DNA of 64,000 bases from Eledone cirrhosa (Eukaryota), in the NCBI GenBank assembly GCA_964016885.1, contig OZ024742.1, positions 9,300,001 through 9,364,000 on the forward strand. Direction: 5' to 3'. Both the position numbers and the translations under genes were made by a program. Under the pieces are notes generated by a model. It ran no database searches. It was given only the letters and a program-made list of their open reading frames with translations, and was not told the DNA's origin. Of this stretch, positions 1-64,000 are shown piece after piece (position 1 is the stretch's first letter; each line of letters begins with the position of its first letter).

Positions 1-188
1 ATTGAGGACCGAATAAATTAAATTAACCGATATAAAAGACAAAGAACCGAAAACCAACCAAAGAGTGAGTGTGTTCTGTTATTAATTCTGGCAATATTAT
101 TACACAAATATGACCTCCCCAAGTATAACAATATTTGTTTCGACACAGAATTTCATACAAAAACTTCGCAAAACTAATTCATCGCCGT

Positions 189-220
<32 letters not shown>

Positions 221-222
<2 letters not shown>

Positions 223-435
223 CAATATATTAGTAAATGGAAACTATATTTATAAAAGCATATTTATTTTATTATATATATTTCATGGTCAACCAAGGCA
301 AATTATGGTGCGCTTTCATCCGATAAAATACAGATTTGTTTTATAAATAAATATTGACATACCCGGAAAAAAAAGACAACCTTAACGGTTAGAGCTTCCT
401 GGATAGTTTAATCCCAACAAACTAAATATAACCTC

Positions 436-441
<6 letters not shown>
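221..441 (-). mobile_element. HHR-bearing PLE-pLTR-like repeat fragment (same family as 43270-43618)
   Basis: 221-403 aligns closely with the arms of the 43270-43618 fold-back; 407-441 matches ~43844-43878; bounded by (TA)n tracts. Confidence 0.7.
265..330 (-). ncRNA. Degenerate type I hammerhead ribozyme (core CGGATGA, U4>G)
   Basis: Minus strand TATTTTAT-CGGATGA-AAGCGCACCA...TGGTTGACCAT-GAAA-TATATA-TA-ATAAAATA; 8-bp stem I, one core mutation. Confidence 0.6.
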
Positions 442-524
<83 letters not shown>

Positions 525-534
525 GTTATATCTG

Positions 535-598
<64 letters not shown>

Positions 599-661
599 CA
601 CATATATGTAGTGAAAGATTGAAGAGTAACATGGTTGGCTGTACAAGGGGCTTTATTTCAG

Positions 662-772
662 GTATTGACAATTGTTTCATTGATCAGGTGAGTCTAGATG
701 TCGCTAATCGCTTGAAGTAGCGTCACTCGATCTCCATTACATTATTTAGCTCTGATCAACATATCAGATCAC
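662..772 (-). ncRNA. Degenerate long-stem-II hammerhead (homolog of 12762-12861)
   Basis: Minus strand CTGATAT-GTTGATCAG...CTGATCAAT-GAAAC-AATT-GTC; 597-770 is homologous to the reverse complement of ~12760-12920. Confidence 0.5.
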
Positions 773-807
773 AATCTCTAACTGGATTACCTATAACGAT
801 AACTTAT

Positions 808-863
<56 letters not shown>

Positions 864-872
<9 letters not shown>

Positions 873-1380
873 CAAATGATTCTATGGACATACTTTATAG
901 TATATTGCTCTGATTATTTAATTTATTAATTCTTCATTGAGCCACATCGTGAATGGTTGCCAAAACACATATATATCTGTGACTTTGTCTAGTTTGTGTA
1001 TATGTAAATATTTATATTTAATAATCTCCCATAAGTTTGAGATACAATTTGGGCAATATTGGGCTGCGCTTTCTAGCAACCAACCCACTCGCCGTAAGCA
1101 ACCAATCACATTCTTTCTGACTTGACCATTGCCACGTCACAATTCTTAGCCATCTTGAATTCGTGTCTGGCGGGGACCACTTTAGAAAATATTCTGTCCT
1201 AACGTGTTTGTCTCCTGATGAGTTCGAAGCTCGAGATTGGTATCGTTTATTTATCTACTATTTCTTCATAGGTCTCTTTTAATCTTATAGCCTGGTCTAA
1301 TTGATTTTTTGTGTGGTTAATTATGCTAATTGGGAGAAGAAATGGTGTATATATATTATCAAATGATTCTATGGACATAC
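864..1380 (+). repeat. ~487-bp repeat unit with terminal direct repeat; HHR 5' half only
   Basis: ATCAAATGATTCTATGGACATAC at 871 and 1358; CTGATGA at 1215-1221 in context homologous to 11354-11420, but the GAAA half is missing. Confidence 0.55.
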
Positions 1381-1381
1381 G

Positions 1382-1420
<39 letters not shown>

Positions 1421-1516
1421 ATCAAGTTTCCGTTGAAAATTGAAATAGTCATGGGAGTGAAGAGTGCTCTATGTAAGTACCAGAGCAAAATATGTATAAT
1501 AAACAATACAATATAG

Positions 1517-1592
1517 TTACCTCATTACCAGAGGTTTCCCGAATAAGATGAATACGAAAAAAACGTCCTCATTCGTTCGTCGGACAAGGTAA
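1517..1592 (-). ncRNA. Degenerate type I HHR in the 3' region of PLE1
   Basis: TTACCTTGT-CCGACGA-ACGAATGAG...CTTATTCGG-GAAAC-CTCTG-GTA-ATGAGGTAA; 9-bp stem I (2 GU), 8-bp stem II, core U4>C. Confidence 0.65.
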
Positions 1593-2223
1593 TATAAAAC
1601 ATAGTGAAATAATTGGAAAGTCTCCTCAAGAAATGCAAAAAATATATATAAATAAAAGTAATGCAAGAGATATATAAAATATATAAAAAATATAAGGAAA
1701 TATAGTTAGGTGTGTGTATATGTATGTATATACACTCACAAATGTACATATGTATGTATGTACAAATGCATGTGCATGGTGAAAATGTGTGCGTAAGTAC
1801 ATATATGCGGGCAAGTATATTTGTGTATATGTGACCACAAATACGGATATAATATGAGTTGAAAAAGAAAATAATAATATAGTTCACACGCATCCAGATA
1901 CAGGTATTAGATACACATACGAGTATGAAAGCACGCGTATAAACACACACACACGCGCGGTCACTTATATGCGGAAGATAAAGAGGGAAGGGAGTGTAAT
2001 AGTTAAAAGAAAGTGTCATTCTCGATATATGTATCAACATGAAACAATATATAAGAATGAAAACATTTTTAAATGAAAGAGAAAGTAGTCAATTAACACT
2101 AGAGAAAAGAAAACAAACATAGGTACGCACGTACATACACATATATCTATAAAAAAGTATTTATACACGCAAATACGTACAGACGAAAGCGCATGCATGC
2201 GTACATACATACACACGATGCAC

Positions 2224-2281
<58 letters not shown>

Positions 2282-2901
2282 CCCCATGTATATCTAATCA
2301 CACGCACGTACGCGACTATATATATATATTTATACATACATACACATACACATACACACCCATATATACATATACATATATACACACATACACACATACA
2401 CATTCACGTACATTCACCCGCTTACACATACACACATAAAAATAAGAGTGTAAAAAACATAGATGTAAAAAACATAGATATAAAAACACACATACACACA
2501 CATATATATACACGCACGCACGCGCACATACGGAGGCGTTCGTGTACATATACTGAACGTATACACATGTAAAGACACTCAGACACATATATACAGAGTA
2601 TAAAGCAGCCTTATGAATAAATGAGTACAAATATAAAATCGGCTGCGAAACAATAGAATATATCTGTAGTGGAAAACGCAAGTGACCTGTATAATCAGAT
2701 AGTAAAGAAAATAGGGAAGTAAAATGTGGAATATGAAGATATTAGGTAAGTGAATCGAAGAGTAGGGGGGGGGGGGGTTACTGGTGGATGTGAAGTAAAA
2801 AGGAAAATAAAAATAAAATTAAAAATAAAGTTAAAAATGAAAGTATATCAGAAAGAGAAGTCTGTAAAGAGAATAATTTAAGGAAAGTGAAGTATAAGAG
2901 C

Positions 2902-4660
2902 TTATGGAGGATAAGTATCTGAAAGTGAGTTAAGTTTATATGAGCTGGAAAGCAAGTATGATTTCATGTGTGGGCAACTGGTGAACATTTCTGTTTTTGT
3001 ATTTAGGCAGGTTTTTGGTGATTTAAGGTTTTGTAAAATCCAATATGTTTCACTTATGCAGAGTGTGCATCTTCTTGTTCCTCTTGCATATCTTTAGATT
3101 GGTTCAAAATTGACCAATCCAATTCATATTGGATACCTTGGTCTTTCAAATCCCATATTCTGCTAGCCAGAGCTGTTGTGAATATTTTTTCTGGATGTCG
3201 GAAAGATGCGACATGTGAGTAATAACGCGTTTTGAATTTGTCTTGTGTCATACCCACATATCGTTCGCTAGTGGCTGGTTTGTTGTATCTGATGGTTGTC
3301 ACTTTAGCCGCATATACAATGGCTTTGGTGTTGCATTTACCTTGTAATGGGCATTCACTTTTGACTCTACAGGAGCAATTTTGATGTTCTCTGGGTGGTT
3401 TCTTATTGATGATATAAGATTTAATAGGGGGACCGCAGGAGTAGCTAATTTTGACATAGTTTCTATTGAAGATCTTATAGTATCTATGTGTTCTAGGGAA
3501 ATGTTTATCTAAGAGCTCTAGGAATTTTTTGCCTACATTAGTTTTAACTGCTAGAGAGTAGGGGGTGTGAACCAGATTGTTTTTCTTTTCCTATTTTTAT
3601 GTTTAAAAGAGTTAGTATAGTTGGGTATGAACTTAATCGGTTCGCTAAATCCGCTATTTTGAAGGGCTTTATTATAGTAGGGGGATGCCTTATTGAAAAT
3701 AGCTTCTGAGGAAGAGAGGGTGGATATCCTACGGCTAATATTAGGGATAAGGTTTTTAAAAACTATAGGAGGATTGCAAGAGCCTTTATTTATATATTTT
3801 AAATTTTCATTAGGTCTATGGTATGGTTTATAAGAAGCAGTAGGCAAATCTAGGTTTATATCTAGAAAATTAACATTGGAAAGGTTAGTGTCAATAGTAA
3901 TTTTATGATTAAAACTAGCAAAGGTTTTTATTAAGTCTTTCCTTAATCTATCTAAGTTATGGCCTATGGTAGTATGGGAAAGTATTAGACCATCGTCGCG
4001 ATAAAGCCCAACAATATGGTTAGGGAATTTTTCTTTAAGTGTGTGTAGGAGGAATAGGCCGACTAAATCACAAACATTAGCACTGTCAAAAGAGCCCATT
4101 GAGACATTGAATGGGCTCTCTGGGTTACATATTTTTACCCAAGTGTCATTATCAGTAAAGAGTAGAGTGTTTCTAGCTTGCAAGATGACATTCTCTTCAA
4201 TATCAGAGATATTGGTAAACTTTCTAGCGAAATTTAAAGCTTTCGCTAAAAGAGGCTGAGTGATAGACGGGTAGAAATCTACAATGTCAAATTGGGTGAA
4301 TCTAGAACTATTTTTATATTTAATTTTATTAAACCAATGAACTACGGAAGAGCTGTTTATCCATTGGAGTAATTTAGACTTACTTCTAATGTCTGTGTTT
4401 ATATTATTTAATTTTTTTTGCTGGCAAGACCGATATCAGTCTTAGCAGGGTTGATTAATCTACAACTAGGACGATTAATAAAGTCAGGTTTGTGATCTTT
4501 AAGGGTGATATATTCATTACGTTTAGCAAGTTTTTCTGTCCTATTATCTATTTTTAAAGAACTAGCTAATTCTTTAGCTTCCTCATTTATATTATGATAC
4601 GTGTTTATATTAGCTATTTGGTATTAAGAGGTGATGTTATCTATTAATAGTTGGTCGTGT
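2902..4660 (-). pseudogene. PLE reverse transcriptase + GIY-YIG endonuclease (frameshifted)
   Basis: Motifs TLKDHK, CRLINP, QFDIVDFYPSI, MGSFDSANVCDLVG, LYRDDGL, VNFLDINL; endonuclease CSC..CP..C..IVYAA...YVGMT..FKTRY..H..SF, CTLC..E..LN..E..CPH; stop at 2902-2904. Confidence 0.92.
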
Positions 4661-4782
4661 AAATTATTATTATCGTGTAAATTATTATTATATCTAATGA
4701 TATTTCTATATTCAAATCTTCTAAAAATAAGTTAATTTTCTCCGACAAAATTAAAACTTATACGAAGTTAATAATAATTTAA

Positions 4783-5550
4783 AGAAAGTCGTTGGGACAC
4801 GTAAATAAGGGGAACGAGCGAGACTGTAAACAAACAAAGATGGTAAAGCAACGAAAAGTGAGGAAGAAAGAGTCAAGTCCCAGATTTCCATGAATATAAG
4901 TTCGGTGAAATCGTGAACGAGAGAGAATAAAGACCATCAAACCTAGTCGAAATGTGAGCAAGGAAGGAATTCCGCACAGGTCAAACGGGAGGAAGAAGGA
5001 GTCTAGTCCCCGAATTCGGTGAACATAAGCTCTGTGAAATCGTAGACAAGAGAGAAAAAAGGAACAACCAGCCTGGTCAAGCGTGCGCGAGAAAAGAATT
5101 ACGCACAGGTAAAACGGGAGGAAGTAGGAGAGGTAGTAGCACAGAGTGAGTGAAGGGTGAGGAAGAGGCTAACAGAGAGACTGACTGTTAGAGAGGGTAA
5201 AGATACAGAGAAAGAGGAAGCAGTAAGAACGAAATAGACGGGTCACAGCGGGGGGAAATATATGTGTGAATATGAAAACAAACGTGCTGCGTGGTTGCAA
5301 ATGGGTTACATATGAATACAATTAGTCTTTCATCAGTGATCTTCCAACCTTCATTGGTATTTCATCGCTTTAAAGACCATATACATCCGGTTGGTGCCAG
5401 CAACGGCTACAGAAAGTCGTCGGGACACGTAAATAAGGAGAACGAGCGAGACTGTAAACAAACAAAGATGGTAAAGCAACGAAAAGTGAGGAATAAAGAG
5501 TCAAGTCCCAGATTTCCATGATTATAAGTTCGGTGAAATTATGAACGAGA
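4783..5550. repeat. ~628-bp tandem unit (1.2 copies) of an interspersed repeat family
   Basis: ~140-bp direct repeat at 4783-4922 and 5411-5550; internal ~120-bp subrepeats; diverged inverted homolog at ~44990-45285. Confidence 0.75.
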
Positions 5551-5560
5551 TATATATATA

Positions 5561-5616
5561 CTCTTTTACTCTTTTACCTGTTTCAGCCATCCGGCTGAGG
5601 CCAGGCTGGGGCACCA
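5561..5616. mobile_element. Short SINE terminal fragment
   Basis: CTCTTTTACTCTTTTACCTGTTTCAGCCAT..CTGAGGCCAGGCTGGGGCACC resembles, from recall, the end of an abundant octopus SINE; embedded in (TA)n. Confidence 0.5.
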
Positions 5617-6034
5617 TATATATATTTATATATATTCATTAGTTAAGCAAAACAAACCTCAAATTTCACAAGGAAGTCACTATTTAAAGATTGTCAACAT
5701 AGTTGTAGTTTAATGTAACGAATGTAAAGAATCATATTAATAATAATATTTTTAATGTCCATTTACAATTTTTTTGCTACACCATATAATGTTTCTGGAT
5801 CAAAGGATTATAGATCTTTATTGATATGGTTCAGATGAAGATAATTAACTTAGATAAGAATGGAGCAGTACATCCGAACTTCAAAAGGAATATAAATTAA
5901 GGTAAAGAAAGATGGTTACATGAATGTAATGTTCCATATATTGGTATTTCACTCACTATGGTGTCCTGGGTCCATCTATTGTCTGCCATAGGCGAGCAAA
6001 ATTCTTCTGTCGAGGCTGCATTATGTGAGATCTA

Positions 6035-6076
<42 letters not shown>

Positions 6077-6212
6077 GTATAGGATTATCTAAGATGTAGT
6101 AATGGTTAATTACTACACTGGATATGGTTGACGTACGGTGAGAGGTTACTCTACGAGTTATGGAAGAATTGTTGAAGGAACTTAGTTCCTGATCCTTCTG
6201 TATTCCGGAGTG

Positions 6213-6889
6213 TATATAAAGAATGAATAATAACAGGTAGACATCATAAAAAGGTAATTTATTCCGTGTGCTTACAAATGTTTCCACGGTGGTACTACAG
6301 CCTAGTTATGCTATGTGCAAATTTAAAACTATTTGCAGAACTCAAATATCCAATGCTGTGACCACTGTATCCTCAGAGCAGAATGGTAAAATGTACAATG
6401 TAAATACCCTTAAGTGGGGTTGTTGGGGAAGATAGAGTAGATAAGGAAGAGAGAAAAGTAGGGGAGAGGGAGAGAGAGAGAAAGATATGCAGGGGTTGGA
6501 GAAGTAGGAGAGAGTGGTTTGTAGATATCTTAATCAAAATGTTATGGTAGGGGTTTTATTATACTGGTTACTTTTGGAGAGATGCGTTGATAGTTAAGGA
6601 CGGAATTATTTACTGCCCCAGAGGGCAGGTTCATAGATGTGGAGGGGGAGGTAGGCCAAATGCGAGAGAGAGAGACTGTAATGGATGTAGAGAGAGAGGT
6701 AGAGAGGGGACAGACGAAATTTATGTGGTTAGTGAACTTTGGGTTTGTAGTAGTAATCTGCGAATTGCACTGAGTTACCATTTATAGTGATAAGCAGTGT
6801 ATTGTCTTGTAGTGTGGGGGAAGAGAAGGTGGTTAGCTAGAAAGCGATGTTATAGTTACGGGTTCGAATGTTAAGTTATTTTATAGTGA
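6213..6889 (-). repeat. Inverted pLTR copy (left arm)
   Basis: Reverse complement of 8858-9533 with only a handful of substitutions; mirrored ORFs at 6542-6781 (-) and 8966-9205 (+). Confidence 0.93.
6269..6380 (-). ncRNA. Type I HHR in inverted pLTR of PLE2
   Basis: Reverse-complement copy of 9367-9478. Confidence 0.8.
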
Positions 6890-6904
6890 TTTAGTTATTT
6901 TAAC

Positions 6905-8857
6905 GTGTATACCATGGATATCGATAAGTACAATAACTTCATACGCAACGAACTACACAAAAAATATAGAAAAACAAATGAAACTATGCTAGCAAATATT
7001 AACAACGAGGCATATAAAGTGGTGAAGAATCTCAAGATAGACGATAGAACTGAGCCGATTATACCCGCTACCCCCACCTTCAACCTGAAGGACCATAAGG
7101 TAAATTTTGACTCTAACCCTAAGATTAGACTTATATGCCCTTCTAAATCAGACATAGGATAAATAAGCAAACATATACTTGACAGAGTAATAACTCAAGT
7201 GAAAAAGAAAATTGAAATTAAATTATGGGGCAACACTAGCGAAGCAATTTGCTGGTTTAATAACGTTAAGAATAAGAATAAATCTAAGTTTATACAATTT
7301 GACATAGACGAATACTACACTTCCATCTCACCAAGCACTTTACGTAAGGCCCTATCGTTTGCTAAGGTCAATTCCGACCTAACGGAGGACGAAATTAATA
7401 TTATTCTCGAGGCTAGAAAAACCATTATTAAGTTTGATAACTGCTACTGGGAACGTAAGGACAGACCCACAAATTTCGACATTACCATGGGTTCCAACGA
7501 CTCAGCGGAGGTCACGGATCTTGTGGGAATTTACATAGCCCACATATTACATAGTAAATTTAGTAATCTACAGGGGGGATATACAGAGATGACGGGCTCT
7601 TATTAGTTAATAACTTGAATAACCAAAATCTTGAAAGGCTACGGAAAAATATTAGAAAATCTTTTAGTGAACTGGGTCTAAAAATAACATACGAATACAA
7701 TCTTAAAGTAGTAAACTTTCTGGACGTAACTCTTAATTTAAATACCGGACAGATACGACCCTTCCACAAGATAAATGAGAACCTTAGGTATATTAACTTT
7801 AACTCAAACCACTCACTCTCCATGATCAAATCAGTTCCCTGGAGTATTTCTCTTAGAATCTCTCGCCTATCGTCTAACTCAGATATTTTTAGTGAACACG
7901 TTGAATACTACAATAATGCATTAAGGAATGCCGACCACCGGGATACAATAGAATACATTGATAGGAATTTCCATAACACACATAGCTCTACACGAAATCA
8001 AGGAATACGTAACCGGGGGACTAAAATACAAGCGCACACACACAGTACTACCAGACATACTAATAATAGAAAATCACCACCAAATAAATCACGTTGTAGA
8101 AAGAATATCTGGTACAATCCTATTTTTAATGCCTCGATTAGTACAAAACTATCTCTTTTATTCTTTAAGTTAATCAACAAACATTTCCCTAGTTCCCATA
8201 AATACAGCAAAATTCTGAACTCTAAAACTATTAGACTATCATACTCAAACGGCACCAAACCTTGAAGCATACATAAAAAAACTTAACTTAAGGCAATTAA
8301 ACAACTCTACAAAACAAAACACTTTAGTAACAGATGGGCAGAACGTAATATCTGCCTCCCAACCACTAAATGAGAGACGGGTATTACACAATCCACCTGC
8401 ACTGCTATCACAACCTATCCATGGTATACCCGCTACCCACAACAAAGAATGTAACTGCCATCTACCTGAAAGATGTCCATTGAAGAATGAATACCTAAAG
8501 TCCAACATTGTTTACCAATGCACGGTTGAATCGAACGACTAGAAATAGCATTATATCGGATCTACCACCACCTCGTTTAAATCTCGCTGGTACCGTCATC
8601 GATTCTCAATCAAACATCCTAATCACCGTTTTGTGACCACGCTCGCCAACAAGACCTGGCAACTCCGTGAAAGCAACCAACAGTTCACCTTAAAATGGGA
8701 TATACTTTCCAGCGCAAGTGCATATCGGAGTGGATTGAAGTACTGCAGGTTATGTAACCTTGAACTCTTTTATATATTAAAATCCAAAAAACAAACTACT
8801 TAACGATAGAATTGAACGATCATTATACTGCAACCACAAACTAAAAGCTAAATTCTC

Positions 8858-8860
<3 letters not shown>
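6905..8860 (+). pseudogene. PLE RT + GIY-YIG endonuclease (stops/frameshifts)
   Basis: NLKDHK, IRLICPSKSDIG, QFDIDEYYTSI, ITMGSNDSAEVTDLVG, YRDDGL (after a frameshift in the G-run at ~7573), VNFLDVTL, WYNP; endonuclease CNC..CP..NIVYQC...YIGSTTTSFKSRW..H, CRLCNLE. Confidence 0.92.
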
Positions 8861-9671
<811 letters not shown>

Positions 9672-9742
9672 ATATCCCGTGTTCAATCGGGGATAAACAC
9701 AGCAAATAAGGTACTCAATTCAAAGCAGAGAATAAATATTTT

Positions 9743-9845
9743 ATATAGAAATGGCTGCTACAAGACTAGAAATATTTCATTCGGGAGAAACCATCAGAAA
9801 GCCCTGAATGAAATAGTTCTAGTCCTGTAGAAGCCATTTCTATAT
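9743..9845. repeat. Fold-back inverted repeat with HHR 3'-half remnants
   Basis: ~43-bp imperfect arms TATAGAAATGGCT..TTCATTC(A)GGG; GAAA-TAGTTCTA-GTC in the right arm; homolog at 59929-60105. Confidence 0.7.
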
Positions 9846-9858
9846 TAAATAAATAAAT

Positions 9859-9910
<52 letters not shown>

Positions 9911-10126
9911 CGTTTCTGAATTTGTTTAGCAAGATTCTTTATCTGAAATCATGTGTTGAAACCGATATTGTTATACTTTGGGAGGGTCGTGTTGCCAATA
10001 AGAAACACACGCACCAGTTGCTTCCACTTCAATTTATTATAATAAATTTATAAATTTAGGAATTTATAAATCTACAAATTTCTGGTTGGTTTGTTGGTTC
10101 CACAACCAGATAGTTGTTTATATATT

Positions 10127-10169
10127 GTCAAAGTTCTTTCGTCACACATTATGTAACCTCATCAATGAC
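10127..10169 (-). ncRNA. Near-intact minimal type I HHR
   Basis: GTCA-TTGATGA-G-GTTACAT-AAT-GTGTGAC-GAAA-G-AA-C-TT^TGAC; C3>U and one extra G before stem II. Confidence 0.55.
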
Positions 10170-11307
10170 TGGGGATTTTTTCTTTGTTTTTGTGCCTCTC
10201 CTTTGTTCTGTCCTACGCCATTTTGTTTCTGTGTGTGTGTTCACACACAGAAACAAAATGGCGTAAATATGTGGTGGTACGCACGTGTGTGTGTGATGTT
10301 TATGCGTGTTGTGGATGTAGGTGGCGTGTGGGAAAAAAAAATTATGGGGGTGTATGTCAGTGGGTGAGTCCTTAAGGTAGGTCCGTAGACGATGTGGTGG
10401 AATGCTGAGTAATATCCTTGGGATGTGGTGGATTCTAGGGATCGATGTTCACATATGTGTAATCCGCGAAGAGATTGGTCGGAAGAGGGGGAATGTGGGG
10501 TGCGCGCGCAACAGGATGTAATCAGAGGGTGAAGGCAGGATGAGGGTTGTGTGTCTGTGTGTGCAGGGAGGTGGGTAGAGATAAGGGCATAGCAGCAGTA
10601 GGGTAGAATGGTAAGTGAAGAAAGTCGGTGTGTCAGTGTGTGCGGAGGTGCGGTGAACTGGGGAGAGGATGGGTAGGTGTGAAAGTTGGAGTGAGGAGTG
10701 TGTGTGTGTGTATTAGTAGAGGTGTTAGTGGGATATGTGTGTGTGTGAGAAAAGGTGTTGGTGTAGCGGGGAGAGATGGGTGTGGGGGCCGATGGAGGGA
10801 GTGTAATGTAGTGGTGTGTGTGTGCGTGTTTGGATGAGTGTGTGTGTGGTGAAGGGGTTGTTAGTGGGTGTTAGTATACTGGAGGTGGAGAAAGGGTTGA
10901 ATGCGGGTGTGAGTGGAGGTTAGTGGTAGTAGGGTGTGTAGAGTGGGTGGTGTAAGAGGGTGTGTGCGCTCGTGTGCGTAGGGTTGGGGGGTGTTAGTGA
11001 TGTTAGTTGCGTGTAGTATATATATACATATATATATGAATATGCATATATCCTCCACTAGGTTCAGATATTATAATGGACCTGAAGTAAATGTATTTGT
11101 GTCAAATCAATTTTCGCCTGGTTAATATTCATAGCAATATACTGTCACCCTCATTAATATTCATACAGTGTTATATTCTTCTTTGTGACATATGTGCAGA
11201 GAATACACTGGATATATTCTATGTAAATAGTAGAAAAACTAGACTATCGTCTTCCTATTTCCATATTTCTTTCTGTAAATTTATTACACATGTCTGCGCG
11301 ATTCTCC

Positions 11308-11353
<46 letters not shown>

Positions 11354-11394
11354 GGCGGGGATCATTTAAGAAAAATCTTCGTCCAAGCGAGTTT

Positions 11395-11476
11395 GTTTCC
11401 TGATGATTTCGAAGCTCGTGAATTTATCATTGATCGGATATTTCCAAAAGCGAATGAAACTCCTTGGGGTAGACAC
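11395..11476 (+). ncRNA. Type I HHR with extended stem II (partly decayed)
   Basis: GTTTC-CTGATGA-TTTCG...CGAAT-GAAAC-TCCTTGGG-GTA^GACAC. Confidence 0.55.
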
Positions 11477-11701
11477 GTAACGTTGGTATGTTTATATCAA
11501 TTTTTGCTTCTAACTTTGATTTTATACCTAATTGTGTATGGTTGACGATATATTTAATCGATTTCCAGGTGCTATTAGAAATGGTGGGTAAATATTCTAT
11601 AGCTGTTGATCGCGAATAGATAGCTGTCGTTTATTTATGTATTATTTCATAGGCCAAGACTGGAATTGATCCATCAGCACAGTTGTCACACATCAATTTA
11701 T

Positions 11702-11769
11702 ATATTTTATCTGATGATGACGTAGTGATAAAAACACCACAGTACCTCCGAAATATATATAATCAAATA
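11702..11769 (+). ncRNA. Minimal type I HHR, decayed stem II
   Basis: ATATTTTAT-CTGATGA-TGACGTAGTG...CACAGTACCTCC-GAAA-TATATA-TA^ATCAAATAT; same stem I/III layout as 43511-43572. Confidence 0.65.
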
Positions 11770-11812
11770 TATTTTGATTACGTTGAATGTCTATATTTAA
11801 TAATATTATGAA

Positions 11813-11877
<65 letters not shown>

Positions 11878-12169
11878 GAAAGTGAACAACAGATAATATT
11901 TTGTGTTCTTCACTTTCTAATTAAATAGCTCTGTTCTATACATAGACCACTCTTTTTTCCTTTGCTTTTCCTTCGGAATTACTTAACATATATATATATA
12001 TATGTATTAAGTACCTTACTTGCTGTGGTTACCCCCGATTGGACACGGGATACACACACACATATATATACATTGTATCATATAAATTATATTCAGCAAT
12101 GTAGAGCGATAATTTTCTTTTTTATTTGAATTTGGCAAAGCCGGCCATTCGTCGACGTATCCAGGAAAT

Positions 12170-12275
12170 TGACTGGCCAGTCTGCTGATATACAAATCTG
12201 GCTGATCCGTGGATCTGCTAATATGCAGATCTGACTGATCAGCCAGTCTGCTAATATGCAAATCAGGCTGATCAG
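12170..12275. repeat. 33-bp tandem repeat, ~3 copies
   Basis: (GCCAG)TCTGCTAATATGCAAATCTGGCTGATC repeated; reads DQPDLHISRLA on the minus strand. Confidence 0.8.
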
Positions 12276-12540
12276 TCTCTCTGTATTTTTTGAAACATAT
12301 TTCCACTAGCTCTGGCAGTTTGGCAGGTGAACAATGAGCTGTACTGATGAACAGTGATACCCAGAAACATTAGTGTCTGCAGTTCTGTTTATATGCCAGC
12401 ATGAATGGCGGGTTCATTCTACTGACATGGCTTTAAAAATGAGGCTTGTTTGCATAATTGCAAACGAATCGAATATTATTATTAATATTCGAAAAACTCA
12501 GATTACACTTATGGTATTCAGCCATGTAGAGCAATAATTT

Positions 12541-12592
<52 letters not shown>

Positions 12593-12725
12593 AGAAACAG
12601 TGGGCGTGTAGTTGTTGGATAAGGTGTACTTATAAATAAGAGGAAAGCATGAACGGGATAAAATGTTCCTTCATCAGTTGTCTGCTGGGGATTATGGATA
12701 TTTCTACGCATTAAAATATATAATG

Positions 12726-12787
12726 CGTTGTTAGCTTAACCAGATTATCAGAAAAGACTTTCTGATGATCTGGTTAAGCTAACAACG
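12726..12787. repeat. Fold-back palindrome (29-bp arms, 4-nt loop)
   Basis: CGTTGTTAGCTTAACCAGATTATCAGAAA-AGAC-TTTCTGATGATCTGGTTAAGCTAACAACG, one mismatch. Confidence 0.9.
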
Positions 12788-12861
12788 TATTTAAAATTGA
12801 GTGACACAGCTTCAAGTATTCAGCAATTTTTAGACAACTTAATCAGTGAAACGATTGTTAA
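12762..12861 (+). ncRNA. Long-stem-II HHR, stem I truncated by the fold-back
   Basis: CTGATGA-T-CTGGTTAAG...CTTAATCAG-T-GAAAC-GATT-GTT^AA. Confidence 0.7.
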
Positions 12862-13083
12862 TACTGTAAATAAAACCCGTGTTTGTACTGTGATCCATGT
12901 TATTCTTCACTCTTTCAATATTACTCCAAGATAAACTTACATAGGAATTCAAGAGAACTCATAAAATCGCCATCCGCGAAAACCTCTTTTTGTGTCAAAC
13001 AACGCCCTACGCTCAAACTATCCACAATACGGAGTACTCACAACCTCTAACTGGATTACCTATAACGATATTATGTTTTCCCT

Positions 13084-13153
<70 letters not shown>

Positions 13154-13365
13154 GTTAAAGTGTACATCTACATATGTATACGGAAGTATTAGTATGCATA
13201 TAAATACACACATGTATACATATGTACATGTACTCAGCTTTTCACTAGACACTTTACAGTGAGTGTCAGCTAGTCTGTATGTAACCACACAGGCGGACCG
13301 GGTTTTAGAGTCATACGAGTTTTCAAGGAAACACATTTCCTCTATTCTCCAGAGGGCCAGACAGG

Positions 13366-13410
13366 AATATTGGACTAGTTTCGATGTTATTACATCTCAT
13401 CAGCAATATT
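13366..13410 (-). ncRNA. Intact minimal type I hammerhead ribozyme (copy 1)
   Basis: AATATTG-CTGATGA-GATGT-AATA-ACATC-GAAA-C-TA-GTC^CAATATT; 7-bp stem I, 5-bp stem II, palindromic ACTAGT stem III; 11-bp distal stem I helix at 13344-13354/13428-13438. Confidence 0.95.
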
Positions 13411-13832
13411 TACCCATCTTCCGGCTTCTCTGGAGAATTGTAAAAGCACATATCGTTATATGCTTTCTCTATGAAAATTAGTAGTGGGTAGACTAATTTG
13501 CATAGAACGTGAGTCATTGTACGCTCCGGTTCAGCGGAAACGATAAAAACAAATAACGAAACGAAATTAAATTTCGTTTCGATTCTAACTCACTTTTGTA
13601 TGACTGACGCTTAAACAATTAAGTTAAAGTGTACATCTACATATGTATACGGAAGTTAGTATGCATATAAATACACACATGTATACATATGTACATGTAC
13701 TCAGCTTTTCACTAGACACTTTACAGTGAGTGTCAGCTAGTCTGTATGTAACCACACAGGCGGACCGGGTTTTAGAGTCATACGAGTTTTCAAGGAAACA
13801 CATTTCCTCTATTCTCCAGAGGGCCAGACAGG

Positions 13833-13877
13833 AATATTGGACTAGTTTCGATGTTATTACATCTCATCAGCAATATT
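13833..13877 (-). ncRNA. Intact minimal type I hammerhead ribozyme (copy 2)
   Basis: Identical to 13366-13410, 467 nt away. Confidence 0.95.
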
Positions 13878-14311
13878 TACCCATCTTCCGGCTTCTCTGG
13901 AGAATTGTAAAAGCACATATCGTTATATGCTTTCTCTATGAAAATTAGTAGTGGGTAGACTAATTTGCATAGAACGTGAGTCATTGTACGCACCGGTTCA
14001 GCGGAAACGATAAAAACAAATAACGAAACGAAATTAAATTTCGTTTCGCTTCTAACTCACTTTTGTATGACTGACGCTTAAACAATTAAGTTAAAGTGTA
14101 CATCTACATATGTATACGGAAGTATTAGTATGCATATAAATACACACATGTATACATATGTACATGTACTCAGCTTTTCACTAGACACTTTACAGTGAGT
14201 GTCAGCTAGTCTGTATGTAACCACACAGGCGGACCGGGTTTTAGAGTCATACGAGTTTTCAAGGAAACACATTTCCTCTATTCTCCAGAGGGCCAGGCAG
14301 GCCCTCTGGAG

Positions 14312-14356
14312 AATATTCCTGATGAGATGTAATAACATCGAAACTAGTCCAATATT
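14312..14356 (+). ncRNA. Inverted HHR copy at the end of the tandem array
   Basis: AATATTC-CTGATGA-GATGTAATAACATC-GAAACTAGTC^CAATATT; first stem I pair is a C-C mismatch. Confidence 0.85.
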
Positions 14357-14419
14357 CCTGTCTGGGAATATTGGACTAGTTTTAATATGGGAATAAAAAT
14401 GGCGGATTCACCTATCCAA

Positions 14420-14471
14420 CACACACACACTCAGAACCACAATTACAAACATTCCCACACTAACACACACA

Positions 14472-14502
<31 letters not shown>

Positions 14503-14845
14503 TCAGAACCACAATTACAAATATTCCCACACTAAAACACACACACACTCACACACTCAGAACCACAATTACAAACATCCCCCCCCCCACACACACAAAC
14601 TCAGAACCACAATTCCAAATATTCCCACACTAAAACACACACACAGACTCACACACACGGAACCACAATTACAAACATTCACACTCTAACACACGCACAC
14701 ACACACTCAGAACCACAATTACAAACATTCACACACTAACACACACTAACACACACACACACACACTCATACACACACACACACACACACACAGACACAC
14801 ACACACTCAGAACCACAATTACAAACATTCACACACTAACAACAC
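14420..14845. repeat. CA-rich minisatellite, ~7 copies
   Basis: ACTCAGAACCACAATTACAAACATTC cores separated by variable (CA)n. Confidence 0.85.
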
Positions 14846-15094
14846 TTAGAGACACACACACACATCTACACAGGAACAAGACAAGCACCAATACAGAAGG
14901 AGAGATAAAGAGAGGGAGACTCAGTGAGAGAGAGGCAGGGAGAGAGAGAGAGCGGCAGAGAAAGAGAGAGAGAGACGGAGGGAGAGAGAGAGAGAAAGAG
15001 CGAGGGAGAGAAAAAGAGATGGAGAGTGAGGGACAGGAAGGGAGAGAGAGTGTGAGGGAGGGAGAGAAAGTGAGAGGGAGAGTGAGGCAGAGAA

Positions 15095-18000
15095 AGAGAG
15101 ACAGTAGTGGAGATAGAAGAGAGACAGTAGTGGAGATAGGAGAGAGACAGTAGTGGAGATAGAAGAGAGACAGTAGTGGAGATAGAAGAGAGACAGTAGT
15201 GGAGATAGGAGAGAGACAGTAGTGGAGATAGAAGAGAGACAGTAGTGGAGATAGAAGAGAGACAGTAGTGGGGATTGGAGAGAGAGAGAGTAGTGGAGAT
15301 AGAAGAGAGACAGTAGTGGAGATAGAAGAGAGACAGTAGTGGAGATAGGAGAGAGACAGTAGTGGTGATAGGAGAGAGAGAGTAGTGGAGATAGAAGAGA
15401 GACAGTAGTGGAGATAGGAGAGAGACAGTAGTGGAGATAGGAGAGAGACAGTAGTGGAGATAGGAGAGAGACAGTAGTGGAGATAGAAGAGAGACAGTAG
15501 TGGAGATAGAAGAGAGAGAGTAGTGGAGATAGGAGAGAGACAGTAGTGGAGATAGGAGAGAGACAGTAGTGGAGATAGGAGAGAGACAGTAGTGGTGATA
15601 GGAGAGAGAGAGTAGTGGAGATAGAAGAGAGACAGTAGTGGAGATAGAAGAGAGACAGTAGTGGAGATAGGAGAGAGACAGTAGTGGGGATTGGAGAGAG
15701 AGAGTAGTGGAGATAGAAGAGAGACAGTAGTGGAGATAGAAGAGAGACAGTAGTGGAGATAGGAGAGAGACAGTAGTGGTGATAGGAGAGAGAGAGTAGT
15801 GGAGATAGAAGAGAGACAGTAGTGGAGATAGAAGAGAGACAGTAGTGGAGATAGGAGAGAGACAGTAGTGGAGATAGGAGAGAGACAGTAGTGGAGATAG
15901 GAGAGAGACAGTAGTGGAGATAGAAGAGAGACAGTAGTGGAGATAGAAGAGAGACAGTAGTGGAGATAGGAGAGAGACAGTAGTGGAGATAGGAGAGAGA
16001 CAGTAGTGGAGATAGGAGAGAGACAGTAGTGGTGATAGGAGAGAGAGAGTAGTGGAGATAGAAGAGAGACAGTAGTGGAGATAGAAGAGAGACAGTAGTG
16101 GAGATAGGAGAGAGACAGTAGTGGGGATTGGAGAGAGAGAGTAGTGGAGATAGAAGAGAGACAGTAGTGGAGATAGAAGAGAGACAGTAGTGGAGATAGG
16201 AGAGAGACAGTAGTGGTGATAGGAGAGAGAGAGTAGTGGAGATAGAAGAGAGACAGTAGTGGAGATAGAAGAGAGACAGTAGTGGAGATAGGAGAGAGAC
16301 AGTAGTGGAGATAGAAGGGAGACAGTAGTGGAGATAGAAGAGAGACAGTAGTGGAGATAGGAGAGAGACAATAGTGAAGATAGAAGAGAGACAGTAGTGG
16401 AGATAGGAGAGAGACAGTAGTGGAGATGGAAGAGAGACAGTAGTGGAGATAGAAGAGAGAGAGAGTAGTGGAGATAGAAGAGAGACAGTAGTGGAGATAG
16501 GAGAGAGACATTAGTGGAGATAGGAGAGAGACAGTAGTGGAGATAGGAGAGACAGTAGTGGAGATAGGAGAGAGACAATAGTGGAGATAGAAGAGAGACA
16601 GTAGTGGAGATAGAAGAGAGACAGTAGTGGAGATAGGAGAGAGACAGTAGAGGAGATAGAAGAGAGACAGTAGTGGAGATAGAAGAGAGACAGTAGTGGA
16701 GATGGAGAGAGACATTAGTGGAGATAGGAGAGAGACAGTAGTGGAGATAGGAGAGACAGTAGTGGAGATATGAGAGAGACAATAGTGGAGATAGAAGAGA
16801 GACAGTAGTGGAGATAGAAGAGAGACAGTAGTGGAGATAGGAGAGAGACAGTAGTGGAGATAGAAGAGAGACAGTAGTGAAGATAGAAGTGAAGATAGAA
16901 GAGAGACAGTAGTGGAGATAGAAGTAAGAGACAGTAGTGGAGATAGAAGAGAGACAGTAGTGGAGATAGAATTGAGACAGTAGTGGAGATAGAAGAGAGA
17001 CAGTAGTGGAGATAGGAGAGAGACAATAGTGGAGATAGAAGAGAGACAGTAGTGGAGATAGAAGAGAGACAGTAGTGGAGATAGGAGAGAGACAGTAGTG
17101 GAGATAGAAGAGAGACAGTAGTGAAGATAGAAGTGAAGATAGAAGAGAGACAGTAGTGGAGATAGAAGTAAGAGACAGTAGTGGAGATAGAAGAGAGACA
17201 GTAGTGGAGATAGAATTGAGACAGTAGTGGAGATAGAAGAGAGACAGTAGTGGAGATAGGAGAGAGACAGTAGTGGAGATAGAAGAGAGACAGTAGTGGA
17301 GATAGGAGAGAGACAGTAGTGGAGATAGAAGAGAGACAGTAGTGGAGATAGGAGAGAGACAGTAGTGGAGATAGAAGAGAGACAGTAGTGGAGATAGAAG
17401 AGAGACAGAAGTGGAGATAGGAGAGAGACAGTAGTGGAGATAGAAGAGAGACAGTAGTGGAGATAGGAGAGAGACAGTAGTGGAGATAGGAGAGAGACAG
17501 TAGTGAAGATAGGAGAGAGACAGTAGTGGAGATAGAAGAGAGACAGTAGTGGAGATAGAAGAGAGACAGTAGTGGAGATAGGAGAGAGACAGTAGTAGAT
17601 ATAGAAGAGAGACAGTAGTGGAGATAGAAGAGAGACAGTAGTGAAGATAGGAGAGAGAGAGTAGTGGAGATAGAAGAGAGACAGTAGTGGAGATAGAAGA
17701 GAGACAGTAGTGGAGATAGGAGAGAGACAGTAGTGGAGATAGGAGAGAGACAGTAGTGGAGATAGGAGTGAGACAGTAGTGGAGATAGAAGAGAGACAGT
17801 AGTGGAGATAGAAGAGAGACAGTAGTGGAGATAGGAGAGAGACAGTAGTGGAGATAGGAGAGAGACAGTAGTGGAGATAGGAGAGAGACAGTAGTGGAGA
17901 TAGAAGAGAGACAGTAGTGGAGATAGAAGAGAGACAGTAGTGGAGATAGGAGAGAGACAGTAGTGGAGATAGGAGAGAGACAGTAGTGGAGATAGGAGAG

Positions 18001-21000
18001 AGACAGTAGTGGAGATAGGAGAGAGAGAGTAGTGGAGATAGAAGAGAGACAGTAGTGGAGATAGAAGAGAGACAGTAGTGGAGATAGGAGAGAGACAGTA
18101 GTGGTGATAGGAGAGAGAGAGTAGTGGAGATAGAAGAGAGACAGTAGTGGAGATAGAAGAGAGACAGTAGTGGAAATAGGAGAGAGACAGTAGTGGAGAT
18201 AGAAGGGAGACAGTAGTGGAGATAGAAGAGAGACAGTAGTGGAGATAGGAGAGAGACAGTAGTGAAGATAGAAGTGAAGATAGAAGAGAGACAGTAGTGG
18301 AGATAGAAGAGAGACAGTAGTGGAGATAGGAGAGAGACAGTAGAGGAGATAGAAGAGAGACAGTAGTGGAGATAGAAGAGAGACAGTAGTGGAGATGGAG
18401 AGAGACATTAGTGGAGATAGGAGAGAGACAGTAGTGGAGATAGGAGAGACAGTAGTGGAGATATGAGAGAGACAATAGTGGAGATAGAAGAGAGACAGTA
18501 GTGGAGATAGAAGAGAGACAGTAGTGGAGATAGGAGAGAGACAGTAGTGGAGATAGAAGAGAGAAAGTAGTGAAGATAGAAGTGAAGATAGAAGAGAGAC
18601 AGTAGTGGAGATAGAAGTAAGAGACAGTAGTGGAGATAGAAGAGAGACAGTAGTGGAGATAGAATTGAGACAGTAGTGGAGATAGAAGAGAGACAGTAGT
18701 GGAGATAGGAGAGAGACAATAGTGGAGATAGAAGAGAGACAGTAGTGGAGATAGAAGAGAGACAGTAGTGGAGATAGGAGAGAGACAGTAGTGGAGATAG
18801 AAGAGAGACAGTAGTGAAGATAGAAGTGAAGATAGAAGAGAGACAGTAGTGGAGATAGAAGTAAGAGACAGTAGTGGAGATAGAAGAGAGACAGTAGTGG
18901 AGATAGAATTGAGACAGTAGTGGAGATAGAAGAGAGACAGTAGTGGAGATAGGAGAGAGACAGTAGTGGAGATAGAAGAGAGACAGTAGTGGAGATAGGA
19001 GAGAGACAGTAGTGGAGATAGAAGAGAGACAGTAGTGGAGATAGGAGAGAGACAGTAGTGGAGATAGAAGAGAGACAGTAGTGGAGATAGAAGAGAGACA
19101 GAAGTGGAGATTGGAGAGAGACAGTAGTGGAGATAGAAGAGAGACAGTAGTGGAGATAGGAGAGAGACAGTAGTGGAGATAGGAGAGAGACAGTAGTGAA
19201 GATAGGAGAGAGACAGTAGTGGAGATAGAAGAGAGACAGTAGTGGAGATAGAAGAGAGACAGTAGTGGAGATAGGAGAGAGACAGTAGTAGATATAGAAG
19301 AGAGACAGTAGTGGAGATAGAAGAGAGACAGTAGTGAAGATAGGAGAGAGAGAGTAGTGGAGATAGAAGAGAGACAGTAGTGGAGATAGAAGAGAGACAG
19401 TAGTGGAGATAGGAGAGAGACAGTAGTGGAGATAGGAGAGAGACAGTAGTGGAGATAGGAGTGAGACAGTAGTGGAGATAGAAGAGAGACAGTAGTGGAG
19501 ATAGAAGAGAGACAGTAGTGGAGATGGGAGAGAGACAGTAGTGGAGATAGGAGAGAGACAGTAGTGGAGATAGGAGAGAGACAGTAGTGGAGATAGAAGA
19601 GAGACAGTAGTGGAGATAGAAGAGAGACAGTAGTGGAGATAGGAGAGAGACAGTAGTGGAGATAGGAGAGAGACAGTAGTGGAGATAGGAGAGAGACAGT
19701 AGTGGAGATAGGAGAGAGAGAGTAGTGGAGATAGAAGAGAGACAGTAGTGGAGATAGAAGAGAGACAGTAGTGGAGATAGGAGAGAGACAGTAGTGGTGA
19801 TAGGAGAGAGAGAGTAGTGGAGATAGAAGAGAGACAGTAGTGGAGATAGAAGAGAGACAGTAGTGGAAATAGGAGAGAGACAGTAGTGGAGATAGAAGGG
19901 AGACAGTAGTGGAGATAGAAGAGAGACAGTAGTGGAGATAGGAGAGAGACAGTAGTGAAGATAGAAGTGAAGATAGAAGAGAGACAGTAGTGGAGATAGA
20001 AGAGAGACAGTAGTGAAGATAGAAGTGAAGATAGAAGAGAGACAGTAGTGGAGATAGAAGTAAGAGACAGTAGTGGAGATAGAAGAGAGACAGTAGTGGA
20101 GATAGAATTGAGACAGTAGTGGAGATAGAAGAGAGACAGTAGTGGAGATAGGAGAGAGACAGTAGTGGAGATAGAAGAGAGACAGTAGTGGAGATAGGAG
20201 AGAGACAGTAGTGGAGATAGAAGAGAGACAGTAGTGGAGATAGGAGAGAGACAGTAGTGGAGATAGAAGAGAGACAGTAGTGGAGATAGAAGAGAGACAG
20301 AAGTGGAGATAGGAGAGAGACAGTAGTGGAGATAGAAGAGAGACAGTAGTGGAGATAGGAGAGAGACAGTAGTGGAGATAGTAGAGAGACAGTAGTGAAG
20401 ATAGGAGAGAGACAGTAGTGGAGATAGAAGAGAGACAGTAGTGGAGATAGAAGAGAGACAGTAGTGGAGATAGGAGAGAGACAGTAGTAGATATAGAAGA
20501 GAGGCAGTAGTGGAGATAGAAGAGAGACAGTAGTGAAGATAGGAGAGAGACAGTAGTGGAGATAGAAGAGAGACAGTAGTGGAGATAGGAGAGAGACAGT
20601 AGTGGAGATAGGAGAGAGACAGTAGTGGAGATAGGAGTGAGACAGTAGTGGAGATAGAAGAGAGACAGTAGTGGAGATAGAAGAGAGACAGTAGTGGAGA
20701 TAGGAGAGAGACAGTAGTGGAGATAGGAGAGAGACAGTAGTGGAGATAGGAGAGAGACAGTAGTGGAGATAGAAGAGAGACAGTAGTGGAGATAGAAGAG
20801 AGACAGTAGTGGAGATAGGAGAGAGACAGTAGTGGAGATAGGAGAGAGACAGTAGTGGAGATAGGAGAGAGACAGTAGTGGAGATAGGAGAGAGACAGTA
20901 GTGGAGATAGAAGAGAGACAGTAGTGGAGATAGAAGAGAGACAGTAGTGGGGATAGGAGAGAGAGAGTAGTGGAGATAGAAGAGAGACAGTAGTGGAGAT

Positions 21001-24000
21001 AGAAGAGAGACAGTAGTGGAGATAGGAGAGAGACAGTAGTGGTGATAGGAGAGAGAGAGTAGTGGAGATAGAAGAGAGACAGTAGTGGAGATAGAAGAGA
21101 GACAGTTGTGGAAATAGGAGAGAGACAGTAGTGGAGATAGAAGGGAGACAGTAGTGGAGATAGAAGAGAGACAGTAGTGGAGATAGGAGAGAGACAATAG
21201 TGGAGATAGAAGAGAGACAGTAGTGGAGATAGGAGAAAGACAGTAGTGGAGATAGAAGAGAGACAGTAGTGGAGATAGAAGAGAGAGAGAGTAGTGGAGA
21301 TAGAAGAGAGACAGTAGTGGAGATAGGATAGAGACAGTAGTGGAGATAGGAGAGAGACAGTAGTGGAGATAGGAGAGACAGTAGTGGAGATAGGAGAGAG
21401 ACAACAGTGGAGATAGAAGAGAGACAGTAGTGGAGATAGAAGAGAGACAGTAGTGGAGATAGGAGAGACAGGGTAGTGGAGATAGAAGAGAGACAGTAGT
21501 GAAGATAGAAGTGAAGATAGAAGAGAGACAGTAGTGGAGATAGAAGTAAGAGACAGTAGTGGAGATAGAAGAGAGACAGTAGTGGAGATAGAATTGAGAC
21601 AGTAGTGGAGATAGAAGAGAGACAGTAGTGGAGGTAGGAGAGAGACAGTAGTGGAGATAGAAGAGAGACAGTAGTGGAGATAGGAGAGAGACAGTAGTGG
21701 AGATAGGAGAGAGACAGTAGTGGAGATAGAATTGAGACAGTAGTGGGGATAGGAGAGAGAGAGTAGTGGAGAGAGAAGAGAGACAGTAGTGGAGATAGAA
21801 TAGAGACAGTAGTGGAGATAGGAGAGAGACAGTAGTGGTGATAGGAGAGAGAGAGTAGTGGAGATAGAAGAGAGACAGTAGTGGAGATAGAAGAGAGACA
21901 GTAGTGGAAATAGGAGAGAGACAGTAGTGGAGATAGAAAGGAGACAGTAGTGGAGATAGAAGAGAGACAGTAGTGGAGATAGGAGAGAGACAATAGTAGA
22001 GATAGAAGAGAGGACTAGTGGAGATAGGAGAGAGACAGTAGTGGAGATAGAAGAGAGACAGTAGTGGAGATAGAAGAGAGAGAGAGTAGTGGAGATAGAA
22101 GAGAGACAGTAGTGGAGATAGAAGGGAGACAGTAGTGGAGATAGAAGAGAGACAGTAGTGGAGATAGGAGAGAGACAGTAGTGAAGATAGAAGTGAAGAT
22201 AGAAGAGAGACAGTAGTGGAGATAGAAGAGAGACAGTAGTGAAGATAGAAGTGAAGATAGAAGAGAGACAGTAGTGGAGATAGAAGTAAGAGACAGTAGT
22301 GGAGATAGAAGAGAGACAGTAGTGGAGATAGAATTGAGACAGTAGTGGAGATAGAAGAGAGACAGTAGTGGAGATAGGAGAGAGACAGTAGTGGAGATAG
22401 AAGAGAGACAGTAGTGGAGATAGGAGAGAGACAGTAGTGGAGATAGAAGAGAGACAGTAGTGGAGATAGGAGAGAGACAGTAGTGGAGATAGAAGAGAGA
22501 CAGTAGTGGAGATAGAAGAGAGACAGAAGTGGAGATAGGAGAGAGACAGTAGTGGAGATAGAAGAGAGACAGTAGTGGAGATAGGAGAGAGACAGTAGTG
22601 GAGATAGGAGAGAGACAGTAGTGAAGATAGGAGAGAGACAGTAGTGGAGATAGAAGAGAGACAGTAGTGGAGATAGAAGAGAGACAGTAGTGGAGATAGG
22701 AGAGAGACAGTAGTAGATATAGAAGAGAGACAGTAGTGGAGATAGAAGAGAGACAGTAGTGAAGATAGGAGAGAGACAGTAGTGGAGATAGGAGAGAGAC
22801 AGTAGTGGAGATAGAAGAGAGACAGTAGTGGAGATAGAAGAGAGACAGTAGTGGAGATAGGAGAGAGACAGTAGTGGAGATAGGAGAGAGACAGTAGTGG
22901 AGATAGGAGAGAGACAGTAGTGGAGATAGGAGAGAGACAGTAGTGGAGATAGAAGAGAGACAGTAGTGGAGATAGAAGAGAGACAGTAGTGGGGATAGGA
23001 GAGAGAGAGTAGTGGAGATAGAAGAGAGACAGTAGTGGAGATAGAAGAGAGACAGTAGTGGAGATAGGAGAGAGACAGTAGTGGTGATAGGAGAGAGAGA
23101 GTAGTGGAGATAGAAGAGAGACAGTAGTGGAGATAGAAGAGAGACAGTTGTGGAAATAGGAGAGAGACAGTAGTGGAGATAGAAGGGAGACAGTAGTGGA
23201 GATAGAAGAGAGACAGTAGTGGAGATAGGAGAGAGACAATAGTGGAGATAGAAGAGAGACAGTAGTGGAGATAGGAGAAAGACAGTAGTGGAGATAGAAG
23301 AGAGACAGTAGTGGAGATAGAAGAGAGAGAGAGTAGTGGAGATAGAAGAGAGACAGTAGTGGAGATAGGATAGAGACAGTAGTGGAGATAGGAGAGAGAC
23401 AGTAGTGGAGATAGGAGAGACAGTAGTGGAGATAGGAGAGAGACAACAGTGGAGATAGAAGAGAGACAGTAGTGGAGATAGAAGAGAGACAGTAGTGGAG
23501 ATAGGAGAGACAGGGTAGTGGAGATAGAAGAGAGACAGTAGTGAAGATAGAAGTGAAGATAGAAGAGAGACAGTAGTGGAGATAGAAGTAAGAGACAGTA
23601 GTGGAGATAGAAGAGAGACAGTAGTGGAGATAGAATTGAGACAGTAGTGGAGATAGAAGAGAGACAGTAGTGGAGGTAGGAGAGAGACAGTAGTGGAGAT
23701 AGAAGAGAGACAGTAGTGGAGATAGGAGAGAGACAGTAGTGGAGATAGGAGAGAGACAGTAGTGGAGATAGAATTGAGACAGTAGTGGGGATAGGAGAGA
23801 GAGAGTAGTGGAGAGAGAAGAGAGACAGTAGTGGAGATAGAATAGAGACAGTAGTGGAGATAGGAGAGAGACAGTAGTGGTGATAGGAGAGAGAGAGTAG
23901 TGGAGATAGAAGAGAGACAGTAGTGGAGATAGAAGAGAGACAGTAGTGGAAATAGGAGAGAGACAGTAGTGGAGATAGAAAGGAGACAGTAGTGGAGATA

Positions 24001-27000
24001 GAAGAGAGACAGTAGTGGAGATAGGAGAGAGACAATAGTAGAGATAGAAGAGAGGACTAGTGGAGATAGGAGAGAGACAGTAGTGGAGATAGAAGAGAGA
24101 CAGTAGTGGAGATAGAAGAGAGAGAGAGTAGTGGAGATAGAAGAGAGACAGTAGTGGAGATAGAAGGGAGACAGTAGTGGAGATAGGAGAGAGACAGTAG
24201 TAGATATAGAAGAGAGACAGTAGTGGAGATAGAAGAGAGACAGTAGTGAAGATAGGAGAGAGACAGTAGTGGAGATAGGAGAGAGACAGTAGTGGAGATA
24301 GAAGAGAGACAGTAGTGGAGATAGAAGAGAGACAGTAGTGGAGATAGGAGAGAGACAGTAGTGGAGATAGGAGAGAGACAGTAGTGGAGATAGGAGAGAG
24401 ACAGTAGTGGAGATAGGAGAGAGACAGTAGTGGAGATAGAAGAGAGACAGTAGTGGAGATAGAAGAGAGACAGTAGTGGGGATAGGAGAGAGAGAGTAGT
24501 GGAGATAGAAGAGAGACAGTAGTGGAGATAGAAGAGAGACAGTAGTGGAGATAGGAGAGAGACAGTAGTGGTGATAGGAGAGAGAGAGTAGTGGAGATAG
24601 AAGAGAGACAGTAGTGGAGATAGAAGAGAGACAGTTGTGGAAATAGGAGAGAGACAGTAGTGGAGATAGAAGGGAGACAGTAGTGGAGATAGAAGAGAGA
24701 CAGTAGTGGAGATAGGAGAGAGACAATAGTGGAGATAGAAGAGAGACAGTAGTGGAGATAGGAGAAAGACAGTAGTGGAGATAGAAGAGAGACAGTAGTG
24801 GAGATAGAAGAGAGAGAGAGTAGTGGAGATAGAAGAGAGACAGTAGTGGAGATAGGATAGAGACAGTAGTGGAGATAGGAGAGAGACAGTAGTGGAGATA
24901 GGAGAGACAGTAGTGGAGATAGGAGAGAGACAACAGTGGAGATAGAAGAGAGACAGTAGTGGAGATAGAAGAGAGACAGTAGTGGAGATAGGAGAGACAG
25001 GGTAGTGGAGATAGAAGAGAGACAGTAGTGAAGATAGAAGTGAAGATAGAAGAGAGACAGTAGTGGAGATAGAAGTAAGAGACAGTAGTGGAGATAGAAG
25101 AGAGACAGTAGTGGAGATAGAGTTGAGACAGTAGTGGAGATAGAAGAGAGACAGTAGTGGAGGTAGGAGAGAGACAGTAGTGGAGATAGAAGAGAGACAG
25201 TAGTGGAGATAGGAGAGAGACAGTAGTGGAGATAGGAGAGAGACAGTAGTGGAGATAGAATTGAGACAGTAGTGGGGATAGGAGAGAGAGAGTAGTGGAG
25301 AGAGAAGAGAGACAGTAGTGGAGATAGAATAGAGACAGTAGTGGAGATAGGAGAGAGACAGTAGTGGTGATAGGAGAGAGAGAGTAGTGGAGATAGAAGA
25401 GAGACAGTAGTGGAGATAGAAGAGAGACAGTAGTGGAAATAGGAGAGAGACAGTAGTGGAGATAGAAAGGAGACAGTAGTGGAGATAGAAGAGAGACAGT
25501 AGTGGAGATAGGAGAGAGACAATAGTAGAGATAGAAGAGAGGACTAGTGGAGATAGGAGAGAGACAGTAGTGGAGATAGAAGAGAGACAGTAGTGGAGAT
25601 AGAAGAGAGAGAGAGTAGTGGAGATAGAAGAGAGACAGTAGTGGAGATAGAAGGGAGACAGTAGTGGAGATAGAAGAGAGACAGTAGTGGAGATAGGAGA
25701 GAGACAGTAGTGAAGATAGAAGTGAAGATAGAAGAGAGACAGTAGTGGAGATAGAAGAGAGACAGTAGTGAAGATAGAAGTGAAGATAGAAGAGAGACAG
25801 TAGTGGAGATAGAAGTAAGAGACAGTAGTGGAGATAGAAGAGAGACAGTAGTGGAGATAGAATTGAGACAGTAGTGGAGATAGAAGAGAGACAGTAGTGG
25901 AGATAGGAGAGAGACAGTAGTGGAGATAGAAGAGAGACAGTAGTGGAGATAGGAGAGAGACAGTAGTGGAGATAGAAGAGAGACAGTAGTGGAGATAGGA
26001 GAGAGACAGTAGTGGAGATAGAAGAGAGACAGTAGTGGAGATAGAAGAGAGACAGAAGTGGAGATAGGAGAGAGACAGTAGTGGAGATAGAAGAGAGACA
26101 GTAGTGGAGATAGGAGAGAGACAGTAGTGGAGATAGGAGAGAGACAGTAGTGAAGATAGGAGAGAGACAGTAGTGGAGATAGAAGAGAGACAGTAGTGGA
26201 GATAGAAGAGAGACAGTAGTGGAGATAGGAGAGAGACAGTAGTAGATATAGAAGAGAGACAGTAGTGGAGATAGAAGAGAGACAGTAGTGAAGATAGGAG
26301 AGAGACAGTAGTGGAGATAGAAGAGAGACAGTAGTGGAGATAGCAGAGAGACAGTAGTGGAGATAGGAGAGAGACAGTAGTGGAGATAGGAGAGAGACAG
26401 TAGTGGAGATAGGAGTGAGACAGTAGTGGAGATAGAAGAGAGACAGTAGTGGAGATAGAAGAGAGACAGTAGTGGAGATAGGAGAGAGACAGTAGTGGAG
26501 ATAGGAGAGAGACAGTAGTGGAGATAGGAGAGAGACAGTAGTGGAGATAGAAGAGAGACAGTAGTGGAGATAGAAGAGAGACAGTAGTGGAGATAGGAGA
26601 GAGACAGTAGTGGAGATAGGAGAGAGACAGTAGTGGAGATAGGAGAGAGACAGTAGTGGAGATAGGAGAGAGACAGTAGTGGAGATAGAAGAGAGACAGT
26701 AGTGGAGATAGAAGAGAGACAGTAGTGGGGATAGGAGAGAGAGAGTAGTGGATATAGAAGAGAGACAGTAGTGGAGATAGAAGAGAGACAGTAGTGGAGA
26801 TAGGAGAGAGACAGTAGTGGTGATAGGAGAGAGAGAGTAGTGGAGATAGAAGAGAGACAGTAGTGGAGATAGAAGAGAGACAGTTGTGGAAATAGGAGAG
26901 AGACAGTAGTGGAGATAGAAGGGAGACAGTAGTGGAGATAGAAGAGAGACAGTAGTGGAGATAGGAGAGAGACAATAGTGGAGATAGAAGAGAGACAGTA

Positions 27001-30000
27001 GTGGAGATAGGAGAAAGACAGTAGTGGAGATAGGAGAGAGACAGTAGTGAAGATAGGAGAGAGACAGTAGTGGAGATAGAAGAGAGACAGTAGTGGAGAT
27101 AGAAGAGAGACAGTAGTGGAGATAGGAGAGAGACAGTAGTGGAGATAGAAGAGAGACAGTAGTGGAGATAGGAGAGAGACAGTAGTGGAGATAGAAGAGA
27201 GACAGTAGTGGAGATAGAAGAGAGACAGAAGTGGAGATAGGAGAGAGACAGTAGTGGAGATAGAAGAGAGACAGTAGTGGAGATAGGAGAGAGACAGTAG
27301 TGGAGATAGGAGAGAGACAGTAGTGAAGATAGGAGAGAGACAGTAGTGGAGATAGAAGAGAGACAGTAGTGGAGATAGAAGAGAGACAGTAGTGGAGATA
27401 GGAGAGAGACAGTAGTAGATATAGAAGAGAGACAGTAGTGGAGATAGAAGAGAGACAGTAGTGAAGATAGGAGAGAGAGAGTAGTGGAGATAGAAGAGAG
27501 ACAGTAGTGGAGATAGAAGAGAGACAGTAGTGGAGATAGGAGAGAGACAGTAGTGGAGATAGGAGAGAGACAGTAGTGGAGATAGGAGTGAGACAGTAGT
27601 GGAGATAGAAGAGAGACAGTAGTGGAGATAGAAGAGAGACAGTAGTGGAGATAGGAGAGAGACAGTAGTGGAGATAGGAGAGAGACAGTAGTGGAGATAG
27701 GAGAGAGACAGTAGTGGAGATAGAAGAGAGACAGTAGTGGAGATAGAAGAGAGACAGTAGTGGAGATAGGAGAGAGACAGTAGTGGAGATAGGAGAGAGA
27801 CAGTAGTGGAGATAGGAGAGAGACAGTAGTGGAGATAGGAGAGAGAGAGTAGTGGAGATAGAAGAGAGACAGTAGTGGAGATAGAAGAGAGACAGTAGTG
27901 GAGATAGGAGAGAGACAGTAGTGGTGATAGGAGAGAGAGAGTAGTGGAGATAGAAGAGAGACAGTAGTGGAGATAGAAGAGAGACAGTAGTGGAAATAGG
28001 AGAGAGACAGTAGTGGAGATAGAAGGGAGACAGTAGTGGAGATAGAAGAGAGACAGTAGTGGAGATAGGAGAGAGACAGTAGTGAAGATAGAAGTGAAGA
28101 TAGAAGAGAGACAGTAGTGGAGATAGAAGAGAGACAGTAGTGAAGATAGAAGTGAAGATAGAAGAGAGACAGTAGTGGAGATAGAAGTAAGAGACAGTAG
28201 TGGAGATAGAAGAGAGACAGTAGTGGAGATAGAATTGAGACAGTAGTGGAGATAGAAGAGAGACAGTAGTGGAGATAGGAGAGAGACAGTAGTGGAGATA
28301 GAAGAGAGACAGTAGTGGAGATAGGAGAGAGACAGTAGTGGAGATAGAAGAGAGACAGTAGTGGAGATAGGAGAGAGACAGTAGTGGAGATAGGAGAGAG
28401 ACAGTAGTGGAGATAGGAGAGAGACAGTAGTGGAGATAGAAGAGAGACAGTAGTGGAGATAGAAGAGAGACAGTAGTGGGGATAGGAGAGAGAGAGTAGT
28501 GGAGATAGAAGAGAGACAGTAGTGGAGATAGAAGAGAGACAGTAGTGGAGATAGGAGAGAGACAGTAGTGGTGATAGGAGAGAGAGAGTAGTGGAGATAG
28601 AAGAGAGACAGTAGTGGAGATAGAAGAGAGACAGTTGTGGAAATAGGAGAGAGACAGTAGTGGAGATAGAAGGGAGACAGTAGTGGAGATAGAAGAGAGA
28701 CAGTAGTGGAGATAGGAGAGAGACAATAGTGGAGATAGAAGAGAGACAGTAGTGGAGATAGGAGAAAGACAGTAGTGGAGATAGAAGAGAGACAGTAGTG
28801 GAGATAGAAGAGAGAGAGAGTAGTGGAGATAGAAGAGAGACAGTAGTGGAGATAGGATAGAGACAGTAGTGGAGATAGGAGAGAGACAGTAGTGGAGATA
28901 GGAGAGACAGTAGTGGAGATAGGAGAGAGACAACAGTGGAGATAGAAGAGAGACAGTAGTGGAGATAGAAGAGAGACAGTAGTGGAGATAGGAGAGACAG
29001 GGTAGTGGAGATAGAAGAGAGACAGTAGTGAAGATAGAAGTGAAGATAGAAGAGAGACAGTAGTGGAGATAGAAGTAAGAGACAGTAGTGGAGATAGAAG
29101 AGAGACAGTAGTGGAGATAGAATTGAGACAGTAGTGGAGATAGAAGAGAGACAGTAGTGGAGGTAGGAGAGAGACAGTAGTGGAGATAGAAGAGAGACAG
29201 TAGTGGAGATAGGAGAGAGACAGTAGTGGAGATAGGAGAGAGACAGTAGTGGAGATAGAATTGAGACAGTAGTGGGGATAGGAGAGAGAGAGTAGTGGAG
29301 AGAGAAGAGAGACAGTAGTGGAGATAGAATAGAGACAGTAGTGGAGATAGGAGAGAGACAGTAGTGGTGATAGGAGAGAGAGAGTAGTGGAGATAGAAGA
29401 GAGACAGTAGTGGAGATAGAAGAGAGACAGTAGTGGAAATAGGAGAGAGACAGTAGTGGAGATAGAAGGGAGACAGTAGTGGAGATAGAAGAGAGACAGT
29501 AGTGGAGATAGGAGAGAGACAATAGTAGAGATAGAAGAGAGACAGTAGTGGAGATAGGAGAGAGACAGTAGTGGAGATAGAAGAGAGACAGTAGTGGAGA
29601 TAGAAGAGAGAGAGAGTAGTGGAGATAGAAGAGAGACAGTAGTGGAGATAGAAGGGAGACAGTAGTGGAGATAGAAGAGAGACAGTAGTGGAGATAGGAG
29701 AGAGACAGTAGTGAAGATAGAAGTGAAGATAGAAGAGAGACAGTAGTGGAGATAGAAGAGAGACAGTAGTGAAGATAGAAGTGAAGATAGAAGAGAGACA
29801 GTAGTGGAGATAGAAGTAAGAGACAGTAGTGGAGATAGAAGAGAGACAGTAGTGGAGATAGAATTGAGACAGTAGTGGAGATAGAAGAGAGACAGTAGTG
29901 GAGATAGGAGAGAGACAGTAGTGGAGATAGAAGAGAGACAGTAGTGGAGATAGGAGAGAGACAGTAGTGGAGATAGAAGAGAGACAGTAGTGGAGATAGG

Positions 30001-33000
30001 AGAGAGACAGTAGTGGAGATAGAAGAGAGACAGTAGTGGAGATAGAAGAGAGACAGAAGTGGAGATAGGAGAGAGACAGTAGTGGAGATAGAAGAGAGAC
30101 AGTAGTGGAGATAGGAGAGAGACAGTAGTGGAGATAGGAGAGAGACAGTAGTGAAGATAGGAGAGAGACAGTAGTGGAGATAGAAGAGAGACAGTAGTGG
30201 AGATAGAAGAGAGACAGTAGTGGAGATAGGAGAGAGACAGTAGTAGATATAGAAGAGAGACAGTAGTGGAGATAGAAGAGAGACAGTAGTGAAGATAGGA
30301 GAGAGACAGTAGTGGAGATAGAAGAGAGACAGTAGTGGAGATAGCAGAGAGACAGTAGTGGAGATAGGAGAGAGACAGTAGTGGAGATAGGAGAGAGACA
30401 GTAGTGGAGATAGGAGTGAGACAGTAGTGGAGATAGAAGAGAGACAGTAGTGGAGATAGAAGAGAGACAGTAGTGGAGATAGGAGAGAGACAGTAGTGGA
30501 GATAGGAGAGAGACAGTAGTGGAGATAGGAGAGAGACAGTAGTGGAGATAGAAGAGAGACAGTAGTGGAGATAGAAGAGAGACAGTAGTGGAGATAGGAG
30601 AGAGACAGTAGTGGAGATAGGAGAGAGACAGTAGTGGAGATAGGAGAGAGACAGTAGTGGAGATAGGAGAGAGACAGTAGTGGAGATAGAAGAGAGACAG
30701 TAGTGGAGATAGAAGAGAGACAGTTGTGGGGATAGGAGAGAGAGAGTAGTGGAGATAGAAGAGAGACAGTAGTGGAGATAGAAGAGAGACAGTAGTGGAG
30801 ATAGGAGAGAGACAGTAGTGGTGATAGGAGAGAGAGAGTAGTGGAGATAGAAGAGAGACAGTAGTGGAGATAGAAGAGAGACAGTTGTGGAAATAGGAGA
30901 GAGACAGTAGTGGAGATAGAAGGGAGACAGTAGTGGAGATAGAAGAGAGACAGTAGTGGAGATAGGAGAGAGACAATAGTGGAGATAGAAGAGAGACAGT
31001 AGTGGAGATAGGAGAAAGACAGTAGTGGAGATAGGAGAGAGACAGTAGTGAAGATAGGAGAGAGACAGTAGTGGAGATAGAAGAGAGACAGTAGTGGAGA
31101 TAGAAGAGAGACAGTAGTGGAGATAGGAGAGAGACAGTAGTGGAGATAGAAGAGAGACAGTAGTGGAGATAGGAGAGAGACAGTAGTGGAGATAGAAGAG
31201 AGACAGTAGTGGAGATAGAAGAGAGACAGAAGTGGAGATAGGAGAGAGACAGTAGTGGAGATAGAAGAGAGACAGTAGTGGAGATAGGAGAGAGACAGTA
31301 GTGGAGATAGGAGAGAGACAGTAGTGAAGATAGGAGAGAGACAGTAGTGGAGATAGAAGAGAGACAGTAGTGGAGATAGAAGAGAGACAGTAGTGGAGAT
31401 AGGAGAGAGACAGTAGTAGATATAGAAGAGAGACAGTAGTGGAGATAGAAGAGAGACAGTAGTGAAGATAGGAGAGAGAGAGTAGTGGAGATAGAAGAGA
31501 GACAGTAGTGGAGATAGAAGAGAGACAGTAGTGGAGATAGGAGAGAGACAGTAGTGGAGATAGGAGAGAGACAGTAGTGGAGATAGGAGTGAGACAGTAG
31601 TGGAGATAGAAGAGAGACAGTAGTGGAGATAGAAGAGAGACAGTAGTGGAGATAGGAGAGAGACAGTAGTGGAGATAGGAGAGAGACAGTAGTGGAGATA
31701 GGAGAGAGACAGTAGTGGAGATAGAAGAGAGACAGTAGTGGAGATAGAAGAGAGACAGTAGTGGAGATAGGAGAGAGACAGTAGTGGAGATAGGAGAGAG
31801 ACAGTAGTGGAGATAGGAGAGAGACAGTAGTGGAGATAGGAGAGAGAGAGTAGTGGAGATAGAAGAGAGACAGTAGTGGAGATAGAAGAGAGACAGTAGT
31901 GGAGATAGGAGAGAGACAGTAGTGGTGATAGGAGAGAGAGAGTAGTGGAGATAGAAGAGAGACAGTAGTGGAGATAGAAGAGAGACAGTAGTGGAAATAG
32001 GAGAAAGACAGTAGTGGAGATAGAAGGGAGACAGTAGTGGAGATAGAAGAGAGACAGTAGTGGAGATAGGAGAGAGACAGTAGTGAAGATAGAAGTGAAG
32101 ATAGAAGAGAGACAGTAGTGGAGATAGAAGAGAGACAGTAGTGAAGATAGAAGTGAAGATAGAAGAGAGACAGTAGTGGAGATAGAAGTAAGAGACAGTA
32201 GTGGAGATAGAAGAGAGACAGTAGTGGAGATAGAATTGAGACAGTAGTGGAGATAGAAGAGAGACAGTAGTGGAGATAGGAGAGAGACAGTAGTGGAGAT
32301 AGAAGAGAGACAGTAGTGGAGATAGGAGAGAGACAGTAGTGGAGATAGAAGAGAGACAGTAGTGGAGATAGGAGAGAGACAGTAGTAGATATAGAAGAGA
32401 GGCAGTAGTGGAGATAGAAGAGAGACAGTAGTGAAGATAGGAGAGAGACAGTAGTGGAGATAGAAGAGAGACAGTAGTGGAGATAGCAGAGAGACAGTAG
32501 TGGAGATAGGAGAGAGACAGTAGTGGAGATAGGAGAGAGACAGTAGTGGAGATAGGAGTGAGACAGTAGTGGAGATAGAAGAGAGACAGTAGTGGAGATA
32601 GAAGAGAGACAGTAGTGGAGATAGGAGAGAGACAGTAGTGGAGATAGGAGAGAGACAGTAGTGGAGATAGGAGAGAGACAGTAGTGGAGATAGAAGAGAG
32701 ACAGTAGTGGAGATAGAAGAGAGACAGTAGTGGAGATAGGAGAGAGACAGTAGTGGAGATAGGAGAGAGACAGTAGTGGAGATAGGAGAGAGACAGTAGT
32801 GGAGATAGGAGAGAGACAGTAGTGGAGATAGAAGAGAGACAGTAGTGGAGATAGAAGAGAGACAGTAGTGGGGATAGGAGAGAGAGAGTAGTGGAGATAG
32901 AAGAGAGACAGTAGTGGAGATAGAAGAGAGACAGTAGTGGAGATAGGAGAGAGACAGTAGTGGTGATAGGAGAGAGAGAGTAGTGGAGATAGAAGAGAGA

Positions 33001-36000
33001 CAGTAGTGGAGATAGAAGAGAGACAGTTGTGGAAATAGGAGAGAGACAGTAGTGGAGATAGAAGGGAGACAGTAGTGGAGATAGAAGAGAGACAGTAGTG
33101 GAGATAGGAGAGAGACAATAGTGGAGATAGAAGAGAGACAGTAGTGGAGATAGGAGAAAGACAGTAGTGGAGATAGAAGAGAGACAGTAGTGGAGATAGA
33201 AGAGAGAGAGAGTAGTGGAGATAGAAGAGAGACAGTAGTGGAGATAGGATAGAGACAGTAGTGGAGATAGGAGAGAGACAGTAGTGGAGATAGGAGAGAC
33301 AGTAGTGGAGATAGGAGAGAGACAACAGTGGAGATAGAAGAGAGACAGTAGTGGAGATAGAAGAGAGACAGTAGTGGAGATAGGAGAGACAGGGTAGTGG
33401 AGATAGAAGAGAGACAGTAGTGAAGATAGAAGTGAAGATAGAAGAGAGACAGTAGTGGAGATAGAAGTAAGAGACAGTAGTGGAGATAGAAGAGAGACAG
33501 TAGTGGAGATAGAATTGAGACAGTAGTGGAGATAGAAGAGAGACAGTAGTGGAGATAGGAGAGAGACAGTAGTGGAGATAGAAGAGAGACAGTAGTGGAG
33601 ATAGGAGAGAGACAGTAGTGGAGATAGGAGAGAGACAGTAGTGGAGATAGAATTGAGACAGTAGTGGGGATAGGAGAGAGAGAGTAGTGGAGAGAGAAGA
33701 GAGACAGTAGTGGAGATAGAATAGAGACAGTAGTGGAGATAGGAGAGAGACAGTAGTGGTGATAGGAGAGAGAGAGTAGTGGAGATAGAAGAGAGACAGT
33801 AGTGGAGATAGAAGAGAGACAGTAGTGGAAATAGGAGAGAGACAGTAGTGGAGATAGAAGGGAGACAGTAGTGGAGATAGAAGAGAGACAGTAGTGGAGA
33901 TAGGAGAGAGACAATAGTAGAGATAGAAGAGAGACAGTAGTGGAGATAGGAGAGAGACAGTAGTGGAGATAGAAGAGAGACAGTAGTGGAGATAGAAGAG
34001 AGAGAGAGTAGTGGAGATAGAAGAGAGACAGTAGTGGAGATAGAAGGGAGACAGTAGTGGAGATAGAAGAGAGACAGTAGTGGAGATAGGAGAGAGACAG
34101 TAGTGAAGATAGAAGTGAAGATAGAAGAGAGACAGTAGTGGAGATAGAAGAGAGACAGTAGTGAAGATAGAAGTGAAGATAGAAGAGAGACAGTAGTGGA
34201 GATAGAAGTAAGAGACTGTAGTGGAGATAGAAGAGAGACAGTAGTGGAGATAGAATTGAGACAGTAGTGGAGATAGAAGAGAGACAGTAGTGGAGATAGG
34301 AGAGAGACAGTAGTGGAGATAGAAGAGAGACAGTAGTGGAGATAGGAGAGAGACAGTAGTGGAGATAGAAGAGAGACAGTAGTGGAGATAGGAGAGAGAC
34401 AGTAGTGGAGATAGAAGAGAGACAGTAGTGGAGATAGAAGAGAGACAGAAGTGGAGATAGGAGAGAGACAGTAGTGGAGATAGAAGAGAGACAGTAGTGG
34501 AGATAGGAGAGAGACAGTAGTGGAGATAGGAGAGAGACAGTAGTGAAGATAGGAGAGAGACAGTAGTGGAGATAGAAGAGAGACAGTAGTGGAGATAGAA
34601 GAGAGACAGTAGTGGAGATAGGAGAGAGACAGTATTAGATATAGAAGAGAGACAGTAGTGGAGATAGAAGAGAGACAGTAGTGAAGATAGGAGAGAGACA
34701 GTAGTGGAGATAGAAGAGAGACAGTAGTGGAGATAGCAGAGAGACAGTAGTGGAGATAGGAGAGAGACAGTAGTGGAGATAGGAGAGAGACAGTAGTGGA
34801 GATAGGAGTGAGACAGTAGTGGAGATAGAAGAGAGACAGTAGTGGAGATAGAAGAGAGACAGTAGTGGAGATAGGAGAGAGACAGTAGTGGAGATAGGAG
34901 AGAGACAGTAGTGGAGATAGGAGAGAGACAGTAGTGGAGATAGAAGAGAGACAGTAGTGGAGATAGAAGAGAGACAGTAGTGGAGATAGGAGAGAGACAG
35001 TAGTGGAGATAGGAGAGAGACAGTAGTGGAGATAGGAGAGAGACAGTAGTGGAGATAGGAGAGAGACAGTAGTGGAGATAGAAGAGAGACAGTAGTGGAG
35101 ATAGAAGAGAGACAGTAGTGGGGATAGGAGAGAGAGAGTAGTGGAGATAGAAGAGAGACAGTAGTGGAGATAGAAGAGAGACAGTAGTGGAGATAGGAGA
35201 GAGACAGTAGTGGTGATAGGAGAGAGAGAGTAGTGGAGATAGAAGAGAGACAGTAGTGGAGATAGAAGAGAGACAGTAGTGGAGATAGGAGAGAGACAAT
35301 AGTGGAGATAGAAGAGAGACAGTAGTGGAGATAGGAGAAAGACAGTAGTGGAGATAGAAGAGAGACAGTAGTGGAGATAGAAGAGAGAGAGAGTAGTGGA
35401 GATAGAAGAGAGACAGTAGTGGAGATAGGAGAGAGAGAGTAGTGGAGATAGGAGAGAGACAGTAGTGGAGATAGGAGAGAGACAGTAGTGGAGATAGGAG
35501 AGACAGTAGTGGAGATAGGAGAGAGACAACAGTGGAGATAGAAGAGAGACAGTAGTGGAGATAGAAGAGAGACAGTAGTGGAGATAGGAGAGACAGGGTA
35601 GTGGAGATAGAAGAGAGACAGTAGTGGAGATAGGAGAAAGACAGTAGTGGAGATAGAAGAGAGACAGTAGTGGAGATAGAAGAGAGAGAGAGTAGTGGAG
35701 ATAGAAGAGAGACAGTAGTGGAGATAGGATAGAGACAGTAGTGGAGATAGGAGAGAGACAGTAGTGGAGATAGGAGAGACAGTAGTGGAGATAGGAGAGA
35801 GACAACAGTGGAGATAGAAGAGAGACAGTAGTGGAGATAGAAGAGAGACAGTAGTGGAGATAGGAGAGACAGGGTAGTGGAGATAGAAGAGAGACAGTAG
35901 TGAAGATAGAAGTGAAGATAGAAGAGAGACAGTAGTGGAGATAGAAGTAAGAGACAGTAGTGGAGATAGAAGAGAGACAGTAGTGGACATAGAATTGAGA

Positions 36001-39000
36001 CAGTAGTGGAGATAGAAGAGAGACAGTAGTGGAGATAGGAGAGAGACAGTAGTGGAGATAGAAGAGAGACAGTAGTGGAGATAGGAGAGAGACAGTAGTG
36101 GAGATAGGAGAGAGACAGTAGTGGAGATAGAATTGAGACAGTAGTGGGGATAGGAGAGAGAGAGTAGTGGAGAGAGAAGAGAGACAGTAGTGGAGATAGA
36201 ATAGAGACAGTAGTGGAGATAGGAGAGAGACAGTAGTGGTGATAGGAGAGAGAGAGTAGTGGAGATAGAAGAGAGACAGTAGTGGAGATAGAAGAGAGAC
36301 AGTAGTGGAAATAGGAGAGAGACAGTAGTGGAGATAGAAGGGAGACAGTAGTGGAGATAGAAGAGAGACAGTAGTGGAGATAGGAGAGAGACAATAGTAG
36401 AGATAGAAGAGAGACAGTAGTGGAGATAGGAGAGAGACAGTAGTGGAGATAGAAGAGAGACAGTAGTGGAGATAGAAGAGAGAGAGAGTAGTGGAGATAG
36501 AAGAGAGACAGTAGTGGAGATAGAAGGGAGACAGTAGTGGAGATAGAAGAGAGACAGTAGTGGAGATAGGAGAGAGACAGTAGTGAAGATAGAAGTGAAG
36601 ATAGAAGAGAGACAGTAGTGGAGATAGAAGAGAGACAGTAGTGAAGATAGAAGTGAAGATAGAAGAGAGACAGTAGTGGAGATAGAAGTAAGAGACTGTA
36701 GTGGAGATAGAAGAGAGACAGTAGTGGAGATAGAATTGAGACAGTAGTGGAGATAGAAGAGAGACAGTAGTGGAGATAGGAGAGAGACAGTAGTGGAGAT
36801 AGAAGAGAGACAGTAGTGGAGATAGGAGAGAGACAGTAGTGGAGATAGAAGAGAGACAGTAGTGGAGATAGGAGAGAGACAGTAGTGGAGATAGAAGAGA
36901 GACAGTAGTGGAGATAGAAGAGAGACAGAAGTGGAGATAGGAGAGAGACAGTAGTGGAGATAGAAGAGAGACAGTAGTGGAGATAGGAGAGAGACAGTAG
37001 TGGAGATAGGAGAGAGACAGTAGTGAAGATAGGAGAGAGACAGTAGTGGAGATAGAAGAGAGACAGTAGTGGAGATAGAAGAGAGACAGTAGTGGAGATA
37101 GGAGAGAGACAGTATTAGATATAGAAGAGAGACAGTAGTGGAGATAGAAGAGAGACAGTAGTGAAGATAGGAGAGAGACAGTAGTGGAGATAGAAGAGAG
37201 ACAGTAGTGGAGATAGCAGAGAGACAGTAGTGGAGATAGGAGAGAGACAGTAGTGGAGATAGGAGAGAGACAGTAGTGGAGATAGGAGTGAGACAGTAGT
37301 GGAGATAGAAGAGAGACAGTAGTGGAGATAGAAGAGAGACAGTAGTGGAGATAGGAGAGAGACAGTAGTGGAGATAGGAGAGAGACAGTAGTGGAGATAG
37401 GAGAGAGACAGTAGTGGAGATAGAAGAGAGACAGTAGTGGAGATAGAAGAGAGACAGTAGTGGAGATAGGAGAGAGACAGTAGTGGAGATAGGAGAGAGA
37501 CAGTAGTGGAGATAGGAGAGAGACAGTAGTGGAGATAGGAGAGAGACAGTAGTGGAGATAGAAGAGAGACAGTAGTGGAGATAGAAGAGAGACAGTAGTG
37601 GGGATAGGAGAGAGAGAGTAGTGGAGATAGAAGAGAGACAGTAGTGGAGATAGAAGAGAGACAGTAGTGGAGATAGGAGAGAGACAGTAGTGGTGATAGG
37701 AGAGAGAGAGTAGTGGAGATAGAAGAGAGACAGTAGTGGAGATAGAAGAGAGACAGTAGTGGAGATAGGAGAGAGACAATAGTGGAGATAGAAGAGAGAC
37801 AGTAGTGGAGATAGGAGAAAGACAGTAGTGGAGATAGAAGAGAGACAGTAGTGGAGATAGAAGAGAGAGAGAGTAGTGGAGATAGAAGAGAGACAGTAGT
37901 GGAGATAGGAGAGAGAGAGTAGTGGAGATAGGAGAGAGACAGTAGTGGAGATAGGAGAGAGACAGTAGTGGAGATAGGAGAGACAGTAGTGGAGATAGGA
38001 GAGAGACAACAGTGGAGATAGAAGAGAGACAGTAGTGGAGATAGAAGAGAGACAGTAGTGGAGATAGGAGAGACAGGGTAGTGGAGATAGAAGAGAGACA
38101 GTAGTGAAGATAGAAGTGAAGATAGAAGAGAGACAGTAGTGGAGATAGAAGTAAGAGACAGTAGTGGAGATAGAAGAGAGACAGTAGTGGAGATAGAATT
38201 GAGACAGTAGTGGAGATAGAAGAGAGACAGTAGTGGAGATAGGAGAGAGACAGTAGTGGAGATAGAAGAGAGACAGTAGTGGAGATAGGAGAGAGACAGT
38301 AGTGGAGATAGGAGAGAGACAGTAGTGGAGATAGAATTGAGACAGTAGTGGGGATAGGAGAGAGAGAGTAGTGGAGATAGAAGAGAGACAGTAGTGGAGA
38401 TAGAATAGAGACAGTAGTGGAGATAGGAGAGAGACAGTAGTGGTGATAGGAGAGAGAGAGTAGTGGAGATAGAAGAGAGACAGTAGTGGAGATAGAAGAG
38501 AGACAGTAGTGGAAATAGGAGAGAGACAGTAGTGGAGATAGAAGGGAGACAGTAGTGGAGATAGAAGAGAGACAGTAGTGGAGATAGGAGAGAGACAATA
38601 GTGGAGATAGAAGAGAGACAGTAGTGGAGATAGGAGAGAGACAGTAGTGGAGATAGAAGAGAGACAGTAGTGGAGATAGAAGAGAGAGAGAGAGTAGTGG
38701 AGATAGAAGAGAGACAGTAGTGGAGATAGGAGAGAGACAGTAGTGGAGAAGGAGAGAGACAGTAGTGGAGATAGGAGAGACAGTAGTGGAGATAGGAGAG
38801 AGACAATAGTGGAGATAGAAGAGAGACAGTAGTGGAGATAGAAGAGAGACAGTAGTGGAGATAGGAGAGACAGGGTAGTGGGGATAGAAGAGAGACAGTA
38901 GTGAAGATAGAAGTGAAGATAGAAGTGAGACAGTAGTGGAGATAGAAGTAAGAGACAGTAGTGGAGATAGAAGAGAGACAGTAGTGGAGATAGAATTGAG

Positions 39001-42000
39001 ACAGTAGTGGAGATAGAAGAGAGACAGTAGTGGAGATAGGAGAGAGACAGTAGTGGAGATAGAAGAGAGACAGTAGTGGAGATAGGAGAGAGACAGTAGT
39101 GGAGATAGGAGAGAGACAGTAGTGGATATAGAATTGAGACAGTAGTGGAGATAGAAGAGAGACAGTACTGGAGATAGAAGGGAGACAGTAGTGGAGATAG
39201 GAGAGAGACAGTAGTGGAGATAGAAGAGAGACAGTAGTGGAGATAGGAGAGAGACAGTAGTGGAGATAGAAGAGAGACAGTAGTGGAGATAGGAGAGAGA
39301 CAGTAGTGGAGATAGGAGAGAGACAGTAGTGGTGATATAAGAGAGACAGAAGTGGAGATAGGAGAGAGACAGTAGTGGAGATAGAAGAGAGACAGTAGTG
39401 GAGATAGGAGAGAGACTGTAGAGGAGATAGAAGAGAGACAGTATTGGAGATAGAAGAGAGACAGTAGTGGAGATAGAAGAGAGACAGTAGTGGAGATAGG
39501 AGAGAGACAGTAGTGGAGATAGGAAAGAGACAGTAGTGGAGATAGGAGAGAGACAGTAGTGGAGATAGGAGAGAGACAGTAGAGGAGATAGAAGAGAGAC
39601 AGTAGTGGAGATAGGAGAGAGACTGTAGTGGAGATAGATCAGAGACAGTAGTGGAGATAGGAGAGAGACAGTAGTGGAGATAGAAGTGAGACAGTAGAGG
39701 AGATAGGAGAGAGGCAGTAGTGGAGATAGAAGAGAGACAGTAGTGGAGATAGGAGAGAGACAGTAGAGGAGATAGAAGAGAGACAGTAGTGGAGATAGAA
39801 GGGAGACAGTAGTGGAGATAGAAGTGAGACAGTAGAGGAGATAGGAGAGAGGCAGTAGTGGAGATAGAAGAGAGACAGTAGTGGAGATAGGAGAGAGACA
39901 GTAGAGGAGATAGAAGAGAGACAGTAGTGGAGATAGAAGTGAGACAGTAGAGGAGATAGGAGAGAGGCAGTAATGGAGATAGAAGAGAGACAGTAGTGGA
40001 GATAGGAGAGAGACAGTAGAGGAGATAGGAGAGAGGCAGTAGTGGAGATAGAAGAGAGACAGTAGTGGAGATAGGAGAGAGACAGTAGAGGAGATAGAAG
40101 AGAGACAGTAGTGGAGATAGAAGGGAGACAGTAGTGGAGATAGAAGAGAGACAGTAGTGGAGATAGAAGAGAGACAGTAGTGGAGATAGAAGTGAGACAG
40201 TAGAGGAGATAGGAGTGAGGCAGTAGTGGAGATAGAAGAGAGACAGTAGTGGAGATAGGAGAGAGACAGTAGAGGAGATAGAAGAGAGACAGTAGTGGAG
40301 ATAGAAGGGAGACAGTAGTGGAGATAGAAGAGAGACAGTAGTGGAGATAGAAGAGAGACAGTAGTGGAGATAGAAGGGAGACAGTAGTGGAGATAGAAGG
40401 GAGACAGTAGTGGAGATAGAAGAGAGACAGTAGTGGAGATAGGAGAGAGACAGTAGTGGAGATAGGAGAGAGACAGTAGTGGAGATAGGAGAGAGACAGT
40501 TGAGGAGATAGAAGAGAGACAGTAGTGGAGATAGGAGAGAGACAGTAGTGGAGATAGATGAGAGACAGTAGTGGAGATAGAAGAGAGACAGTAGTGGAGA
40601 TAGGAGAGAGACAGTAGTGGAGATAGGAGAGAGACAGTAGTGGAGATAGGAGAGAGACAGTAGTGGAGATAGAATTGAGACAGTAGTGGAGATAGAAGAG
40701 AGACAGTAGTGGAGAGAGGAGAGAGACAGTAGTGGAGATAGAAGAGAGACAGTAGTGGAGATAGGAGAGAGACAGTAGTGGAGATAGGAGAGAGACAGTA
40801 GTGGAGATAGAATTGAGACAGTAGTGGGGATAGGAGAGAGAGAGTAGTGGAGATAGAAGAGAGACAGTAGTGGAGATAGAATAGAGACAGTAGTGGAGAT
40901 AGGAGAGAGACAGTAGTGGTGATAGGAGAGAGAGAGTAGTGGAGATAGAAGAGAGACAGTAGTGGAGATAGAAGAGAGACAGTAGTGGAAATAGGAGAGA
41001 GACAGTAGTGGAGATAGAAGGGAGACAGTAGTGGAGATAGAAGAGAGACAGTAGTGGAGATAGGAGAGAGACAATAGTGGAGATAGAAGAGAGACAGTAG
41101 TGGAGATAGGAGAGAGACAGTAGTGGAGATAGAAGAGAGACAGTAGTGGAGATAGAAGAGAGAGAGAGTAGTGGAGATAGAAGAGAGACAGTAGTGGAGA
41201 TAGGAGAGAGACAGTAGTGGAGAAGGAGAGAGACAGTAGTGGAGATAGGAGAGACAGTAGTGGAGATAGGAGAGAGACAATAGTGGAGATAGAAGAGAGA
41301 CAGTAGTGGAGATAGAAGAGAGACAGTAGTGGAGATAGGAGAGACAGGGTAGTGGGGATAGAAGAGAGACAGTAGTGAAGATAGAAGTGAAGATAGAAGT
41401 GAGACAGTAGTGGAGATAGAAGTAAGAGACAGTAGTGGAGATAGAAGAGAGACAGTAGTGGAGATAGAATTGAGACAGTAGTGGAGATAGAAGAGAGACA
41501 GTAGTGGAGATAGGAGAGAGACAGTAGTGGAGATAGAAGAGAGACAGTAGTGGAGATAGGAGAGAGACAGTAGTGGAGATAGGAGAGAGACAGTAGTGGA
41601 GATAGAATTGAGACAGTAGTGGAGATAGAAGAGAGACAGTACTGGAGATAGAAGGGAGACAGTAGTGGAGATAGGAGAGAGACAGTAGTGGAGATAGGAG
41701 AGAGACAGTAGTGGAGATAGAAGAGAGACAGTAGTGGAGATAGGAGAGAGACAGTAGTGGAGATAGGAGAGAGACAGTAGTGGTGATATAAGAGAGACAG
41801 AAGTGGAGATAGGAGAGAGACAGTAGTGGTGATATAAGAGAGACAGTATTGGAGATAGAAGAGAGACAGTAGTGGAGATAGAAGAGAGACAGTAGTGGAG
41901 ATAGGAGAGAGACAGTAGTGGTGATATAAGAGAGACAGTATTGGAGATAGAAGAGAGACAGTAGTGGAGATAGAAGAGAGACAGTAGTGGAGATAGGAGA

Positions 42001-43012
42001 GAGACAGTAGTGGAGATAGGAAAGAGACAGTAGTGGAGATAGGAGAGAGACAGTAGTGGAGATAGGAGAGAGACAGTAGAGGAGATAGAAGAGAGACAGT
42101 AGTGGAGATAGGAGAGAGACAGTAGTGGAGATAGATCAGAGACAGTAGTGGAGATAGGAGAGAGACAGTAGTGGAGATAGAAGAGAGACAGTAGTGGAGA
42201 TAGAAGTGAGACAGTAGAGGAGATAGGAGAGAGACAGTAGTGGAGATAGGAGAGAGACAGTAGTGTAGATAGAAGAGAGACAGTAGTGGAGATAGAAGAG
42301 AGACAGTAGTGGAGATAGGAGAGAGACAGTAGAGGAGATAGAAGAGAGACAGTAGTGGAGATAGAAGGGAGACAGTAGTGGAGATAGAAGAGAGACAGTA
42401 GTGGAGATAGAAGAGAGACAGTAGTGGAGATAGAAGGGAGACAGTAGTGGAGATAGAAGGGAGACAGTAGTGGAGATAGAAGAGAGACAGTAGTGGAGAT
42501 AGGAGAGAGACAGTAGTGGAGATAGGAGAGAGACAGTAGTGGAGATAGGAGAGAGACAGTAGTGGAGATAGATGAGAGACAGTAGTGGAGATAGAAGAGA
42601 GACAGTAGTGGAGATAGGAGAGAGACAGTAGTGGAGATAGGAGAGAGACAGTAGTGGAGATAGGAGAGAGACAGTAGTGGAGATAGAAGAGAGACAGTAG
42701 TGGAGATAGAAGTGAGACAGTAGTGGAGATAGGAGAGAGACAGTAGTGGAGATAGGAGAGAGACAGTAGTGGAGATAGAAGAGAGACAGTAGTGGAGATA
42801 GAAGAGAGACAGTAGTGGAGATAGTAGAGAGACAATAGTGGAGATAGAAGAGAGACAGTAGTGGAGATAGGAGAGAGACAGTAGTGGAGATAGAAGAGAG
42901 ACGGTAGTGGAGATAGAAGAGAGACAGTAGTGGTGATAGGAGAGAGACAATAGTGGAGATAGAAGAGAGACAGTAGTGGAGATAGGAGAGAGCCAGTAGT
43001 GGAGATAGGAGA
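15095..43012. repeat. ~28-kb 23-bp minisatellite array (GACAGTAGTGGAGATAGRAGAGA)n, ~1200 copies
   Basis: Period 23 (ACAG at 15101, 15124, 15147); the minus-strand translation repeats every 23 aa (3 units). Confidence 0.98.
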
Positions 43013-43314
43013 AATATAACTGTAAAAAGAGAGTTGAGATAGAATAGATCAAATAGAAGGCAGCGAAACAGTGAATGATAGAGATATATAGAGATGGCTG
43101 GTGCGTGCCTAGATAGAAATATGATAATGGCCGAGTGAAAGTGGATATAATAATAGGATCGATAGCAATAGTGATAGGTACACATACATCTAAAAGATAA
43201 ACATACACCCGTAAAAGAAAAAAACACACACTCACACAGTCAGACACGCACACAAATATATATACATTTACAATATATTAATAAATGGAAACTATATTTA
43301 TAAAACCATATTTA

Positions 43315-43376
43315 TTCTATTATATATATTTCAAGAGCCACCAAGGTAAATTATGGTGCGCTTTCATCAGATAAAA
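43315..43376 (-). ncRNA. Minimal type I HHR
   Basis: TTTTAT-CTGATGA-AAGCGCACCA...TGGTGGCTCTT-GAAA-TATATA-TA^ATAGAA. Confidence 0.8.
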
Positions 43377-43510
43377 TACAGATTTGTTTTATATATAAAT
43401 ATTGAAATACCCGGAAAAAAAACGACAACCTTAACTGCTCCAGGAAGCTCCAACCGTTAAGGTTGTCTTTTTTCGGGTATGTCAATATTTATTTATAAAA
43501 CAAATCTGTA

Positions 43511-43572
43511 TTTTATCTGATGAAAGCGCACCATAATTTACCTTGGTTGCACTTGAAATATATATAATAAAA
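43511..43572 (+). ncRNA. Minimal type I HHR
   Basis: TTTTAT-CTGATGA-AAGCGCACCA-TAATTTACCT-TGGTTGCACTT-GAAA-T-ATAT-A-TA^ATAAAA; palindromic loop 3. Confidence 0.85.
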
Positions 43573-43618
43573 AAAAATATGGTTTTATAAATGTAATTGC
43601 CATTTATTAATATATTGT

Positions 43619-43785
43619 CGGGGAATTGGCAGTATCGGTAGAGGGTCGGACGCCATGCTTTCCAGCATAGTTACGTCCCTTTACGATCAGATTTCAAACC
43701 CCGCCGAGGTTGACTTTGCCTTTCATCCTTACGGGGTCGATAAAATAAAGTACCAGTAATGTACTGGGTAATTGCTGGCCTTGTG
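43619..43785 (+). mobile_element. tRNA-derived SINE
   Basis: A-box-like TGGCAGTATCGG, B-box-like ATTTCAAACCC, central GACTTTGCCTTTCATCCTTACGGGGTCGATAAAATAAAGTACCAG shared with other copies in the window. Confidence 0.85.
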
Positions 43786-44160
43786 TATTTACTCCACTAA
43801 ATTGTTGAGTGCTTTATACCAGTTATAAAAATGTTTAAGCTTGTTGAATCCCAACAAATTAAATATAATTTCTGCATAATTATATATATATATATTGAGT
43901 GACTCGCTTAGCTTGGTCGTTTTTTTTGGCTTAGGCGGTTAATAGCTTCTTTACCGCTGTCTCAGTTTGTATGACCTTTATAACTTATGTTTATTGCTCT
44001 GGTCTCTTCTGGTCCATGTAGCGCTTGCCAACACAAATCGGAAGTTGCGTTTCGTTAATTTCTACTCGACGAAATATGATTCTCGCTAAATTTATATTTG
44101 TATATATAAACATATATATATATATATATATATATACAAACATATATGAGTGTGTGTCCG

Positions 44161-44262
<102 letters not shown>

Positions 44263-44779
44263 CATACATATACATTAGGGTTCATATACGCGTTTAAGTA
44301 TATAATTGTATATATGTATATATGTGTGTGTGCGCGTGTGTGTATATATGTGAGTGTACGTGTGTGTGTGTTTGTGTGTGTGTTTGTGTGTGCGCGTGTG
44401 TGTGTGTGTCTATTTAAGTTCATGCATTCGTTTATGTGCGTTCATATATATATATATGTGTATGGCGAATTATATATCACCATCTGACAGAGTAAATTTT
44501 ACATAAAAATACTCATTAAATGGGGCTCGTTGGAAATATCTTTACATCACATCAGGTTAAAATGCTAAAAAGGTTTTATAAATTTTCCGCTGGATATAAA
44601 AAAAAATACGAAAGGACAAAAACAAAACCAAACAAAACGTATACATACATACACCCACGCCCCTTGTGAACAAACAAATAAACTAAAAAAACTTAGATAT
44701 CAAGAAGCAAACACATTAAATCAAAACCATTATTATATAATTCTATTGGATAGAATCTGTGATTATATATATATATATA

Positions 44780-45285
44780 TATATATATCTTTCTCTCTTA
44801 CTGCTCCCCCGTTCTCTCTGTTTCTCTTACCTTCTTTCACCCTCTCTGTCAGTTACACTTTTTCTCTCGACTGACCTCTTCCTCGCACTTCCACTCACTC
44901 ACTCTCTGTTTCTCCCCTTCTCACTTCTCCCCGTTCGCTAGTAGTGGGGTTCCTTCTTTCTCACACCGCATTCACGGCGTACGGTCTGCTTCTCTGACCG
45001 CTCATGAAATTCACCCAGTTTATGCTGATCGGATAACTATCATGTTGCTTGCTGTTTTCCAACCTTCGGTTTGCTTTTCCTTCTGTTGTTTACTTGTCTC
45101 ACTCGCTTTACGCGTTTCACTTGTCCCAATAGCTTATTTTAGTTATTGCTCGCACCAACCTGAGGTATCTGATTTTTAATGCGATGAAATACCAATGATG
45201 GTTGGCAAATCACTGATGAGGGACTAATTTTATAATATGTAATCCATGTGCAACCATACAGTATTCTTCTCCCCTTGTTTTTCAT
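44780..45285. repeat. Diverged inverted homolog of the 4783-5550 repeat family
   Basis: GCGATGAAATACCAATGATGGTTGG..CACTGATGA and the upstream block match the reverse complement of 5290-5550. Confidence 0.7.
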
Positions 45286-45441
45286 ATATATATATATATA
45301 TATATATGTAGATAAATCTACCAAGAGTTTACGGTAGTGTCCAATCCGTATGAAGAACTCAATGTATTCCGGATATCATGGAAAGAAGAGATGTAATGAA
45401 AAATCACTTTCGGTGAAAGATAAACGGAATACAGAGTCAAG

Positions 45442-45864
45442 ATAAAATATTAAACAAATAATGAATAAAACAATGAAACAGTTCCTTATATTAAACAAAA
45501 AAAGTTCATTATTTAACGATCGTTTCTAGGATATATATGTGTTAGAATTGGCATGCATATTCAACAGATCTATGTACAAAATTATACAAAATTATACAAA
45601 CTATCAAGATTAAATATACATACCAAACACACATATATGCCGTCTTCAGAAGATTTCTGAAGACGGCATATATGTGTGTTTGGTATGTATATTTAATCTT
45701 GATAGTTTGTATAATTTTGTATAATTTTGTACATAGATCTGTTGAATATGCATGCCAATTCTAACACATATATATCCTAGAAACGATCGTTAAATAATGA
45801 ACTTTTTTTGTTTAATATAAGGAACTGTTTCATTGTTTTATTCATTATTTGTTTAATATTTTAT
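45442..45864. repeat. Perfect palindrome, 210-bp arms, 3-nt loop
   Basis: Centre CAGAA-GAT-TTCTG at 45647-45659; no arm mismatch seen by eye. Confidence 0.95.
45653..45795 (+). ncRNA. Long-stem-II type I HHR (mirrored on minus strand at ~45511-45651)
   Basis: ATTT-CTGAAGA-CGGCATATATGTGT...ACACATATATATCCTA-GAAAC-GATC-GTT^AAAT; palindromic AACGATCGTT stem III. Confidence 0.7.
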
Positions 45865-46190
45865 ATATATATATATATATTTTTATTTATTTATTTATTT
45901 ATATATATTTATTTATTTATATATATATATACATATATATGTATGCATGTATATTAATGTATACACACACATATATGTATATATATGTATATATATACAT
46001 ATAAATATATGTATATATATATATATACATATATATTTGTGTATAGTGGTAGCTAAGGTGCTTCCGTAGGCGGTATGCCAAAATTAGCACTAGATATCCA
46101 TCAGAGTAGAGTGTAAATATTATCAAGAAAACGAAAAATCAGTGATGCATCTGGACTTAGTTTAATTCGTGTTACAAATGTTTCGCCGGC

Positions 46191-46236
<46 letters not shown>

Positions 46237-46240
<4 letters not shown>

Positions 46241-46540
46241 GTTTCTACTTTTGGCACAAAGCCAGGAATAAACCAGTATATTACTGGTACTTTATTTTTG
46301 CGACCCCGATGCTATGACATATGTTAGCTTCTTTATTCCTTTTTTCTCATATATTTAATTAATCTGTGATTCTAAAATTGTGTTTTTCTATTTCATTAAT
46401 ATAACTAGTTGTATTATTATGAGTTCAAATCCCACCGGGGTTAACTTTGCCTTTCGTCCTTACGGGGTCGATTAAATAAAGTACCAGTAATGCACTGGGT
46501 GATTGCTGGCTTTGTGCCAAAAGTAGAAACAATTATTATT
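46237..46540. mobile_element. Two SINE fragments in inverted orientation
   Basis: 46237-46308 (-) and 46419-46540 (+) both match the SINE 3' part (GGGGTCG..AAAGTACCAG..GGCTTTGTGCCAAAAGTAGAAACAATTAT). Confidence 0.8.
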
Positions 46541-46973
46541 CCCAGTATTTCATAGTTTGTGCTCAAAGTATAATACTTTTATTAGTATCATGAGATTAAT
46601 AAGGGGCGATGATAACTGTGTCAAGCGTATAATGAAAGTGATGTCCTTTTGATGAGGACAACGCCCAGATTATATTAGAATGACTTCTCGTCCGAGTACC
46701 TCATAACACGGAGATACTTTCCTTATTAGCCAAGCAAAACAGCGACAATGAGTAGGTGTGGGGGGGGGGCGTAATTATGAGTTTCTCTATGTGGGAAATC
46801 GTTATTATTATATTTTCTTGGTATTATTATCATTATTAATATTATTGATTTCGTGTCTCTAGGTGCAATCGTTGTTTTTGCTTAAATTGTATGGTGTTAC
46901 TTTGGTTAATAAATAGTTATATCAATACCATTATATATAAGTATATACATACATATATCTATATATTAATAAT

Positions 46974-47033
46974 AAGTATCGAGTACTCCGGTGAGTTATG
47001 GTCCACCTGGTTCCTTACCACACTTTCTTCGTT
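46974..47033 (+). repeat. 3'-end fragment of the 61.1-61.55 kb HHR element family
   Basis: AAGTATCGAGTACT...TTATGGTCCACCTGGTTCCTTACCACA..TTCGTTA, then (TA)n. Confidence 0.8.
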
Positions 47034-47080
47034 ATATATATATATATATATACATAAACATATATATATATATATACATA

Positions 47081-47169
<89 letters not shown>

Positions 47170-47178
47170 ATATATATA

Positions 47179-47225
<47 letters not shown>

Positions 47226-47309
47226 AGTGGGTGTAACTAGGAGTTACTGCAGTTTCACCTGGGTGAGCACTCGATGTTAAGGTTCACTTCTTTGATGATG
47301 TGTAGAGCT

Positions 47310-47401
47310 ATAGGGTCCGTCGAGCTGCCGATTATTGAGTCGGGTAGGATCGATATAGATCGAACCTTGAGCTGATCAGTGGCGAAACGCGCGTCACCTA
47401 T
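47310..47401 (+). ncRNA. Degenerate long-stem-II HHR
   Basis: ATAGGGT-CCGTCGA-GCTGCCGATT...GATCAGTGGC-GAAAC-GCGC-GTC^ACCTAT, then AATAAA; two core mutations. Confidence 0.6.
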
Positions 47402-47461
47402 CAATAAATGCAATGAAGGAATAATCAATCGTCCGTTTTATCCTTTCTATATATATATACA

Positions 47462-47963
<502 letters not shown>

Positions 47964-47978
47964 TATATATATATATAT

Positions 47979-48124
47979 AAAAGGAAAAGAATGACTTCAC
48001 TTGTAGTTCTAAATAATTTGATTTAATTTTATCATATTATGATATTATGAGTTATAATATTATATTATTATAAAATTAAATCAAATTAATTAGAACTACA
48101 AGTGAAGTCATTCTTTTCCTTTTT
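47979..48124. repeat. Fold-back inverted repeat (~55-bp arms)
   Basis: AAAGGAAAAGAATGACTTCACTTGTAGTTCTAA.. / ..TTAGAACTACAAGTGAAGTCATTCTTTTCCTTT. Confidence 0.88.
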
Positions 48125-48294
48125 TTCAAATATACATAACTGTACCAAGGATCTCATATATATATGTATGTTTGTACACTTCCATTCATCGAAAACCTGT
48201 TTCGTGTAGAGACGTTTCACCTGATGATATCTGGGGTGACATGTGATCGCTCATTGGACACACCTGAGAAATATAGAATATTCACCATAAATAG

Positions 48295-48896
48295 GAGTTG
48301 AATGTGATAATAACATCTTCTGGGAAGAGTTCGGAAAGCTCAGTAAATCTAAAGATCTGACAACTGAAATTGAGAAAATGTGGCTTCGTAAAGCCTGTAC
48401 TAAACCAGTCTTAGTCGGTGTATTTGGAATGATGAAAAACGGAACTGATAATTATTTGGGCCAGATACCTGGAAAGCCATCTTTGCATGAGCTACAGAAT
48501 TTAGTTCTGACTGGCACTGTACATATCCTAACAAGGGCATTATCAGTTTAAATACCTTGTAAAGATATTTACTGTTGTTTGTGCCGTTATGGTATCATTT
48601 TATAACAATTGATTGTCAGATGTGTGTATTGTCAATTTTTTCCTCAACTGTCAGATTGACATGATTTGCGAAAGAAGCAGATTTCAAAGGAACTTTCAAA
48701 TAATACTAATAATGATAATACTACTTTTTTTTTTTTAATAATTATAATCAATGTGCTTTATTAACTGGCTTACCAATGCATACTGTGAATTTATTTGCCC
48801 TAGGTGTCAGGAAGACACTCGGCATATATCTCAGAAACAATAACGAAAGAAAATAAAAATAACAATAATAATAATAATAATAAATATAATAATAAT
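48295..48896 (+). mobile_element. 3' fragment of an R4/Dong-clade (restriction-like endonuclease) LINE
   Basis: 48303-48551 translates ..KLSKSKDLTTEIEKMW..PVLVGVFGMMKNGT..YLGQIPGKPSLHELQNLVLTGTVHILTRALSV*, resembling R4/Dong C-termini; ends in (AAT)n. Confidence 0.75.
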
Positions 48897-49146
48897 GCTT
48901 TCTTTATTAACCACAAGGATCTACATAAAGTAGACATTAAGGACAGTACAGGACAATACAGGGCGGTACAAATGGGCATTTATGCGTGTAAAAAACAAGA
49001 AACAGAGGATGTAATAATAAAACAATGAAAAAATTCCCCAATAGGGTGGAGACTTCCGAGGGACATTCGCGGAGAAAGCCCATTAAAAAGCCACAGTGAC
49101 CCTGACCACCAGGGCAAGTGCCCTCTCCCAGTTTTCCACCATTAAT

Positions 49147-52100
49147 TTACAGACACATACTCGGAGTAGGCCCATTCACTCGGGCCATTCTTGCCTCTCT
49201 CACCCATCTTTCAACAAAATGCTGGGAAGAGAGCACTTCCCTTTCTACCCTGATTTTCCTTTTTAAATGAAATTTGAAAAAGTTAATCAGGGCATCACCG
49301 AAGAGGTAAGTGCTCGTTTTCAGCCCTTTCAAACGTGTCCACCATACTATCTCTTTCGCCATGGCCACCAGACAGATAAAAACTGCCTGCCCTTCCCGGC
49401 TAAAGGAAGAGGGTGGGGCAATTCTCACGATGGACTCAGCTGATAGCTGGATCCGTACTACACGCGACAGCAGGTGTTCGACATAAACCCACAAGTCAGC
49501 AATGCTCGGACACTGGACGAGTGCGTGCAGGACGGTTTCGTCGCCCTGCGCGCATCTCGGACATGCCCGGTTGACGGCACCTCCATGCCTGTAGAGTTTA
49601 TCCCGAACTGGCAAAGCTCCTCGGTAGCACTGCCAGGCCAGGGATTTCTGGAAGTTGTCCATAGGCCGCGGCCCTAAAGTTCTTCCGAAGAGATTGGCTA
49701 GTTGATTTTCGTCGACGCCTAGAGTTTCCCCAAGTACGTCGTCGCTCTTCCCCTCCACTAATCCTCTATAGAACGCCAAGTTGGAGTTTCCACCGATCAC
49801 ATTGCCCGATTGGTCGAGGGCTGTGAGCGCCTGAAGACATTCCAGTCTCCAAGCGCTCCCTCTCGGTCTTCGCTTGAATCCAGGACTACAGCTCCGTCAA
49901 GGAGACGAGCTGGGGAAAGACGCGTCAGGCAAACGGAGACCACACCTGATCACCGTCGAGGAAGAGGTGGAGATGTCGTAGCCTGAGCGCATGTCTGCGC
50001 ATCATCAGCCACGGCATTCCCAGCCCTCCACGTAGCGGGTGTTGACAACAGATGGACCGCCTGACCATCGGAGCGCGTCCCTTCCACAAAAAGCGAAAGA
50101 GCAAATGCTCCAGCGCAGTCAGGCGGGGCTTAGGACAAGGTACGACGGTCAGGCGGTAGTAGATGACGGACGCGATATACGCGTTAGCCACCTCCGCTCG
50201 ACCTTTCAGCGATAGCTTCCTCTCGGCCCATTTCTGGGTGAGAGAAGCCACCCTGCTCGTCACCTCGTCCCAGTTTTTGTCCGTCTGGAGATCCAGACTG
50301 AACCAGACCCCGAGCAATTTAACTGGTCCGTCCGTCCAGCGCCAGACGACGCTGTTGGACGGCATGGACCTGCCTCTCCAGGTGCCGAGCTGCAGGCCCA
50401 CTGACTTTTCCTGGTTGATCATTGCTCCTGTCACCGCTTCGTATTCTCTTAGTGTAGTGCCGATCGCTTCGATGTGTTTGGCGTTCGACACCACTACGGT
50501 GACATCGTCCGCATATGTTGACACGGATCTTCCGCATCCTAGTTGCGCGGGACCCCCCTCAACCTCTCCAGTTTGTGCAGTAATGGCTCGAGAGTCAATA
50601 CGTACAAGAGGGACGAGAGGGGACATCCTTGGCGGACCGAGCGCATGATGTTGAACGGTTCCGAAAGGTGACCGTTCACTCTCACCACAGAGCAGATGTC
50701 GCTGTGCATGGCAACGATCCAGCCTCTGAAGACGGGCCCAAAGCCAGCCGCCCTCAGGACTGCCGCTAGATAACGATGGTCGACCCTATCGAAAGCTTTC
50801 GACTGATCTAAATTGATCAAGGACCCACCCGTGCCAGGTTCCCTAGCTACCCTCTCTACGATGTATTGCATGAGGTGGAGGTTGTCGTGGATGGATCTGT
50901 CGGGAATGGCTCATGTCTGCGCCTCTCCCACCAGACCACCAACGACAAGCGCCAACTTCTTTGCTAGCACCTTGGCCAAAATCTTGAACTCTGTGATTAG
51001 CAGAGTTATGGGCCTAAAATTATCTATGTTATCCCCCTTGTTCGGATCCTTTTTTCAGCAGCGCCACAGCTCCTCGGCTCGCAGAGCTGGGAATTCTCCC
51101 GTTCTGTTGCCAGTTGCAGTAGACGTCCGCCAAGAGGCCTCCGAACAAGTCTGGCATCTGTACGTAAAGTTCATAGGGCAGACCATCCAAACCAGGCGAT
51201 TTACCCCTTGTGCAGCTAGTCATTGCCTCCCGTAATTTAGCGGCTGTTATCGGCTTTTCGCAACACTCCGCCTCAGTGGCCGAGAGCCGCGAAAGTCCGT
51301 CGAGGTAGACACTAAAGTCCATCCCTCGATCCGGCCCGCCGCTGCCCCCGAACAACTGAGCGAAATGTCGCTGAAAAGCTTCACACATTTGCCCGGGATC
51401 GAGTAGCATGCGCCCGTCATGGTCCACCAAAGACCGGATCGTGGCTTTGTTGCCACGACACGCCTCCGCCTCTCGGGCCCATTGAACGGCTTTCGTCCCC
51501 TCGTGTATGAGAGCACGCACCCTAGCGTTGACAACGCAGCCTTTGTGCTTTGCATTGGAGAATTGGTTAAGGGCCAATTTCGCCGCAAGTACGTCGGTCG
51601 CGATGCCTTTGCTAAGCGCCTCGTCTAATTTTCTAACTAGTTCTCCCTCTGCTCTATTTTTCTCTATTGCTAAAGCCTTACTAAACCAAATGGACTCTAT
51701 TCTAATCGCTCTTTTCAGAGCAAACCACCACTTGTTGTTCACGATGGCCCCCGTCAACGCCCGCCTAACTAGTTTGCTAATCCGCTCTCTGTAGGGCTTG
51801 CGCGCTGATGAGGACGCGTTTAGCTTCCAGTAGCCGATTCCTCGTCTATGAAGCCTATCTAAGTCAATCACACAGACCACGAATTTGTGGTCCGTGTAGC
51901 TGACTATCTTGAATTGTGGACAGCCTATGCTAGACCTATCTATTTCCTTACAAAATACTCTATCTAGATATGATCTGTATGACCCTATGAGATTTGTCCA
52001 AGTCCACATTTGCACATTCGGGAAATCCAATCGGTACCTGTCAGACAGTTCAAAACGCCTGAGCAGGTTGGTGAGGCTCTTGTACCCTCCTCCCCTATCC

Positions 52101-52549
52101 GCTAATTCCACAGAGTCCCAGCGTGCATCTAAGATCCCGTTCCAGTCGCCGACTAACACTAAATAGCGGGACGTTCCAAGAAAGGTCTCCAGACGCCGGA
52201 AGAAATCAGACCGCCCTACTCCTGTCGGGGCATAGACGGCCACTAGCTTGAAAGCTTGCCCGTCTCCGCTGGTCACGTCCAGCACCACCAACTTACCTTC
52301 TGGGTCCAGGAAGATGGCCCGAATGGCGAGATCCAAACATCTCCGAAAAAGCACAGCAACTCCTCCCCCCGATCCAGGACGTCTGGGAGATGCGTTCACA
52401 TCGTAGTCGCCGAAGATCGGTGCGAAGGCCCGTGCTGCGGAGATTCTGGTCTCGCTGATGGCCACTACATCTATGTTTAGTGACCTGAGGTCGTTGATCA
52501 GGTGGCCCAAGCCACGCGCATTTATGCTGCCTATTCTGAGTGAGGTCAT
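49147..52549 (-). pseudogene. LINE ORF2: APE endonuclease + RT + C-terminal zinc finger (broken into 4 frames)
   Basis: SINARGL, ISET, AVYAP, GDWN, YLDRVF, TDHK; KSPGLDGLPYELY, DQSKAFDRVDH, VRQGCPLS, YADDV, KLLGVW; CPRC..ETVLHALVQC. Confidence 0.93.
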
Positions 52550-52583
52550 GTTGAAATGGAGTGGAAAAGATGGGAAAGACCAC

Positions 52584-54475
52584 TTACCTTACTTCTCGTA
52601 GAGGAAGGATGGTTTCTCCATCCTTTTCACTGCTTGTGGCCTCCTCCGGAAGGATGTCCTTATAAATACTCCTGGAGAGTGCTTGTCGGAAGTCTCCGAT
52701 GTCTTTGGGGAATTTTTGCTTTACTGTCGTGTACGTTTTCTGTGTGATGAGAATGATTTGTATGTGTGGAGGTGGTGTGAACTTTTGGGTTGTTGTGTAA
52801 TCTTTTTCTGTGATGCTGGTGTTGTGTCGGATGTAGTGTATTAATTGGTTGTTGTTCAAATTTAATGCTGTGTAGTGTGTATCGTTTTCGTTGTTTTGTT
52901 TTGATTACGTTTGTTGTGGGTTTGTTTCTGTTTCGCTTATTGGTGACTTTTGTGGTGTTGGTGATGGTGTTGGTGTTTGTGGTGATGAGGTTGGTAATGC
53001 TGGTGTGGATGGTGGCATATATGTCCTAACTTTTTTGTTTGATAGTTTATTTATTTCCCTCTGTATTTTGTTTTTGGAGAGGGAGGGAAGAGAATTTTTT
53101 TCTTTTTTGGTTTCTTTTTTTCTTTTTTCCTGATACCGTTTCTCACTCCTCGTCGTCACAATCTGTCTCCAGTTGTGATAGGCCGGGGAGTGGAAAATCC
53201 TCCACAGGCGTTGGTTTTGGTTGTGGCGTGGTGGATGGTGTAGGCGCTGGTGCTAGTTCTGACGCGTTGGGTGGTGGTGGTGTTTTTTTGCTACTGTTGC
53301 TAGGGTTGTTGCTGTTACAGTTGCTTCTGTTGTTGCTGCTACTGTTGTTGCTGCCATTTCTGCTGCTGGTGGTGTTGATGGTTGAGTCACTGGGGTGGGT
53401 AAAAGAGGTGGCCTCAACCTTTCAGCCTGAGGGCAGAAAGTCCTTAGATGTGTTCCTTCACCACAAACGACACACCTAGGCCTTCTGCCCTCGACGATTA
53501 CGGTGAGGTGGCTGCTGTCAGTGAGGTCTATTACCTCTGGGATCTCCTCAATGCTTTTTTGGTCCGCTTGGATCAGGAGCTCCATCCCAGATCCAGACCA
53601 ATTCTCCTGCTTTTCTTTCGCTATTTCGATTATCTTGGTGTTGGCTTCGATGCCGGCGAGGACGGCAGCTATTAGCCAGGAAATTTTGATGGCCGGTGGA
53701 ACGTGGGTCATCCTGATCTTCACGAGTCTCTGGCCACAATAGCTTGGGACGAGTGTGAAGTCGTCACTTCTTAATGGGGCCATGGAGTGTTCTCTGGCCT
53801 CCTGTGGTGTTTCAAAGAACATGTCCACGGTTCCATATTTCTGCCCACGTCTGATGTGGGCTTTCTTGCCCACACATGTCCCAAAGATTTTGGATTTGGA
53901 ACTCGGATGCCCGTTCCACTCGGCGCGATTTTATGTTAATCGTCCGATAAGACACGGTGCATATTAGCTGGGGGGGGGGGGGTGAAGCTGACCCTGTACC
54001 CATCTTTCTTTACCATTTTTTTGCCTTCTTCTAATTCCTCCTGGGTTACCTGGAATGCTTCGCACTGTTTTGCTACTCTGGCAAAACTCAGGGTGGTTTT
54101 CTTAATTTCATTGTTGCTGTTGTTGTTATCGTTATTTTTGTTATTGTTAATTTTAGTTTCAGTTGTGGTGGTGGTGGCGTCAGTGGTGTTCGGTGTGGAA
54201 GAGTTCATTTTGGTTGAATTCATTTCGATATCACGAGTTAATTTATTTTTTTATTTTGTTTCTGTTGTCGCTGTGGTGGTGGTGGAGGTGGTGGTGGTGG
54301 CGGCTTTAACACCTGCAGTCATTGGTAATGGCGGTAAATGAATGTCTGCCTGAGACAAATTTAAAATATTGCCACTGCTTATATTTTTAGTGTTGGCAAA
54401 CGTAGTAATATTTACAATGGTGGTGTCGGTGTGAGGTGTTAGTTTGTGAGGAAGGTGTGACTTTGTGTCGTCCAT
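52584..54475 (-). pseudogene. LINE ORF1 (gag-like, CCHC knuckle), frameshifted
   Basis: TLSFARVAK; VEGRRPRCVVCGEGTHLRTFCP in 53253-53873; T/P/K-rich low-complexity segments; one break near the G-run at ~53970. Confidence 0.75.
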
Positions 54476-54691
54476 GATTTTTTCAAAGAAACATTTTTTG
54501 TTTGATAATTATGAAAGTTTAAATTTTGGGCTCAAGGCGCCAATCTTTTTGAGTGTCCTTTGCAGAAAACAATGTATGTGCACTTATATACAGTTAACAA
54601 ATAAAATTTTCCATAAATGACAATTTTAAACAACTGAAAATAACAAACCTTTGCGGAGCTCACGATAATACGATTTACTACGTAGGTCGCC

Positions 54692-54758
<67 letters not shown>
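54692..54758. repeat. (AAT)n microsatellite
   Basis: Direct observation; abuts the LINE 5' end. Confidence 0.97.
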
Positions 54759-55227
54759 TTTATAATAAACATCCAATTTGGTGGTACAGGTTTGATTTAT
54801 ACCTGTTTGCTAAATATACATTCAATACTTCATGAATATCATTTTTTGTATATAAAATAAATTCCAAAATAACTTCATAAGCCTCTCCCCATTGAGATAA
54901 GCAAACGAATACGCAATATATTTTCCGAGAATGCAACTTTCTTCAAGACCCTCGATAGATACTACCTGTTAGACACCTGTAACCACTTTAAAATTGCATT
55001 AGCAAGTGAATGACATATTTCAAAAAACAAATATGGCTGCATTAAGATAAAAATGTGATTTCTTTCTATAAGAACATCATAAATTGAGTGGTGAAATAAT
55101 TCGTCTACTTAATGAAAAACCACTTCACCTCAAACAAGAAACATACAGACTGCTCAACAACAACATTACAAAACCAGTTCTTCGACAAACACTTTTATAG
55201 AAAAAATGACATTCTGTTGCAGAATGA

Positions 55228-55590
55228 TGGTTTCTAAATTTGGCACAAGACCAGTAATTTTAGGGAGAAGAAAGGTCAATTATCTCGACCTCAGTAAGTT
55301 AATGGTACTTTATTTTAGCGACCCCGGAAGAAGAAAAGTAAAAAGTTGACCACGGAGGGATTTGAATTAAGAATGTAAATAGACGCAACACTTATGTTAA
55401 ACATTCAGCCAACGCTTTAACCATTACGCCAATCCACTTACATCTTTGTCGCATAATAATTGTTCTGCTTTTGGCACAAGGCCAACAATTACCCAGTGCA
55501 TTACTGGTACTTTATTTTATCCACCCCGTAAGGATGAAAGGCAAAGTTGACCTCGTCGGGATTTGAACTCAGAATGGAAAGGGCCGTAAG
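55228..55590 (-). mobile_element. Two tandem tRNA-derived SINE copies
   Basis: 55228-55439 and 55454-55590 match the reverse complement of the 43619 SINE (GGTACTTTATTTT..ACCCCG..GAAAGGCAAAGTTGACC..GGGATTTGAA). Confidence 0.82.
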
Positions 55591-55829
55591 AGTTTTTCAA
55601 CAAAATATGAAATGAACAAAGCAAAGGGGAGATAACTTCAAGTGTCGGAACACCGGATCGTGTTCCTTGTTTTATCAATGCAATGAACATTCTATTAAAT
55701 CACCTAAAAAAGTCTAAGAAAGAAGTGAATTATGAGAAGGATGTGGTTGGGGTGAGAGAAGATAGCAACAACGTTGATGGAGGTGATGGTGATATTAATG
55801 ACGAAGGTGGGAGAGATGATTATTATGTA

Positions 55830-55941
55830 CATGATGATGCTGATGATGAGGAGGAAGAGGAGGATGAGGAGGAGGTGGGTGTGGAAGACGGATAGGTGGA
55901 AGAAGAAGAGAATGATGATAACAATGATGATGACGATGGTA

Positions 55942-55992
<51 letters not shown>

Positions 55993-56160
55993 TCGATGAT
56001 GATGATGGTAATGATGATGGCGATGATGATGATGATGATGATGATGACGATGATGACGTTGATGACGATGACGATGATGATGATGATGACGATGATGACG
56101 ATGATGACAATGATTATGATGATGATAATGACAGTGATGATGCTGATGATGATAGAGATG
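55830..56160. repeat. (GAT)n / (GAG)n trinucleotide tract
   Basis: Direct observation. Confidence 0.95.
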
Positions 56161-56595
56161 GAGAATTTCAAGTATCGATGAGTAATACTTAGTGAGTGTG
56201 AATGATGGGAAGAATGTTTGATAAGCAACTGACCAACAGTCCCTGAAGCAGGCAGTCAGTTCAGCTTTTGTTCTAGGAATATTATAATCGATTTTCTATT
56301 GATTATTGATTTTCAAATTATTAGATTTAGAATGTGATGCATTGAAGGAGAAATGTGTAGGAGAATGGCAGAGATGGGGGTGAATATTGAGGTCATCTAT
56401 ATTTCCACATTCAGTGATTTAACCTATCGATTCGTTGTAAGATCTTCAAGAAGCTGGTGATTTAAATTAGCTTTATCCATAAACCAAACATGGAGAATAC
56501 AGCGTAGCTTTCTGAATTTCCTTCAAATTTACATATTTATTCCTTCTCACGCGTTCAATCTCTCATATCTTAAAAATATAATACCCCTATATACG

Positions 56596-57180
56596 TGTGT
56601 GTGTGTGTATGTATATATATATTTGTATGTATATAAGTATGTATGTATGCATGTATGGAAGCATGTATGTATGCATGTATGCATGTATGGAAGTATGTAT
56701 GTATGTATTTATATATACATGTATGTGTGTGTATAGACGTCTGTACGTATGTATATATGTATTTATGTATATATGTATGAATGTATGTATATATCTATAT
56801 ATGTATATATGTGTTTGTATCTATTTATATATGTATGTATTTATGTATGTATTTGTATATGTATGTACATTTGTACTTATGTATATATCTACGTATGTAT
56901 GTATGTATGATGTATGTATGTATGTATGTATGTATGTATATATTTATATATGTATATACGCATGTATATATGTATGTATGTGTTTCTATCTATTTATATA
57001 TGTATGTATTTGTATATATTTGTACGTATGTACTTATGTATATATATCTACGTATGTATGTATGTATGTAAGTATGTATGTATGTATGTATGTATGTATG
57101 TATATATCTATATATGTATATACGCATGTATACATGTATGTATGTATATATGTATGTTTCCATGTGTGTATATAGATATA
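56596..57180. repeat. Degenerate (TATG)n microsatellite
   Basis: Direct observation. Confidence 0.92.
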
Positions 57181-58788
57181 GTTGAGACTGAGAATAATTG
57201 TAATGTATGTGAACGATGGTAATATTGTTAACTGCTCACTATAGATATACACATGAATGACAGGATTCATTGACATTCATTGACACCAGCCATACTGTCT
57301 CAGTTTGACTAGAGATAATTTCAATAGGGAGGCTAGAAACTATGTGGCACCAGACATCTTGTCTCTGCTTACCTTTCCGTGAAACCATTTGATAACACAT
57401 GCAAACCTGATGTGGTATGTTTTCTGCAGTCATATTGTGTATAATCACAATGTGAACCGCATTTATAGAAATATAATTGGAGATATTTGACGTAGGAAAA
57501 CACATTTACTTCGATTTTCTTGGTGTTCCTCCATTCACAAAAGTCTACATTCGTATAGGTTTACACTATAGAACAATAAAGGAAACCTGGTGGATTCTAG
57601 CCTCGTCAACTCAGATCTATATCGATATTTTAGGTTGTTCACTGAGATTTATGGAAAACTTCGGCAAATAGAAGAGATCTTGATCAGTATCGGCGATCAG
57701 TGTAGCAGTTTTTTGATCAACGGAGCAGGCTTAATGTAATTCTCAGAAATAATTAGGGTGACACAATATTTGACAAAGTTGCCCTATGAATTTCATGTAG
57801 AGACATTTCTACGTACTTCCGAACAGTTTTTGTCTACACCATTTCAATCACAAGACAGGGACCAACCTGAAGTTATGGTAAATGAAACTTGCCTAAGATA
57901 CCACAGAGTTACATCAAACCCAGGCCATAATGATTATGAAACGAACTCCTTAAACATGTGTCAAAATGACCAATTTTAATCTGTTGCCTTATGTAATTAA
58001 ATGTAATTTAGTATTTCGTTTCTATCGAAACTATCTGCAAAATGGCGCACATCACTGTCATAATAAAAAAACCAGAGTATTTTCAAAATGTCTTTTTATG
58101 ACTTAATTAATATAAACGAGAACGATGGGAAATATCCCCAATCATGGCTCTTCCTCAGATTAGAAAACAGGCTGGAATATGTGACAGAATAGTTAACACA
58201 AACGACACCCAGTGGTACATTTGCTAGTCGTAAATAGAGTGAAAGATTAACAGTTCCAGCATATAGCAGGTAGAGTCTAACTAATGGGATTCCACACAGA
58301 AAGCTTAGTTTGACCCTTGGGTATGCTAACGACACAATTTCAGTGATCTCTGCTGTGAGGTTTAACTAGATACCCTGGGCCTTCCATTAGAACCTCTTAC
58401 TACATGTACATGTGTGTAACCTTATACATATTGATAAATATTGATATTTGTAGCACAGGCAAATGTTCTCACATGCTTTTACAAGGAATGCAAAGAATCA
58501 TATCGATAGCCAGTACTTTAATCCATCCCCAGAAAACTGAAATACAAAATCGATCATGAAATGATACTAAATCAGAAGAGAAAGAGACGTAACAAGTTCG
58601 CTATGTATTTGTTCGACGCTCCACGGTTCGGCTAGAACACAAGCCTTTATGTACTGATAAATATTAAAACATAAAGTGAAAAAATCCAGATATAGAGACA
58701 CATGAGAGTTTTCCTTCTTACAATGAATAAGTTCAATAGACATTAGAAGAATGCTGAGATATCTAACCCCCCCCCCCCCCCCCCCCAC

Positions 58789-58834
<46 letters not shown>

Positions 58835-59859
58835 TCTCCCTGCCTCTCTCTCTCGTTTTCTGTAAGAACCTGACAATATTCCCATGAAAATATTATAATC
58901 CATACGTCTTTCAATATTCTCCATTAATGCATTTATCTTGGATTGTTGAGTGTTTGCAACCTTGTACTACAAATATTCCGACTAATCTTCAATAGAATTA
59001 CGGCCATAGATATTTCCAGGTCCTTAAAATGTTGTTACCTTGTTCTTGTTAAGATATTTTTTTAGCAATCGCTAATCTGTGGCAATGTGTTAACACGCTA
59101 TTGAATACGTTGTAACCATGTATGTACGTACATATGTCCAGCTTCTTGTGAGGTCATGGTGGTCGGACACAATATAGTTGAGAGGGGGGGGAACGGAGGA
59201 GGGAAGGGGGGGGGAGACGCGTTAGACTGGAGTGCCTGAGTGAATGTGGCACGAGTTCAGAGACATTTTTAGGAACATAGGTCATTCTGGGATTGGTAGA
59301 GATGTAAAGATGAGGCTGGAGCATGCCTGGTAGTGGTTTGTGCCAATCTGGCCAGTGGCATTTTCCCTGGTTGGGTTAAAGGATACTTGGATTAATTTCG
59401 GTAGCAGTCTGAGATATATGGTGCCGTGCTTCATTGTGGATCTTCCTGGACTTTGTAGAAGGTTTGATATAATGGGAAACATTTTCAGGCTTGTCCTTCA
59501 ACACTCCAAGGTATATTTGGACATTCATAGATGCCACAGGATTAAAGAAATATCACGCGTTGTTTCCAGACTTCGACGTAGCGCCTCGAGTCATCTGAAG
59601 AGATGAGACTCTCATTTGTATACAGTTCAGTTCTCATATCTCTGTCCTTGTATACCCCCCCCCCCAAAAAAAAGATGTACTTACAAATACTTATTTATTT
59701 GAAACTATTGAATCAAAGAAATGACTTTTAAAACATTGCTAATTTCAAGTGAGTGTTAAATTATATTTTCATTGTAAAAGAGGTTACCTACATTTTGTGA
59801 TAAATAATATATATGTGTGTGTGTGTCTGTGTTTGTGTGTGTGTGCGTGATTGTTTGTT

Positions 59860-59890
<31 letters not shown>

Positions 59891-59928
59891 GTGTGTGTGT
59901 GTGCGTGTGTGTGTGTGTAACATATTTT

Positions 59929-60105
59929 ATATAAAAATAGCTATTACAGGACTAGAACTGTTTTGTTCCTATAGAGATCATGATGATTGAAAAAGTTCTA
60001 GCCCTGTAGAAGCCATTTCGAAATTAAACATTGATATTTTCACTCTACTAATGTGTTGCGTGCCTTATTTACTGTGGTCACACTAGACATAACTCAGGAT
60101 CTATC
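59929..60105. repeat. Diverged homolog of the 9668-9845 fold-back family
   Basis: TACAGGACTAGAACT.. / ..AGTTCTAGCCCTGTAGAAGCCATTTC; the tail matches the reverse complement of 9668-9745. Confidence 0.65.
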
Positions 60106-60107
60106 TC

Positions 60108-60226
<119 letters not shown>

Positions 60227-60289
60227 AGATGAAATCGAAAATGCAAATGGAGTCTTATTTAAAAAAAATATATATATATTTATTTGGTT

Positions 60290-60327
60290 CCTTTACAGGT
60301 TTCGCAGTTCTTCTGCTTTTCAAAAGG
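60290..60327 (-). ncRNA. Minimal HHR, U3-A8 core variant
   Basis: CCTT-TTGAAAA-GCAG-AAGAA-CTGC-GAAAC-CT-GTA^AAGG. Confidence 0.65.
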
Positions 60328-60398
60328 TGAGTTGAGATGGAGGGTCTGTGGTTTTTCTCTCATGTGAGAAAAACCACAGACCCTCCACCTCAACTCTA

Positions 60399-60434
60399 CT
60401 TTTGAAAAGCAGAAGAACTGCGAAACCAGTCAAG
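60399..60434 (+). ncRNA. Minimal HHR, U3-A8 core variant
   Basis: CTT-TTGAAAA-GCAG-AAGAA-CTGC-GAAAC-CA-GTC^AAG, followed by AATAAA. Confidence 0.65.
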
Positions 60435-60631
60435 GAACCAAATAAATATATATATATTTTTTTTAAATAAGACTCCATTTGCATTTTCGATTTCATCTTT
60501 ATTTCTTTATACTTTCACTCGTGTAGGACACCTCGGTTATTTTTCATTTTGTAAAAAACATCACTTTCTAATATATATAGATATATATATATATATAGGA
60601 AAAAAAAATGTATGTATATATATATATATAT

Positions 60632-60668
<37 letters not shown>

Positions 60669-60682
60669 GTGCGTGTGCGTGC

Positions 60683-60719
<37 letters not shown>

Positions 60720-60955
60720 CGTGTATGTGTGTATGAATGTTTGTATTTGTTTGATAAATATTCATCCCGGAGTAGAATATTTCCTCTCATCTACCGAAGA
60801 AACGAATAGGTCATTGACCTTCATTAAACATTTGTCAAATTGTATTAATGTTTGCCGGGTCTGCCATTGGCAACAACAGTAGATCCACAGTCTCCATAGC
60901 TTGCTGTATTAATATGGCGCCTCATTCAATACATTTTGGCTTCAGATCATATGAG

Positions 60956-60987
<32 letters not shown>

Positions 60988-61044
60988 TATGTGTGTATAT
61001 GTATGTGTTATTTATGTATGTATTATGTAAGGATGTGTTTTATG

Positions 61045-61085
<41 letters not shown>

Positions 61086-61109
61086 TTGTATATATTTGTA
61101 TATATTTAT

Positions 61110-61550
61110 AGTTTTACCCTTTATTGTTCTACTTACCGTTTCGACTCCCCCCCCCTCCCCCTCCCCAGTATCCTCTTTGACCTCACACCCAGCTGTAGCC
61201 GGCACCACCAACGCATGAATGGGTCTACTCCACCCCCTCTCCCTTTTTCTCCTACCGGCAGGTTCAGCTACCCCTTCCCCCACCAATTTGCCATCACAGA
61301 TTTACTACTAACTTGTGATGTGACCAATCCTGGTGATTATCTCTTTGACCATATATGGAATTACCCCTTGATAAGCTCGGCTATTTAAATACCAGAATGA
61401 ATTTTCATTCAGTCCAGAATTAGCCGTCGAAACGGCTTGAGCTCAGCCGTCGGGGTCTTACTTGTTCCTATTACCCACTCTACTACCCTAAGTATTGAGT
61501 ACTTTGGTGCGTTATGGTCCACCTGGTTCCTTACCACATTTCCTTCGTTA
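61110..61550 (+). mobile_element. HHR-bearing pLTR-like element between (TA)n tracts
   Basis: The 3' 140 bp is near-identical to 47520-47713; contains an HHR at 61363-61456. Confidence 0.75.
61363..61456 (+). ncRNA. Type I HHR, U3-A8 core variant with full stem III
   Basis: ACCCC-TTGATAA-GCTCGGCTATTT...AATTAGCCGTC-GAAAC-GGCT-TGAGCTC-AGCC-GTC^GGGGT; distal GGAA/TTCC helix. Confidence 0.75.
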
Positions 61551-61580
61551 TATATATATATATATATATATACATATATA

Positions 61581-61621
<41 letters not shown>

Positions 61622-62160
61622 TATATATATATATATACATATATACACTGTATATATATATATATAAATATATCTTTTACGTATGTATGTTTGTATTTAG
61701 CTTCGCTGTTATATCGTTCAACAAATCATTTTTAATATCTTAGGGGTTAGATAACATTTTAGTACTTCCTGATTGGCTACAAACCTCGTAGGTATGAAAA
61801 TGAGTTTGGACTTGGAAAAATATTTCTTTAGATTTCAATATTAGTTCTGCTATTATCTTCCTAATCTATGAATAAACATAAAAGCAACAGTTCGATACTC
61901 AAGGAAACCTGCTGAAGGAAACACTCCCTGGCCTAATATCGCAACAAATCTATTGAATAAGGTGGCATAAACTACTACTGTCACAGCTATTCAAGAAAGG
62001 TGAAAGCTTAGAAAAGTGTCTACAAATTGACATTCAAGCATGCTTTCCTCTGAGAAGATTAACAAAGTATTAGGTATTCTGTCCAGCGGCTGGCGATGTC
62101 ACTCACATACTTTATTACCAAGTTTTATTGTATCTCTACTATAGACTTTTCAGCTATACA

Positions 62161-62207
<47 letters not shown>

Positions 62208-62400
62208 ATGTATGTATTTATATATATATATATATACATATGTGCGTGTGTGTGTGTGTGTAAGAGTTTAGATAGGTTGGTACGAAAGTATGTATGTATA
62301 TGCATGTATATATATATATATGTGTGTGTGTGAGTACGTATGTCTTTATGATAATCTGTGTGTATAGATGTATGCATGCACTTATGTATGTAGGATAATT

Positions 62401-62444
<44 letters not shown>

Positions 62445-62881
62445 GCGTGTCTGTATGTAGTATTTGGATAGTTAGGTAGGAATGATGTGTGTATATATTC
62501 TCATACGCACGCATATATGCAAGATTGGATGTGTGTATAAATTGATATACGTACGTACGTATGTAGGAAGAAATGCTTGTATATCTTTATATACGTACTT
62601 ATGTATTTATGATATTCTGTGAGATATGAAGCCAATTCCTTAATAGCTATTCGCTTGATTCATTTTGTAATAATCTACGATTTTTCTATATAAATATATA
62701 AAGTATTTTGGATTTCTCCTTCCCTGGGTATCGCCATAAAATAATGAATACTGTGAAACAACAGCAGCATACTACACGTGAAGCATGGTCTGTCGCAAGA
62801 TATCCTAACATATGCCATTAATAAACTTGATAAATTACATCATCTTTACATCGAAACAAATAAATTACAGTCCCAATATGA

Positions 62882-62920
<39 letters not shown>

Positions 62921-62957
62921 TATATATAATATACACGAGAGGGTTGTATGTAGGTTT

Positions 62958-63016
<59 letters not shown>

Positions 63017-63017
63017 C

Positions 63018-63049
<32 letters not shown>

Positions 63050-63073
63050 ACAAGTATGTATATATAAATATGC

Positions 63074-63149
<76 letters not shown>

Positions 63150-63384
63150 ATATATATATATTTCTATGCACATATAAGACATATATTTATGTATTTATGT
63201 ATAATGCAAAACCAAAGAGAGAAAAACAAATGTAAAAACCTATGTCTTCGATATAATTTATGACGAAGCTCCCATGGGAATAGAACATTTAGAGTTATCA
63301 AAGTAGAAGTCATTTTCTGAAAAATGATGGAATGTTTCACAGATAAAATTGTTGGGAAATACAACAGATAAACGTTGGAAGATG

Positions 63385-63712
63385 CTATATCATCATGATT
63401 ATAATCATCATCAGCATCATCATCAACATGATTATGATTATAATCATCATTATCATCAGGTTTATCATCATTAGTACCAAAATAATCATTATTATAATCA
63501 TCATCATCAACCTCATTATCCTCATTAATATTGTTGTCGTTGTCCTCTTCTTCTTCTTCTTCTTCTTCTTCTTCTTTTTCTTCTTCTTCTTCTTCTTCTT
63601 CTTCATCACAACTACCACCACCACCGTCATCATCCTCACCACCACCACCACCACCACACCAACACCACCATCACCATCACCACCACCGTCGTCATCATCA
63701 TCATCATCATCC
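63385..63712. repeat. Compound (ATC)n/(TTC)n/(ACC)n microsatellite
   Basis: Direct observation. Confidence 0.92.
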
Positions 63713-63846
63713 TAGCTGTAGTCGCCCTCATCAGTATTTCTACTGTTATTGTCGTTTGGTTCTTATTTCCATTATTTTGGTGTTTGACATCATTTTAACG
63801 TCAGCTGAAATTGTTACGGCATCCCCGCCCCCCCTATTTTATATCT

Positions 63847-64000
63847 GGTTTCAACCCCGACCCACCCCGAGAGGCAAATGTTAATTTTTATCTTTCCATT
63901 ATCGAGGAAATAAAGTACCATCAAGTGCAGGGTTCATTGCCTCTGCCTGTTACTCATCTCCCCAAATTACTGGACTTGCGCTGAAATTATATACAATTAT
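63847..64000 (+). mobile_element. Highly diverged SINE copy
   Basis: GGTTTCAACCCC..ATCGAGGAAATAAAGTACCA..CCCCAAATTACTGGACTTGCG resembles the other SINE copies. Confidence 0.45.

Follow-up and report, generated by a model that had tools for sequence, protein, structure and literature searches.

Penelope-type insertion ends in a young family of hammerhead ribozyme repeats, a likely non-LTR retrozyme, in Eledone cirrhosa

How does a short non-coding repeat that carries its own ribozymes come to be inserted in a genome, and which form of its RNA is copied? The question is raised by a tandem repeat in Eledone cirrhosa (assembly GCA_964016885.1), found in a window of 64,000 nucleotides, the whole stretch of DNA analysed here (contig OZ024742.1, positions 9,300,001 to 9,364,000). 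A sequence-only reading of this window took the repeat for an animal non-LTR retrozyme, inserted recently from a multimeric or circular RNA and probably moved by Penelope-like elements. Retrozymes of this class have been treated by Cervera and de la Pena in 2020 (PMC7229834) and by Li, Clavereau and Pollet in 2026 (bioRxiv, 10.64898/2026.07.22.740005); in the text of the papers cited here it is proposed, not demonstrated, that Penelope-like elements mobilise retrozymes and that RNA circles serve as templates, and only one of nine predicted retrozyme dimers is reported to cut in vitro (10.64898/2026.07.22.740005).

The main arm of the element occupies positions 13148-14301 on the minus strand, where Tandem Repeats Finder gives a period of 467, 2.5 copies and 98% matches, in line with the roughly 2.45 near-identical head-to-tail units first noticed. 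By end mapping the arm holds 2.46 units, its 3' end (13148) lying at monomer position 225, counted from the cut site as 1, and its 5' end at position 8; units 1 and 2 agree at 465 of 467 aligned bases and differ further by one 2-base gap. Both type I hammerhead cores expected on the minus strand, at 13366-13410 and 13833-13877, are intact, and their predicted cuts after GUC fall where they had been placed, at 13373/13372 and 13840/13839. The search with Rfam models that had been proposed as a check matched both cores to Hammerhead_HH9 (RF02275), at 31.8 bits (E 1.2e-5); this falls short of the gathering score, 52, chiefly on account of the minimal stem III. The whole window has no Rfam match at gathering score, and its low-scoring microRNA matches fall on TA-rich hairpins. 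Stem III itself had been described as two base pairs. Since a second pair, C-G, would close a 2-nt loop, the monomer has instead one A-U pair and a palindromic CUAG tetraloop. The first hammerhead sits in an extended helix I, composed of stem I, an internal loop and distal helices (13344-13438, minus strand; fold z -5.2, 0 of 200 shuffles), and the 11-bp distal helix and two hairpins named in the first reading are all present in predicted folds.

Only one cut-to-cut monomer could be released from the window copy, from the minus strand of 13373-13839. It is highly self-paired: its fold reaches -156.5 kcal/mol (z -10.5, with none of 100 shuffles as stable), and 69% of the bases are paired in the circular fold. 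The six frames of the looped family monomer contain no stop-free stretch longer than 84 aa. The length of 467 nt proposed for the monomer holds for this copy and not for the family, in which 103 of 106 cut-to-cut monomers, from 36 insertions, measure 469 nt; 467 is found in the window copy only. Two further features of the minus strand matter for what follows. A 'tail' at 13543-13616, with a second copy at 14010-14083, spans monomer positions 226-299 and includes an 11-bp hairpin (13557-13581), and a long TA-rich hairpin at 13162-13233, which has a counterpart in sister families, lies just upstream, in the RNA, of the outer end. That outer (3') end is joined to a (TA)n microsatellite at 13084-13147, which repeat finding and the ends of sister copies mark as the target.

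The other side of the element is irregular. Past the inner (5') junction the element extends to about 14382 through short scraps of the hammerhead region in alternating orientation (14300-14382): 14300-14315 on the plus strand, 14312-14365 on the plus strand and 14366-14382 on the minus strand, with no full second arm. The middle scrap is a third, inverted hammerhead that the first reading missed (23.2 bits, E 0.0075); stem I of this damaged copy has a C-C mismatch at its base, and folding predicts that the motif is caught in an alternative hairpin. This right side has neither a TA tract nor a target duplication, so that the window copy consists of one arm of 1,154 bases and fold-back scraps. 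A minus-strand read-through transcript would begin with the 54-base antisense copy of the hammerhead, which could block its cleavage. From its sequence the window copy looks like a product rather than a source of the family, because its 2-base deletion is private, being absent from all others among the 106 monomers. Directly right of the inner junction lies a CA-rich array with a 50-base period (14421-14864). A satellite of 28 kb (15094-43012), whose start lies 700 bases away from the element, is built of about 1,200 copies of a purine-rich 23-base unit at 90% match. Farther along, the minus strand of 49147-52588 carries a broken LINE with exo/endonuclease, weak RT and zf-RVT domains in three frames.

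The repeat is no local oddity. Searched against its own 3.0-Gb genome, the monomer has at least 230 matches (38 of 555 candidates were scored), with full units 98-99% identical and spread over many contigs. An exact 31-base core occurs 1,468 times (control 0), and a looser core pattern 39,829 times (control 3). Around the window's family, which we call family A, stand sister families: A2 (466 nt), 87-89% identical to it, and B (422-433 nt) and B2 (466-538 nt), both about 66-70% identical to A over the best aligned stretches. Family A arrays consist of nothing but monomers and can reach 30 or more units, and the family is dispersed, multi-copy and non-coding and shows no LTR-type organisation. 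It must be very young, because divergence within arrays averages 0.27% and is zero in nine of 55 loci. The class proposed for the window repeat is supported by this survey. Two patterns had been named beforehand as speaking against it, copies present only as pLTRs and a single local duplication; the copies are instead dispersed, multimeric and not attached to Penelope ORFs as pLTRs.

Of 198 family-A copies read, 194 retain an intact core, and the canonical metazoan type I elements (CUGANGA, GAAA, NUH) are present. We compared 14 hammerhead variants, hand-picked to span the sister families: 93.5% of cells are paired, against 23-47% in slid controls, and seven of 12 pairs changed on both sides. 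None of 500 shuffles equalled the cells paired, the compensated cells or the covariation score, while two of the five measures did not beat shuffles (49/500 and 173/500). The sequences thus lend support, though not a probability since the variants come mainly from two lineages, to covariation of stems I and II across the sister families. A GGUA/UCC internal loop and an AA(U/C/G)AA loop, sites for a putative loop 1-loop 2 contact, are conserved across the variants and align to HH9. In its core, in helices I of 6-7 bp and II of 4-5 bp and in a short helix III with a small palindromic loop, the hammerhead resembles HH9 and the canonical metazoan type I described in PMC4209133, a text that presents a weak palindromic helix III requiring a dimer as the norm.

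At the level of sequence, family A displays every feature of animal non-LTR retrozymes. Like those described in the two retrozyme papers, it consists of non-coding, low-GC tandem monomers with one type I hammerhead each, the monomer is self-paired, and Penelope-like elements coexist with it; the stem III of one pair with a palindromic tetraloop is also that given for axolotl HHR_Amex1. The monomer is slightly longer than the 150-450 bp stated in PMC7229834 and lies within the 51-972 bp of 10.64898/2026.07.22.740005. Unlike described retrozymes, family A has no relative among the six pLTR regions compared. Both papers argue for mobilisation by Penelope from shared hammerheads, co-occurrence and pLTR kinship, whereas our argument comes from insertion ends. 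The main texts of the two papers contain no insertion footprint: the word 'tail' is absent and 'inverted' appears only in a reference title. In the literature searched, with most subscription papers and supplements outside the search, we found no description of family A, of two-site retrozyme ends or of editing marks in retrozyme copies. The kind of element is already described, and the insertion footprint adds mechanistic evidence of value to specialists.

We mapped 54 insertions: 35 from the best BLAST matches and 19, taken by position from the exact-core list, as a held-out set, for which 15 loci were chosen for cores on both strands and one was then dropped as a duplicate. A locus had to contain a hammerhead or a complete unit to be included; left out were L173, a duplicate of L172, and L055/L056, a single duplicated complex. 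The outer 3' ends fall at only two places in the monomer, positions 224-231 ('short', 43 arms; the window copy is of this type) and 296-299 ('long', 45 arms), 69-74 nt apart, and alternating TA sequence abuts 40 of the 43 short ends and 39 of the 45 long ones (79/88). Wherever an insertion has two head-to-head arms with both ends classed, one end is short and the other long: this holds in 34 of 34 cases (20 discovery, 14 held-out), a result with a chance of about 6e-11 if the arms chose independently. The remaining insertions are one-armed (13) or have a second piece ending elsewhere (seven, including the window copy). Twelve further loci, from a core list on a single strand, each have an end at one of the two fixed sites, and their four two-armed cases all pair short with long, bringing the total to 38 of 38. 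Among the matches listed, sister families end at aligned positions, namely 228-233 and 301-303 in A2, about 217-220 and 269-276 in B, and 251-255 and 301-310 in B2. A two-armed A2 insertion of 220 bases (L108, 5638-5857) also has one short and one long end, yet contains no hammerhead.

The inner 5' ends behave quite differently from the outer ones: the 88 ends are spread evenly along the monomer (KS p 0.15) and do not cluster at the hammerhead cut site, where one of 88 lies within 3 nt against 1.1 expected and ten lie in a 32-nt window against 6.0 (p 0.08). At least one cut site is crossed by 82 of the 88 arms, for 191 crossings in all, counts that are biased upward by the way in which loci were selected. 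Given uniform inner ends and no pile-up over these crossings, cut linear RNAs were not copied to their ends. At the 34 inner junctions, the arms overlap by 1-6 bases in 17 cases, meet bluntly in three and are separated by filler in 14. Classical twin priming on one linear RNA was considered and rejected, as it predicts a long-arm inner end next to position 226 and the inner ends span the whole monomer. The complex left out of the mapping (G000:C4:303493607-303508000) is 14 kb long and holds a two-armed insertion together with its duplicate, formed by folding back tail to tail at the tail hairpin (position 285); the same inner junction is present twice.

Two alternative 3' ends that bound a tail, an inverted 5'-truncated arm and a microsatellite target together make up a Penelope-type footprint. 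In PMC8557442 and PMC3846280, endonuclease-bearing Penelope-like elements are described with partial tandems, an inverted 5'-truncated copy and a tail of 30-40 bp on one end; their tandem and inverted structures are named as unexplained in PMC8557442. Purified Penelope protein, according to PMC11167929, cuts and extends both strands of AT-rich DNA in vitro, and the two internal RNA sites at which it starts mark the limits of the tail; hammerhead cleavage is unnecessary for insertion in that system. Family A therefore shares with elements of the Neptune and Nematis type, as these sources present them, partial tandems, an inverted 5'-truncated arm, a one-end tail, microsatellite targets and two internal priming sites. 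It differs from them in having no ORF, a tail of 69-74 nt rather than 30-40 bp (about 68 in one Penelope-like family of the genome), a canonical rather than a minimal hammerhead, and arms that can both hold many whole units.

Could the genome supply the enzyme? Penelope-like elements are abundant in it, with 10,596 first-look GIY-YIG candidates (150 scored) and ORFs that join RT and GIY-YIG, and a CX4CX2C motif, given in PMC8557442/PMC3846280 as a Neptune and Nematis trait, precedes the endonuclease. In one family 784-aa open frames are numerous, and six fetched copies are 97.5-99% alike. The ends of these elements lie in (TA)n and fall at two sites with 28-68 nt between them, which lie about 76/145, 116-126/155-165, 123/166-178 and 118/146 nt after a hammerhead-like motif, and the two-armed cases seen have one end of each type. 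Head-to-head chimeras of a retrozyme arm and a Penelope-like 3' part were found at three (L184, L166 and L129) of 152 loci; chimeric coordinates are L248 2380-4890 (the same as L184), L166 1643-2371, L129 1009-1835 and L062 1707-2330, and in two of the chimeras both outer ends carry TA tracts. Against the six young intact copies, the Penelope arms show 96% identity in the ORF and 83-86% in the pLTR. The chimeras are ambiguous between co-integration by template switching and deletion between neighbours. As pointers to the helper they are no more than suggestive: two families are involved, and L184 and L166 have the same Penelope end with opposite retrozyme ends. A search for the helper by patterns for other CTAG-loop hammerheads returned mostly mutated retrozymes, seven atypical matches that were fetched contain no Penelope ORF, and none of the six sampled pLTR regions shares more than TA-rich sequence with the monomers. 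In four Penelope-like families (L098, L105, L115, L117 and related pLTRs), the first core strand of the hammerhead-like motif is not CUGANGA in the copies listed and reads UUGA-U/A-AA, with an ACCGGU palindrome; one of the four also alters GAAA. Judged from these sequences, the altered motifs possibly adopt a variant ribozyme fold.

What template was copied is addressed by variants within the arrays. In 31 of 35 loci the two arms share their alleles at every informative site, as against 258 of 1,190 between-locus pairs (0 of 5,000 permutations), and this agreement indicates that both arms come from one RNA or one source. Over 67 loci, private variants fixed in all units of one locus are A>G on the ribozyme strand in 15 of 25 cases and T>C in two, whereas single-unit variants are A>G in 15 of 205 and T>C in 30. 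A first pass on 55 loci had given A>G in 17 of 32 private fixed variants, and the 12 added loci contain no private fixed variant. The signal leans on one locus, L185, where 11 A>G changes beyond the nearest sister stand in both full units, eight of them covered also in a partial third; without this locus A>G accounts for five of 15 private fixed variants (Fisher p 0.006). A-to-I editing of paired RNA is established ADAR chemistry, and the one-strand A>G cluster would fit such editing. Its repetition in register needs a step from monomer to multimer after editing, most simply reverse transcription round a circle. Mosaic private variants, common to adjacent units or to both arms, occur at four loci (L040, L053, L054, L182) and point to multimeric templates, or later DNA-level exchange, as also occurring. 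One monomer position of family A, 25, is a mutation hot spot, polymorphic within seven loci against a mean of 0.49 per position, with changes A>T and A>G; it could be a modified base misread by reverse transcriptase.

On these grounds we regard family A as a young set of dispersed, non-coding hammerhead repeats that is likely a non-LTR retrozyme inserted by a Penelope-like reverse transcriptase and endonuclease, a reading we hold with reasonable though not firm confidence and in which the RNA copied would probably be a circular monomer. Minus-strand multimeric transcripts would be cut by paired hammerheads, the weak stem III being completed through the ACUAGU palindrome, and the cut monomers would be ligated into circles; the paired RNA may sometimes undergo A-to-I editing. 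A pair of Penelope proteins would then cut both strands of a TA tract; on a single RNA, priming of one cDNA would take place at ~225 and of its partner at ~299, both would be extended across the hammerhead junction through varying numbers of rounds, and the two would finally be joined 5' to 5'. In the window copy only the short-site arm would have been completed, the second side ending in fold-back scraps. More tentatively, and with somewhat less than even confidence, we suggest that each two-armed insertion is the fossil of a single reaction, in which an asymmetric Penelope pair carries out rolling reverse transcription from both cut strands on a single, sometimes ADAR-edited circle, one subunit always taking the short site and the other the long.

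The explanation that comes nearest keeps the same element and the same Penelope-type insertion and changes the template: an existing array would be transcribed by read-through into a linear multimer that stays uncut, the hammerhead would be dispensable for mobilisation, and DNA-level duplication would reshape the lengths of arrays. We consider it unlikely. Uncut RNA accounts for arms that cross cut sites just as circles do, the anole Penelope assay reported in PMC11167929 shows normal insertion of hammerhead mutants, and the mosaic variants (60A with period 3 in L040, 4C in five of nine segments in L053, repeated pairs in L054) are of the kind it expects. Edits on a linear multimer should vary from unit to unit, however, and it is the array-wide A>G changes that are in excess (15 against 2 T>C), not the single-unit ones (15 against 30 T>C); nor does it readily produce 11 A>G changes repeated in register, as at L185, or a core and stems kept between families whose best aligned stretches are only about 66-70% alike.

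Two other origins appear very improbable, each to a similar degree. The units might be 5'-truncated pLTRs that belong to an autonomous Penelope-like element and follow its ORF in full-length copies: pLTRs likewise show two-site termini, TA targets and head-to-head inversions, and the genome's Penelope-like elements carry hammerheads in which the stem III loop is again palindromic. No RT plus GIY-YIG ORF between pLTRs was found in the element, and the arrays remain pure monomer repeats through 30 or more units. A Penelope ORF match occurs in the fetched flanks of only eight of 137 loci; five of these were examined and none has the ORF-then-unit arrangement of a pLTR, and the other three matches are weak (23-34% identity). 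Five retrozyme monomers set against the six sampled pLTR regions, a small sample of families, gave no similarity beyond TA-rich sequence in 60 comparisons. A pLTR origin is thus largely refuted. A satellite or DNA-level mobile repeat, spread by unequal crossing-over, by rolling-circle DNA transposition or as a MITE-like inverted unit with the hammerhead as a passenger, would account for the local duplications in long arrays (L054, L055/L056), but fixed 3' and random 5' ends are polar, as in reverse transcription, the tail distinguishes one outer end from the other, which terminal inverted repeats would not show, and the A>G excess affects one strand only.

For the retrozyme reading that we prefer, family A offers some hundreds of near-identical insertions with a strict rule of one short and one long end. 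Its short template is a natural one on which two start sites are mapped, and it bears heritable marks of likely editing that label single RNA molecules; together the end rule and these marks make both the choice between circle and multimer and the model of two-strand priming testable. Should the reading of a single circle copied from two strands be true, it would give direct genomic evidence of animal retrozyme circles as a transposition template, and would define the architecture of the unsolved integration step of Penelope. Related hammerhead cores number about 40,000, and as a source of predicted double-stranded RNA in the genome the superfamily is sizeable too.

A last point concerns transcription. 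The monomer contains an octamer motif on the minus strand (13496-13503 and 13963-13970 in the window), within one of the best-conserved blocks outside the ribozyme, and four of the five monomer types have it 119-131 nt before the cut site. An snRNA-type promoter is a feature of newt satellite 2. We rejected such a promoter for the monomer, the octamer being present in none of 12 upstream regions of host U1 and U2 genes and 120 comparisons returning AT-rich matches only. The host U1 and U2 genes themselves (L258-L261, L273-L276, L279-L282) have common upstream blocks near -57, -91 and -255, which may be snRNA promoter elements of this lineage.
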